Assembly: GCA_964304625.1 (NCBI GenBank)
Contig: OZ199838.1
Location: 7,334,035-7,398,034, forward strand
Direction: 5' to 3'
Source: Kudoa neothunni
Lineage: Eukaryota > Animalia > Cnidaria
DNA: 64,000 bases
Within the stretch, counting starts at the first letter, position 1. Every line of letters starts with the position of its first letter. A model generated the notes under the pieces. It was given only the letters and a program-made list of their open reading frames with translations, was not told where the DNA came from and did no database searches. Below are positions 1-64,000 of the stretch, piece by piece. Position numbers and translations under genes: made by a program.

Positions 1-540
1 TTATTTTCAAAAAGAAATTTCCGTCTTCGTCTATTCCACCCACCATCCAATACTGTTGATTTCGAAGAATTCTTCCAACATTGAACTTCCTTTTTGATAT
101 GGCGGTCTCATCTATTTGTACTACAACACCCTTCCCGCCTATTTTAGAAAATTCCTCATCTAGTTTAGATGCCATAAAATCTGTAATGACGTTTTTCCAA
201 TCATTTATGGTGGAGTTTGAAGAAAATTTAGTGTGTTTACGAATATCATCGTACGTCATTGTTGGATGTTGGATTACCGTTATTATAAAAATAAAAATTT
301 TCCACAAAAAAGTCGAGAAATTTGAAAAATAGTTCCTTTTCGTATCGACGTTTTTTTGTTGCATGAAATACATTTGTATTGATAACCATCATCAGCGTCT
401 TTTCTCTTAACTAGAAACATTTGACCGCCACAAAAACATTTTGAATAACTCTTCATAAGACCCATATTTTGCATTGTTTTTATTGTGTATTCAAGGTCAT
501 CGCGAAAATAACCATGATCCAAGTTTGTAATCTCATCAAT
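1..540 (-). mobile_element. Merlin (ISXO2/IS1595-like DDE) transposase remnant, frameshifted, running off the window start
   Basis: ORF 283-522 has an N-terminal zinc ribbon (CFC...DGYQYKCISC..KTSIRKGTIF). After a frameshift the minus strand reads KIGGKGVVVQIDETAISKRKFNVGRILRNQQYWMVGGID, the ISXO2/Merlin first-Asp region. Confidence 0.8.
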
Positions 541-1362
541 ATTCTCTAACGTAAATATTTTTTTGTTTGATTACATCGTGTTAGAAAGAATCGAGACCTC
601 CCGAAAATCTCCGATTGGATGTACGGTCGGTGTAATTTAGCCAAATATTTTGCATAATGACAATTTTGCACCATAAAAAAGGATCTTATCTTAGTTTAAA
701 CCCGTTTCTTTCATTGATAAGTCCGAAACGCACGGTCATCCATTATGTTAAATTGTTTCAATGCCATAACTTGGTGACATTGGCCACAATCCCTCGTTTT
801 AGGAATCAACTCAACATGTAAATTTCTATAAATTTTTATTCCAATTTTCAAACTTACAAACAGCTTCTAGAAGCCAATCGCCAGTGAATGAGAAAGACAA
901 ACGCATATTTCCGGTCAATTCACGAAAACACGCGACTGGCGCCGAAAAGTGTCATTATACCATACTTTAGCCAAGGTTCTTCCCTATACTCTATTATTGA
1001 TCAAAAATTTCTATGCCATGTCAAACTATTCCTAGTGTCCATTTAGTTAACACCAACTTCACGTTTTACCGAAGATTATAAATCCGCCAATTATTTCGGT
1101 AAATAATCCTACGGATTAGAATGCCATTTTTTAGGCCTTGCTTATTTAAGGTGCCACGTTAGACAGCAATTTATGCCTTATCAAAAATTATTAGCTTCTA
1201 TTTATTTTCATAGTTTATAACTTGATTCGGGTGTATTAACTGCTTTAAATGAACGCGTTTAGTTCAGAGAGATATGTTAACTCCATTGCGAGTATAGCAT
1301 TAATCCACGCTACAACGCAACGAAGGTTAGTGAATATAGAGTGACATTTGAGCGAGTTAGGT

Positions 1363-2898
1363 ATGGCTGAAAATTTAGAGAACCAGGAAGAATCTCTCGA
1401 TCAAGAGATACTTGACTTTTTAGATAAATATCCTGACGATTTCTTTGATACCATCTATCCGTAGATAATTTTGTTGTTGTTATCAGTTGTTGATCATAGT
1501 TGTTTAGTTCCAGAGCTAAAAGCCTTTGTATTTACGATACTGATTTGAAAACTTTTACCATTCCCGATCCTAAGGTATGATTTTCAATATTAATCAAATA
1601 AATTATTTGTGGATCTACACGATATTTCATTATTTGCGTTAATGATTCCAATGATATGTATTTTATATTCTAGACACAAAAAGCATGTGATAATTAAAAA
1701 TTATTTATTTTTATCAAACACAAACATTATTTTTCAGTAAATTTAACGATCCACTCCAATGTCGATATCTATTCATTTATTGAGGATATAATTAAGGGGC
1801 CCGTAATTAAAAAATTTCGACCTAATCACCCAAAAAATTATCATCCAATGGAAATATTATATTTGATATTAAAAGTAAACTTGGTCATTGCATTTGGCTA
1901 TATTAATAATCATTAAAGAATCATGTTGAATTAGCGAGTCGATATCGGGAGCATGATATTCTTGAACCAATGGAATCCATGGTTGTATGTCGTTGATACT
2001 AATGTAACTTGATAAATCTCTATGTCTGTTCTAGGCTGTAGGCTTGGCTCTTTCACTTTCTCCTTCTAGCAGTCACTACAACGTAACATTTCGTTAGCTA
2101 TGCTGGTCAAATATTATATTTCCAGGTTTATCACGATTTGCTCAAAATGGGATACACCGTGGAAATAAGGCAAATAAATTATAAGAGTTTTAGAACATTT
2201 ATGGGTATTGGGAGCATAGTTGGGGGAAAGTAAAATTAAAATTGTCGCGTTAATACATATAATGCTTGGTGTGTAGGTGCACAGTGAATAACATTTCCCT
2301 TCCTGATGAAAACCTTTTAAACGTAGTTAGCGATTCTGATGAAGGGACGGAGTCTGAAGAGAGACCTCTCATCTATTCCAGACCAACAGAACAATTGTCT
2401 TCCTACGGTAGCTGCTATAAATTAGATATAGTTACCATTGGCTGCTATTTTAGAGGATTGGTGTAGAGTCTTAAGAAAAGATTTTTTTAAAAACAATAAG
2501 CGAAAAGTGGAGCAAACTAAAGAAGCAATATTACGTAAATTGAAGGGAAATTTTGATGTCCTCTATGAAGTGTACAATCCGTCCAACAAACCAACAAGAA
2601 ATAATCCAGTTGCGCCGGACTTCACTGTCGTTTGCTATAGGTAACAATTTATTTGTTTATTTATTATGGTTGTTTCATGACAATAAAAAGATGTCAAACT
2701 ACGAGAAACAGGAAAAACGAGGATTTAGATCATCTTTGGGAAATTATTGAACGTTTATGTTATTTTTACAAACAAAAGATTGTAATGGCTTTGATAAACT
2801 CGACAGGCATGGCTCAATATATCCACATAAATGAGAGTGAGACCCCGATTCCAGGCGCAAAAAATTTTCTTTCAATTAAAAGTAAAATTCAATTCTAA
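1363..2898 (+). CDS. TSEN54: tRNA-splicing endonuclease subunit Sen54-like, multi-exon; start and internal exon boundaries approximate
   Basis: Hand-spliced pieces show Sen54-like motifs in the expected order: SRAKSLCIYDTDLKTFTIPDPK, ILEPMESMV (cf. LLPEEALYL), VYHDLLKMGYTV (exon at 2126; cf. VYSHLKRLGYVV), VLYEVYNPSNKPTRNNPVAPDFTVV and KIVMALINSTGMAQYIHI. Stop TAA at 2896-2898. Confidence 0.6.
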
Positions 2899-5800
2899 AC
2901 TACAAAAGAATATTGATTTTGGTCGATACGCACGGTTATATGTCTTGAATCACTCCACTCGAAAGAAGGAACACACTCAAGGAGTTTATTGTTTCCCTCA
3001 GGAATGGTGATTAGATAGTTGTTGTGCTGCTTGAATGGATTGTTGATGAGACCGATGATAGAAAATTGTGACTAAAAGTAAGTGTTGATTAGAATTATAG
3101 ATCGAAAACCAAATTCTATGTATAATTTATGTTTGTATGTAGAAATACTTGCCATGTTTTCAAGTTACAATCCACCTTTGAAAATGACACCAAATACTTA
3201 CCATCGGGTGAAAATGATACAAAGCTAATTTCCGAATCATGTGCGGGAAACACAGTCAATTTTAAACTTCGCACATCATATAAACCTATTTTTCCTTGTG
3301 TTGTTCCTACAGCTAATTTTTTCATGGCTTCATTGTAGTTTACCATTGGGCATCTATAGCTGAGTTAGCATTTGAAGCCAAGAAACAAACAAAATTAATA
3401 CGAAAACATTTTTGATCGTTGATAAAGTTCGGTTGGTTTGTCTTTAAAAACCTTAGGACTTAAGCACTGTAGCACAATATCGAATATCTCTATCAAATAA
3501 GGGCAGATTTCAGTGTAACACACATCAAATATATGATTCATCATTTTGAATAGTTGCTTCTTAAAGATAGCTCCGATATTTAAGACATTAAGAGTATTGG
3601 TTTCGGTAGACACTGAAAAATCGTTCAAATAGTTATTAGGGAGACCGGCGGGTGTCTGTTGTTGTTGCTGGGATATTTTTTTGTTGTAACTATTCACATA
3701 CACATTATACATGTGGAGCGCAGTGGTTGAGCTGACTGAAATATTAGAAAGAAGATTGCTATTGGAGACATTGCGAATTATGTCAGCCTCAACACTGCTC
3801 AAAAGTTTGACAGGATTATGTGCAGCAATAGTGTTGAGAGTTTCTTGAGTGGCAGACCAAGTGTCCAACGCCTTGGTGTATTCGATTTTTGATGCTCTTG
3901 GTTGCTTCGAGCTATGATATTTCATAATAATTTCCAATGTGACAGAAACATCCAACAATGTTGCTAGCAGTTTTGTTAGGTCGATGTGTTGAGAAAACAG
4001 TTGAAAACCTCTCCCAATAAGCCAAATACTGGATCTTTTGGACGGTGTTGGGTAGTGAACCTTTTGATTGGGGCCAAGCGTTATACTCTCCATCAAAAGT
4101 CTAGTTATTGTATGAAGTTTTGACTCTGGTAACACATCAGAAACTAAAATTTAAAAAATATTAAAAACCACATAAAAAAGATATTGTTACTTGATCTCAA
4201 GTTAAAAGTGGAGTTATTTTGGGAGACATAAAGTTCGCATAAAATAAAACTAATCATATACAGAGCTAATGTAGCGCGATGATGCACAGGAGTAGGCCAA
4301 TAACCATACGATCCACCGGACTCAATAACAAGTGAATTCTGTATACCAGGATAACTAATTGGGATCTGATCACTAGTGCCACTGGTGTACATATTATCAT
4401 AGAACGAAATATTATCAGGTAGGAAATAGCTCCACGCAAGAATCAAATTGGATACATATTTGATCCCAAGACGAGTTAATTCAGACAACAAAATTGAGCG
4501 ACTTGCTTCTCGAATATTGGAATTAAAAGAGAGCCAATGACGGATTAGTTCGTGAAGAATAACCCCCCTGAAATGGAATTGTTTACATTCGAAACTACGT
4601 GTGTTGATAGTAAAACAATAGAAATTGGCTAGACTACTCCAGTAACTTTTGATTGTGGTTATCAGGTCACTAGAATCGGATGATATAGTCTTTTTTTGGA
4701 AACGCGATTTTTCACATATGGATAAGTTGGAGGTGGCGGTTGTGGCCTCACCAGGAACCAAAGATGATATATTACCTATGGCGCACACCTGGCTAGATTC
4801 AACTCCAGCAAATTCGTTTCTTCCATCGATAGACGATTGGTTCAAGTTTAGTTGAGTTTGTACGGTACGTAACATGTCAATGTTAGAACTGCTAAAAATG
4901 TAATCCATCACAAACGAAGACTCAGCCCCAAGTATAGCATTCGCGATCGAAACAATCGTAACTATATGTTGAGTGAGCATCGTTTTCGAGCTATTCCAGT
5001 GTCTGATTACACTTTGTTGTATGTCGTCACTGCCACTACTGCTGGGTTCAGTTGGTGCTGCCGGAGGTTCCTCACTGCTGGTGTTGATAGTAGCACCAGC
5101 TAAATCTGTTGATGAATGAGGTAACGGCAACTGAGCCACTAGCTTCCCATGGGAAATAAGACCAAAACAAAACGCTTTTTGTGGATAATTCAACAGTAGT
5201 CTTTCCTCACACATCTTATCCAATTTTTTATCAAGTCCCCATGCGGACAGTGCTGAAATAAGAATCTTTATCGTTTGCCTTATCATTTTCGATTGGTAAT
5301 AGGCATGCTTTGTCAGATATTTAGAGTAGTCACAAATGTTGTTTGGAGGGGCTACTGCCAAACCAAGATATTTGAAACAAGAACTCATTCTTGAATTTTT
5401 TAGTGAATCAGTAGGTTGGTCGCTATCATTACCCGCTGAAGATATATTATGAGAAATGCTTGGATAGTTGACCGAAAGATTTATTGCTGATACTGGCCTT
5501 GTCTGAGACTGCACTTCCTCAGCAGATCCTGAAGCAGCAATAGGAGATTTTTTTAGGTATCCAACTCTAAGATTCTTTATGGACTTTAACGTTTCTTCCA
5601 AATAGTTGATAGTTCTAATGATGGCATCTGGATCAAAAAGTAGTACATGTATATCATCATTATGATAGCTGGTTCTAGCAGAAATGATATTGAAGGGAAG
5701 ATACTGATTCGTGGTGTGGCTGACATTCTCAATCAGTGAATTGTCCACTCGGTTAGCAAAATAGTCATCGTTCAACTCAGAATTCGAATAATTCAATCCT

Positions 5801-8800
5801 ACAGTAGATGACGACTGCAGGTTGGTCAGCGGCTGACTAGCCATATTGAGAGTGGTAGTGGCTTTATCAAATGTTCGAGAGTCACTCCTTGAAACAGTTG
5901 GTTTGGACGAAGTAGAATGAATAATGCCACTATTTGAAATGTTTTTCGCTTCAGCATCTTTCAGAGAACGCTCAGATTTATGGGTCAATTTATTGATACT
6001 ACTGAATGACTTCATTTTAAATGAACGCCTCTTCAATTTGCTTTTCTTTAGACTTAACAGATTTATGTGATGATTCGAGTGTAGGTGATGCCTGTGAAAA
6101 CGCAACTGATGCATCTGGTCGTTTTTCCCAGAATTTTGATTTTTTCCAAACTTCATAGCTATCGATGATGCGACTCGAGATATTTTTCTTTCGCTCGAAC
6201 GAGTTTTGTCATTAGAATTCACGTTCATTGAGCTTGAAGATATGCTTGGTGAATGGGTTACTTCGGTTATGTCATAAAATTCTTCCAATATTTCTAAAGC
6301 CAATCCACCACTAATACATCTGTCTAGCTTACCTACATATAAATATATTAAATCAATTTTCCTTTATTCATCCAGAGAATAATTTTAAACAAATGCTATA
6401 AAATATCTAGATATAAATTGGGCTTTCCCACACATTTCAAATTTGTGTACACTAATGAATTCCTGTAAAATAGTTTCAGCCGAGTTAGATAAAAAATGGC
6501 CATATTTATTATAAAAAAGAAATTAATTATATTTTTTATTTTATCAGTTGCATAACTATTTATATTATTATACGGTTAAATGTTTCCTATTTTAAAAAAT
6601 CTGAAATAATTATAGCATTATAAAATCTAGAATCACTTATAATTTTTAAGTTATTTTAACCCTCTAAATGATTTCATGATGTATTACACCCCAAACATGA
6701 TTTTAACTAAATATAACACTTTTCATGTTATTTGTACACATCAAAACTCATATTATTCTTGAAGATTATTTTGAAATTTCATTTTTGTAAATTTAAGTAA
6801 AAAATAAATTACATAAGATCATTCAAAAAATATTACCTTCCAACGATTTTTAAGCATAATACGTCCAATTTTTTTTATATTTATGATAGAAGTGTTATCA
6901 CATGCGATCGGTTTTAAAAAATCTTAATAGATTTAAATTTATTTCAATCCTAAAGTTGGAAAATTTAGTTTGCACATGCTTTGTTTTAATAATGATGGGC
7001 ATTTCGGAGGATTACAATAGTGAAATCTAGTCATCTGATAAGGAATTGGATGAATATTTTTCGGATATTCTGAAAAGTTGGATGAATCCATCCAAGCCAA
7101 TTTCATTGAGGGGTCATTGAAAAGTAACTTTGATTGAAAATGTTATGAATCACCGCCTTGGATCAACGACTTCTTGTTATCAGAGAATTTAATGCATTCC
7201 GATTTTTTCATCTTCTGAAAAAATATTTGTCGTGAAATAATAAAATATTCCAATTTATTCAAGAAAAAATTTTATAATGTGCATTAGCCAGATATTGACG
7301 AAATTGAATTCACCGGCTTCCTAGGAATTTTGATCTTAACCCTCCCGGGACGATGCGGGGTATTTCGGGGCCCCAATTTTCGCATTTATAAATTTTATCA
7401 TAGAAATTCGATTTTCATTGAACCCATATTATACGAATTCTCCGCTTAAGTACTAAAGTTTTTGTATGAACTAAAATTTGGCTTTAAATTTTGTTATTTA
7501 CAAGATTTTTGTGTTTAGCTTGTGGCAAAAAATTTATCCATTAAAACCTAATATTTAACATTATTTCAATAAAGTTTGATTCATAATTATATAATATAAC
7601 AAAAAATGTTTAAAATATATATATATATATATATAAGAAGAAAATTAGTCATATTGATGTTCAATCAAATTGGCTCCAATGTGGTTGAGGGATTAAGAAT
7701 GAGATTAACAAAATTCAAATTAAAGCTGATTAAATTGACGACTAAATGTTACTATTGTGTAGAAATGATATAAGGAAATCCGCGATACGTTCATTACAGG
7801 AGGTTACATCACTATGTTTCCAAAAGTTACTCTGGGAGGACGGCCAAACGTCCCAAATCGGAGCCTCGTAGGTGATCGTGGAACGCGCCCCTTCTACTGT
7901 ATAAACTCAACTTGGATTGAATTATCCAATGACAACTTTTTGTTTTCTTGCATATTGTTTTTATTTGTATAGCTATTGCGAAAGTAACAATTATTGTCTG
8001 TATTTAATTTTAATATAATTGAATTCTGAAGATAATGTCGAGCGATGATTCTGATTACCTCATTAGTGATCAAATAGAAAATGAAGACTATGACAGTGAT
8101 TTTGATTTTGAGGGTTCCATCTCAGATAATTCATATAAAAGTATTGAATCTTTTGAGTCATCAGATGATTTTTTAGATTTGTCTGACGATTCTAATGTCA
8201 TCTCTACTGCAAAGCCTGGATTCGAATGGAATTTTACTTAAAATTGTAGGACCAAAACTAGGTTCCACAACAACGTCGACAACATAATCTTGATTTTAGA
8301 CTCTTTTACCTTATTCTTTTCCGACGAGGTGTCGGAAAAGATTGTGTATTTTACAAATAAATACAACTTGAGTAACCCCAGATATTCAAGTGCAACATTG
8401 ATTTCCATTGATGAACCTCGCGCTTATATAGGGATATTAATTGCACCAGACAGATGTAACTGGAAAAAAACTATCGTTGAAACAGATTTGGGATAGTAAT
8501 CCACTGTTTAGACAATCTTTTTTTCCGTTGCACTGTCACGAGATAGATTTATTTTTATTTATCGAACCTTAAAGTTCGATGATAAATTAAATCGACCAGA
8601 AAGAATCCGTATTTCAGGTGATAGGCTCTAAACTATTCGTGAGATTTTCATCCTGATAAACGATTCCTTTCGCAAAAATTATTCACCCGACTCTTACATT
8701 ACGGTGAATGAAAGAATGATCGGGTTTAGAGGTAATTGTTATTTTAGAATGTATATGGAAGGAAAACCAGATAGATATGATATGAAATTATGGATTGCGG

Positions 8801-11800
8801 CAGATGTGAAGATTCCTTATATTTTATATATCCAGCTTTATCTGGGGAAAGTCAGAGGCACGAGAGATATTAAACAAGGGGAGAGAGTTGTAAAGGCATT
8901 GTTACAACCCTATTTTGGAACGCGTATAGGTCTCACTACCGATAATTTCTTTATCTCTATTCCATTAGCAATGTTTTTATTAGAGAAAAATATAACTATT
9001 ACTGATATGCTGAGGCGATATAACAGGTATATTCCACCAAAAATCATAGACATTAAAAGGAGTGAAAAATTTTCTTCCGTTTTTGTTTTTCGGATAACAT
9101 CACATTGGTATCATACTTTCCAAAAAAATAGAAATATTCTGTTACTTTCAATCGAACACAACGATTCTGCCGTAGAAAGAGAAGGGAGAAAAAGGCCCGA
9201 AATAATAACTCATTATAATAAGACTAAGGAAGATGTGAATAACGGAGACCGTATGACCAAAATATATAGTTGTGCTAGTACAATTAGAAGACGGTCTCTA
9301 CGTTTCCTTTTTGAACTAATTGATATTGCGGCTTTGAATGCGTGTATCATATACACCACAAAGTCCCCTGATTTGAGGAAAACAGATCGCAGTGGTCGAC
9401 AATATTACCTTAGGGAGTTAGCAACAGAGTTAATTACCCCGAATGTTGATAATAGAAAGAAGGCGTTACCAGCCTTACACAGCTATCATAAAGAAACCTT
9501 TAGAATCTTTGATGAATATGTTGGTATCAATACAAACAATGATTCAACTTTACAATTAAATATTACAAAAAATCGATGCCATTTCTACCCCAGAAAGAAA
9601 GACAGGAAAACCAAAATTCATTGTTCGAATTGTAACAAACCCATACGCATAACTCATAAATTCAGTAAAAATTTATCTTTGTCTATTGTGTGTTGATGAA
9701 AACTCTGATTGATTTTGGATATATTTCATTGTTTAAATTTATGATATTTTGTTCGCATTAAAAATTGGATATATCTATCCAGCGCCATGATTTCGTATTT
9801 GAATACTTGTTTTCTAATCTCATAAAACCTTATTTTATATGTATTTAATCGTAATTATTATATTGAGTCCACATTTACTTTGGAAAATTTATTACATTTA
9901 TTCCTATTACCTTGTTTAATGTGATTTAGTTCAAATAGTTTTAAATTAAAATAATAGTCAAAGATTACGTTTTTATCTATATTTTAAACCGAATATTTTA
10001 TTTTTAAAAGAAGAATAAACTGTTTATTTATAGGCACAAGAATGTACTTAAAATTAATCCCCACCGTACAAAATGTTATCGGTGCTTTCCGGAGCTAGTG
10101 ATTAAGCAGCTAATTCGGGTGACTCCAATGATTTGTAGAACTTTCTTTATAGAATTTGCCGTTACCGTTTATATCGACATTAAACCTAAAAATATGGTAA
10201 TGTTCACATTTTGGACTGATATTAGATCGAGTCTTGATTTAATGTGTTAATTTTCTGTTTTGAGGGTTTATCAAATTTTTTTCAAAACACAAAAATGTTT
10301 GAAAATTTTTATATGGCAGTTAAGAAGCAATAGATTGAGTTGATTATAAGTTCCAGTTTTTAAGCATTTACTCTTAAAAAATCATCGAAAATTTCTGGGC
10401 CCAAAGTACCCCCGCCGTCCCCCGGGGGATTTTTTTTACCACCATCAACCCTCGGAGGGTTGATGGTGGTAAAAAAAGTAGGGAGGGATCTCTTTATGAA
10501 CTTTTTAATGTAGTTGAAAGTTGAGAAATTTATTGTTAGCCTATTTTGCAATAAAAATTCAAGGAAGTGTCAAGGTCTTTCATTTTAAAAATAACTAACC
10601 AATTCAATATCAAAATATGAGTATAATCAATATCAATCACATTGTGAAATGGTGGTGAAAGCTAGATATTAACTCTTCCATTAGTGGTGAATTTTAGCTG
10701 AAGTATTTTTTCATTAAAAGTAAAATAATTTAATGGCGGCAAGGAAACGCTAAATATACCCGTGCTAAGTTGCCATATGTAAATGACCCCATCGCCACAT
10801 CCGAGTAACATAAGATCCTCATCCATTCTCCACTTTACAATTTGAACAGGAGAGTTGTTGGAGTTTGCCTGTACAATGTGTTTGCCGCTGTCAATATTGA
10901 TAACATTTACAGTGTGATCACTACCAATGGTGACGATTGAAGAACCGATGACACTACTTGAGTTGACAGGGACAGGCAGGATTTTGGTAATAACACCAGC
11001 ATGATAGCAGAAACAGGCGAGTTGAGTGAGAGTGATGATATTCCAAAGTCGTACAGTGAAATCAGCTGATCCACTGAGAAGATGTTGAGGTTGGTAATGG
11101 TCGTTTTCATCGTATGGATAGAAGAGGTAGGTGATTTTTTTGGTATGTCCGTAGAGATTGCAATATTCGCTTTCCTCATAGTCTGTGTCAGTAATGGTGG
11201 TGGTAGTTGCGTCCGAACGTAAAAACTCGAAACAAAGTGCATGTAGAGCAGGTATTAATGTGATATTGCCGTTGGTTCGACCAGCAGCGATAAATCCGGT
11301 TTCCGTTAAGAAAATTGAACAGCACACAGGGTTCTTATCGGTGTTGTCCTAATACGAACAAAAACGTCACGCTAAAATTTTTACACTACATTATTATACG
11401 ATTTTGTTGATTATATTCGGCGGCTGAGATTTGTTAAATGTGTCACTTAATCCAGTCACATATGTGGCTTCCATGTGAACCACATGGTCGTCCAGTATTT
11501 TTGGATAGTCTTCTCCGAAGCCCTCTTCATCGAATATTTCGCACATTTCATGGATTTGGTCGCACCAAAGCGAAACATGTTTGTTGAGGTCTTCCAGAAG
11601 GGGCAATCTCCAAAAAGTGATTCGCCCGCCAATACAGCCTTGAAAAATGACAGAGAAATTCATATTCGGGCGTGATTTGTTAAGCATGGTGACAGACAAT
11701 CCAGTTTCTCGTCGCTTAATCCAAAATATAAATCCCAACAAATAATCACCTAAATTGATCACATACGTCAGTGTGAAAAATGGCATATAAAAGTGGCGAT

Positions 11801-13378
11801 TCAAATACACTTCGACAACTACAAAAATTGATCAAACAATAAAAAACAACCCTCTAAAAGTGTACTCGTCATTGGATATAGCAAACAAATAACAGGTGCC
11901 AGACTAGATAGGAAAAATGAGCATTAATAAAGAAATGACAACGATTATTAATCGCCGAATACCTTATCCCACAAAATAACCATATTGTTTTCGAGGAAAT
12001 CTCCTCCAGCCCAACTTTGCTGTAGTTGCACAGGCGTAGAGATAAGTCTCACAATTTTAGTACTGTCATATATCTAAAAGATCTCAATATTACAATTGAC
12101 ATTTTTAGCAAAAACCGTAAATATGAGCTAAAATTTATCCGGATTAACTTTATTAATAACTGTATCATGCATCAGATTGAAAATTTGATATCAATATACT
12201 AATATAATACGATAAAAATTGTTATATCTAAGTATGATGATAGAAAGTGGAAATTAACCTTATAGTTATAATTACTGCGGAAATTACTCCGGATTAATTT
12301 TTGCAAAAGTTAATGTCAATTCAAAAACAATATTACAAAAAATTGTTTAGAAGTGACCAATAGAAAGTGTTTGTTTGAGGTGAGATTGGGCACAATTTGC
12401 CTGACAATGCAATCAGGCTGCAATGCCAAATTGTACTGGTAAGAATCTTTAATCACCGAAAATTTGCTACTCTATAAACAGAACAAAAAAAAATTTGACA
12501 AGCAAAGACAACTTTGAGGTTACTCGTCTAAAGGCTTCACACATATCCCACGTTTTAATTACACCGGAGTACGTGACCGCCATTAGATTATCTAATAAGA
12601 GGCGCGTTAAAACATAATTACATATTCATTGAAAATGAAACACCAATAATAGAAAAACAGTACTTGACGCAGGGAAAAAACACACAGTGGATATAAAGTT
12701 TGGCCAAGGACAATTCTGTTTCAATGTGAATAACATCTACACAATAGATAGTATCATCGAATAACAACATCGGCCATTTACTTCTAGTGAAAATGGGTCG
12801 AAAATTTGCATTTCAGGATGGGTTCCATAACAAATAATGAGCGATTGTCTTCGAACATCAGCGTTGTGTCCATATATAGCCTAAAATCGACAGTATACAT
12901 TGAAATAATGTGACCAATGCCAAATCACATATATTTTGTTGAATTTGGAGTTGACGAGTGTGGTGTTTAGACAGCATCCATTTTCAGAATTCCATAAACA
13001 CAGCTCACTTCCATCACAAAAATTTCACATTATCAAAAAGTAAGCGAAACAGTATGTTGCATACCCCGAATTGGACAAACTGACCAACCCCGAAAGTATA
13101 CCCATTCGCAAATTCGACAACAAACATATGTCATCTATTGAGCAGCTGTGGGCGAAAATAATACAAAATGGTTGAATCTATCAGCCAGTTAATAAACATG
13201 TCAAAATATTCTCGCATACAGAATAGGTATCATGTGGTTGATCGTAGATAACGTCCCAACAACCGATTTGACCTTCAATCGAACCAGTCATTATTCTTGA
13301 ATTGTTGTAACATCTTGCTATGCATGTGATGCTGTGAGATGGAGGGTTTTTACCCCACAGAATAAGCGGAATCTTCAT
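2895..13378 (-). CDS. WDR7: WD repeat protein 7 / Rabconnectin-3 beta, multi-exon
   Basis: N-terminus MKIPLILWGKNPPSHSITC...TGSIEGQIGCWD matches WDR7 (LPIVLWGRKAPTHCIS). WD exons contain LLSGSADFTVRLWNI. The junction WQLSTG|KLDRCISG joins 10760 to 6332 across a 4427-nt intron. C-terminal WD repeats (3116-3346) and a last exon ending FEWSDSRHITVRIDQNQYSFVV* (cf. ...EHRFMV*), stop at 2895-2897. Confidence 0.92.
7340..10459 (+). mobile_element. piggyBac transposon (PGBD4-like), non-functional
   Basis: Left end TTAA|CCCTCCCGGGACGATGCGGGGTATTTCGGGGCCCC; degenerate inverted copy at 10397-10459 ending GGAGGG|TTGA; encloses the transposase pseudogene. Confidence 0.85.
8035..9696 (+). pseudogene. piggyBac transposase pseudogene
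   Basis: ORF pieces 8035-8241, 8290-8496 and 8704-9696 contain the acidic N-terminus, TDNFF, RPEIITHYNKTK and a C-terminal Cys-rich RCHFYPRKKDRKTKIHCSNCNKPI. There are stops and frameshifts, and catalytic VDE is mutated to VNE and GGVD to EDVN. Confidence 0.9.
10431..10477. repeat. Perfect 23-bp-arm palindrome with 1-nt loop at the piggyBac right terminus
   Basis: TTTTTTTACCACCATCAACCCTC-G-GAGGGTTGATGGTGGTAAAAAAA. Confidence 0.95.
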
Positions 13379-13672
13379 TATTGACTGAATGTAGAAGGTG
13401 GCGTTTCAACCAATTGTTCAATTGGCTAAAACGATTTTTAAATATTCAATTGCTATATCACATCAAAAAAATTCCAGTACAATTATGTCAAATGGTGCGT
13501 AAAGACGTGAATGTAGATTTAATACAATACGCAAACTTGATACGGCCGATCGATCGATTGAGCAGATTAGATATCTTGATACTTACAATTCTATAACACT
13601 AACATTAAACAAAATCCTTCAACCCTAACATTCAATATATAACAATTTGATATTAGAATATTCATATGTAAA
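13379..13672. promoter_or_regulatory. Probable compact bidirectional promoter between WDR7 and the CCDC28-like gene; includes a probable WDR7 5'UTR intron (13385-13586)
   Basis: Head-to-head genes ~295 bp apart. Minus-strand GTAAGT donor at 13586 and CTACATTCAG acceptor 6 nt before the WDR7 ATG. Confidence 0.45.
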
Positions 13673-16600
13673 ATGAGTAAGCGTAGGCGAATAAAACACG
13701 TCGAATTCGAATAAACTCTACCTTAAATTACTAAACAAATTGAGTGGGTTGTCCAAATAGTGTTCAACCCAAAGTGCTAAGATATACGCAGAACAATTGT
13801 AACGATCAACAAAGCCACTTAAATCGCATAATAAACTTGATGCGCACGGCGAGACTAAAAAAGCGATATTGTTTTGGACTATTTAGATCGGACTGAAGTT
13901 CGCATATTGCTAGGTTGCAACATTCGAACTATTCTTTGTGTCAGGCCAGCTTAAATAGTAATCTCATTGAAAACATTGTAATCGCCTCTACGAAAAACGA
14001 TCAGCTCAGATGGACAATCATGATCTTGACGAAAATCTTTCAAAATTAAAACAATCAGTCACTAGTGGAAAGCTTAAACAACAAGGTAATTATTTATCTT
14101 AGATAGAATGTTATTTTGGGGATGGTTGAGTAAATGTGAAAATTCTCAATGTATAATATAAAATAATTAATCCAACCAACTCTTATTTGTTGAACGTTTT
14201 TATTTGATAATGAATTGGAGGGTGACTATATCGATTAACTCTTGTTTGTTTTATCCAATAGAGCATCTTAGTTTATACACAGCTGGGTGTAAATTGAGTG
14301 CTGTAATTGATGTCATTGCTTATCATAGGGTTATTATTTTTGGTTCTTTTTATTTTTTCATTTTTCTACATTAAATTAATCTCAAATAATATTGTAATCT
14401 AATCATTTGTTTGTTTAAAAATCATATAAACATCATTTAATACTCTTGTTTGATAATTATGTATTATTACGTTGAATTAACTCTTTTAACTTTTAAATTT
14501 ATTTGATTTTAAAGTTATATTTTATTTCTTATTTAGTTATTATATGTTAACATTGTTGAAGTACTATTCCTCGTACAATGAGTGAAATAGAATAAGGCGC
14601 GTGCGCTATTTTTTATTTGAGTTTTTGTATTCAGAAAACTTGTTATACATTATAATAGAATTTAATATTGTGAAGTTAACAATTAATGACTGAAAATATT
14701 GTAAAGATGTTTGATAAATGTATAGATATACATTGTTTTGCATATTTCAATAAATACTGTGTCTGTGGCTTATAATTAGGAGCTGCGAAGATTAAAAATA
14801 TATATCATGCGCATGCGAACGACACAGAGGTTCAAATTAGTCAGATAAGAAGATAACAACTCTTATTTAGAAAAATTAATATGATAATAGTAAACATAAT
14901 TAATCAATTTTTAATTTATTGGTATGTTGGAACAAGTGTTATTTTATCTAATTGGTACAATTCTGTTATTCAAACCCAAAGCCTGTGGTTGTTGTTACGG
15001 GAGAATTTCATCTAAGTTTGAAATGTGTGCGCGCGTATTGATATCTTAAAAGGCATTTGCTATTGCTACCGGAGGGAATAACTCCAAATTTAATAACCCA
15101 TATAAAATTTAAAATTCACATTCGTAATTAATGATCTTCGGTCTAACATAATTAACATTTTTAAAGAAAAATACGACATTATTGTAAGCAGTTTTGTGTT
15201 ATAAAATAGTTTTAGTTCATCTTTTTGACACTGAATAAAATTAAAAAACATTAATGTTTGTAAAAAGCTAGATAATAAAGAAAATACTCAAACGAAGTAA
15301 CCAATTTTGACTCCTGTTAGTGTAAACGTGCGCCAGTAAACGATTTTTATCTGGTAATAACTGACCACTTACTTTAAGTGCGAAACATATTTACATAAAT
15401 TGAAAATTTGAAACTGTTAGTAAGTGAATTATTAGTTTATGCAAATTCTTAGAGAAAAGCTATTAGGGCGCGAGTTAAAAATATATTGTATTGGATGAAA
15501 CTTATAGATAAAAAATGAGTATTCGAAAAGAAAATTCTAAACATTTCGTTGCTTTAAGATCTTACCAGTAACAACGATACATAATTTTTCATTCAAAAGA
15601 AGGAAGCATACTAAAATTTGTTTCAAGAAACCATCAATGACCACTTAAATTTTCCCATACAAAATGCATGCGTAAGTTATGCGAATTTCTCAAATAGAAT
15701 CGATAGTAGCAGTTAAATATAGAGGTACATTAATAAAAACTGTGGAATTTATCTGATTTATTTGAATTTCCAATCATCCTGAGTATCAAATTTTATATGT
15801 TACCTTCACTAGAATTAATTCTGAATAAATTTGAAAAGTTCGTTACATTAGTTGATCATCAAAGAATAATCAAGTAACATCATTAATGTCAATTTTTACA
15901 AATATGTTGGTCATTTCCCCTGTTTTTACATCGCGTAGGGACTTTATTGTGATACTTTTAACAATTTCATGGTATAACATTTTTGTATACGCCTTCTATT
16001 AACTCCAAACGATTTTTAGTTGATCGGGTTAAAATTTTTATATCGAAACATTACAAGGATAATTATATATCTCATTTAAGGATTTAATTTCCGAAAATTT
16101 TCCATATCGTCGCTAGCTTTAAAAGTAATGCTAGAGGTGCGGTTACCTCAGCATGTTCAATATTTTGGTTCTCCTTGAACTCTCTATTTGTATAGATGAT
16201 TCAAGAAGAATCCGAACATTATTGCGTGGATTATTAAAGTTTCATTTAAATATTTTAGAATTTAAAGTTAGGAATTTTTATATATTTCGTAATTCCCTCA
16301 TTTTTAATTTTCAAAAAAAATTGTTCCTAACGATTAAGATGATTTTCTAATTATCTATATGAGCCAACCTTCAATCAAGAAGAGGATTCCATCATACAAG
16401 TTACGATACAGGGACAACTTAGAAAACCATAGTTCAGTATATTTTAACATATTACATTAGCTGCGCTGGATTAAACGTTATGCACAATCAGAGGTAATAA
16501 GATGATAAGATGGACGTTTTTATACATAAAATACAATGTCTGATATTTGATTTTTAGTTAAAGAAAACTTTATTAGTAAAAAATTAAAATATTTAAATAA

Positions 16601-19600
16601 CATTATTTATAACAGAACATAAAATACGAAATTTATAACCTCAATATTAGAAATTTCAATATCTCAAATTTTCTCAAACCTACTAATTATGTTAGACCAA
16701 AAATCATCATTTGCAAATGTGAATTTCAAATTTTATATGTATTATTAAATTCGGAGTTATTCCCTCCCTTAGCAACAGACAACCAGCACATATGGATTTT
16801 ACGGATCCGTAGCAATAGCCAGTGCCATTTTCTTAAAATTCTTTCCTAAGTGATATACGCAAACAATTTTTTAATATTCGTTATGCTTAATTATTTTCAA
16901 TCTATGTGAGTGTAACAGTATGAAAGAACAAATCGAATGTTGCCAAAATTGGACTTCCTAAAATACTTAACACTCTTACTGAGTTTGGGGTCAAAAGTTC
17001 ACGTCTTAAAGCTATATTGATCAGCATTAAAAACTCAAATTTATCGTTGTAAATTTACCTCTATATATGTCCATGTTATATGCTAAAGTATTGTTATTTA
17101 ATTTGAACTCATTCCATTTTATCCGCGTGTTAACTTAAATTCACCTTTTAGTGAGTTTGGGATCGTTTTTGACCCCATAATAAATAATTACTTTATAACA
17201 TTAACAATTCGACATAATAAATCAATTTAAATATTATCTTTGATATTAAAATATTTTCAAAGTTTTAGACCAGGCTTCCTGATTGAGGGTCCGAGACTCA
17301 CATCTTGAGTCAACGAGAAAATATGTCATGCTCAATTCGTGCTCAATCGGAGCTGAAATAAATCTGATAAACAAATATTCGTTTGAAGAATTTTACTGAA
17401 AATTAATTTTATTTCAATCTAATATTTTATATTCATAAATAAATTATTTAGTTAAAATCTTAAATATCGTAACTAACAAAATTATGAAATATTTAATTTA
17501 TAATGGGAATGATTAATTATTCGTTAAGTGTTTTGAAATAAGTCGAATTATTTAAAATTTTATTATTTATTTTTTTAACTATAAGGCAAGTAGTAATTAA
17601 ACGTTCATTAGCATCAAGATTAAGATATTATTTTTATTGCTAAATTATTTTAAATTTTAATGCTTCAAATTGGCATAAAAAATTATATAAATTAGAACTT
17701 TTCATTCGAACTAAGGTCACGTGTTTATTTTCCTCATTTAATTTTTAAATTTATAATCCAGAAAAAACTACAAACTCCCAATTTGGGTACAAGCGCAATT
17801 ATTCGCAGGTTATATTTTTCCGTAAAATATTAATATATCTAGTTTATCCGCAAATGATGATTTATTTACACCTTTAACTGATAAAGACCCTCATTTAACT
17901 TAATTATTGTCCAAAAAAGACAAGAAAAAAGTCCAAACATTAAATTTATTATCAGTTGTATTTATTTGATTCATAACTGTTTTATTTTTAAAGTGGACGG
18001 ATTATTTCTTTTTAATGTAATTTTATTAAAAATATTTCTCCCGCTTAAAATTAAATCAATTTTTAAATCTCTTTGTTTGTGAAGGGGTGTGGAGTTGTCC
18101 TCATATGTGGTAGGGGGGGGGGGGGGGGGTGCGAGAACTAAACTGAATCAGAAAGCTCTGTTTCAGACTCTTCTAAGATTTTCTAGGATCCTGAACAGCG
18201 GTAAGCATAACATGGCCCGTGGGCCGGATCTTGCCTCATGGTGTTCCATTCGGCCATCGGGAGCAATAGCAAGTTTACTATAGAATTTATCTATTTGTGA
18301 TAGATTTGGGATTTAGTTCCTCTCTAAGATATTTTAAAAGCCAGACTAATATTAATATATCCGTAAATATAAAGTTGCCATATTTTTTTATACTCAAGTT
18401 TAATAACTGTTTACGTTAGACTTACAATTAGAAACATGAATAATTATTAAATATGGCTAACAATATTTAGAAAATTTTAAGGGATAAAGCATATGAATTA
18501 ACAGAAATATGCGGTGTCAATAAAGTTATGCAAACTAAAAAATCAAAAAAAATGTAGAAGGAAACTTCCTTATTTATATTTTTTGGAATGACGCGTATTA
18601 TAAACAGATTAGCCCTACTTTAAATATAAAATTGCTCCGCTACAAACTACCTGATTCAATAATCTATACAAAAATAATTGCTAAACCAATTAAACATGTA
18701 ATTCCTTCACAAGATATTTAATTTTAACCACAGCGCATATTGAAAAGCGAAAAATTGATAACAGGTGCCTCGTTTTTAATAAAGATTTGGTTGAAATGCA
18801 TTTATTTGTACATATTCGCCCAAAGCTGTTTGCCTTATTTATCAACATATCTGTGCAGTACTCAAAAAATCAAGTTTATATTTTTTATTAAATTTTATTT
18901 AAAATGCGATTTAATTTATATTAATATTAAATTCTTTAAAATAATTGCTTTCAGACCTGTGATCAAATTTTGTTTATAATAATTCGTCCCCGCAAAAATA
19001 TAAGTGTCCATCCCTGAACAAGAAGAAAATATGTTAGTATCATTGAAGAAATTTTAAATGAATACGGCATTGACAACGTAGCCAACCAGAATCAAATTTC
19101 GCGAAAATGAGATTTAAGTTAAAGGATAAGATGTTCTATTTTCCCAAGAGAACGTAATAACAAACGTTCAACTTGTCATTTATATTGTGTGAAACCCATG
19201 TTTAACCCTGATATATCAATATTTTGTGAAAATTGCATCCAAAATTATAATTAGATAATTATATTTTACAAATTTTAATATTTTGGTCGTTTTGGATGGA
19301 ATAATTTATTCGTAAAACTACTATTTCTATCCTGGGGTCAAAAACGGCCCCAAACTCATTTGAAGATGGAGTGTTGACTCAGTACGAGTGTTCAATGCAT
19401 AAGGATAGTCATTTTCAAATTTGGAATCGCTAAGGTATAAAAAGAAACGATCCAGTTAAAAATACAGTTGAATAAGTCTATTTATACTTAAAAAATTTAT
19501 CCCCTTGGTGTAGTGTTGATAATATTAAATTGTTTTTGATTCCCAACGGCGAAGGTCTTTAAATAATCAATAATAAAAGCTTATGAAGAATGAACTCTAT

Positions 19601-22600
19601 ATCCGAGAGCTTCATTATTAGAGGGGTTGTGAAAATTAATTATGGCTTAACACATGATAAAATTTAATATTAATATGACGGGTTATTAGGTATCTGTGAA
19701 TCCCATGACTCAAAAAAAACTCTCATTTGCGCACGTTTTTTCTCGAAAATTTTGTCGACGAAAAGAATATCAAGAGAAAAAATTCAGATTATGGAATTTA
19801 TTTCTAAATTTCGACCAAATTTTGAATGTTGTAATAATATTATATGTTTAAAAATTTTATTATTACATATTCACTACTTATATCGCAATCTAAGTAGGGG
19901 CTTAGGATAAATATCATTCTATTGTTTCGTAGTGACTTCAAATTTTTTACATTTTAAAACATTGAATAGAGACATTCATATTGCCTGTTAATGCAAAAAA
20001 TCCAAATGAATTTTTTAATGAGACATCCGGAATTTTTGGTATGCCATTTAATAGTTATTTTTGAGCTCATGATTGACCGAAACCATTCTTTTTTTAGATG
20101 CTTAGGCAGATTTATAAAATAAACTTCTCTTGTTATTCAGAGGAAATTTGTTTTTAGTCTCCCCAACAAGTTTCTATTGTGTTTATGCGAGCACCATCCT
20201 AATCAACTCCTTAGAGTGGTTCATTTGAATATGGCCGTATCCAAGGGAATTTATGCCATTGTAGGCTGGCCAGTCATCAATGAGAGTCTGTGAGCCTTTT
20301 ATCACTTTAGCATCAATAATGTGCAGTAACGTAATGGCGTTTCGTTGTATAACATAAAAATACCAGATATTTTCATTGGTTATGATACCATTGTTGTCCA
20401 CTTTACGCGAGAATGACCCCAAAAAAATCAAGGGTCGTCGATACAGTTTCCATATTTTTCCTTTATATTTTCTGTTGCTATACTTTATAATCAATATACT
20501 TTTAAAAGAATCACCTACAATATCGATTTAGGAGAGTAAACATTCACTCCTACTTGTTTCATCGGTGTCTATAATTTTTTAGTTATCTTATATAGTTTTA
20601 ACTACGCATACTTGGGGACAAAACCTCTCAATTTGGGGACGTTTTCCTCACACCCACCACCTCTTAAGATATGTTTCACGATTGTTTTTCCTTTTACATT
20701 GTAGAAGTAGAAGACACACGCCAATTTCTATGACGCACCCTTCACTCCCGAATGTTTTTTCTTCTTCGTAAGAAGATTGACATAGACCGCGAATTTTTTT
20801 AACTAGACATTTCGGCGAAGATCGACATGATAGAATTTTTTTTCCAGTCGTACAATAATTTCAATTTTTTCTTAACTGTTAAATTTTGAGATGAACCCAC
20901 GATACAAGTTGTTGAAAAAAAGGTTTTTACTCTAAGGGAAAATTTTGTTTTACATCTTTTTCCAATTAGATTTATTTAAATGGAATATATCTGCATATTT
21001 TTTACGAGAAAATTTCCGGAAGTATTCCACCATATTTCTGTTATCTGAGAATTTTTCGGTAACAGACCTCAAAATATTTAGTTTGCGTTCGCTTTTTACA
21101 AACGTATTATAAATCCAACAGTTTTTACATCGGTTAGGTGCATTGCTCAAGTTACCATACGTTAACTAGGTGATGAATAATTTTTTGAAATCATTTACCG
21201 ACAAATAAAAATCATCATCTTTCCCAAACTCCAAAAACGTCAATTTCATATGTGGTGTAAAGATAAACTTCCCATCAAATATGTAGGAAATTAAAGAAGT
21301 AATATAAATGCGGCAAAAAATTTAAAGTTTTGAATGGGCTAAAATATTTGGAATAAAATGTCAAATTTCCACACATGTTACATAAGGGGGATTGCACACA
21401 GGGACGATTTAGCACGAATCAAAATTTGTAAGTTCCATGAGTAGAACCTGTGCTCTCGATATTATTATTGAATGAAAAAATAATATGAAATTTTTTTTAT
21501 TTGAGTATACTTGTTGGCCATTATACTGTCCAGGTGTAAACTTAAGTTGGTATTTATGCAAAAGCTGATATTTGATTGTATATCTTTACTATCGTTGTGA
21601 TTTAACATTTTTCAGGGTTGCGTTTCAATTTCTGGCATTTTAAATCTGAGATATTTTATTTATTCGGAAATAATTTTAAAGTAATAATAACTTCTTAACT
21701 CATAATTTCAAGCGCATTTTTAAAATTTAAGATTTTGTGGCTACAAAACCTTATATCTTTTATGTAACGAACAGTGGTTAAGCCTAGAGATACTGCAGTA
21801 TAAACGAGGAAATTACTTTTCGTTATTTCATGAATTTTCATATAGTTCTGATGTATTCGTAAACATAATTATATTTTTATAAAAAATAAACTATTTGCAC
21901 GTAAAATGTTTTAGTGATATCAATGTCACGATTACTTTGAAGTCACTACTGAGGTAAAATCTCAAAAAATGTGATTTTATTTCATATTAAAATAGGTGTT
22001 TAATCCATATTTAATTGATCAATATAGAAAGTCTCAATTTAAATTCATCATAAAATTGTGAATATTTAAATTTGAAATTATTTTTTGAAACCACTAGTTT
22101 TTACACTGATTTTTAGATCATATTCTTCTATCGACAAAGATTACTTTTTAATGTTCATATAATTCTTTTATTTTTCCTGATTTTTAATTCTTAATGTAAA
22201 CTTTAGTCATCATTATATACTCAAGATATACAAAAACTTTTAAATATTTTTGAAATTGTAACACTAAATTGGTAAAAAAAATAAAAAATGAATTGTCACA
22301 CGTATTCACTCTTATGGAGTCTCAATACATTGGTTTCAATTTAAAAAAATATACTCATACTTTGGGCTTAATATTTCTAATGTATATTTTAGTTATTGAT
22401 GAGCCTGAATTTTACTCAGCCATGCAGAATATCAGATCACAACAAAATGAAATAGCAGAGCTTCATTTTAAAGCATATGGCAACAAGTACATTTATACTT
22501 CATCGTATAATTAAAAATCTACTTTTTGTAACGCGAGCGCAGAATATTGTTAATGTTTATCCACTGGATTAATATTGATCATATTCAGCGATAAATATTT

Positions 22601-25600
22601 ATAAAAGAAATAAAATTCTTTCCATTATCGGAACTAGTTACAACTTCATTTTTAATCAATAGGTTATTTAATATGTTTTTAGAGTGTAGCTAAAGTAGCG
22701 CAGGGTTATTACCTAGCATGGTTATTGCGCACTTTTAGAAATAGCGTCGAAAATCAAAAATAAACGAATTAACTATGGATATAAATCGTGAGATGAGAGT
22801 AAAATAGATCGATAAATATAATTGTAGAATTAAGCAATAATTTTTTCGTTGGAAAAAATAGAAGTGCATGCTTATTACGCACCTGAAATCTGTTGTTTGA
22901 TTACATTGGCATGGTTAATACGCAGTAGGAAAATAGGAAAATTTAGGAACTAAGAGTGGCTCTAAAGCGAACATCGTTGGACACTTCGGCCTTAAATCAG
23001 TCACCACATCGAATACAATTGTATCAATAAAATCGAAAATATTTGTAGACTTTATTTCAAGTGATTTAAGATGTTGTCGCAAATCTCTTATAAAAAAATT
23101 CAAACTACTAGATATAAGAATGAATGGATCGAACTTTCGATAACGTGAAATATAAAGCTGTCCAGAGAATATAATATACAGTAGGTAACCAATTTCACGC
23201 ACTTTTTAAAAACCGATTTAATTAGAATATTGATTAGTCATTGTTTATATATGTTTCTTATATTTCAATCAAAAATTTTATAGAAATTATTTTAAAAAGT
23301 TGCTAAATAATGTAATTAAAAGTCACGTGATTGATCAATTCGCGCACTTTTTCTAGGTACTTCCTGTTTATTATTTAGTTAAGTCATATATGTAATGCCA
23401 AAAAAACTCCTATAACTATATCTATTGTCGAAGAGTACAATATTACTAATTATTATAAAAGTCTTCAATCTAACGACCCAAAAATTGTCACTGTATCACA
23501 TTTTAAAATATCTATTATCCCGACTCCTAATGGCATCCTAGAGATGAAAAATAAAATAATCAAAACCTATAAATGGTTGTATAATCTAAAAATAGAAATC
23601 ATTTGCATGAACGACAGTTTAATTCTGTTGATGAAAATGTATATGAGTGGATTGGGTAGACACGAAGCAGAAGAATTGTAGTAAGCGTCGTCATGATAAT
23701 TATCAAGAGAAATCAATTGGTCAAAGAAAGAGGTTTACCATCGTGTGCAATTCGTGGTATGTTTTTCTCTTTTTAAAAAAGGTCTAACATTAAAAAATCA
23801 AATTTTATTAGCTAATCTACTGTTGCCACCTCTGAAACTACTTCGTAATAGACCAATTAAATCAGAACATTTGTTAAAAGATACTCTGAAAATTATATTT
23901 ACAATGTAGACGAAACTGCCTTATTCTATCGATAGCAACAAGAGTATTTCATAGATCGTTGAAAAATATTTTTGTGATGTTAACACGTTTTCAGAGTTTT
24001 AATTATCGTTTTAAAAATTAATATATAGTTAATTAGCCTTTATAAACGCAATTTAATCATTATTAAATGCCAATTTTTTCTGAAATAATTGCGCACGCAA
24101 GTGCGTGAAATTGGTTTCTTACTGTAATAGTAAAATAAATTAGTCAATGGCATAAAGGACAACACTCCTATAACTGTCGGTCAAGGACAATTCCATGGGT
24201 TTGCTTTGAGAGTTAGTCTAAAAATGAACAAATAAAATAGAAAATCTAAAAGAAATAAAGGAATTACTCAAGATCCATCGCACCGAAATGCTGGAACACA
24301 TTACAAAGTTTAATTTCTCCTTTTGAAAAATAAAATAAACTTCGTTTAAAACTAGAGAAATAACAAATTTCTTGTTAAAAAAATAATTCTGTCTTAAACT
24401 GCCTTATTTATTTTCAAAATACTCTGTGAACAATCAAAAAATTATCACGAAAATTGTTCACATCTCTCTATTAAAGTTATTAATAGTGCAACAAGAGAAT
24501 AGATAAAAAAAGCAGATAAAGTGGTCGCGTACCCACCAAACTTTCACCTGTGTGTGCAGGCGCTAAGCATGGATATTAAGTAGTGCAGGGTTATTACGCA
24601 CTCGTGTCGTTGTCCCCAAAAAGTGCGTAGTATCCCTGCACAACTATATTGTGTCTTGAATTATTTTATTCCCTTTTTAAACATTTGATTGGAATTTTAG
24701 CTATAGTAAATAATTCGAATTCTTGAGAACATAACAAAGGGTTATAAATAATTTACTTTGGTATATGTCAAAAAATAAACTGCATATGCAGCGATAAAAT
24801 AGTAACTGCGTGGATTACGAATTTTGGCGCAAACGTGAACAGTATATAGGATTATATTTTGTATGAAGCAATAACTAAGGCCAGTTAAATATTAATAAAA
24901 ACCATTGTTGCAATAAATCGTAAATTTTGTGTTATTGATTCGTTAATTAGTAGTAATGTTGTTTCCCCTTGAGAACAAACTTTATATTACCATTATGCCA
25001 CTAATGTATCCTGAATATATTTTAAATTTATGTTAAGACAGTTTAATATTCATCTCGATTGTCCGCATGGATCATATCTCATTCGATAATCTAAATGTAA
25101 AATGAAAGAATAACTCAACTAAACTTTAGAGAATCAATCATAAATACAGTTTTGTTTAATAATTACACATAAAATCAATGATTGTAACTTTTTAAAGCGT
25201 AAATAATAGTTTGATATAATTAGTCTTATCTTTACGAAGACTGAAAGATGTTACCCTTAATTTGAAATATCTGCGCTTAATATTTTAATAAATATTCGTA
25301 TAAACGTATCATTAGATCTTATTGTTTAAATGATGGTTGATACTTCTTGTTTAAACGAAAATAATAATTAAATTTATTTTTACGACCAAGTAAAAAATAA
25401 AAGTATTAATTCAAATCACTTATGCTTCTCAATTCATCTAAAAATTTGTATCATTCCTATTCTTATTCCCAGTTCCTTTAAAATAAAATTAACTATCCAA
25501 CTGAAAGTATTGAAACCTATATAATTTTCATTTACCTAAGATATCCATAACCCATTAATAACCATTGAAAAAATAAAAGGTAAAAGATGTCAATTAAGGG

Positions 25601-25927
25601 ACACGGATTGATTGAGCCATAATAAAATAGGTTTATAATTTTAATATAAATTTATAACTGATATGCACAATTTTTAGTAATAAAACTTGGTAATAACCTT
25701 ATTAAACTTGTTTTTAATCCTTACTAAAGTATTTACTTTATTTATGATTGGTTAATTAAATTAGAGTCTCTATGAACGATGATGTGGACAAAATAAAAAA
25801 ATCTTACGATGAAGTTTTTTCCTCGCTGGATAAATTATGTGAAACAATGTATTCTTGTCATATATGTGATTTGTTTAAAATATTAAATTTATTCATTAGA
25901 ATGAATATGCCCGAAAGACAAATGTAG
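13673..25927 (+). CDS. CCDC28: Coiled-coil domain-containing 28 (CCDC28A/B, DUF4061-type); well-supported exons 14010-14085, 22393-22486, 25765-25848, 25900-25927; 5' exons and start uncertain
   Basis: Phase-compatible GT-AG splicing gives (SNLIENI)MDNHDLDENLSKLKQSVTSGKLKQQVIDEPEFYSAMQNIRSQQNEIAELHFKAYGNKVSMNDDVDKIKKSYDEVFSSLDKLCETIMNMPERQM*. This matches the CCDC28 core as I recall it ([21 protein letters not shown]...MEHVRGMQEKLARL..ELYG...L..L...I). Confidence 0.75.
15480..15900 (-). mobile_element. Highly degraded Mutator (MULE) transposase remnant; boundaries approximate
   Basis: The minus strand reads INSTVFINVPLYLTATIDS...CIVVTGK...YKFH, resembling the MULE DxT/PL/D/CxxH layout, with many stops. 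Confidence 0.4.
17271..18160. mobile_element. hAT-type non-autonomous element (MITE)
   Basis: TIRs CAGGCTTCCTGATT / AATCAGAAAGCTCTG flanked by 8-bp TSD TTTTAGAC (17263-17270) / TTTCAGAC (18161-18168). Contains a G17 run at 18113-18129. Confidence 0.75.
18196..19016. mobile_element. hAT-Charlie-like MITE remnant
   Basis: Left end CAGCGGT...GGCCCGTGGGCCGGATC...CGGCC and right end ...AAGTGTCCATCCCTG resemble Charlie-type ends. No clean TSD. Confidence 0.5.
20040..20900 (-). mobile_element. Merlin (ISXO2-like) transposase remnant; boundaries approximate
   Basis: ORF 20183-20494 reads QRNAITLLHIIDAKVIKGSQTLIDDWPAYNGINSLGYGHIQMNHSKE, matching ISXO2 R.A.TL..II...GS.I.SD.W.AY...GY.H..VNHS, followed by TIETCW. 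Confidence 0.75.
22690..24648. mobile_element. Degenerate TIR element enclosing the pogo element
   Basis: GCAGGGTTATT...CGCACTTTT near 22700 is inverted relative to AAAAGTGCGTAGTATCCCTGCAC near 24620-24640. A second copy of the motif at 24584 forms a local hairpin. No TSD found. Confidence 0.4.
23179..24124 (+). mobile_element. pogo/Tigger deletion derivative
   Basis: TA|CAGTAGGTAACCAATTTCACGCACTT ... AAGTGCGTGAAATTGGTTTCTTACTG|TA. Internal IYNVDETALFYR (Tigger first-Asp motif) at ~23895-23932. Confidence 0.85.
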
Positions 25928-26184
25928 ATTAGTTAGTAGCACAAAAACGTCATAGTTTATGGGCGAGTCAGTATTTTGTATAAAAATATTTTCTATAACA
26001 AATGTGTCTTTTTTCCAAAAAGCCAACACCTTATGAAAGGGATAAACATATTATTTTCACCTCTGGGAAAAGTTAATCAAACTGCTATACAACTATGAAT
26101 AAATTACCAAGGCACCGATTTCCATATAATCAAAACGGCATATAGTTTTATTATATCGCTAGAACAAGCTCTTTACTTATCCTA

Positions 26185-29100
26185 ATGTTATTAGAACCTT
26201 TGTGTGTATATTTTTATTCGCTCCTAATCACATGTGCATGCGAGAATATTGACAATTATTCCAATACATGGGTAGTAAAATTCAAAAATATTGATCCCAA
26301 GAGCGCTGAATCAGTAATCAGCGAAAATGGGTTCAAAAATTTACATATGGTATTTTTATGAGTTCAGCTTTACAGTTTAAATGGTTTATTCTATTTTGGT
26401 TGTAGATGGGGTCCCACCATAACTTATTGTACCATATTAGACATGAAAAAGTGGCTCTAACTGACACGAAACCCTCGCTTCTTACTGAATTGTTGAAAAA
26501 GTCGAAAAAGGTACTTACTATTCTCTATAGTAATTTGTGCGCGCTAATATTTTACACCAAATGAGAACAACTGAGATTACTATTATCGAGCTGATTGAAT
26601 GCTTTTATATTGTTGGTGAGAAATGCTGCTATATTTGTATGGATTACCATCCTGAACACGATGATCAGTCGAAAAATCATCTTATAATTGGCTGGAATAA
26701 CTATATTTTTAACCTAAACGATCTAAAAACAATAATCAACAACACCAATGGAAAATTGTTGGAACCGCATCATTTGGATTTTGACGAAAAACAGCTACTT
26801 ATTTTCAAAATTAGCTATTTGATTGAACGAACAGATTCAGCAACAATAAACTGTGTAATGGTAACCACAAAAAGGGAATACTCACTCAGTTTCGTTAAAG
26901 GAAAGCTGTTAATGGATAGTGTTGAGCGTAAGAGCCACAACGAACCACTTCCGCCCAATGGTTCAATACTTTATCGATCTTTCCTGAAAATTAAAATGCA
27001 TTCTTCGTTTAGCTTGGAGAGATTTAAAGAAATGCTGGTGAAATCAGTCATTGAACGGTTATATGATAAAAATACCGATCGAAATATCCATATCATTCTT
27101 CCCAATTTTATGTATAATAATAACGATACCGTTAAAAACTTTCAATCTTCGAAATTGACAAGGACTGATTCCCGAAAGATGATGAGTGATTTGAATACAT
27201 ATGAAAGTAATCCCCACTCTAATACAAGTTATACACCGTACAAATATGTTGAGGGAGATGGTGTAAATAACTCACCGAAATCCTTATCTTTAACCCAATC
27301 ACTCAATGAATCATACCTACATAACGAACTGGTTGTTGCCAAACTTGAAGATATTACGTATATTCGCCAAAACCGGAAGAAATTTCAATATGTCGGTCAA
27401 TTCAATAAACAAGTGTTGATTTTTTCGGAGTATCGAGATGAAAATATTTCTGGAAGTGATCAAAAAGTAAATTCGAGCTTCCTGTTAGTAGACCAACACG
27501 CTGCACATGAAAGGATACGTCTTGAATACTTTTACAAACAAATACAGTGTTTGAAGAAAAATCCCAATTTATTGACCACCTTGAATAATCCCATAGTTTT
27601 GAAGGGAAAATCTAGAAAACTCATTAACGTAATTTATAAATTGTTACACTTATTTTTGGAAAATGGTCTTGATATTATTTGCTATCGATCCACCAATCAA
27701 ATAATTATCAAAAGATGTCTACCATTTTATTCAGAAAATATTTCCTTATTTGTTAACTGTATAGAAAACGTGTTTGAGTGTGTGTATTGTTACCAAAATG
27801 AAATTATGTTCAATATGGAAATTAACTCGTTTCTGAAGAAATTATCATGCTGTAGCGCAATCAAGTTCAACCAGATTGTATCAAGAAAAAAAGCTCTTTT
27901 AATTTTTAATTCTTTATTCAAATGTTCCTACCCTCAGTATTGTTCTCATGGACGCAATAGCATAGCTCTCTTAAAAAATTAGCGTTTATTAAATTTTTTA
28001 TCAAAGGTTGTTTGGGTTGAACAGCAAAAAATTCAAGAACGTTTCAAAAGAGATTACATTCCTACTGACCCAAATTTTAAAGATATGTGGTATTTGGTAT
28101 ATTTATTTTCGTTAAAATTGGCCGTTATTTATTTGTGATCCAATTACTAACCTATGACTACATCTTTAGCATAACACAGGACAATCGAGTGGACCTGCAG
28201 GAGTAGACATCAATGTGATTCCTGTTTGGTCTCAGAATATCACAGGACGTGGTGTAGTTATATCAGTCCTTGATGATGGTAAGTTATCTATTAGAAATAC
28301 CTGTTTGATATTCACGCATAATCGTTAAATAGGTGTGGACTACACGCATCCTGATCTTATGGAAAATTATGTGAGTGCAATGTGAAGTTTTTCTTTATGA
28401 ACTTGAAACATTCCGATAGGATACAAGAGCTAGCTTTGATTTTAATGACCATGATTCCGATCCCATGCCTAGGGATTCAGACCCCGATAATTGGTACGAT
28501 TGTTCGAAATACTGAATGAGTTGGTTATTAGAATTTATTATGTCATTATCATATTTCAGTTCTTTTACGATAACTAATTTTTTTGGATCACCTAAAATAT
28601 TTTAATTGAAAAATGATTATAACCTGCGATTATTTTTAGCCATGGAACGAGATGTGCTGGCGAAGCAGTGGCTACTGCCAACAACGGCATTTGTGGAGTG
28701 GGTGTAGCTTTTAATGCCAAAATTGGAGGTAAAACGTGATGTACTTCTCACCGTTAAGCATCTTTACAGGAGTACGGATGTTGGACGGCAGTGCAACGGA
28801 CGCACTGGAAGCTAGTTCATTAGGATTCCGGAACGATTACATTGATATCTATGTAAATTGTTGGGGTCCAAAAGATGATGGAAAAACCTTTGGTAAACCT
28901 GGTCCACTTGCAGCTAAGGCACTTAAAGAAGGTGCTGAAAAGGTATTTTTGATTTTTTTCTGTCAGAAACATCATTGATAATGTCAAGGGACGAAAGGGA
29001 CTTGGGTCACTCTATGTATGGGCCACAGGAAATGGAGGTCTCACTGATGATGACTGCAATTGTGATGGTTACACCACAAGTATATACACCATCAGTGTTG

Positions 29101-30487
29101 GCTGTATTGGTGACCACGGGCTTTCTGCATACTACACCGAAAAATGTTCTTCCACAATTGCAGTAACATTCAACGGAGCGTCACACCGGGAAGGAAAAGA
29201 AAACAAAATGGTATTTCTGCAATAATTTCCGAGTTTGAAATTTTCATATCCTCCTTCAAATAGGTTACAACAGATCTCTACCATCAATGCACAACTGAAT
29301 TCAAGGGAACGTCGGCTTCAGCTCCTCTTGCTGCTGGAATTTTGGCACTCGTCCTAGAAGCCAAGTTAATTAATTATTTGATTATGTGTAAAAATTCTAA
29401 ATAGCTCCAAATTAACTTGGAGAGACGTCCAGCATTTGATCGTAAGAACCGCGAAAATAACAAGCCCTCTTGATGAGGGATGGAAAACCAATGGAGCTGG
29501 ACTTCATTTTAATCACAAATTTGGATTTGGCAGAATGGATGCAAAGGCGTTGGTTGACGCGGCTAGAACATGGAATAATGTTCAACCACAGCGTGAATGT
29601 GAAGGATTCTTTGAACATGAAAAAATGTAATTTGTAGAAAGATCGCAATATATAGCTTTATTGGGGTTTAGTAATATCCCCATACGGAACAACCTAGTGA
29701 TCCAATTCAAAACCGACGCTTGTAGCGGAAGAAAAGATGAAATAAAAAAACTTGAGCATGTCGTTATCACTATATCATTGATCCATCGAAGAAGGGGTGA
29801 CTTAAGTGTCGACTTAATTTCTCCGAGTGGAACCAAAAGTCCCATTCTAAGCACAAGAAAGTATGACAACTCTGACGAAGGCCTTGACGAATGGAAATTT
29901 ATGACTGTTCACTTTTGGGGTAATCAAATTATATAGAATTTAAGCATAAACACTTTATAGGAGAAGATCCTTCTGGCACTTGGAGACTTATTATGACAGA
30001 TAGCCATTCGGCTAACAAAGGGGAAGGCGCTAAAGCAGACAACGAAGATATAGCTGAAAAATTGATCGACACCCAAAAAGAGAAACAAATGAAATATGTG
30101 GAGCAACAGCTTTCCTCCGTATATATTTATATAATTAAGCTGAACGTTCTTGTCGAATACATATTGGAATAGGATCCTAAATTTGATTTCCCTTATCCTG
30201 ATGGCGTTAAGCGAAACAAAGTGGGAATCGACGATAAAATTCATTATAGTGTCAGATCGAACATCTCCAGATCTGCGAAATCCAAATTATTATATCCAGG
30301 AATGGAGGATTGGAGTTTCATTAAAAAGGCACTTTTCAACAAAATGAAACCAAGCGAAGAGACTGCAACACAAAGAGTTCAAGTGAGCTCAGGCTATGAT
30401 AACCCTCAAATCAATTGTGTAAATGGAAAAAAGTGTTCTGGCATTGTTATTGATTGGAGCATTACATTTTATGGAACAGAAAAATAA
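26185..30487 (+). CDS. Subtilisin/kexin-like proprotein convertase (cnidarian PC3-like endoprotease), multi-exon
   Basis: Signal peptide [19 protein letters not shown] and prodomain YSNTWVVKF...ENGFKNL (exons 26185-26349, 26406-26510) splice in phase 0 to [15 protein letters not shown] (exon from 28007). Catalytic VLDDG, HGTRCAG and GTSASAP; oxyanion WATGNGG; P-domain RRGDL; ends [29 protein letters not shown] closely resembles Hydra PC3-like enzyme (from memory). Confidence 0.93.
26561..27982 (+). CDS. MLH3: MutL homolog MLH3-like, intronless, nested in intron 2 of the convertase; N-terminal ATPase domain degenerate
   Basis: 473-aa ORF from ATG 26561. It has [26 protein letters not shown] (MLH3-type DQHA-X2-E-X4-E), SCCSAIKFN (cf. 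ACHGAIKFN) and [11 protein letters not shown] (cf. PFQCAHGRPS). Confidence 0.85.
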   Translation: MRTTEITIIELIECFYIVGEKCCYICMDYHPEHDDQSKNHLIIGWNNYIFNLNDLKTIINNTNGKLLEPHHLDFDEKQLLIFKISYLIERTDSATINCVMVTTKREYSLSFVKGKLLMDSVERKSHNEPLPPNGSILYRSFLKIKMHSSFSLERFKEMLVKSVIERLYDKNTDRNIHIILPNFMYNNNDTVKNFQSSKLTRTDSRKMMSDLNTYESNPHSNTSYTPYKYVEGDGVNNSPKSLSLTQSLNESYLHNELVVAKLEDITYIRQNRKKFQYVGQFNKQVLIFSEYRDENISGSDQKVNSSFLLVDQHAAHERIRLEYFYKQIQCLKKNPNLLTTLNNPIVLKGKSRKLINVIYKLLHLFLENGLDIICYRSTNQIIIKRCLPFYSENISLFVNCIENVFECVYCYQNEIMFNMEINSFLKKLSCCSAIKFNQIVSRKKALLIFNSLFKCSYPQYCSHGRNSIALLKN

Positions 30488-30899
30488 TGCAATAAAATTT
30501 TACATTATATATATATACTAATTTAATTAAAATCATTATTCAATGGCTTTTTTATCTTTTCTATTTTGAGATATTTTGATACGCATCGAATAATTTGCAT
30601 GTAAGCTAAATAATTTTTCATGTTCATAATCATAGAAAAGTAGATTAAACTGTTGTTGGTATATTAGTTGACTTTTATTTTATCCCATAAATATATATAG
30701 AGAAGTAGTGTTCGTTTGTGATTACTCACAAACCCACTCTTTATACTTTATACAGCCTTTAGAATTCATTCGAATTGATAAATACACTTTAGAAAATAAA
30801 TTATTTATTATAAATTTAAAAAGTCATCATGTTGTAGATAGATACTGTATTTTCTGTTTTTAAAAAAAATAGTAACATATTTTTTACGTGATTGCATCA

Positions 30900-31900
30900 T
30901 CAATAGTTTGTTTGTCTTTTCCAATAAGTAGAAAGCAATAATAAAAATTAAACTTTTGATTTTGATTTTGAAGACTTAAAGCTGTTTTAAAACAATGTGC
31001 TACGCAAATATTGCATATTAAAGCTACCGCTTCAACATAATCAATGCGAATAGTACATACGTAAAAAAAATAATCTCGATGAAACCTTCGTTTCAAATGG
31101 TCCCGTATTTTCCAAATATATTTTTCAGAAACAAAGGAAATAATTGTCTGGAAATAGATGTAATATCTGTTGTTGTCGGTAATTTACGGAAAAGGTACGT
31201 TAAAACAATTTTTATCGAAGTTTTAATGGTCACCTCAACCCTTACCAGACAATCGTTCGGTAATATAATAATACTTAAATATTTTGTTCGAGCAGATTGT
31301 TGTTTCAACGAAGGCGAATTTAAAGAATCGAGGCGTTTCCCTTATCGTTGCCGAATTGTCTGACTTTAAAAATAGACTCTTACTTAACATTAAAGTTTTT
31401 TGATGTTGATAACAGAGCCAAAAAAGAATCATTACGCTTGATTAAAATATCTAAATGAGTGAAATATTATAACAATTGTAAATAAGGTGTCAGAATTGTT
31501 ACTAAAGTATGAAATTATCTACGAAAAATGTACGGTTATCGTATCGGATTCTGCACAATATATTAAAAAATATTTTAATAACATGCCGCCCGCATCTAAC
31601 CACATTAGCCAAACATATTGTTATTTTTACCTGATTCATGATACAATAAACTAATTAATTGATCCAGTCTTACCTAATATAAAGCGATTCTGTATAGAAT
31701 TTTTGTCTTTAATTGCTAGGAATAAACCTACTAAAACTCAATTCCTATATTTTATTCACAAAAATGAACTATAATATACAAAAACAATTCTGCTTGTAAT
31801 CAATATAAGATGGTAAAGTTTGTATAACTACAATTTAACTTGTCTTGAATATTTGTTTAAACTACATTTTATATCGAATCAACATATAACATAATAATGA
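30900..31900 (+). mobile_element. Degraded hAT/CGGBP1-like transposase remnant; boundaries approximate
   Basis: Fragments LKNRGVSLIVAELSDFKNRLLLNI (cf. IxVDETTD..R..LN) and YEKCTVIVSDSAQYIKK...HISQTYCYFYLIH (cf. SDAAxYMxKA...C.AH.LH); many stops. Confidence 0.5.
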
Positions 31901-32338
31901 TAGTAATAACAATAGTATCCCGCCCTCACTCCTCTTTGATTAAAAAGAGAAACATTATTGGATATTTGACCGAAATTATCGAATTGTTTATTAATGGCAT
32001 TGGCTATTGCCACGCTAGTGTATAATCCCACGTCGAGGCTGTCTATCGCCACAAAAACAAATTTCTCCTAATTCTGAGAATATTTAGACCTATAATTTTC
32101 TTTATTACTTAAACATATCTTTATCTATTAAATTTTAAATTATCGCCTTAAAATTTACTATATAGATTTTACGATAAAATCAGTTTATTTATATACACAA
32201 AATGACCGTTGAAACAATTTTTGATTCTATATTATCATAATTGAGTATTTCTAGACTGTTTTGGGCCCTAATTCGATGCTCCATCCTCAAATCGACCTAA
32301 CTACATCAAATCTATTATAAGTACACAACCTGTATGTG

Positions 32339-32364
32339 CATACATACATACATACATACATACA
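32339..32364. repeat. (CATA)n microsatellite, possibly part of a DINE-1/Helentron-type interspersed element
   Basis: About six CATA units followed by a T-run. Confidence 0.8.
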
Positions 32365-34880
32365 TTTTTTTTGTTCGTTAAAAGATATTTTACCTGACCT
32401 TTTCGGGTGCTTTAAAATGGATAACTCTGAAAAAGAGTGATAAAATGTTATGAAAATTAACTTACATAATTTGTAATAATTATAATTATGAATTACGTTT
32501 ATTTAATATTAATGATTATAAATAATGAATAATTTTTCCCGCATTAATGTGAATTTTTTAAGATATTTATAATATGCGAAAATAAGAAATAATATACGGC
32601 AGTGCTGAGAATGATATCTTTGTAGTGGAGAGAAGATTTATCTCGTTTCATTAACTAGAAGATACTTTAAGTCATACAAAAAAAATCGTTATGTAACTTA
32701 ATAGATAGAAATTAAAAAAATTATTTATGTCAAACATGTTCTCTTCCAAACAGTTTAATGGGAAATTAAAATACTGTTATATTTAGTACATTTGTTATTT
32801 TGGCAACCATATTGCAATAGACCAAAGGGTGTAAGAGAGGCTGAAACTTTGTGAGGCACCTGTCAGACTCATACTAAGGTAGGGGTCAACTTGGATGGAA
32901 AAAAACTTGAAGTAAAATTTTTACACCTAGCACATAACCACGGAATAAATCAAGTTTTCTTCAAATGTACCACCGCTACAACGTAAATTAGATCGCAATA
33001 ATAAATTAATTTCTGCTTGCCAATGAATAAATGGCTGCATTCTAAAATACCATAGGAAACGGGTGTAATAATTACACCCAAATCCATACATTATACGAAA
33101 AAAGAATCTTCCTACGTAATTAAATAAACTATTTCTATAAGATTTTAACTCTGGATCATGACTGTGATGTTTAGAATTCTTACTGAAGAATGCGAATCGG
33201 CTATGTGCAATAATATTTATAGAGGATGAGATGAAGGTTTTTTTTGCGAGAACTACTTATGTTGATACAACCTAAAAATCATTGGAACCACGATAAAAAA
33301 CTCAATATTCATAATTTATTTTTTAAACGCTAAATTTTATTAGAGTTTCTTCAACGTTCCCAATACCTAATAGTTAACGATTTTTCCCTGGAACGAGCCA
33401 TATAAGTAGTGCATGTATTATTTATAAAAAAAGTTATTTAAACTAGTATATTAATGAATTAATATCTACTCTGTCATCGATAAAGCAGAAGGTACTTTCT
33501 GTAATCACCAGAAAAGATTTGAAACTCTCGAAAATCTTGAAAAACAATTATCTGAATGCTAAACTAATTATATGTAAATTTCACGTTTGAAAAATTTTTG
33601 AGTGGTAGATATTGCCTTTAAATGTATAATATCACGCGTGATTTAAAATATTTGATGTTAGAAATTCTTCAAAAAATAATGTTCGTTAGAAATTAAGATG
33701 ATTATCAGAAAATGTGCACCGAACGTAACAGCTAAACGTTGAGGATTTTAATTTGTATTTTAAAAAGAATTGGTATCCAATTAGGTCACAGTCGATTAAT
33801 TTATCAGACAATATAAAATCAACCAAATCTATTGGAATTCTAAGGTTTTAGTTTCAATGTGTCTTCCTACTTTTTGCAGATGCTACATTTTCTAAAAAGC
33901 CTAAAGCAGTATGAAGACTAAGGGATTGTTGAATGAATGCAATCGGGAAGAAAAGAAATAATAAACTACATAATTGAATTATAATAAAGTTTACTCGTGT
34001 GTTGTCAATCATTCTTGTGTAATGCTTTCTATTTATCATAAAATTCAAAGATACTAAATGTTCAATCAATGATTATATGATCCCTATTTATGACTTACGA
34101 ATTCGATGTTGTGCTTGAGATATCTATTAGTTATTTTTCAACTTCTTAAATAAACAAGTTTATCATCTAAGTATTTTATAAAAATTAATTAACTGGACAA
34201 CAAGTGAGAAAAATAAACAGCTTTATGATACGTAGGCCAAACATGTGACGAATGAATTTTCATATGAAAATTAGAATTTTTATATTAAAAAGGTCTCATT
34301 ACAAATATGGAAACGGAACTATATAATATTGTGTGGCTATGGAGAAATTCGTTTTCGTGGCAATAGACGGCCCCGACATGCGGTTATGCGCTAGCGTGAT
34401 ATAGGGTTTCTCGATCTAACTCGACACTTTTGCAATCATGCTCGATAATTTTAAGGTTAAAAAATCAACCCTAATTATTTCGTGGCGTATAATTTTTTTA
34501 AATTAAGAAGTTTCTTCAAAGTTTTTATTCATAAACTTATGATAGACGAAAATACGTGTGTAACAAAGAATGATGCCTTCTGTGTTTTCAAATTACGACT
34601 ATAACTTGAATAAGTATGCAATTCTCAAATAAACATAAAATATTTTTTTAAAATAAAAAAATTAAAGTAATGTAGTGACCATGACATTTATTAAATTTTT
34701 CGTTATGAACACACCAATACGACAGAATTACATTGTTTTCGTAGTAGATGGAATACATAAACCCCCAAAGTAAATATTTTAACTTGATTTAACAAATTTT
34801 TTATTCTGCACGAAATAGTAATTTTTTAAATCAACACCTTAGGATAAATTCAACGAATTTTATTATTTGGCTATTATAAC

Positions 34881-35088
34881 TGTCATAATCCGAGAATCAC
34901 GATCCCTCACAATAAAGAGGGAAGTCGTTCCCGGGTGGGAGACCCGGTGCAGGACGAGGGGAGGCCCACGCTACACGGATATATATACATAGACACGACT
35001 AAACTGGGAGGAATACCATCCCTACCTTTAGTCTATTTTATTCCAGTTCTCTTTTTTTTTTGTGCAGCCTTAATCCCAAACTATAACA
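34881..35088. mobile_element. Solo LTR (208 bp)
   Basis: TGTCATA...TATAACA termini, perfect 5-bp TSD ATAAC (34876-34880, 35089-35093), GC-richer than its flanks. Confidence 0.8.
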
Positions 35089-35545
35089 ATAACCTTGTGT
35101 ATTTTTAACATAATATGGATATAATTGAATTAACTTTTTATTATTAATTAAATAAAAAATGTATGGATAAGAAATTTGATCTTTGATATAATATTAAATA
35201 CAATATTTGCTACTTCTCAAAACATCGATGAAGAAAACAATCAGTAAAATTCAGAATGTTACTTATTATGTAAAGCATAATATTTAGAATTTTGATACAT
35301 TGCATTGATTAAATGGAAAAACATAACACAAACATAAAAAAGGATGTGTAATCAATGGGTATTTCTTAAACTTCAAGGATTTAATTAGTTTTTTTTTGCT
35401 TTTAAACATTATCATTTATTTTCCAATAAAAATCTGAATTTCTGAATATAATGTTGTATCAAGATTACTGTTTCCACGTTATTTAACAAATGTGCCATGT
35501 TGTAGCACAAATTTACCACGCTATTTACATTAAATAGTATTAGTT

Positions 35546-36642
35546 ATGGATCACCACCACAGTAATATTGAGAGCATGTCTGATTCAGATTCCTGTGAAC
35601 ATGAAACTTCTCTTGTTCAAGTATCGAAGCAGGAACGGAAGCAAAGGACGACGATTTCCATGAGTAAAAGGGAGAAAATACATGGGCTTGTTCTTTTAGG
35701 GATGAGTACTACTGCAATTGCCTCCCAAATTAAGTTACCAAGGTCAACCGTGGCCACAATAATTTCGAAGTTCCAAAAGACAGGAGACATCGAACCAAAA
35801 CTTAGAGGAGGCGACAAACGCTCTATTTTGTTATTAGAGCAGAAAGAGAAAATTATTTCATGGGTGGACGAAAACTCCATGGTAACGCCAAAGGAGCTCA
35901 AACAAAAGGTTTTGGATGAATTCAATTTAATCGTGTCTATTAGCACCATAGATCGAGTGATTGGTGAATTTCACCACACATTCAAAACTTTAGTGACTGT
36001 GCCCGAAAGGAGAAATTGCGAATCCACCTTGGAAAAAAGGAAAGAATACGCAGACATGTTTCGCAATTTGGAAGTATCAGAGCGACATGAAAGCATAATT
36101 TTTTTAGATGAAGTTGGCTTTGCAGTCGTTATCAGACCAAAGCGAGGTAGGTCGCTAAGAGGCACATCTGCTTACGCCTTCGTCAGTGCCGCCAGGAGCA
36201 GAGATATTTCTGTGATTTCTGCCATTAATAAAAATTCCATTATTTACCACAAGATTCACGACAAAGCTGTCACCGGTGAAGATTTTAAACATTGCCTCAT
36301 CGAATTAAAAAACGCTTGTATGGGAAAGAGGATAGAAAACCCGGTATTCGTTATGGACAATGCTAGAATACACCATTACAAAGGTCTCGAAACGGTGATT
36401 TAGGAAGAAAATTTAAACATTAAATTTTTTTCCCCCATATTCACCTTTCTTGAATCCGATTGAAAATGTATTTTCAGTCTGGAAAAATTTAGTGATAAGA
36501 AGACAGCAAAAATGAAAACGAACTGAGGATGGCAATATCTGAATGTTTTCAAGAAATCACTCCTAATCACTGCGATAGTTTCTATCGCAAAATGTTAGGC
36601 TATCTTTCCAGGTCGTCTCGGCGGGAGATAATCTTAGAATAA
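35546..36642 (+). pseudogene. Tc1/IS630-like transposase with premature stop and frameshifts
   Basis: HTH-like N-terminus, IFLDEVGF and VMDNARIHH, then TAG at 36401-36403. After a frameshift it continues PPYSPFLNPIENVFSVWK. Confidence 0.9.
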
Positions 36643-37747
36643 ACTATATTCAGAATCATTAATGATTATTTTAGAAAAATTTATTGGTGTTTTTTTCGCT
36701 GTGTGTGTTGTGTCGAGTTTGATTGCAACAATGTCGAGTTAGGCTGCAAAATAGTCGTTCTTGATAGAAAAACCCTATAATAGCCACTGCCTATTGGCTA
36801 TTTTATTTGTATCCCCGAATTGTTTAAATTCCCTTAGAGTGCTATTTAAAAAGTTATTGCTTGACCGTGAGATTTTTCGGGATTGAATTCTGGCCCGGCC
36901 CAGAAAGCTCATGCACAACTGTCCATGGGAGATAACAAAATATATAAAGATAGAAAATATAAAAAAATTAATTTTTGTTGCTCAAATAAATATCCTTTGG
37001 TCCGGCATAAACTTTAGTGCGCCTTTTCCCACAAACAACCACAAATCGTGTCAGTATCAATAAAACTGATTCAATTCATCGGATGAAGAAAAAGTACAAC
37101 CATATGCATTGAATTTAATCACTGAAAGTTCAACATACCGGACGATTCCAATGAAATCTATGTGCACGGTATCTGCATTACAATGCATCAATCCATCTGA
37201 TTATGACATAACCATCAACTCGCTATAAATAATGTAAATATAGACTTTTTGTCATATCTGAAACCGTTAATGGAACTTTCAAAATATGCTTATCAAGTCA
37301 AATACGTTAACCTACCGAAATAAGGAATGTATTTGTGCAAACACTCAAATTGACACTCCAACCTTGCATATAAAGATATATGACATTGTTTAATTGATAT
37401 TTGACAAAGAATATAAGGGGAAGTTAACTTTAACTGACCATCACTATGACATACGCTGGTTTTAACCCTATTGTTGCACTTGGTAATCCGTTAAACAAAC
37501 TTTGAATCGACAAAATCACTATATTACCAACATTTCTTAGGTCGTTTAGCCCAGTAAAAATAATTTAAAGATTTTTCGAAACATAATTTTTTAAAAATCT
37601 CACAAATATCTATATAAGGGGAAAAATTTATCGCACATGCGTACTTACTGACACACACAGGGTTGCCAGCGGGGTTTTAGAAAAAACCCAAGTTTAAGTA
37701 AAAAATCCCAAGGTCGAGAAAAACTCTAGTTTAAATTACAACAAAAA

Positions 37748-38314
37748 ATAGAATCGTATCTGTAGTATTATAAACAGTCGGTAGTTGTCGGTGTATAGTT
37801 TATACGTGTCTTGGTGGCGCTATTACATTGGTGACAGGTATTGGAGGAAATGAAAATAAAAGAAATTGACTTTAACGAACCCATAATTGACCAACTCGAT
37901 GAAATAGACGCCATCACTAAAGTAAAAGGGTACAATGTGGAACAAACTTATCCCGATGTAACCTTGGCGGTTCCAAAACAATTAAGGTGTATCATTCCAA
38001 GTAGCGGTGTGATGGGAGAAGGAGATCCCATCGCAATGATTAGGACTAATATATTAGCCTATGCTTCATCTATTACAAAACCGGAAAGGAAGTGGGACGA
38101 GTTTTTGGCGGCTACCAGAAAACCGGATGAAAAGATGGATGAATATACAATTCGACTAACATCCATTCTCACTTGTGCTAGACCCAACTCGACCAAGACA
38201 CGTATAAACTATACACTGACTCACAACGACAACTACCGATTGTTTGCAGTACTACAGTATCTATTAAAGTTTCTGATCATCTTCCGATTCTATAATTACG
38301 TTTTCGGGTATTAA
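37748..38314 (+). mobile_element. LTR-retrotransposon fragment: LTR 3' end, primer-binding-site (PBS)-like sequence, truncated gag
   Basis: ...TATTACA (37827) is followed by TTGGTGACAGG (PBS-like). ORF 37841-38314 contains gag-like KWDEFLAATRKPDEKMDEYTIRLTSIL and is cut by an inverted LTR-derived copy from 38192. Confidence 0.6.
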
Positions 38315-38394
38315 ATTTAAATTTATCGTTGCGTTATTGCAATGTTTTAGCACGAACACTCACTCATATTTAATGTCTAGTAAAGATCAATACA

Positions 38395-41300
38395 CAGTCG
38401 ATATTGCGTAATTTAAGATTTTCATTATGATAATAATTGCATTGGAATTTAATTTTAAAATATTATCATAATTACAATTAATAAATTATTCATTTCAAGA
38501 AAAATAACGAAAAGATATTGTTTCTATGTGTTCATGTGTCAGTATTGCGTAACGAAAAAATCAATATGACTCGATATTGCGTGATTTATCTTCTAGATGT
38601 GGAGAAAGCAGCGTATAATTTCTACGAAAATCGGAATAATGCAGGATTCCAATTGAATAAAAACAATAAAAGATACCAATAATATGACGGGTGAGAAGTT
38701 TATACTCAGTCGTATAGTTAGTTTTATTCTATTTTAATATTTATCTTCGGGGACCTTCAATTCTTGACAGGTTTCTTTCTCATGAAACCGAGTTGAAAAA
38801 TTCATGCGTTACAAGAAATAGGAAGATTCATCAACAAAAATGAAGAAGTTTATCAACAACTGCACGAATGGTTACATTATTTCTGGAGACAATTCTTGAA
38901 ATGGTACCATCATTGAAAAAATGAACGACGTTTAAAATTTTACAGCGAATAAGGATGGGTTAGAGGAGTTTAAAAAATATTTAAAATCATTTGTAAACAT
39001 TTTCATCGTGAAGCTGTGAGCATTATTCTTATATTTATTGATTTGTGGATTTATGAAAATAAAAATTAGATATACACGTATAATCCAAGAGACAATAAAT
39101 ATTGATAAAACTGCTTTGTTTTATTAACTATTACAGAACAGTAATCATGTATTAAAGGAAGAAAATGATATAAAGATCAAAAACATTCAAAAAAGATATC
39201 GATTTTAGAATCATGCTCTTCAAGTTGAGAAACATTTCCTTTATTCGTAATTGGAAAACGTCAAAATCCTACTTGTTTCAGGGGGTCCAAAATTTACCTT
39301 TTGAGTATTATGCTCCACAGAATTCCTGGTTGACTCACGTTATTTTTACCAGACAATGAAAGAGCTAAATTATAAAATGAAATCAGAAACTAAAAATATT
39401 AATCTACTTGAGCACATTCTCAGCACATCCGAAAGACAAACTGTTTTAGAAATTTAAAGCTTCACGTTTTATCTAAAAATACAACAGTTGTTTTGCAACC
39501 ACTAGATTTAAGAGTGATTTCATTGCTTTAAATTTATATATAAAAAAGGCAGTGACTATTCTCATGGAAACGAATAACTCCTCCGTTATAGGCGATATTT
39601 TAAATATGATTTCATATTTGAATTGAGTTATTTTTAATCTAATTTTTTATGTGAAAGTTGTTTGAAATTTAAAGAATAAAAATTCAACACTTTGTCTGTC
39701 CTATTTACACTGTTCACGAGTAGTACACTCACGTTTTTGAGTCTAATATTATGTAATATAAACATTATAATTGAAATGAAATGTAAACATATCTAATCGT
39801 GGTTAGAAACCTTTAGTTTAATACGTTTTCAACGCACGCAGTTTAACTTAGAATAAGTCGTCTCCAATTATTTACGAAACATGTACGTTTCTATCTAAAC
39901 ATTTTTTAATATAAATTTAACAAAATTGTCGGTAATTAATGGATATTAATTGGATTCAAACTATTTTACACCGATGTAAACCACTTTTCATGTGTATCTG
40001 TAAGATTGTACCATAATTTCGGTGAATTTTCGTTGTTTTATCTCTACAAATGTATTTACTTTAATCAGAAGTATGAGAAAGGTTTTCATGGTGCCTATTC
40101 GTGAATACAGAACCCATAAATACAGGAACCTATGAGTTTAAATTTTAGAGTAAACCTATACTTGATAATTTAAACTCATTTGTCAATTTTTAACAAGCAG
40201 GGTGATTCTAAATTTTCTGCATTAATTCCTCTGGTATCGTCTCAATGGGCAAATCTATAAAATGAACATTTTTGAATGGTGATTTTTGGGGTACGTTTGT
40301 TTGGCTATTGTAAAGCGAGCCAACGGAGAAATGTAGTAAGTATTATAATAAACAATGTTGGAGTTAAAATAACGGTTAATTCGTCCTTGAGCGTTTTGAA
40401 TTGTTACGAAAAATTTCATTTTAAGATTGCAAACATTTGTTTCCTGACACTGAGGGATGTGTAATTTTTATAGTTCAGAAAAATCAATTTTCACTCCAAT
40501 GAAGAATTGATCAACTTATCTACTAGCTATGGTTGCTTAGCTGTCCGCCCAAAAAATTTCTCAAAAATAACCACATTTGAAATTTTAACAGTACAATAAT
40601 ATTTTTTAATAAAAGGTATAAGTTTGAGAAAATCAATTTAAAAGCGCTTCATAGGAAGCAATAATGACACCACTTTTCAGGCTTATTCCATGCAATTGAT
40701 ATTTTATATCTTACAAAAGCTTAGATTTCACTTCCACAATTAAATGTAATATATAAACTTGCCCTACAGATTTCAGTTATTTCAAAGTTTTTTTTTTAAT
40801 TTAGAAATAATCTCACGAAATAGAACGTCCCACAACCAAATTGGATTCACGCGCATATTCAGACATGGTGGGTGACACAAGAATGCACGAGCAGAACGGT
40901 TTCTAACCACGATTAGATATGTTTACATTTCATTTCAATTATAATGTTTATATTACATAATATTAGACTCAAAAACGTGAGTGTACTACTCGTGAACAGT
41001 GTAAATAGGACAGACAAAGTGTTGAATTTTTATTCTTTAAATTTCAAACAACTTTCACATAAAAAATTAGATTAAAAATAACTCAATTCAAATATGAAAT
41101 AATATTTAAAATATCGCCTATAACGGAGGAGTTATTCGTTTCCATGAGAATAGTCACTGTCTATAAAATATAATGTGTGGCCATAAGATAGTATATAATG
41201 ATTCGTCGAATATTGAATATACTTTTCTTGATGCAATTTTGACTCTAAATTAGTATTAAACAACATTTCACCAAAAATTATGTAAAATTTGTTAAAAGAT

Positions 41301-41929
41301 CATCTATTTTTTGTGAAAGTAAAAACTTGTTCAACCATCTAAAATTATATCTATTGTGATATGGCATAGAAGATGAAAAGAATTGATAAAGTTTATGAAA
41401 AAGCCTAATTATAAATTAAAAATATAATTTTAATATTTTAAAGTTTGTTAAAATACAAGGGAGACGAAATTTGATGATGATGATGATGATGATAGCGTAT
41501 CTAATTGTGAGGACTAAAATTACGAGGTCGTATCAACCGCACAAATCCAATTGAGAATGAAATCGAATTTGATGATGAACAAACTAAAGTTTCGTTAAAG
41601 AAATGAAACATGCAGTAAGTAGTTTAAGGAATGCATTTATTCAATAAGATCCGTCTGTAATCTTCGATCTCCATCCAATAATGGATCGAATATTAAAAAT
41701 ATCATCTCAAAAATTGTATTAATCTAAAATAACTTATTTTTTCTATAAAAATTGAAATTATTGGTTTAAAATAATTTTCTTATATTTAAGATAATTAAGT
41801 GACGTTCATTGGAAATAAGATAATCGTATAAAACAAGTACAAAAAAGTATATTCCTTTGTATGAGCGTGTCTTGATATTGCATAATTTTTGGGAGGGAGG
41901 AAAAATTACGCAATATCGAATCTCGACTG
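38395..41929 (+). mobile_element. pogo/Tigger (TIGD-like) degraded transposon
   Basis: Ends CAGTCGATATTGCGTAATTT and AAATTACGCAATATCGAATCTCGACTG|TA. Internal remnants NIDKTALF, IGKRQNPTCFRG, EYYAPQNSWLT and KNTTVVLQPLD (~39095-39510). Confidence 0.8.
39548..41161. mobile_element. Non-autonomous Mutator-like element with 264-bp TIRs
   Basis: 39548-39811 and 40898-41161 are inverted copies, with two mismatches seen by eye. 9-bp TSD TATAAAAAA / TATAAAATA. Confidence 0.88.
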
Positions 41930-42091
41930 TACTCACAATTAATTACTTAATAGTTCAAGATATATCTTGAAATAAAGTTTAAATCTCCTAACAATGTGCG
42001 ACAATGTTTACTGAGTAATTATGTAATCGTGTACCGTTAAACAATCAGATGTGATGTTGTTCAATATCGTAAATGTTTAAACATTGCATAG

Positions 42092-42282
42092 CAGCGGTTC
42101 CCGCATCCCTACCGCTAAGGGATGCGAACTATGGGCTTAGGGGAGGGTAAAAGGTACGGCCACAATAGAAAATAATTTTTGAGAAATTTGAAGTCAGTTA
42201 CACTTTATCTTATTCAAGGAGGTACGAATTTCGTTTTGTCATCAAATAGGGGTGGGAGTCCAATTATAGTTAGGAAGCGCTG
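42092..42282. mobile_element. Small hAT (Charlie/MER5-like) MITE
   Basis: CAGCGGTTCC ... GGAAGCGCTG ends; internal 9-bp stem CGCATCCCT/AGGGATGCG (42102-42126); TSD only partly matching. Confidence 0.5.
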
Positions 42283-42789
42283 CAGCATGATATAATCTGA
42301 ATAGGACATATCATTAAAAATATAAGTATTAATGCCACATAAAAAATAATGTTATTATTTATTGTTTGCAAGTTTTCAATAGAAACCCAGGATTTTTCAA
42401 GAAATGAAAAAAACCCAAGCCCTGGCAGCCCTAGACACGCACGGACAAATCAGCTTTTTGTGTATATATATATATGATTTTTATATTGAATTTTAGGCAC
42501 AATTACAACTTTTCAAATATTTCATTTCATATGATGCCCAATTTTATAAAAAATAACAAAGAATAATTAATATGAAATTAAAATTTTATTTATGGATGAC
42601 ATCCCAACCAAAATATCGTTTTCTTTTCTTAGCTTCATAGAGTAATTACGAAACGAGAGGACTACCATTGATTAACGATACGGCTATGTTACGAGCAAAA
42701 AGGAAGTCGTTTTACACCAAATATTGTAACAGTTAAATTTGATAATGTTGTTAGTAAGCATATATATGGTAAATAGCTTTATTATTTAG

Positions 42790-45109
42790 TTATAATTCGG
42801 TAATTTTAAAACGAGATTTCACTTTTACCATATAGATACATATTCCAATTGATATGAGTATAATTATTATCACTATTGGAGCAACAATTTTGGCCAGTGA
42901 GGAAGATTTTGATTCATTCTCGCTGTTAATAGGTGTAGTTCTTTCTATAGAATTGTTCTCATTTGAGGGTTTCACACCGATCTCATCGTTTTGTAATTCT
43001 CTCAAACTTCCCTCATCATTTTGTGGAGATTCGGTGGCTTCCTCATTTTTTCGAGAAGACTCATTTGAATTATCATCCTTTTGCGGAGACTCGATAGCTT
43101 CTTCATTTTCTCGAGAAGATTCACTTGCCTCATTACTATTCTGGGAAACATCGCCGTTTGTGTAAGAGTCGCTAGAATCAATATTTGTAACTGGCTTATT
43201 GCTATCTTCGTCAATTTGTGGGGTTTCTCTTCCAATATCTACATATACTTGAGAATTGTCATCATTCATCTCTAATAAACTTTGAACACAGAATATTAAA
43301 ATAAATCACGATAGTTACCATTCCAGTATTCTTAAGCTAGTGTGATGTTTCATAAATTGCGATTGCCACAAGATTTCACCTCTCTAGAATAAAATTTCCT
43401 ATATTTAAATATTTACATATCCCACTATACCATAAATCTATAAAGATAATTATCGTTTGTGGTCACGTTGGAAAAAAATGAAAGCAGGGTAAACAATACA
43501 TCCTGTAAATCACATCATAGAAATAATCTTCGGCTTCTGAGGATGTCAATAATGATATATCCATTCCATTTTTTGGTGATAAATTAGATTGATTCATCAA
43601 CGTTAGCAAATCGTGCAAAATCAAATGGTTACTTTTGTATGCCAACTTTGCGTAAAAAACTATACATCTAAAATGAATAATATAAACGAGTATATAATAT
43701 TTAATGATTGAAAATTAATTATATGTTATTGCTATACATCGAAGTATCTGGTTCCAGATTTTCTTGGAAAGTTTGTTTCAATCAATCGTAGTGTTTTATT
43801 ATTCCATGGATGATCCTTATTTGAAACCAATAAAGTATTTTTTATTGTCTCGACACATCTCAGAAAATCATATTTGCCATTAATATTGATCGCGTTTGAA
43901 AACTTCTCTTCATCTAATCCTCTCTGTGATAACCAAGATATGTATTGCTGGTTATATAAATTTATGGTTATATTTATCAAGAAGCAAGGAAACTCTATGG
44001 AAATTTGGCCATTATTATCATCATATTTTCCAAACTAATGAATAAAAGTTGTTATATTTTAAAAATAAATAATAATTGGAATTACCAAAATGTGTTCGAA
44101 TATTACCATAGGTACTATATGATAAACACCAATTTCGGGTATATAAATTGAGAAGAATTCAGCTTCCTTTGATGCGGTTTCATAAGTGCCTATATCTTCA
44201 TTCTGAGAATTGTTTGCGGTCATATATCCCAACGAAAACACCTCCTCATCCAACATTATATAACCATTGTCTTCATTTATCTATTATCTGATATATTGGC
44301 TGAAGTGTAATTAACAGCGACAATTATATTATATAAATAATCATAATAATATAGATATAATAGTTTATAATCACTAAATAATTGAATATATCTTAAATAC
44401 CGTTTTACTGAAGAGAGGTCCATCTTCCTATATGGGGTTAATATGAAAAAGTATTCAACTCCATTTATTTGAACCACTTACTTGCTTATACCAATGTAAT
44501 CTTTCATTAGCTCCCACATATTTATCAAAGGTTAATTCTGATGTTGTCAATTGTGAGTAATGTATTGAAAAATTGTTGTTATTGATAGTTAGTTTTCGAT
44601 CTATCATTTCCTTTATTAACGAAACATCATACAAACCGGTCTGCATCCTGGATAATGTAATAGGTAAGTCAATCAATTTTCAAAATAAACTATTACCGAT
44701 AGTCTAAATTTTTATTAGCTATTACAAAAGTAACGTTGGCTTTAGTAAGCCCATTATCCAGGACAAATTTCTTCAGACAATCGTTTTCTTGTTCAACTCT
44801 TGATTTTATGCTACTATCCAACACTATAATTGTTTTAAAAATCAACTAAGATTTCTTTATGAGATACGTGTGCAACAAGATTTTGCTTCTCTTTTACAAT
44901 TTACCCCAAAAAATTTTGATAAGTCAGAATAACATGAATATTGTTGTACGCATAAATTGTCCGATTTAACATAAAACATCAGCTCCTTTAAAAACATCAA
45001 GTTTTACAAATATCAATAAAAACAAATCTACAGTTGTATCTTCAAAGTCTTCATTTGTAATACTATGATAATATGCAACCAATATTGAATATACTAATAT
45101 ATAAAACAT
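42790..45109 (-). CDS. Lineage-specific type-I membrane protein, multi-exon, possibly frameshifted or a pseudogene
   Basis: Signal-peptide-like MFYILVYSILVAYYHS at 45109 and several GT-AG bounded exons. The last exon has an acidic S/E/N stalk with a 20-aa tandem repeat, TM helix IVAPIVIIIILISIGICIYMV and a short basic tail. Apparent frame break near 44680. Confidence 0.6.
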
Positions 45110-47210
45110 TCCGTTTTAACGATATTAATGTTAAATTACTGCAATCGATGATAAACTTAATCCAGTACTAATATAGTATCTATAATAGAATATCCATAAA
45201 ACTAATATTTTCACATATCTACTTAATTATTGTATATATCACTTTTTTGTTTTTTCCTTTTATAAATTTCAAAAAATATTAATTTTACTACCAGAGTTTA
45301 ATCTAAATGATCAAAAGTAAATAATATTAAAAGCATCGATGACTATTAACATTTATTGCTATTATTAATGTAATCCCAATGATCATTTTCGTGTTATTTA
45401 TTGGAAAAATTACAGTTATATAGTTTTATTATTTAACCATTTCACTAAGATCATGAATAAAAACATACATAGTGATTAATGAAAATTTATATTGCAAAAG
45501 TTATAATAATTGATCAATTATTATAACTGACTCCAAATCTCGGCTTTGGCCGGAGGTGAACTTACTCTTCATTAGTGAGAGTTAAAATTATCGAAATCTA
45601 CTTAATTGCTGCAATTAAAAGACAGATAAATGTGATGATTAAAATATAATTTGGTAGTATTTTTAAGATTATTGTATTAAATGAATGAAAAGTTAAAATC
45701 GATTCATTTTAATCCATCTAAAACTAATCTTTGGCCTAGATAAAACTTGTGTCTAAATAATGTTATATCAATCAACTATATCTCCAAGTTAAACTTCCAA
45801 AATTTTTAAAAAGTATTCTAAATAAATACTGTATTGACATTGCTGCTTTAAAAATAAATTTTAACAGCCAACCTAAATGAAACCGTAACATGAATTTTAA
45901 ATTTCAAAAAGATTAATTTAGCTTATCTAGCTTTTAATTTAAATTTTTCAGAGTCAAATAAAAAATATTTATCAATTGGTTATACTGATAGTAATGCTAG
46001 TCATAATTTCAAACGTTCGTGTCATGATATTTATAAACAACACGCATAAATTATATTAATAAAGTGATTATTTCTATTTAAATTCAATAAAATTTATTAT
46101 TTTTAATTATATTAAAAAGGTATATTAAATTTTAATGTTCTGTATAATATTTGGCAATTGCAACGAAGAGCTCTACAACCATTACGTCAGTTGCATTGCT
46201 GGGACCTCCACATGCATAAGTTAACAACGCAAATGGCTAGTTTCCAAATTTTTGTAGTTATTAGTTATACTGTCGTTCTCCTATGAGTTCATAATTATGC
46301 AATCTATTATAAAGAATTAATATCTTAGATTGTATTTGTTCACTTAAATTCATTTGTTGGCAATCAATCACATGTCTAACCTTTAGTAGCTAATTATATT
46401 TTTTACGAATACAATAAAGTGTATTAAAAATGTCGGAGGCTTAGATATAATAGGTTTAATATTATAATAATTGGTGATTTTATTAAGCATGGTCTAATTA
46501 ATCTTCGTGGCGTCTCTATAATACCATATCACATGGCGCACCAATATTTTCTCTTTTGATACAAACGCTTTGTTGAAATTCCTATTCACTCTGAATAAAA
46601 TTAAATGTTGAGCTTGTAAACTTTAAACAACCAAGGTTAAGTTTATTTAAAACTGTAGGGCATCCAATAACACAAACAGTTCAATCAACTTACTAATTAA
46701 AATTAAATTAAAATTAACATTCCAATTATATTTAATTATTAAAAACAATCAACTATTTAATTAATCCATCAAATTAAAGCCGGGCTATCGTCATTAATAA
46801 TGACCGTAGAATGCCTTTGAGGTTCAATTTAGAAAAAGTAGAAATATATATACAAAATAACCGCTAAATATACACTGCGTTATTTCGGAAGACTCCAAAA
46901 TCCCCACACATGCGTTATAATATCTCAAAAAATTAATAAATTAATAATGATACATTCTCAAAGACGTCTAAATTATTATAACTAAATTTTATTATCTCTA
47001 GTAAAGTTTTAACAAAAATTACAAACGATCAATCTTACGAATTATTGATGATACAATTCATCTAAAGAAAAATCCAATCTAAATTTATCGCATCTAAAAA
47101 GCGCTTGGTAAAAAAACTACTAAACTTAAATTTATGACAATCTAATTGGGAAAGAAATACACAAAGGTGTGATAAAATATTCAAAAACGGTTCAATTTAA
47201 AATAGTATGT

Positions 47211-50780
<3,570 letters not shown>

Positions 50781-52148
50781 CTGATAAATGTCATTAAATA
50801 TGACTGAATAGATAAATAGTTAACTACCTAATCAACGTCTAAATGTATGACAATGTTCACAACAAAAACGTTCTCGTCGTCAATCTACGGTGATTGAATA
50901 ATAAACTAATATTTAGGTAAATCCTCACGATCGAATAATAGTTTTCGCTGGACACCAACTAAACTGTTCCCAAATATAAGCTTATTATGATATGTAAACA
51001 CTCGATAAGATAGAGTCAATGGTTGATATTTGTAAGTGGCGGTAATTCGCTAACTCTTCAATATATAAAATATAGAGCTTTAGTAAACATCGAATGATGC
51101 TTCAACTATCAAATACAATAGATTTTACTTGGAGCTTTGTTTTTTGGGAAATAAAATAAGTGAAAACGCATTATCTGAAAATTAGGCGCAATTTTTTTTA
51201 TTATAAATAAACGGATTATTAGTCCACATAGATTGTTGCATGTCATTAGTTGATTTATTCATTAATTTAATATCTACGTATGTATTCTGTAGTCATATTT
51301 GATAAAATAGATAGCTATCTAATTCCCCAATGTGTATTGAAGTGTTGATTATTGTGAGATGATTGCATCAAATTATAAATAGATTAATATTATTATTACG
51401 ATGAGTATTGAAAACATAGACGAAGTTATAAGTTTTGATACTTTGAAAAATAACTTTATTTTATTGATAAAAACAATAAACAATGTTATCTAAGCATAAA
51501 AGCGGTAATTTACCAACACTACCAAACAGCTATTCGGCCACATTGGATGCGAAACATCAAAACACCATAGAATATTAACGAGCGTTATCAAAATATTATC
51601 TGACGGAGTAATAATCTATTTTAATGTAATTTGTTACGAATATAAAACCATGTGAGCTGATTAGCGTTTTAAGATATAGAATAGATCGAATTTATCAACC
51701 ATTCCCCTTATAAATATACTCTGGAGAATACACGGCGTCAGGAAAATAACCTATTTTCAAATTATCGTAACAACATGAATATGCATTCCAATCATATATG
51801 GCAATCGCTACAAACAACTGCAAACTATAGCATTGATCGAAGAGAACTTTTTCGTTAAGACAAAATTATTTTCAATTGCACTACGAGATAATGATTCCCA
51901 TCAATTGGATTGAAAATTCTCGTCTAATTTACAACAATGTCTATTTCTCCATGTTTACTCTGAACAAGAATAGTATTTGTATGAACGAATACTTTTCGAT
52001 AACACGGCAACATATATTTTAACCATTTCGACAACTTACTCCAGCAAATTTCAGCCAAACAAAAGCTTTAACAAAACTTCCACCAATATACAAAAACCAA
52101 TATCAAGTAATTCCAAATTAGCATGCAACTATCACTCAGCGCTAATCA

Positions 52149-52625
52149 TTAATTGTGTTTGTTTTCATTATTCGTCACTGTATTAACTCGTTGATCCAAT
52201 ATCTTTTGAACCTGCTTCAATAAATCAGCCTTCACATTATCCGGCACCAGGCCTTAATTTATTTAAACGATAAATCAGTTCATATTGTGCAAATATCTTC
52301 ATATGTCTAAGTTACTTTGCGCAATGGGAGTGATCATAGAAATAAGATCCTCTAACGAAACATTATCACCTTTCTTCAATGATTTAGCAGATTCTAAACT
52401 ATAATATAGCATTATTAGGTTGTAATAACTCACCAACGCAGCGAACTCTTAACACATCTCTCCATCCACATTGAATAAGTTGATCTTTCAGGTCTTCAGA
52501 TAAACTAAACGAATTAGATTAGATTAGAAAACTAAAAATATGAAATAATATTACGCTTCAATTTCTTCGTCTGAGAGTGCTATTTGATTAAGAATATCGC
52601 CAATATTCTTCTCGTCAGCCGCCAT
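52149..52625 (-). CDS. ENY2: ENY2/Sus1 (SAGA DUB module / TREX-2 subunit), 4 exons
   Basis: Spliced product MAADEKNIGDILNQIALSDEEIEALSEDLKDQLIQCGWRDVLRVRCVESAKSLKKGDNVSLEDLISMITPIAQSLVPDNVKADLLKQVQKIL... matches ENY2 (LIECGWKD...[24 protein letters not shown]). Missed by the ORF track. Confidence 0.9.
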
Positions 52626-55600
52626 TCGGAGTGTCAGTGTTTGTCGGTGATTCTCGTTGTAGGGTTCTATATTATGCTGTTGAATATTATTTGAGATAAT
52701 TTATTAAAATTATATTTGATAATGTGATATCATTAATTCATAGATCATTAATTTTTCTTAAAATGTAGAATATATCACATCAACGTAAATCCATATATAA
52801 GTTGAAAAATAGAGATGAAAATTAATTATCTATTACCAAGATGTTGAATTCAACAATTTATTTAATCTTCAAAAATTAATATTTTTATTTATTTATTTAT
52901 TTATTTTATTGATTAATTAATTAATTTCATAAATCAGCATACAATGTAAGTGTTTATCAGTTGAACGTTAATGTCACTATAATTTTTAAATGTATACCTT
53001 AGTCTACAAACTGATTTAATGTTAATACAAATATAAATTTTGTTTAATTAAAATATTGATATAAAATGTCCGAAATATGTGTTAAAGCCAATATTGGAAA
53101 TAATTTAAATATAAAAACTGTGTAGTAGATCAAATAATGGATATTTCTAATATTGTGAATTAATTTAGTTTTACATATTTAAGTTGGATATTACAAAGAT
53201 TCTTGTACTATAGAAATATTCAATTGATTAGAGTCTAAATTTAGATATCCCTTTTTGAAGAAAAATTTATAGCTACATTCGAGCAAAATCTTATGTTTAA
53301 CAAAATAATAATCTCACGTCGATTATCAGGTTGATTATAAATATTTTCTCATACAATAAATCGTCTTGAATCTAATTTTTTTTCTTAAATTTTACGAAAA
53401 CTTTTGTCATGGGACTTATTTTTTCTACTATCTCTATCTATTCATAATAGCTAATTTTCGTTATTTTAATTATTTCATTGACTAACTTTTAATTGATACA
53501 AGGGAAAGCCTACACAAAAAAATCGATCGCGCTATCGCATCTTTACAAAAACACACTGGCTATCGACACGTAAGTTTTTATCGCAGAATAAGTTTAAGTA
53601 GAGCTTGTTTTATATTTAAAACCTAACGTACGTTACGTAAATTTTCAAAACAATTACGTGCTACTTTAAATCTATACAAAATTGACATAAGATAAATAAA
53701 ACTTTTGTATTAAATTGAATAAATTAAGCTCATTAATGCTTCAAATCATATAATCATTAAAGGAGAATAAAATCATTATTAATGAATGTTTATATGAATA
53801 TCAACTATTAAACAAACTAAAAGTATAAGTTTAGGTCGTCACTAATATCACAATTTGTTTCATAGATTGATCTCTAATATGAACTTCCATTTAAAAACCG
53901 CGGAATATTTCTAATTATTGAATATGAATTATTCATCATAGTAAACAAATGAAAATATTATCAGATAAATAAACCTTCCGGATTTTAAGCTCCACAATCC
54001 AAATTTTCAACAGAAAAATTTACAATATATACTCCATAAAAAATAAAACTCGCGGTAGATATTATTAAACAATTCGAATAAATAATGTGTCTGAGCGAAC
54101 TAAAAAAACAACTCGTCATGAATTATTTTTGAAAAATTCGATTAAATTTATTTTATTTAGGTAGCTTGCTATCGATTTAGTATCCGAACAACTGAAAGAT
54201 AGACGAAAAAATCCTATAGTAAGTAATTTCATTCTTTTGAGATCCTAGCGGTCGCAGTGGTTTAATATTTGATCTGAATTATTCTAAATTCCAATATTTA
54301 AAATTTTTAAGCCTTTTTCGCATATTAGTCATATTATGATTTCTGATTTTCGTAAAATCTTGATATCAATAATATCCAAGGGAAACGATTATCCTCCCTC
54401 ATTATGAAAATAGCTGCGCGATCTTCGGTTAAGAAACAGTTGCCATACCTCGGCATCTGTCGCACCAGATCGTCGTTTAAGCACATTTTCCTCTGGTTTA
54501 TCCCCCAAAAAGCTATGATCAACACTTTATTTCGATACATAACTAGTCTTTTCCAGTTATAATTAAATGTTTAAGCCAGCCTCAATGTATTATTAACGAT
54601 GATCAAAAATATTAGGCATTTTTTAATACTAGACCATTCTGAGCCAACACAAACACAGCATAATTTTCTAACGCAAGGCTCAACTCTTTCATAGATATTT
54701 AAGTATCGCCACAAGGATTAACGAATTAGTACTCTACCAAAGATGCTTTATAATTTGCACAATAAACAAAAACATTTGACATTTAGACGAAGCTGCAATT
54801 TTTTGCTAATTGTTGATCTTAAGAGAGGAACAAATTATGTTAACACATACTTAAACTCAGATTTTTCCAATGTCAAATTCTAGCTGACCACATATTTATC
54901 CAAGTATTAATATAACGAAAATTTAGCGCTAACCTTTTCCTCCGTGGATAATCAATTCACATGGTGATAACATTCATTCATCTGGTGAATTACACAGTTG
55001 AAACAATCCTTAGTAATATGGTACGAAATCATTTCATGCAGCAATGAAGTAATTAGCAATGTTTATCTTACGACATCTTAAGCTGCTATTTGTACGAATT
55101 AGCACCAAGTTAATCACCAACTTACTTATAGCCACATGCAAGAATGGTCTATAACCAGCAGGCTATAACTGTTTGTTTATCCAAATAAACTATAGAGGAG
55201 AATTCATTCAAGAAAATGGCGGAACACAATAGCCATAGTTGTGTCAATATGGTTTGTTTGGCTCCAAACCCTATTGTTTCAATTGTTTATAAACCCGTAT
55301 AGTATTGTGTGGCGCCATTTGCACATAGATGTTTGAGAATAACCCGTCAGCTGATGCTTCACTGAATAGTAAAGCTATTGATTGATGGGTATTCAAATAT
55401 ATCGTGACTTAATTGTCGAATCAAGACCATATGTTGTGGTCATATTAAAAGGTGTCTGTAATTTTAATCCGTTGGTTGGTATTTGTTGTGGCACATCTCA
55501 GAGTAAACACTAAAACTTAGCAACGACGTTCACCTTTTATTGGTCTATTATTGGACATTTTGAATTCATGATAACGCGACACAACAATTAAACCAGTGAC

Positions 55601-55889
55601 GCCGTAAACCTAGTTGATAATTAACCAATTAATTATGTTATAAAACCGTGTGTAACCATGGAAAGGTAACACTATACCATGGCAGTAATTTATCCATGGA
55701 TAAGGCGCTAACACTCATTAAGTTATCAAATTTACACAAATGTTGCCAATTCAACAAAAGCAACACTAATCCTGTTTTAATTTCTACAATAGTTAAGCGG
55801 AAACTTAATTGATCGGCTTTAGCAAACTGACAGTGAACCCGTGCAACAAGGTTGTTTCAAACCACAGGACACAGTCTAATACTCTTATT

Positions 55890-57708
55890 ATGATAAATAA
55901 AAATAATACATTCAATAACTTGGATAACTCAGCTCTCCGGCAGGCTATCCAAACATCAAGCGTAGCTAATAGGAATGTTGAAATGAATTATGACGTCCGA
56001 AAACGTCTGACCGAAACAGGAATGCCTCTCCCCCGCCAGCATCTTCAAGATATTACCAATCGTCAAGGTGAGTGTAGATTGTTTTAGGAATTTATCCCGT
56101 CATTAAGTAATTTAAATATCAAATATCCATTATTGTGGGTGTGTAATAACCTGATTTGGATACCAAATTGATTTTTAATCACATTGTTAGATAGATATTT
56201 CAGCTAATTAGATGGGTAATCGACTTTAAAATTTTTAACAACAAAATAGACTCACGATCTCTTCTAACTAAATTTTTTCACCTCCCACATCTAGCATTAC
56301 CTAATGAACTCGGTTATGATAATGATTGTGTTTTTTAGGTGACAACTACAATCGTTGGATAAGACCTAGTCCAAGAAAAGGTGCTATGAGTGGATTCAAC
56401 CCTCAAATAAACTTTTCACCAATTAGTCGGGCACCTCAAAGGAGTATTCCATCTGGTGAAAACTTCCCCTATAATCAACCTTATATTGCCACAATTATAA
56501 CCAGTCCTTCATTAAATCGCTCAACAACTTCTTCAGAAAATTTTGTAAGCGTGGGTGGAGTAGGCAAAAACAAACGTCCTCGTAAAGCGAGGAGTATATT
56601 TTCTGCGGAACAACTAAAAATTCTAAACGATGAGTTTGAGCGTCACAATTACATCAATAACTTTACGAGGGAAGAATTAGCGAGTAAAACTGGTATCACC
56701 CCCGAACAAGTTAAAATATGGTTCCAAAATATGAGAAGCAAACGTCGAAAGTCTTACGAACGAGCTGCTCAAAACAATTTCGGTTTTGACTACGCCACTC
56801 TGCAACAATATGGCAATATTTCCAGTATGAACACTAGTATTCCACTCATGACGCATTTTATACGAGGCCAACCAACCTCAGCACCCTTCGCCAATCCTCA
56901 TTCAGCCACAAATGTAATACATCCAGCTCCTGGGAGCTATTCAGGAAGCAACAGTAGTAGCGGATCAAACAGTTTCACTTACAACAATCCCAATGACCCA
57001 CGAACAAGCAATGGCCACGGCAACCCCCTCAATGTAAATAGGAACAACTCTATCTCTGTCAGCACTAGTCAACCCACTGTTTATTGGGAATCTTCCAATA
57101 AAAACCATCAAAGCAAACTGAACAATACCAGTGGATATGCATCAGCAAATAGCAGCCACTTACCACCTTTCAATCCTAATAACCAAAGCTACCCCTCACA
57201 ACAACCACACAACTATCCAGTGAAGGATTCTCGTAATATCAACAGCACAGCACCAGGTGGCATCAACTCTACAGCCGTCAGTCATGTGCAGATCACAAAT
57301 AACAAAAGTTCTAACTTTATCGCACCTGGATTTGCTTCAACTTTATACAATGCCAAAATGAATGGTGAGAATAAGAATGGTAGTGCTGACAGTAACCAGT
57401 CAAAAACCTCGTCAGCGTATGTCTTAAATAGACCTGTTAATGCACCATTATCACATGAAGGTGGTCGTGTCACCCAGTCGACCAAACAGTATGTCACCTC
57501 AACTCCACAACCGCAACCTAGAAACAGTGGACAGTCGAACTCTAGCAATTTCCAAAAGACTTCACTTCCATCATTCAATGAGACCACCAATAGCACTGCC
57601 AAACCTAAAATATGCCCACCAACAAGCACGGTCCCCACAGATACCACATCCACTTCACAACAACCCTCTCATCAGCCCAATGGGTCGAACACAAGACCAA
57701 ATCCCTAA
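55890..57708 (+). CDS. ANTP-class homeobox transcription factor (divergent Dlx/NKL-like), exons 55890-56067 and 56339-57708, ~515 aa
   Basis: Homeodomain at 56578-56757: PRKARSIFSAEQLKILNDEFERHNYINNFTREELASKTGITPEQVKIWFQNMRSKRRKSY. Phase-1 GTGAGT...TTTTAG intron; long S/N/P/T-rich tail. Confidence 0.88.
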
Positions 57709-60700
57709 AACTTTATTCCCAGTCAACTTTATGTGCAATAGATCGATTTTTTTAACATTACGTTGTGTTAACGACTACTACAAGCTTCATTTGTTTTTAT
57801 ATTGATTGTCCTCATTTTTGCGTGTGGCCTAAAATATTATTTACTATTATGGTGCGATTGTCATATAATTACAAAACACAGAGTAATTGAACAGGTGAGG
57901 ATATAAGATAACAATTCGATATTTTTTTTAAACATTTGAGCACGTAAATGTGGCTACGTGAGTGAAAATAGCTCGACAATCGCAGAGGCAAGTACACAAC
58001 CAACTGCAAACGAACCAACGTTAAACTCGATACACAGCGATCGTTTCGGCACCTTCAGCAAAGGAACATCAAGGTTGCCGAAATATCCTCCACAATAATT
58101 TTGGTATTTATTTTAATACACCTTACTAGTATTAGTTGTGGGAGTAAATGCCGACTCTATGCTCAGCATACGATATAATTCGTTTGAGTAGATTTATTCT
58201 TAGTTAATTTCTAAATAAATTTAGTTTAGTTGTTTATTCTATAAAAATGAGGCATTAGACGAACATTTCGTTGGTCAAAAAATATTCACTGATCCGACAG
58301 CTTACGTATATTAAGCTGGATTATGACCATTTTTGTTAGGTTGTAATGGTAACGTTTAAGCATACTTGTAATTTATAAAATATCTAATCTATATTTTCTT
58401 AACAAATTATTTGGTTGATTTAAATATTTTTATTTTTAGTTCTAAATAAGTTATGCGATGCGCTGATGTGCGATTACAGGATTTGGATTAAGTGATGCCG
58501 ACAAATTCTCCCGAGATTTTTTTAATGTTAATTTTTCCTCAAAATATTTTTTTCATGAAACATTGTAAATAAAATATAAAAATTTCTTATTTTAAGCAGA
58601 CTTCTAATGGCTGCCATCTTGATTTGTTATTCGGTCGACGTAGAAAGAATTAAAGTTAGAGGACCCTCTTGGAATAAGCGGGCTTCTATGTTTCTAGAGC
58701 CATCTGATTAAAATCGCAATATATAGTATCTTAGCCAATGGATACTAATTAAAAAAATAATACAATTTATTATAAAACTCTTGTATCATGTGGTTATACA
58801 GGTAGTTGGTATTTACCGTAAGAGAAATCATTAAAAACTATTGACTTCAAAATTCTACACAATATCTGAGCCTTTGATCATTTAGATCTCATTTATTCAA
58901 TAAAGTTTTGAACCGTTTACACAAGAAATCTGTGATTTTCTGCAATATAAACTTGTTAAGTATTCTTTATTTAGAAAAATTTCAAAATAAAATTCATAAA
59001 TAAATTGTAAATATTTATTAGGAGTAACTAATGAAACTTACATATATCGAAACTTTATGAAATGCTTAGGTGTGTTGCGTCTATTGATTTTTAACGCGAA
59101 CGATTTCTTAAAATGTTAACACTAGTTTTCAGATTATCTTTAAATATTAAAGATATCGAGATATTTTGGTAAAGAGGAAGAAATTATGTTCTTTTTATAT
59201 GCAAGTCGTTGATAATCTTAATGTTTAATTATATGAAATAAATTTAAAAATGGTTATATAACGCAAGTCCCAAAATTCAAATTATTGGAAGGTAACAATT
59301 AAAAAACTTTCTAAATCTATTCCACTTATATTTTTTTTCTCAACATAAAATATATCACATCAACTTTTCAAGCCCATTTGGTTACTCTAACTAGTAAAAC
59401 TTTTATTCTAAAAAGTTAACCTCTCCTTCAATTATAAATATTTAACCTTTTTGTCCCCAATCGATATGCTATCTTCAGATAGCATATTACGTAAAAATAA
59501 TGAGTTATAACTATTTAAAAAGTTAAAACGTCCGAAAAAATTAATACGGTCATTATCATCAAATTATATGAAAAAAATGAAAATTAAATAAAAACCGTAT
59601 CCGTGAATATCATAATAACGTATAAATTCCACATTGTCTCTCACATTCATCGAAAATTTATTTTTACCTGATTTGTAAGTAATGAATTAATATAATCAAT
59701 ATGCTCACATCGATAATTTTTTGGTGTATGCGCGCGCAACTTAGATGTCAACTTTTCGTTTTCAAAATTATTCCATATCTAAAAAGTACAAAAAATTGAG
59801 TTTTAGTTTATATATTTGTCTCTTTAAAGTAGATATAATATATAGTTGTAAATAATGATAATGATTATTTATTTGATAACACAACAATAATCCTTTTATA
59901 ACTTTCTTAAATTAACTTTTAAATTTGTCAAAAACATATGAATATTTATTAAATTATGACAAATTATATTTTAACAAAAATCTTTTGTGAAATATATTAA
60001 GATTATACCTAAAAATAAATTACATTGTTTAGAATGACACTATGTCGAATTTTTAAAAGCTTATTCAAATGTTATAATCCAATATAATTATTTTTAATTT
60101 GTTTTTAAATTGATAAAAATTTCTGAAACATTTCAAACTATTTTCTCTGAAATAATTTGAATAGAGCCTTATGGAGACGCAATTTTTTTCTTTTGATCAT
60201 TTAAATAATCATTAGGCACGAAGGAGTTAATGTTTAGATACAATATTTTTTTAAAGTTTATGTTAAGCGTATAGATAGATGTTTCTCTTTCCGCACAACC
60301 TCTTCCTTGGTTCAAAAAATAAAAATTAAATCATTTGGAAAATTTTATTTTGTTGGTTGTGCTCAATTTGGTATACAAACAATGAACAAAGTGCTCAGCT
60401 CAAAGTTTAGAATTCTTGAAACAAACTTTATAAGATAATTCATTTATAATTAGATTATTTACAAAAAATAATCATACAATCTCTTTTTATTATAATTAAT
60501 ATTGCGGAAAAAAGTTTATAAATATAAGCTATAAAACAATCTTAAATATCTATTATTTTTATTTTTAGTTCTATTAATATATTTCATCTTCACCTGTAGA
60601 TTATAATGTTAATCCTTAAGAAAAAATTTTTTATACAATTTTATAGATATTCGTTAATGTTTTGGATCAATCGTTGAAATTTTTATTGAAGAAAATCTTT

Positions 60701-62152
60701 ATTAGCCATTTAATTAAAAATGAAAACATACATTGAAAGAGGAAATGTCGGCCTCATTTTCCTGTAGCCTCTTATCATTCTCACTAAAACGAAAATAAAC
60801 CTTTATTTCCTACACACGTATTTCATACTTGTGTTGCATTGACCTCGCAGTAGGAATTTCACTCGGTGAAACCAAAAATTCTCTTTGAACAAAATATCTA
60901 GGCGACATTGATGAATGAGCATTCATTCTATGTTTCTTATGGGTTCCATCATTTTCCCAAAAGCTATGTAGCAAATTAAATGCTACCTACCAAAAAGGCG
61001 ATGACAGCAAAAAGAATAAGGATAAATTCTATTTGCTGATAAACACGATAATGCTGAAAGGTGATTACAATAATTTTGGACTCAGTGGCACATCACTAAG
61101 GTTGAAGTGTTTTTTGTGCACTTTATAATAATCTTGGCCTTTCTCAATTCCTAGATTAACCAAAGCTTTGTATTATTGAAAAACTCAAGCTTTAAACATA
61201 CTAACTTTTTTCAACTGTAGAAAAAGCAAAAAATAAACTAAATGAATTGGCCGACGAAGTGTCAACAACATTGTTGTATGTTGTCGAATTTTAGCTGAAA
61301 AAAGACATTTACGAATCATCTAATGGCCATCCACTAAAAATAAAAACAACTGACAGTCCAATCCAAATCTGATTCTATAAATTTTGATTGTTTGATTATT
61401 AAGTAATCATTAAATTTCTTATAGAATTCTTTAAATCGGTAATTAAAACCAAGAAAGAACTTTAGCATATAATCATAATTATTTTGAAATTACTAGAAAA
61501 TATATAATATAACCGCCATGATAACATAAATAGATGATTATTTCTAATTGGGTAGACTTTGTGAAGTGCCAGCGTCACTGCTTTATTATTATAGTGATTT
61601 TTTGTCGAATGGACGCTTCGAATATTTTGTAATTAAATGTGTTATTTGGGCTGTTAAAAAGCGAGGAAAAAGTGAACAGTAAAAAACTAGAGGGTTTTAA
61701 TAATCATATTATTGCCAATGAATTAATAAGTAAATTCACAAATCTTTGGTGCTGTAATAAAATTTGTTAGGCTTCTTTTTAAAATGGCGACAACTTAGAG
61801 CCTTCTAGACAATTAATCTATAACAGATCAATTCAATTTATAGTTTTGTTAATTCTTTAATATAAAATTATCACTATACCCGCTTAGATCAGATTGGGGG
61901 CCATAAAGTACCGTTGATTCCTTAAATAAAGGCTCATAAACTGTTTATCAGCAAAGCGGCAGTAAACGAGTTTATTTGCAATTAGTAGGAGCTCAATAAT
62001 CTAAAAATTTTCAAAGGCTATGAGAAACTACAGAATTAGTCAAATGAACATTGGCTCTGCCTACGAACATACACTTAGAGCTCGTTCGTTCATTTACCAA
62101 GATTATTAACAAAAAACGATAACATTATTTATTTACTGCTATTGAATGTAAC

Positions 62153-62225
62153 GCAAGGTCCTAACCGGGATCCGAACCTGGGTTCTTTGCATAACAAGGC
62201 GGTGGTGCCATATCGCACATCTATG
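62153..62225 (-). other. tRNA-derived sequence (pseudo-tRNA or SINE head)
   Basis: The minus strand has a T-arm/B-box CCAGGTTCGGATCCCGG after an anticodon-like stem. The 5' half does not form a convincing cloverleaf. Confidence 0.45.
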
Positions 62226-62994
62226 GTTGGTGGATTACAACCCTTATAATCCACGTGTTACATTCAATATTTTATTGTATCAGATATACCATAATTAAAA
62301 ATTAGATTTTTAAAATTCGTTTTAAGGGCATAAGATGTCATTACTGATGTCAATACGAGATTTACAAATTATTAAATTATTGTTTAACTTATATAAATCC
62401 ATATATAATATTAAATTTACCGGAAAAGTATGTAGAGTAGGAAAAAATCAACAAAGTTACATCTAAACCAGCGTTGGTTGAATTTGTCTGATTTTTTACC
62501 CTAGTTTTTTCAAAAGGTTGCATAATCGCAACAAATTGTTTCAAAAGGAACAAATCCTATATTCTAAAGATGGAAATATAATCATTGTTGATTTCATTAT
62601 GAGGAATCTTCAATTAGATGATTATATGTTTTATGAAATTCTTCATATCAAATGAAAATGTATACAGTAGAAGTTTATCAAGGTCAAGCAACAATTATAC
62701 ATTTTAATAAGTTATCCTTAAAGCCCAAAGAATACAGAAGTTCAGACTAAAAAGAACATGCCAATAATCTATGAAAACAAACACATTTTGAATGTTATGC
62801 CCTAGTTGAGACCAACACTTTGGATTTTTTTAAATCATTAATAGCGATGACCCACGGCTTTGTCATGACCGCGGATCATTTTGGAAATACTGCGAAAAGT
62901 GTTATGAGTGTTGGAATAATGAAAGTTTTAATTCTACAAAAAAGATTTTGTTGGTGGTATCCAATGCTAACCCATTATCACAAGTTTTTGTTAA

Positions 62995-64000
62995 CCCTTT
63001 CATGCCTGAAAATCAAGCTGTAATAATTTATTTTTTTAAGAGCGCAACAATATTTTTGTATTTTTAATAATAACACATTTAAAAATTTCGGAAATACTTA
63101 ATTAGGAACCATATCTAATTAAATGTTGCCAAAAGGCAACATTCGGATACGCCTTAATCCCCAAAACAATTATGCGCGGGGGTAAGGAAGATTTCTTTCT
63201 GCTCCAAATTACACAAATTTCACACATTCAATAACAAAAAAATATTTCTAATTTTGTTTGTGGAAATTTAAATAACAATTTCTGTTGATATTTAAGCACA
63301 GATAAAATTTACATTACATGCACATAATTGTAGAATGCATTCCGTACAATTTGCATCTAGCCTTCGTTGTTGTAAATGAAGGGATGTGGGAAATTTCGTC
63401 GAAACGCACAGTAGCACTTACTTTTGATTCTGGTAGATTATATATTCTTCTAGATATAGGGATCGGGATATTAGTAATACCTGATGTGGACGGCCTCCCT
63501 CTTTTACTCGCAACACTTACCACTTGATTCTCATGCATCAATCGTTCACTTACCGAAACACTGAAATCTAACAAACATAAGCTTTTATTTGTTGGAATTT
63601 CATGTAAAGAACATTGACGTTTATAAAAGAGTCATCCGTTAAGGATGCATAGGTTCATCGCCCACAAGAAGACTCTCTTGTACCACTTTTTGTACTTGTG
63701 GTCAAGTCTATACAGAGTCATCAACATGTCGAAAAAGTCTACACTGCCCATATTTTGATTATACATTTTAATTATATTGGGGGTAGTCAATTTTTATAAC
63801 TTTTTTTGCCTTTCGATCATATCTATCAATAGAGCTCAAGGGGAAAATAGAGTGAACCGTCGATGTCACAGTTACAGCTGACCCATCTAATCAACGTACA
63901 ATGTTTGTTTTAAAACGACCGTCAAGATGTAAGGCATATTCATAACTTCCTCTTTTTAGCTTCCTGAATGTCTCATCATCACCTAATGGGACAATTTCGG
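62995..64000 (-). mobile_element. piggyBac (PGBD1/2/3-like) right end and degraded transposase 3' part, running off the window end
   Basis: TTAA|CCCTTT terminus at 62991-63000. The minus strand reads PNIIKMYNQNMGSVDFFD, KKWYKRVF and the Cys-rich RFDEISHIP...ARCKL...CKFYLCLNINRNCYLNFH, with stops. Confidence 0.85.

Follow-up and report, generated by a model that had tools for sequence, protein, structure and literature searches.

Results

Organisation of the locus

Within the window, by which we mean the whole 64,000-nt stretch of Kudoa neothunni DNA that was analysed, a furin-like proprotein convertase gene carries in its second intron an intronless open reading frame (ORF) on the same strand. 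Kudoa neothunni, a myxozoan, is a cnidarian that parasitises tuna and has a tiny genome. According to the sequence and the ORF table, this ORF fills 95% of the host intron. The features are as follows, in window positions:

26185..26349, + strand: host convertase exon 1, carrying the start codon, the signal peptide and the first part of the S8 pro-domain (S8_pro-domain profile positions 1-27); phase 0 end, followed by GTATTT
26406..26510, + strand: host convertase exon 2, 35 codons of the middle pro-domain, colinear with the profile gap 28-64; ends ...LLKKSKK, followed by the donor GTACTT
26511..28006, + strand: host intron 2, 1496 nt, phase 0, GTA...AG
26542..26558, + strand: CGCTA and then initiator-like TTACACC, 3-19 nt 5' of the nested ATG; a weak, post hoc candidate for a promoter-proximal element
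26561..27982, + strand: nested intronless ORF, putative MLH3-type MutL homologue, 1422 nt, 473 codons and TAG
26561..27355, + strand: N-terminal half of the nested ORF, aa 1-265, a coding-like orphan with no detectable GHKL ATPase/transducer domain
27356..27979, + strand: C-terminal MutL dimerisation/endonuclease domain of the nested ORF, with the 12-residue motif aa 311-322, the motif Cys C430 (SCC for ACR) and CSHGRN aa 461-466
27980..27982, + strand: stop TAG of the nested ORF, whose AG the host could use as an alternative in-frame acceptor
27988..27993, + strand: ATTAAA hexamer, a weak candidate poly(A) signal, between the nested stop (6 nt upstream) and the host acceptor (13 nt downstream)
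28007..28096, + strand: host convertase exon 3, the last part of the pro-domain, including the RFKR cleavage site (S8_pro-domain positions 65-79); phase 0
28170..28278, + strand: host convertase exon 4, which opens the catalytic domain; ...VVISVLDDG includes the catalytic Asp

Only 50 nt of the intron lie upstream of the nested ORF and 24 nt downstream. Host exon 3 opens at 28007 after ...TCAAAG with the bases GTTGTTTGG (16 residues), and the convertase exons continue past exon 4 to at least 30480, with the P domain at 29661-29933. The first-pass annotation had described a convertase pro-domain split between 26510 and 28007 and, in the 1496-nt intron, an uninterrupted same-strand ORF of 1422 nt. 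Both descriptions were confirmed, the split by the splice sites, the phase, the colinear pieces of the S8 pro-domain and a paralogue with the same exon plan, the ORF and its flanks by the sequence and the ORF table; the ATTAAA hexamer was likewise found where it had been placed. The nesting inside one host intron is thus complete. The nested ORF and host exon 3 lie in one common reading frame, and use of the AG at 27980-27982 by the host would insert RLLNFLSK into the convertase. An Rfam scan of positions 24000-31000 returned no non-coding RNA match.

The host convertase and its second intron

The host was identified as a proprotein convertase from its S8 pro-domain, subtilase and P domains (P_proprotein, E=2.6e-17), with Pfam matches that are colinear exon by exon. 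This evidence was collected on the single exons. The catalytic Asp and His motifs could be read directly in the sequence. The gene resembles furin/kexin convertases in its signal peptide, its S8 pro-domain ending in RFKR, its subtilase domain and its P domain, but differs from them in that one intron is about 30 times longer owing to the gene that resides in it.

The position of this pro-domain intron is common to the host and a paralogous convertase on contig 3 (L023), in which a 55-nt phase-0 intron (5894-5948) occupies the identical site, between ...HQETD and IIWVQEDIEIKRFKR. The paralogue has the same exon layout, and its exon 2 is of similar length and carries a YHF/YHI motif. In a second convertase paralogue, an intron lies three codons away from the site of host intron 2. 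The intron at the identical site indicates that the nested gene entered an intron that already existed, and we consider with good confidence, from these sequence comparisons, that the position of host intron 2 is ancestral and older than the nesting. The median intron of Kudoa neothunni measures 49 bp (PMC12239612), about one thirtieth of host intron 2, and the splice signals of Myxozoa have shrunk to GTa...AG (PMC13644364).

Coding status of the nested ORF

Stop codons occur in this DNA at 7.7% per codon, which gives a probability of about 4e-17 for 473 codons without a stop. The codon log-likelihood of the nested ORF was +0.11 in frame; the other frames scored -0.4 and non-coding DNA in the vicinity -0.29. 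The N-terminal half behaved in the same way (+0.15 in frame versus -0.4 and -0.6 out of frame), so that the two halves give an equal codon signal. In GC content and codon usage the ORF is native to the genome, and a genome search found it in single copy. We conclude with good confidence that the nested ORF is unbroken, uses codons in the native manner and has no second copy in the genome.

Three loci of the genome bear MutL C-terminal or N-terminal domains: MLH1, PMS and the nested ORF, which is therefore the sole MutL paralogue that is neither PMS nor MLH1. The MLH1 gene is canonical, ends ...VFERC, and has a tiny first exon and a C-terminal domain split over at least three exons. The PMS2-like gene is canonical as well. 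Mnd1, at least two genes of the Rad51 family and four MutS_V loci add to the meiotic context; a search of the genome for the SPO11 TP6A_N domain found none. The assembly consists of contigs of 17.15, 12.04 and 11.05 Mb and one of about 18 kb, which fits three chromosomes and a mitochondrial genome.

The C-terminal half is a MutL endonuclease domain, probably of MLH3 type

The nested ORF matched the Pfam model MutL_C with E=3.2e-7 (30.6 bits, cut-off 25), and NCBIfam MutL models matched it as well. All 351 phmmer matches fell on aa ~270-470, jellyfish and Hydractinia Mlh3-like proteins among them. In word-based and exhaustive phmmer searches, the closest protein reached E ~1e-11, compared with ~1e-39 for PMS of the same genome. 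The sequence is thus far diverged. It retains the expected residue in each of the eight columns that are invariant in our alignment of the domain (D311, H313, E317, C430, C461, H463, G464 and R465). The endonuclease motif DQHA(X)2E(X)4E is present at aa 310-322, with D311, H313, E317 and E322 in invariant or near-invariant columns, and the 12-residue motif aa 311-322 was found verbatim in cnidarian MLH3 matches. The metal ligands C430, C461 and H463, together with G464 and R465, all stand in invariant columns, while their neighbours deviate (SCC; CSHGRN).

The C-terminal domain was predicted by AF2 with pLDDT >90. Its best Foldseek matches were the yeast Mlh3 C-terminal domain structures 6rmn_B and 6shx_B (E=3e-11), in which Mlh3 forms part of the Mlh1-Mlh3 C-terminal-domain complex. 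In the tree, the nested ORF fell outside the clade formed by Kudoa PMS and bacterial MutL (95/74 support); among the eukaryotic MLH3-like sequences its C-terminal domain had a branch of 2.13 substitutions/site, for which the tree gives no firm placement. Motif identity and the best PDB match favour an assignment to MLH3 over PMS or MLH1. With good confidence, the C-terminal half is an MLH3/MutL endonuclease domain that has kept all metal-binding and invariant residues.

Compared with eukaryotic MLH3 (MutL-gamma; yeast 6rmn, 6shx), the nested ORF thus shares the C-terminal dimerisation/endonuclease fold, the Cys and His metal ligands and the 12-residue motif. It differs by its length of only 473 aa, the lack of a detectable GHKL ATPase/transducer domain, SCC for ACR, CSHGRN for CAHGRP (consensus C[PA]HGRP), an end only 7 residues past CSHGRN, and extreme divergence. 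Two matches (P0012, P0019) that share the unusual C[IS]HGRN motif belong to unrelated protists with AT-rich DNA and have no adjoining convertase; one of these protist contigs begins with CCCCAAA-type telomere repeats. Among the annotated proteins of Myxobolus and Henneguya no MLH3 was found, although a control query with a Kudoa PMS exon found their PMS2; the same control matched no Kudoa protein in the searched collections. Public assemblies exist for K. hexapunctata, K. iwatai and K. sp. trachurus, the last reported to be colinear.

The N-terminal half

Residues 1-265 gave no match in Pfam, NCBIfam, hhalign, BLASTP or phmmer, with a 17-sequence profile of the MutL N-terminal domain used in hhalign and MLH3 N-terminal domains used in BLASTP. 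These searches detected no GHKL ATPase (HATPase_c_3, motifs I-IV) in the ORF, a feature that the first-pass annotation had overlooked, and no exon encoding it was found nearby. Six-frame searches of the whole genome with HATPase_c_3 and DNA_mis_repair returned only MLH1, PMS, HSP90 and GRP94. AF2, run without alignment depth, gave pLDDT <50 for aa 1-265, so that a fold search of this part would not be meaningful. For the transducer domain DNA_mis_repair, no HMM match was obtained, but 29 of the 30 nearest neighbours in ESM features were DNA_mis_repair clusters (0.90-0.91), and one NCBIfam model aligned aa 159-467 colinearly to its profile positions 314-607.

Candidate signals in the flanks and origin of the nested copy

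The CGCTA element in the leader of the nested ORF also occurs 17-46 nt 5' of four other start codons, those of MLH1, PCNA, the host convertase and one convertase paralogue. It was not found at five Ras-family starts, and it also precedes a transposase ORF. An E2F-like reading of the GCGCGC 5' of the nested ATG was rejected, the only shared element being CGCTA, with the distribution just given. As to the 3' side, ATTAAA, the one feature of the sequence adduced for the proposed either/or switch, is weak evidence for a poly(A) signal, because 8% of 24-nt windows carry a hexamer of this type. Three further such hexamers occur inside the nested ORF, and none was found within 80 nt past the stops of MLH1 and GRP94 of the same genome.

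An arrival of the MLH3 copy by retroposition, as suggested in the first-pass annotation, was not borne out: no poly(A) tract, no flanking direct repeats or target-site duplication and no parent copy in the genome were found. The statement that every other gene here is spliced proved overstated, since the window holds further long single ORFs, namely a homeobox ORF (56326-57705), two transposases and an orphan ORF of 719 aa. Intronless ORFs are thus nothing special in this window, and the lack of introns does not favour retroposition. An old retroposition with later loss of the parent gene is possible.

Discussion

The arrangement is best explained, with a probability of roughly two in three, by a single-copy functional gene for a very diverged MLH3-type MutL protein that is entirely contained, on the same strand, in the ancestral phase-0 intron 2 of a convertase. 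What was confirmed is a genuine nested gene, if a fairly ordinary one: a new pair of a known host/nested kind with an unusually tight fit.

In a different account, rather improbable in our view, the ORF would have no promoter of its own and would be expressed from the host pre-mRNA, either as an intron-retaining bicistronic RNA with termination and reinitiation or by spliced-leader trans-splicing to the AG at 26529-26530. The room for a promoter is indeed restricted to 50 nt. Moreover, the frame of the truncated convertase stops at TGA 26562-26564, which overlaps the nested ATG at 26561-26563 (ATGA; estimated chance ~0.03), and a T/C-rich tract with a TAG acceptor-like site lies 31 nt 5' of the nested ATG. 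Reinitiation after an upstream ORF of about 107 codons, as it would be here, is however inefficient in eukaryotes. As for trans-splicing, we did not find spliced leaders reported for Myxozoa in the literature, the leaders of PMS and MLH1 have no consistent acceptor, and myxozoan acceptors consist of just AG (PMC13644364), so that an "unpaired acceptor" is not recognisable from sequence. The ORF might also be the terminal exon of a longer MLH3 gene whose ATPase exons lie upstream of, or are interleaved with, the convertase; the genes would then overlap and not be nested. MLH1 of the same genome does have a tiny first exon, the ORF starts 9 residues before ELIEC, which loosely resembles motif I (ELIEN), and the AG at 26564-26565 could act as an acceptor. 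We nevertheless regard this as very improbable, for an in-frame TAA (26531-26533) shuts the frame upstream, the genome-wide HATPase_c_3 and DNA_mis_repair searches returned only MLH1, PMS, HSP90 and GRP94, and the 1.6 kb 5' of convertase exon 1 (~24170-25770) are free of ORFs of 30 aa or more on both strands.

The features that set the nested ORF apart from known MLH3 could point to a relic, an MLH3 without ATPase domain that is disused or unexpressed and has not yet acquired stops. The undetectable N-terminal ATPase domain, the extremely long branch, the missing MLH3 among the annotated Myxobolus and Henneguya proteins in the face of a positive PMS2 control, and the undetected SPO11 domain would all fit. 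Against such decay speak the 473 open codons, unexpected without selection at this stop frequency, an orphan N-terminal half that is as coding-like as the C-terminal half, the retention of all invariant catalytic residues and the confidently predicted fold of the C-terminal domain, and we judge it quite improbable. An assembly mis-join or contamination from the host fish is hardly credible. It is true that the assembly was built from parasite reads in a fish data set with limited coverage (PMC12239612), but splice sites, phase and pro-domain continuity are exact across the insert, GC content and codon usage are native, the nested sequence is single-copy, and the published assembly has a QV of 48.5 and Hi-C support (PMC12239612).

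If the ORF is a functional MLH3-type gene, as we prefer, its product would pair with MLH1 as a MutL-gamma-like nicking endonuclease in meiotic crossover resolution and/or minor mismatch repair. All recognisable GHKL motifs would have been lost from the N-terminal half, so that the protein would supply no ATPase of its own. In yeast, the ATP-binding domain of Mlh3 is required for Mlh3 function; an ATPase-less MLH3 may by analogy be impaired or do something else. The presence of this domain in yeast Mlh3 is stated in PMC3538346. Should the Kudoa protein be active, an MLH3 without recognisable ATPase would provide a natural separation-of-function variant for MutL-gamma enzymology.

We know of no described sexual stage or invertebrate host for Kudoa. 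That the genome has an intact MLH3-type endonuclease as well as MLH1, Mnd1, Rad51-family genes and diverged MutS genes speaks for a retained crossover machinery in this parasite, and the nested gene may serve as a marker for locating its meiotic stage. Genes hidden in introns are also easily missed by homology-guided prediction in such genomes. Only a very small number of RNA reads map to the parasite (PMC12239612).

The nested gene would be transcribed as a unit of its own, starting within the 50-nt leader and with its 3' end at or just past the host 3' splice site. Each pre-mRNA would then yield either the nested mRNA or, after read-through and splicing of 1.5 kb, the convertase mRNA. Such mutually exclusive processing, read from the positions of the signals, is a tentative and somewhat doubtful proposal. 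The further-reaching idea is unlikely: that the stop and the 3'-end signal within the host 3' splice-site region force a choice between nuclease and protease by life stage, and that MLH3, though lacking its own ATPase domain, acts together with MLH1. Since the splice signals of this genome are just GTa...AG and its median intron is 49 bp, the tight same-strand nesting offers a convenient natural test of how a long, gene-carrying intron is handled.

Mouse H13/Mcts2 (PMC13309782; surveyed with similar pairs in PMC11694760) resembles the Kudoa pair in that a complete protein-coding gene lies in a host intron, which in both cases is near the 5' end of the host and long for its genome. In H13/Mcts2, premature polyadenylation within an intron of the host goes along with activity of the nested gene (PMC13309782), which is the either/or logic proposed in the first-pass annotation. 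Mammalian nested genes, however, lie in introns of tens of kb and have their own CpG-island promoters, whereas the Kudoa gene fills 95% of its intron with flanks of 50 and 24 nt, and its stop and candidate poly(A) signal lie directly before the host acceptor. It also differs from H13/Mcts2 in showing no sign of retroposition or imprinting. The general statement that nested genes are more often antisense, which accompanied the first description of the locus, is only weakly true: mammalian nested genes show a slight orientation bias (PMC11694760).

An MLH3-like gene in a convertase intron

The early exons of the furin-like proprotein convertase and the ORF nested between them are laid out as follows:

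26185-26349, + strand: host exon 1, signal peptide and first part of the pro-domain
26406-26510, + strand: host exon 2, ending ...LLKKSKK and followed by GTACTT
26561-27982, + strand: nested ORF, 473 codons plus TAG
28007 (start), + strand: host exon 3, preceded by ...TCAAAG

The sequence agreed with the intron boundaries and the ORF described in the first-pass annotation. Exons 2 and 3 are separated by 1496 nt with a single ATG ORF on the same strand, which takes up 95% of the intron and leaves 50 nt before it and 24 nt after it; the remaining host introns measure about 55-75 nt. Evidence for the convertase was taken exon by exon. The Pfam S8_pro-domain profile matched exon 1 at its positions 1-27 and exon 3 at positions 65-79, and the length of exon 2 suits the stretch between them. 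P_proprotein was found in an exon further downstream (E=2.6e-17), and the sequence itself shows the motifs VLDDG, with the catalytic Asp, and HGTRCAGE, with the catalytic His.

The genome holds four convertase loci. The paralogue on contig 3 (L023) has an exon plan matching that of the host and carries a 55-nt phase-0 intron (5894-5948) at the identical site, between ...IHQETD and IIWVQEDIEIKRFKR, and an intron of a second paralogue is offset from it by three codons. The host intron thus predates the nesting: the MLH3-like gene settled in a convertase intron that already existed. The TAG stop of the nested ORF is a candidate in-frame AG acceptor for the host as well, since host exon 3 continues the frame of the nested ORF (27959-28096), with only TAG and eight sense codons between them. 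We prefer the acceptor at 28007 because it agrees with the paralogue; its AAG is acceptable since myxozoan splice signals were reported to be reduced to GTa...AG (PMC13644364). Retroposition had also been proposed as the origin of the MLH3 copy, but nothing positively supports it, since the flanks of the ORF showed neither direct repeats nor an A-tract.

The observation is confirmed and the nested gene looks real. Nested genes are common in animals, and the arrangement is therefore an already known phenomenon. Unusual are the extreme fit of the gene to its intron in a short-intron genome and, as far as can be recognised from sequence, an MLH3 without ATPase. The published Kudoa neothunni assembly comprises three chromosomes and a mitochondrial genome at 30.4% GC, and its introns and intergenic distances have medians of 49 bp and 3.6 kb, respectively (PMC12239612); the 40.26 Mb searched here consist of contigs of 17.15, 12.04 and 11.05 Mb and one of about 18 kb.

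The C-terminal endonuclease domain

At 7.7% stops per codon (31-32% GC DNA), the chance of 473 codons in a row without a stop is about 4e-17, and the nested ORF is the second-longest open frame of the window. Pfam MutL_C matched it over the cut-off (E=3e-7), MutL endonuclease models of NCBIfam matched it too, and its best solved relative by sequence was the C-terminal domain of yeast Mlh3. With phmmer, run exhaustively over 1.84 billion representatives, there were 351 matches, all within aa ~270-470 (best E 3e-11); the named ones include Mlh3-like proteins from two cnidarians, Hydractinia and Sanderia. An alignment of 44 sequences has eight invariant columns, and the ORF keeps every one of them (D311, H313, E317, C430, C461, H463, G464, R465); they span the DQHA(X)2E(X)4E motif and the metal-binding Cys and His. 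The 12-residue endonuclease-motif string has the same letters as in the cnidarian matches; the Kudoa PMS gene has DQHAADEKFNYE. AlphaFold2 modelled aa ~255-473 with pLDDT >90, and Foldseek ranked first the Mlh3 chain of yeast Mlh1-Mlh3 C-terminal-domain structures (E=3e-11). In a maximum-likelihood tree the ORF had a very long branch; it fell outside the group formed by Kudoa PMS and bacterial MutL, and the tree did not resolve its place among eukaryotic MLH3-like sequences. An intact MLH3-type endonuclease gene lies inside an ancestral host intron, with a suitable MLH1 partner in the genome.

Further long single ORFs of the window encode a piggyBac-type transposase fragment (8704-9693), a Tc1/mariner transposase with paired-like HTH (35546-36400), a homeodomain protein of 460 aa (56326-57705) and an orphan of 719 aa with no Pfam match (4147-6303, minus strand).

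The N-terminal half

Residues 1-265 matched nothing in Pfam, NCBIfam, hhalign with a profile built from 17 MutL N-terminal domains, BLASTP against the N-terminal domains of MLH3 proteins or phmmer, and their AlphaFold2 model was unconfident. Two weak hints suggest that they may be what is left of a collapsed MutL N-terminal domain: their neighbours by ESM features were DNA_mis_repair clusters (0.90-0.91), and one NCBIfam model ran colinear over aa 159-467, covering the end of the N-terminal domain and the C-terminal domain. This half is as coding-like as the C-terminal half, with a codon log-likelihood of +0.15 in frame; the two other frames score -0.4 and -0.6, and non-coding DNA nearby scores -0.29.

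No hidden ATPase exon was found upstream. An in-frame TAA at 26531 shuts the nested frame. ORFs of 30 aa or more were absent from ~24170-25770, the 1.6 kb upstream of host exon 1, and a genome-wide six-frame search with HATPase_c_3 and DNA_mis_repair returned MLH1, PMS, HSP90 and GRP94 only, with no further ATPase exon.

Two contigs from unrelated AT-rich protists, L012 (Logan, 920 bp) and L013 (3835 bp), encode short MutL_C-only proteins of 172 and 274 aa with an unusual CIHGRN motif, which corresponds to CSHGRN in the nested ORF; one contig starts with CCCCAAA-type telomere repeats. ATPase-less MLH3-like proteins may therefore exist in other organisms.

MutL partners and meiotic genes

The nested ORF is single-copy at DNA and protein level. 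MutL_C occurs at only one other locus, a canonical PMS2-like gene (L010, G000:C1:7533000-7541000) 175 kb downstream on the same strand, which has three large exons and carries a full ATPase domain and CPHGRPT. A Kudoa PMS exon, run as a control query against the protein collections, had its closest matches in PMS2 of Myxobolus and Henneguya. Kudoa MLH1 is canonical and ends ...VFERC. By analogy with its family, the product of the nested ORF would work alongside MLH1 as a nicking enzyme of the MutL-gamma type.

Of four MutS_V loci, the two strong ones are probably MSH2 and MSH6, and the two diverged ones (G000:C3:4132307-4132636 and G000:C1:11712544-11712899) are candidate MSH4 and MSH5 genes. 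The genome also has Mnd1 (C1:16980977) and at least two Rad51-family genes, the second of which (C1:7190418-7191312) is a possible DMC1. SPO11 TP6A_N was not detected in the genome, an absence that is not conclusive for so short a domain.

Expression signals

That the nested ORF is expressed we only infer; the assembly authors report very low numbers of RNA reads mapping to the parasite (PMC12239612). In its 50-nt leader, CGCTA comes before an initiator-like TTACACC. The same pentamer precedes the start codons of MLH1, PCNA, the host convertase and one of its paralogues by 17-46 nt, and it is also found ahead of the Tc1/mariner transposase ORF (window 26542, 26157, 35519, 37818; L011 6006, minus strand; convertase paralogue L024 5800; L032 and L033 upstream of PCNA). 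CGCTA is expected in about 1.5% of 40-nt windows, and ACAYY often stands within the next few bases. This extended motif occurred 16 times versus 8.5 in shuffles (220 kb), and CGCTA was missing from all five Ras-family starts examined. Noticed post hoc, it is a possible promoter-proximal element, a lead and not evidence.

The ATTAAA at 27988-27993 is present as first described. Hexamers of this type occur in 8% of 24-nt windows and three times within the nested ORF, and MLH1 and GRP94 have none near their stops, so that the case for a poly(A) signal of the nested gene is a weak one. The first-pass annotation had proposed an either/or switch, in which intronic polyadenylation would yield the nested mRNA and splicing the convertase mRNA. 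Mammals offer a precedent in H13/Mcts2 (PMC13309782), and both host/nested pairs and the competition of splicing with polyadenylation are treated in the literature (PMC11694760, PMC3890989). The switch is a reasonable model, if a rather doubtful one for this locus. Translation of the nested ORF might instead be driven by termination-reinitiation on intron-retaining RNA: the convertase frame, if read on beyond the donor of exon 2, meets an intronic stop at TGA 26562-26564, which overlaps the nested ATG at 26561-26563 (ATGA) as in translational coupling, an overlap with a roughly estimated chance of 0.03. Reinitiation after ~107 codons is, however, improbable, and we consider this mechanism unlikely.

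The two PCNA copies, L032 (G000:C1:8477672-8477893) and L033 (G000:C1:8544848-8545036), are near-identical, also in their upstream DNA, and lie 67 kb apart on the same strand. The two copies of a Rho-like GTPase and the DNA upstream of them are likewise near-identical; these copies lie 620 kb apart and are inverted (L034, C3:8229843; L035, C3:8851334, opposite strand). Both pairs are either recent segmental duplications or residual haplotype copies.
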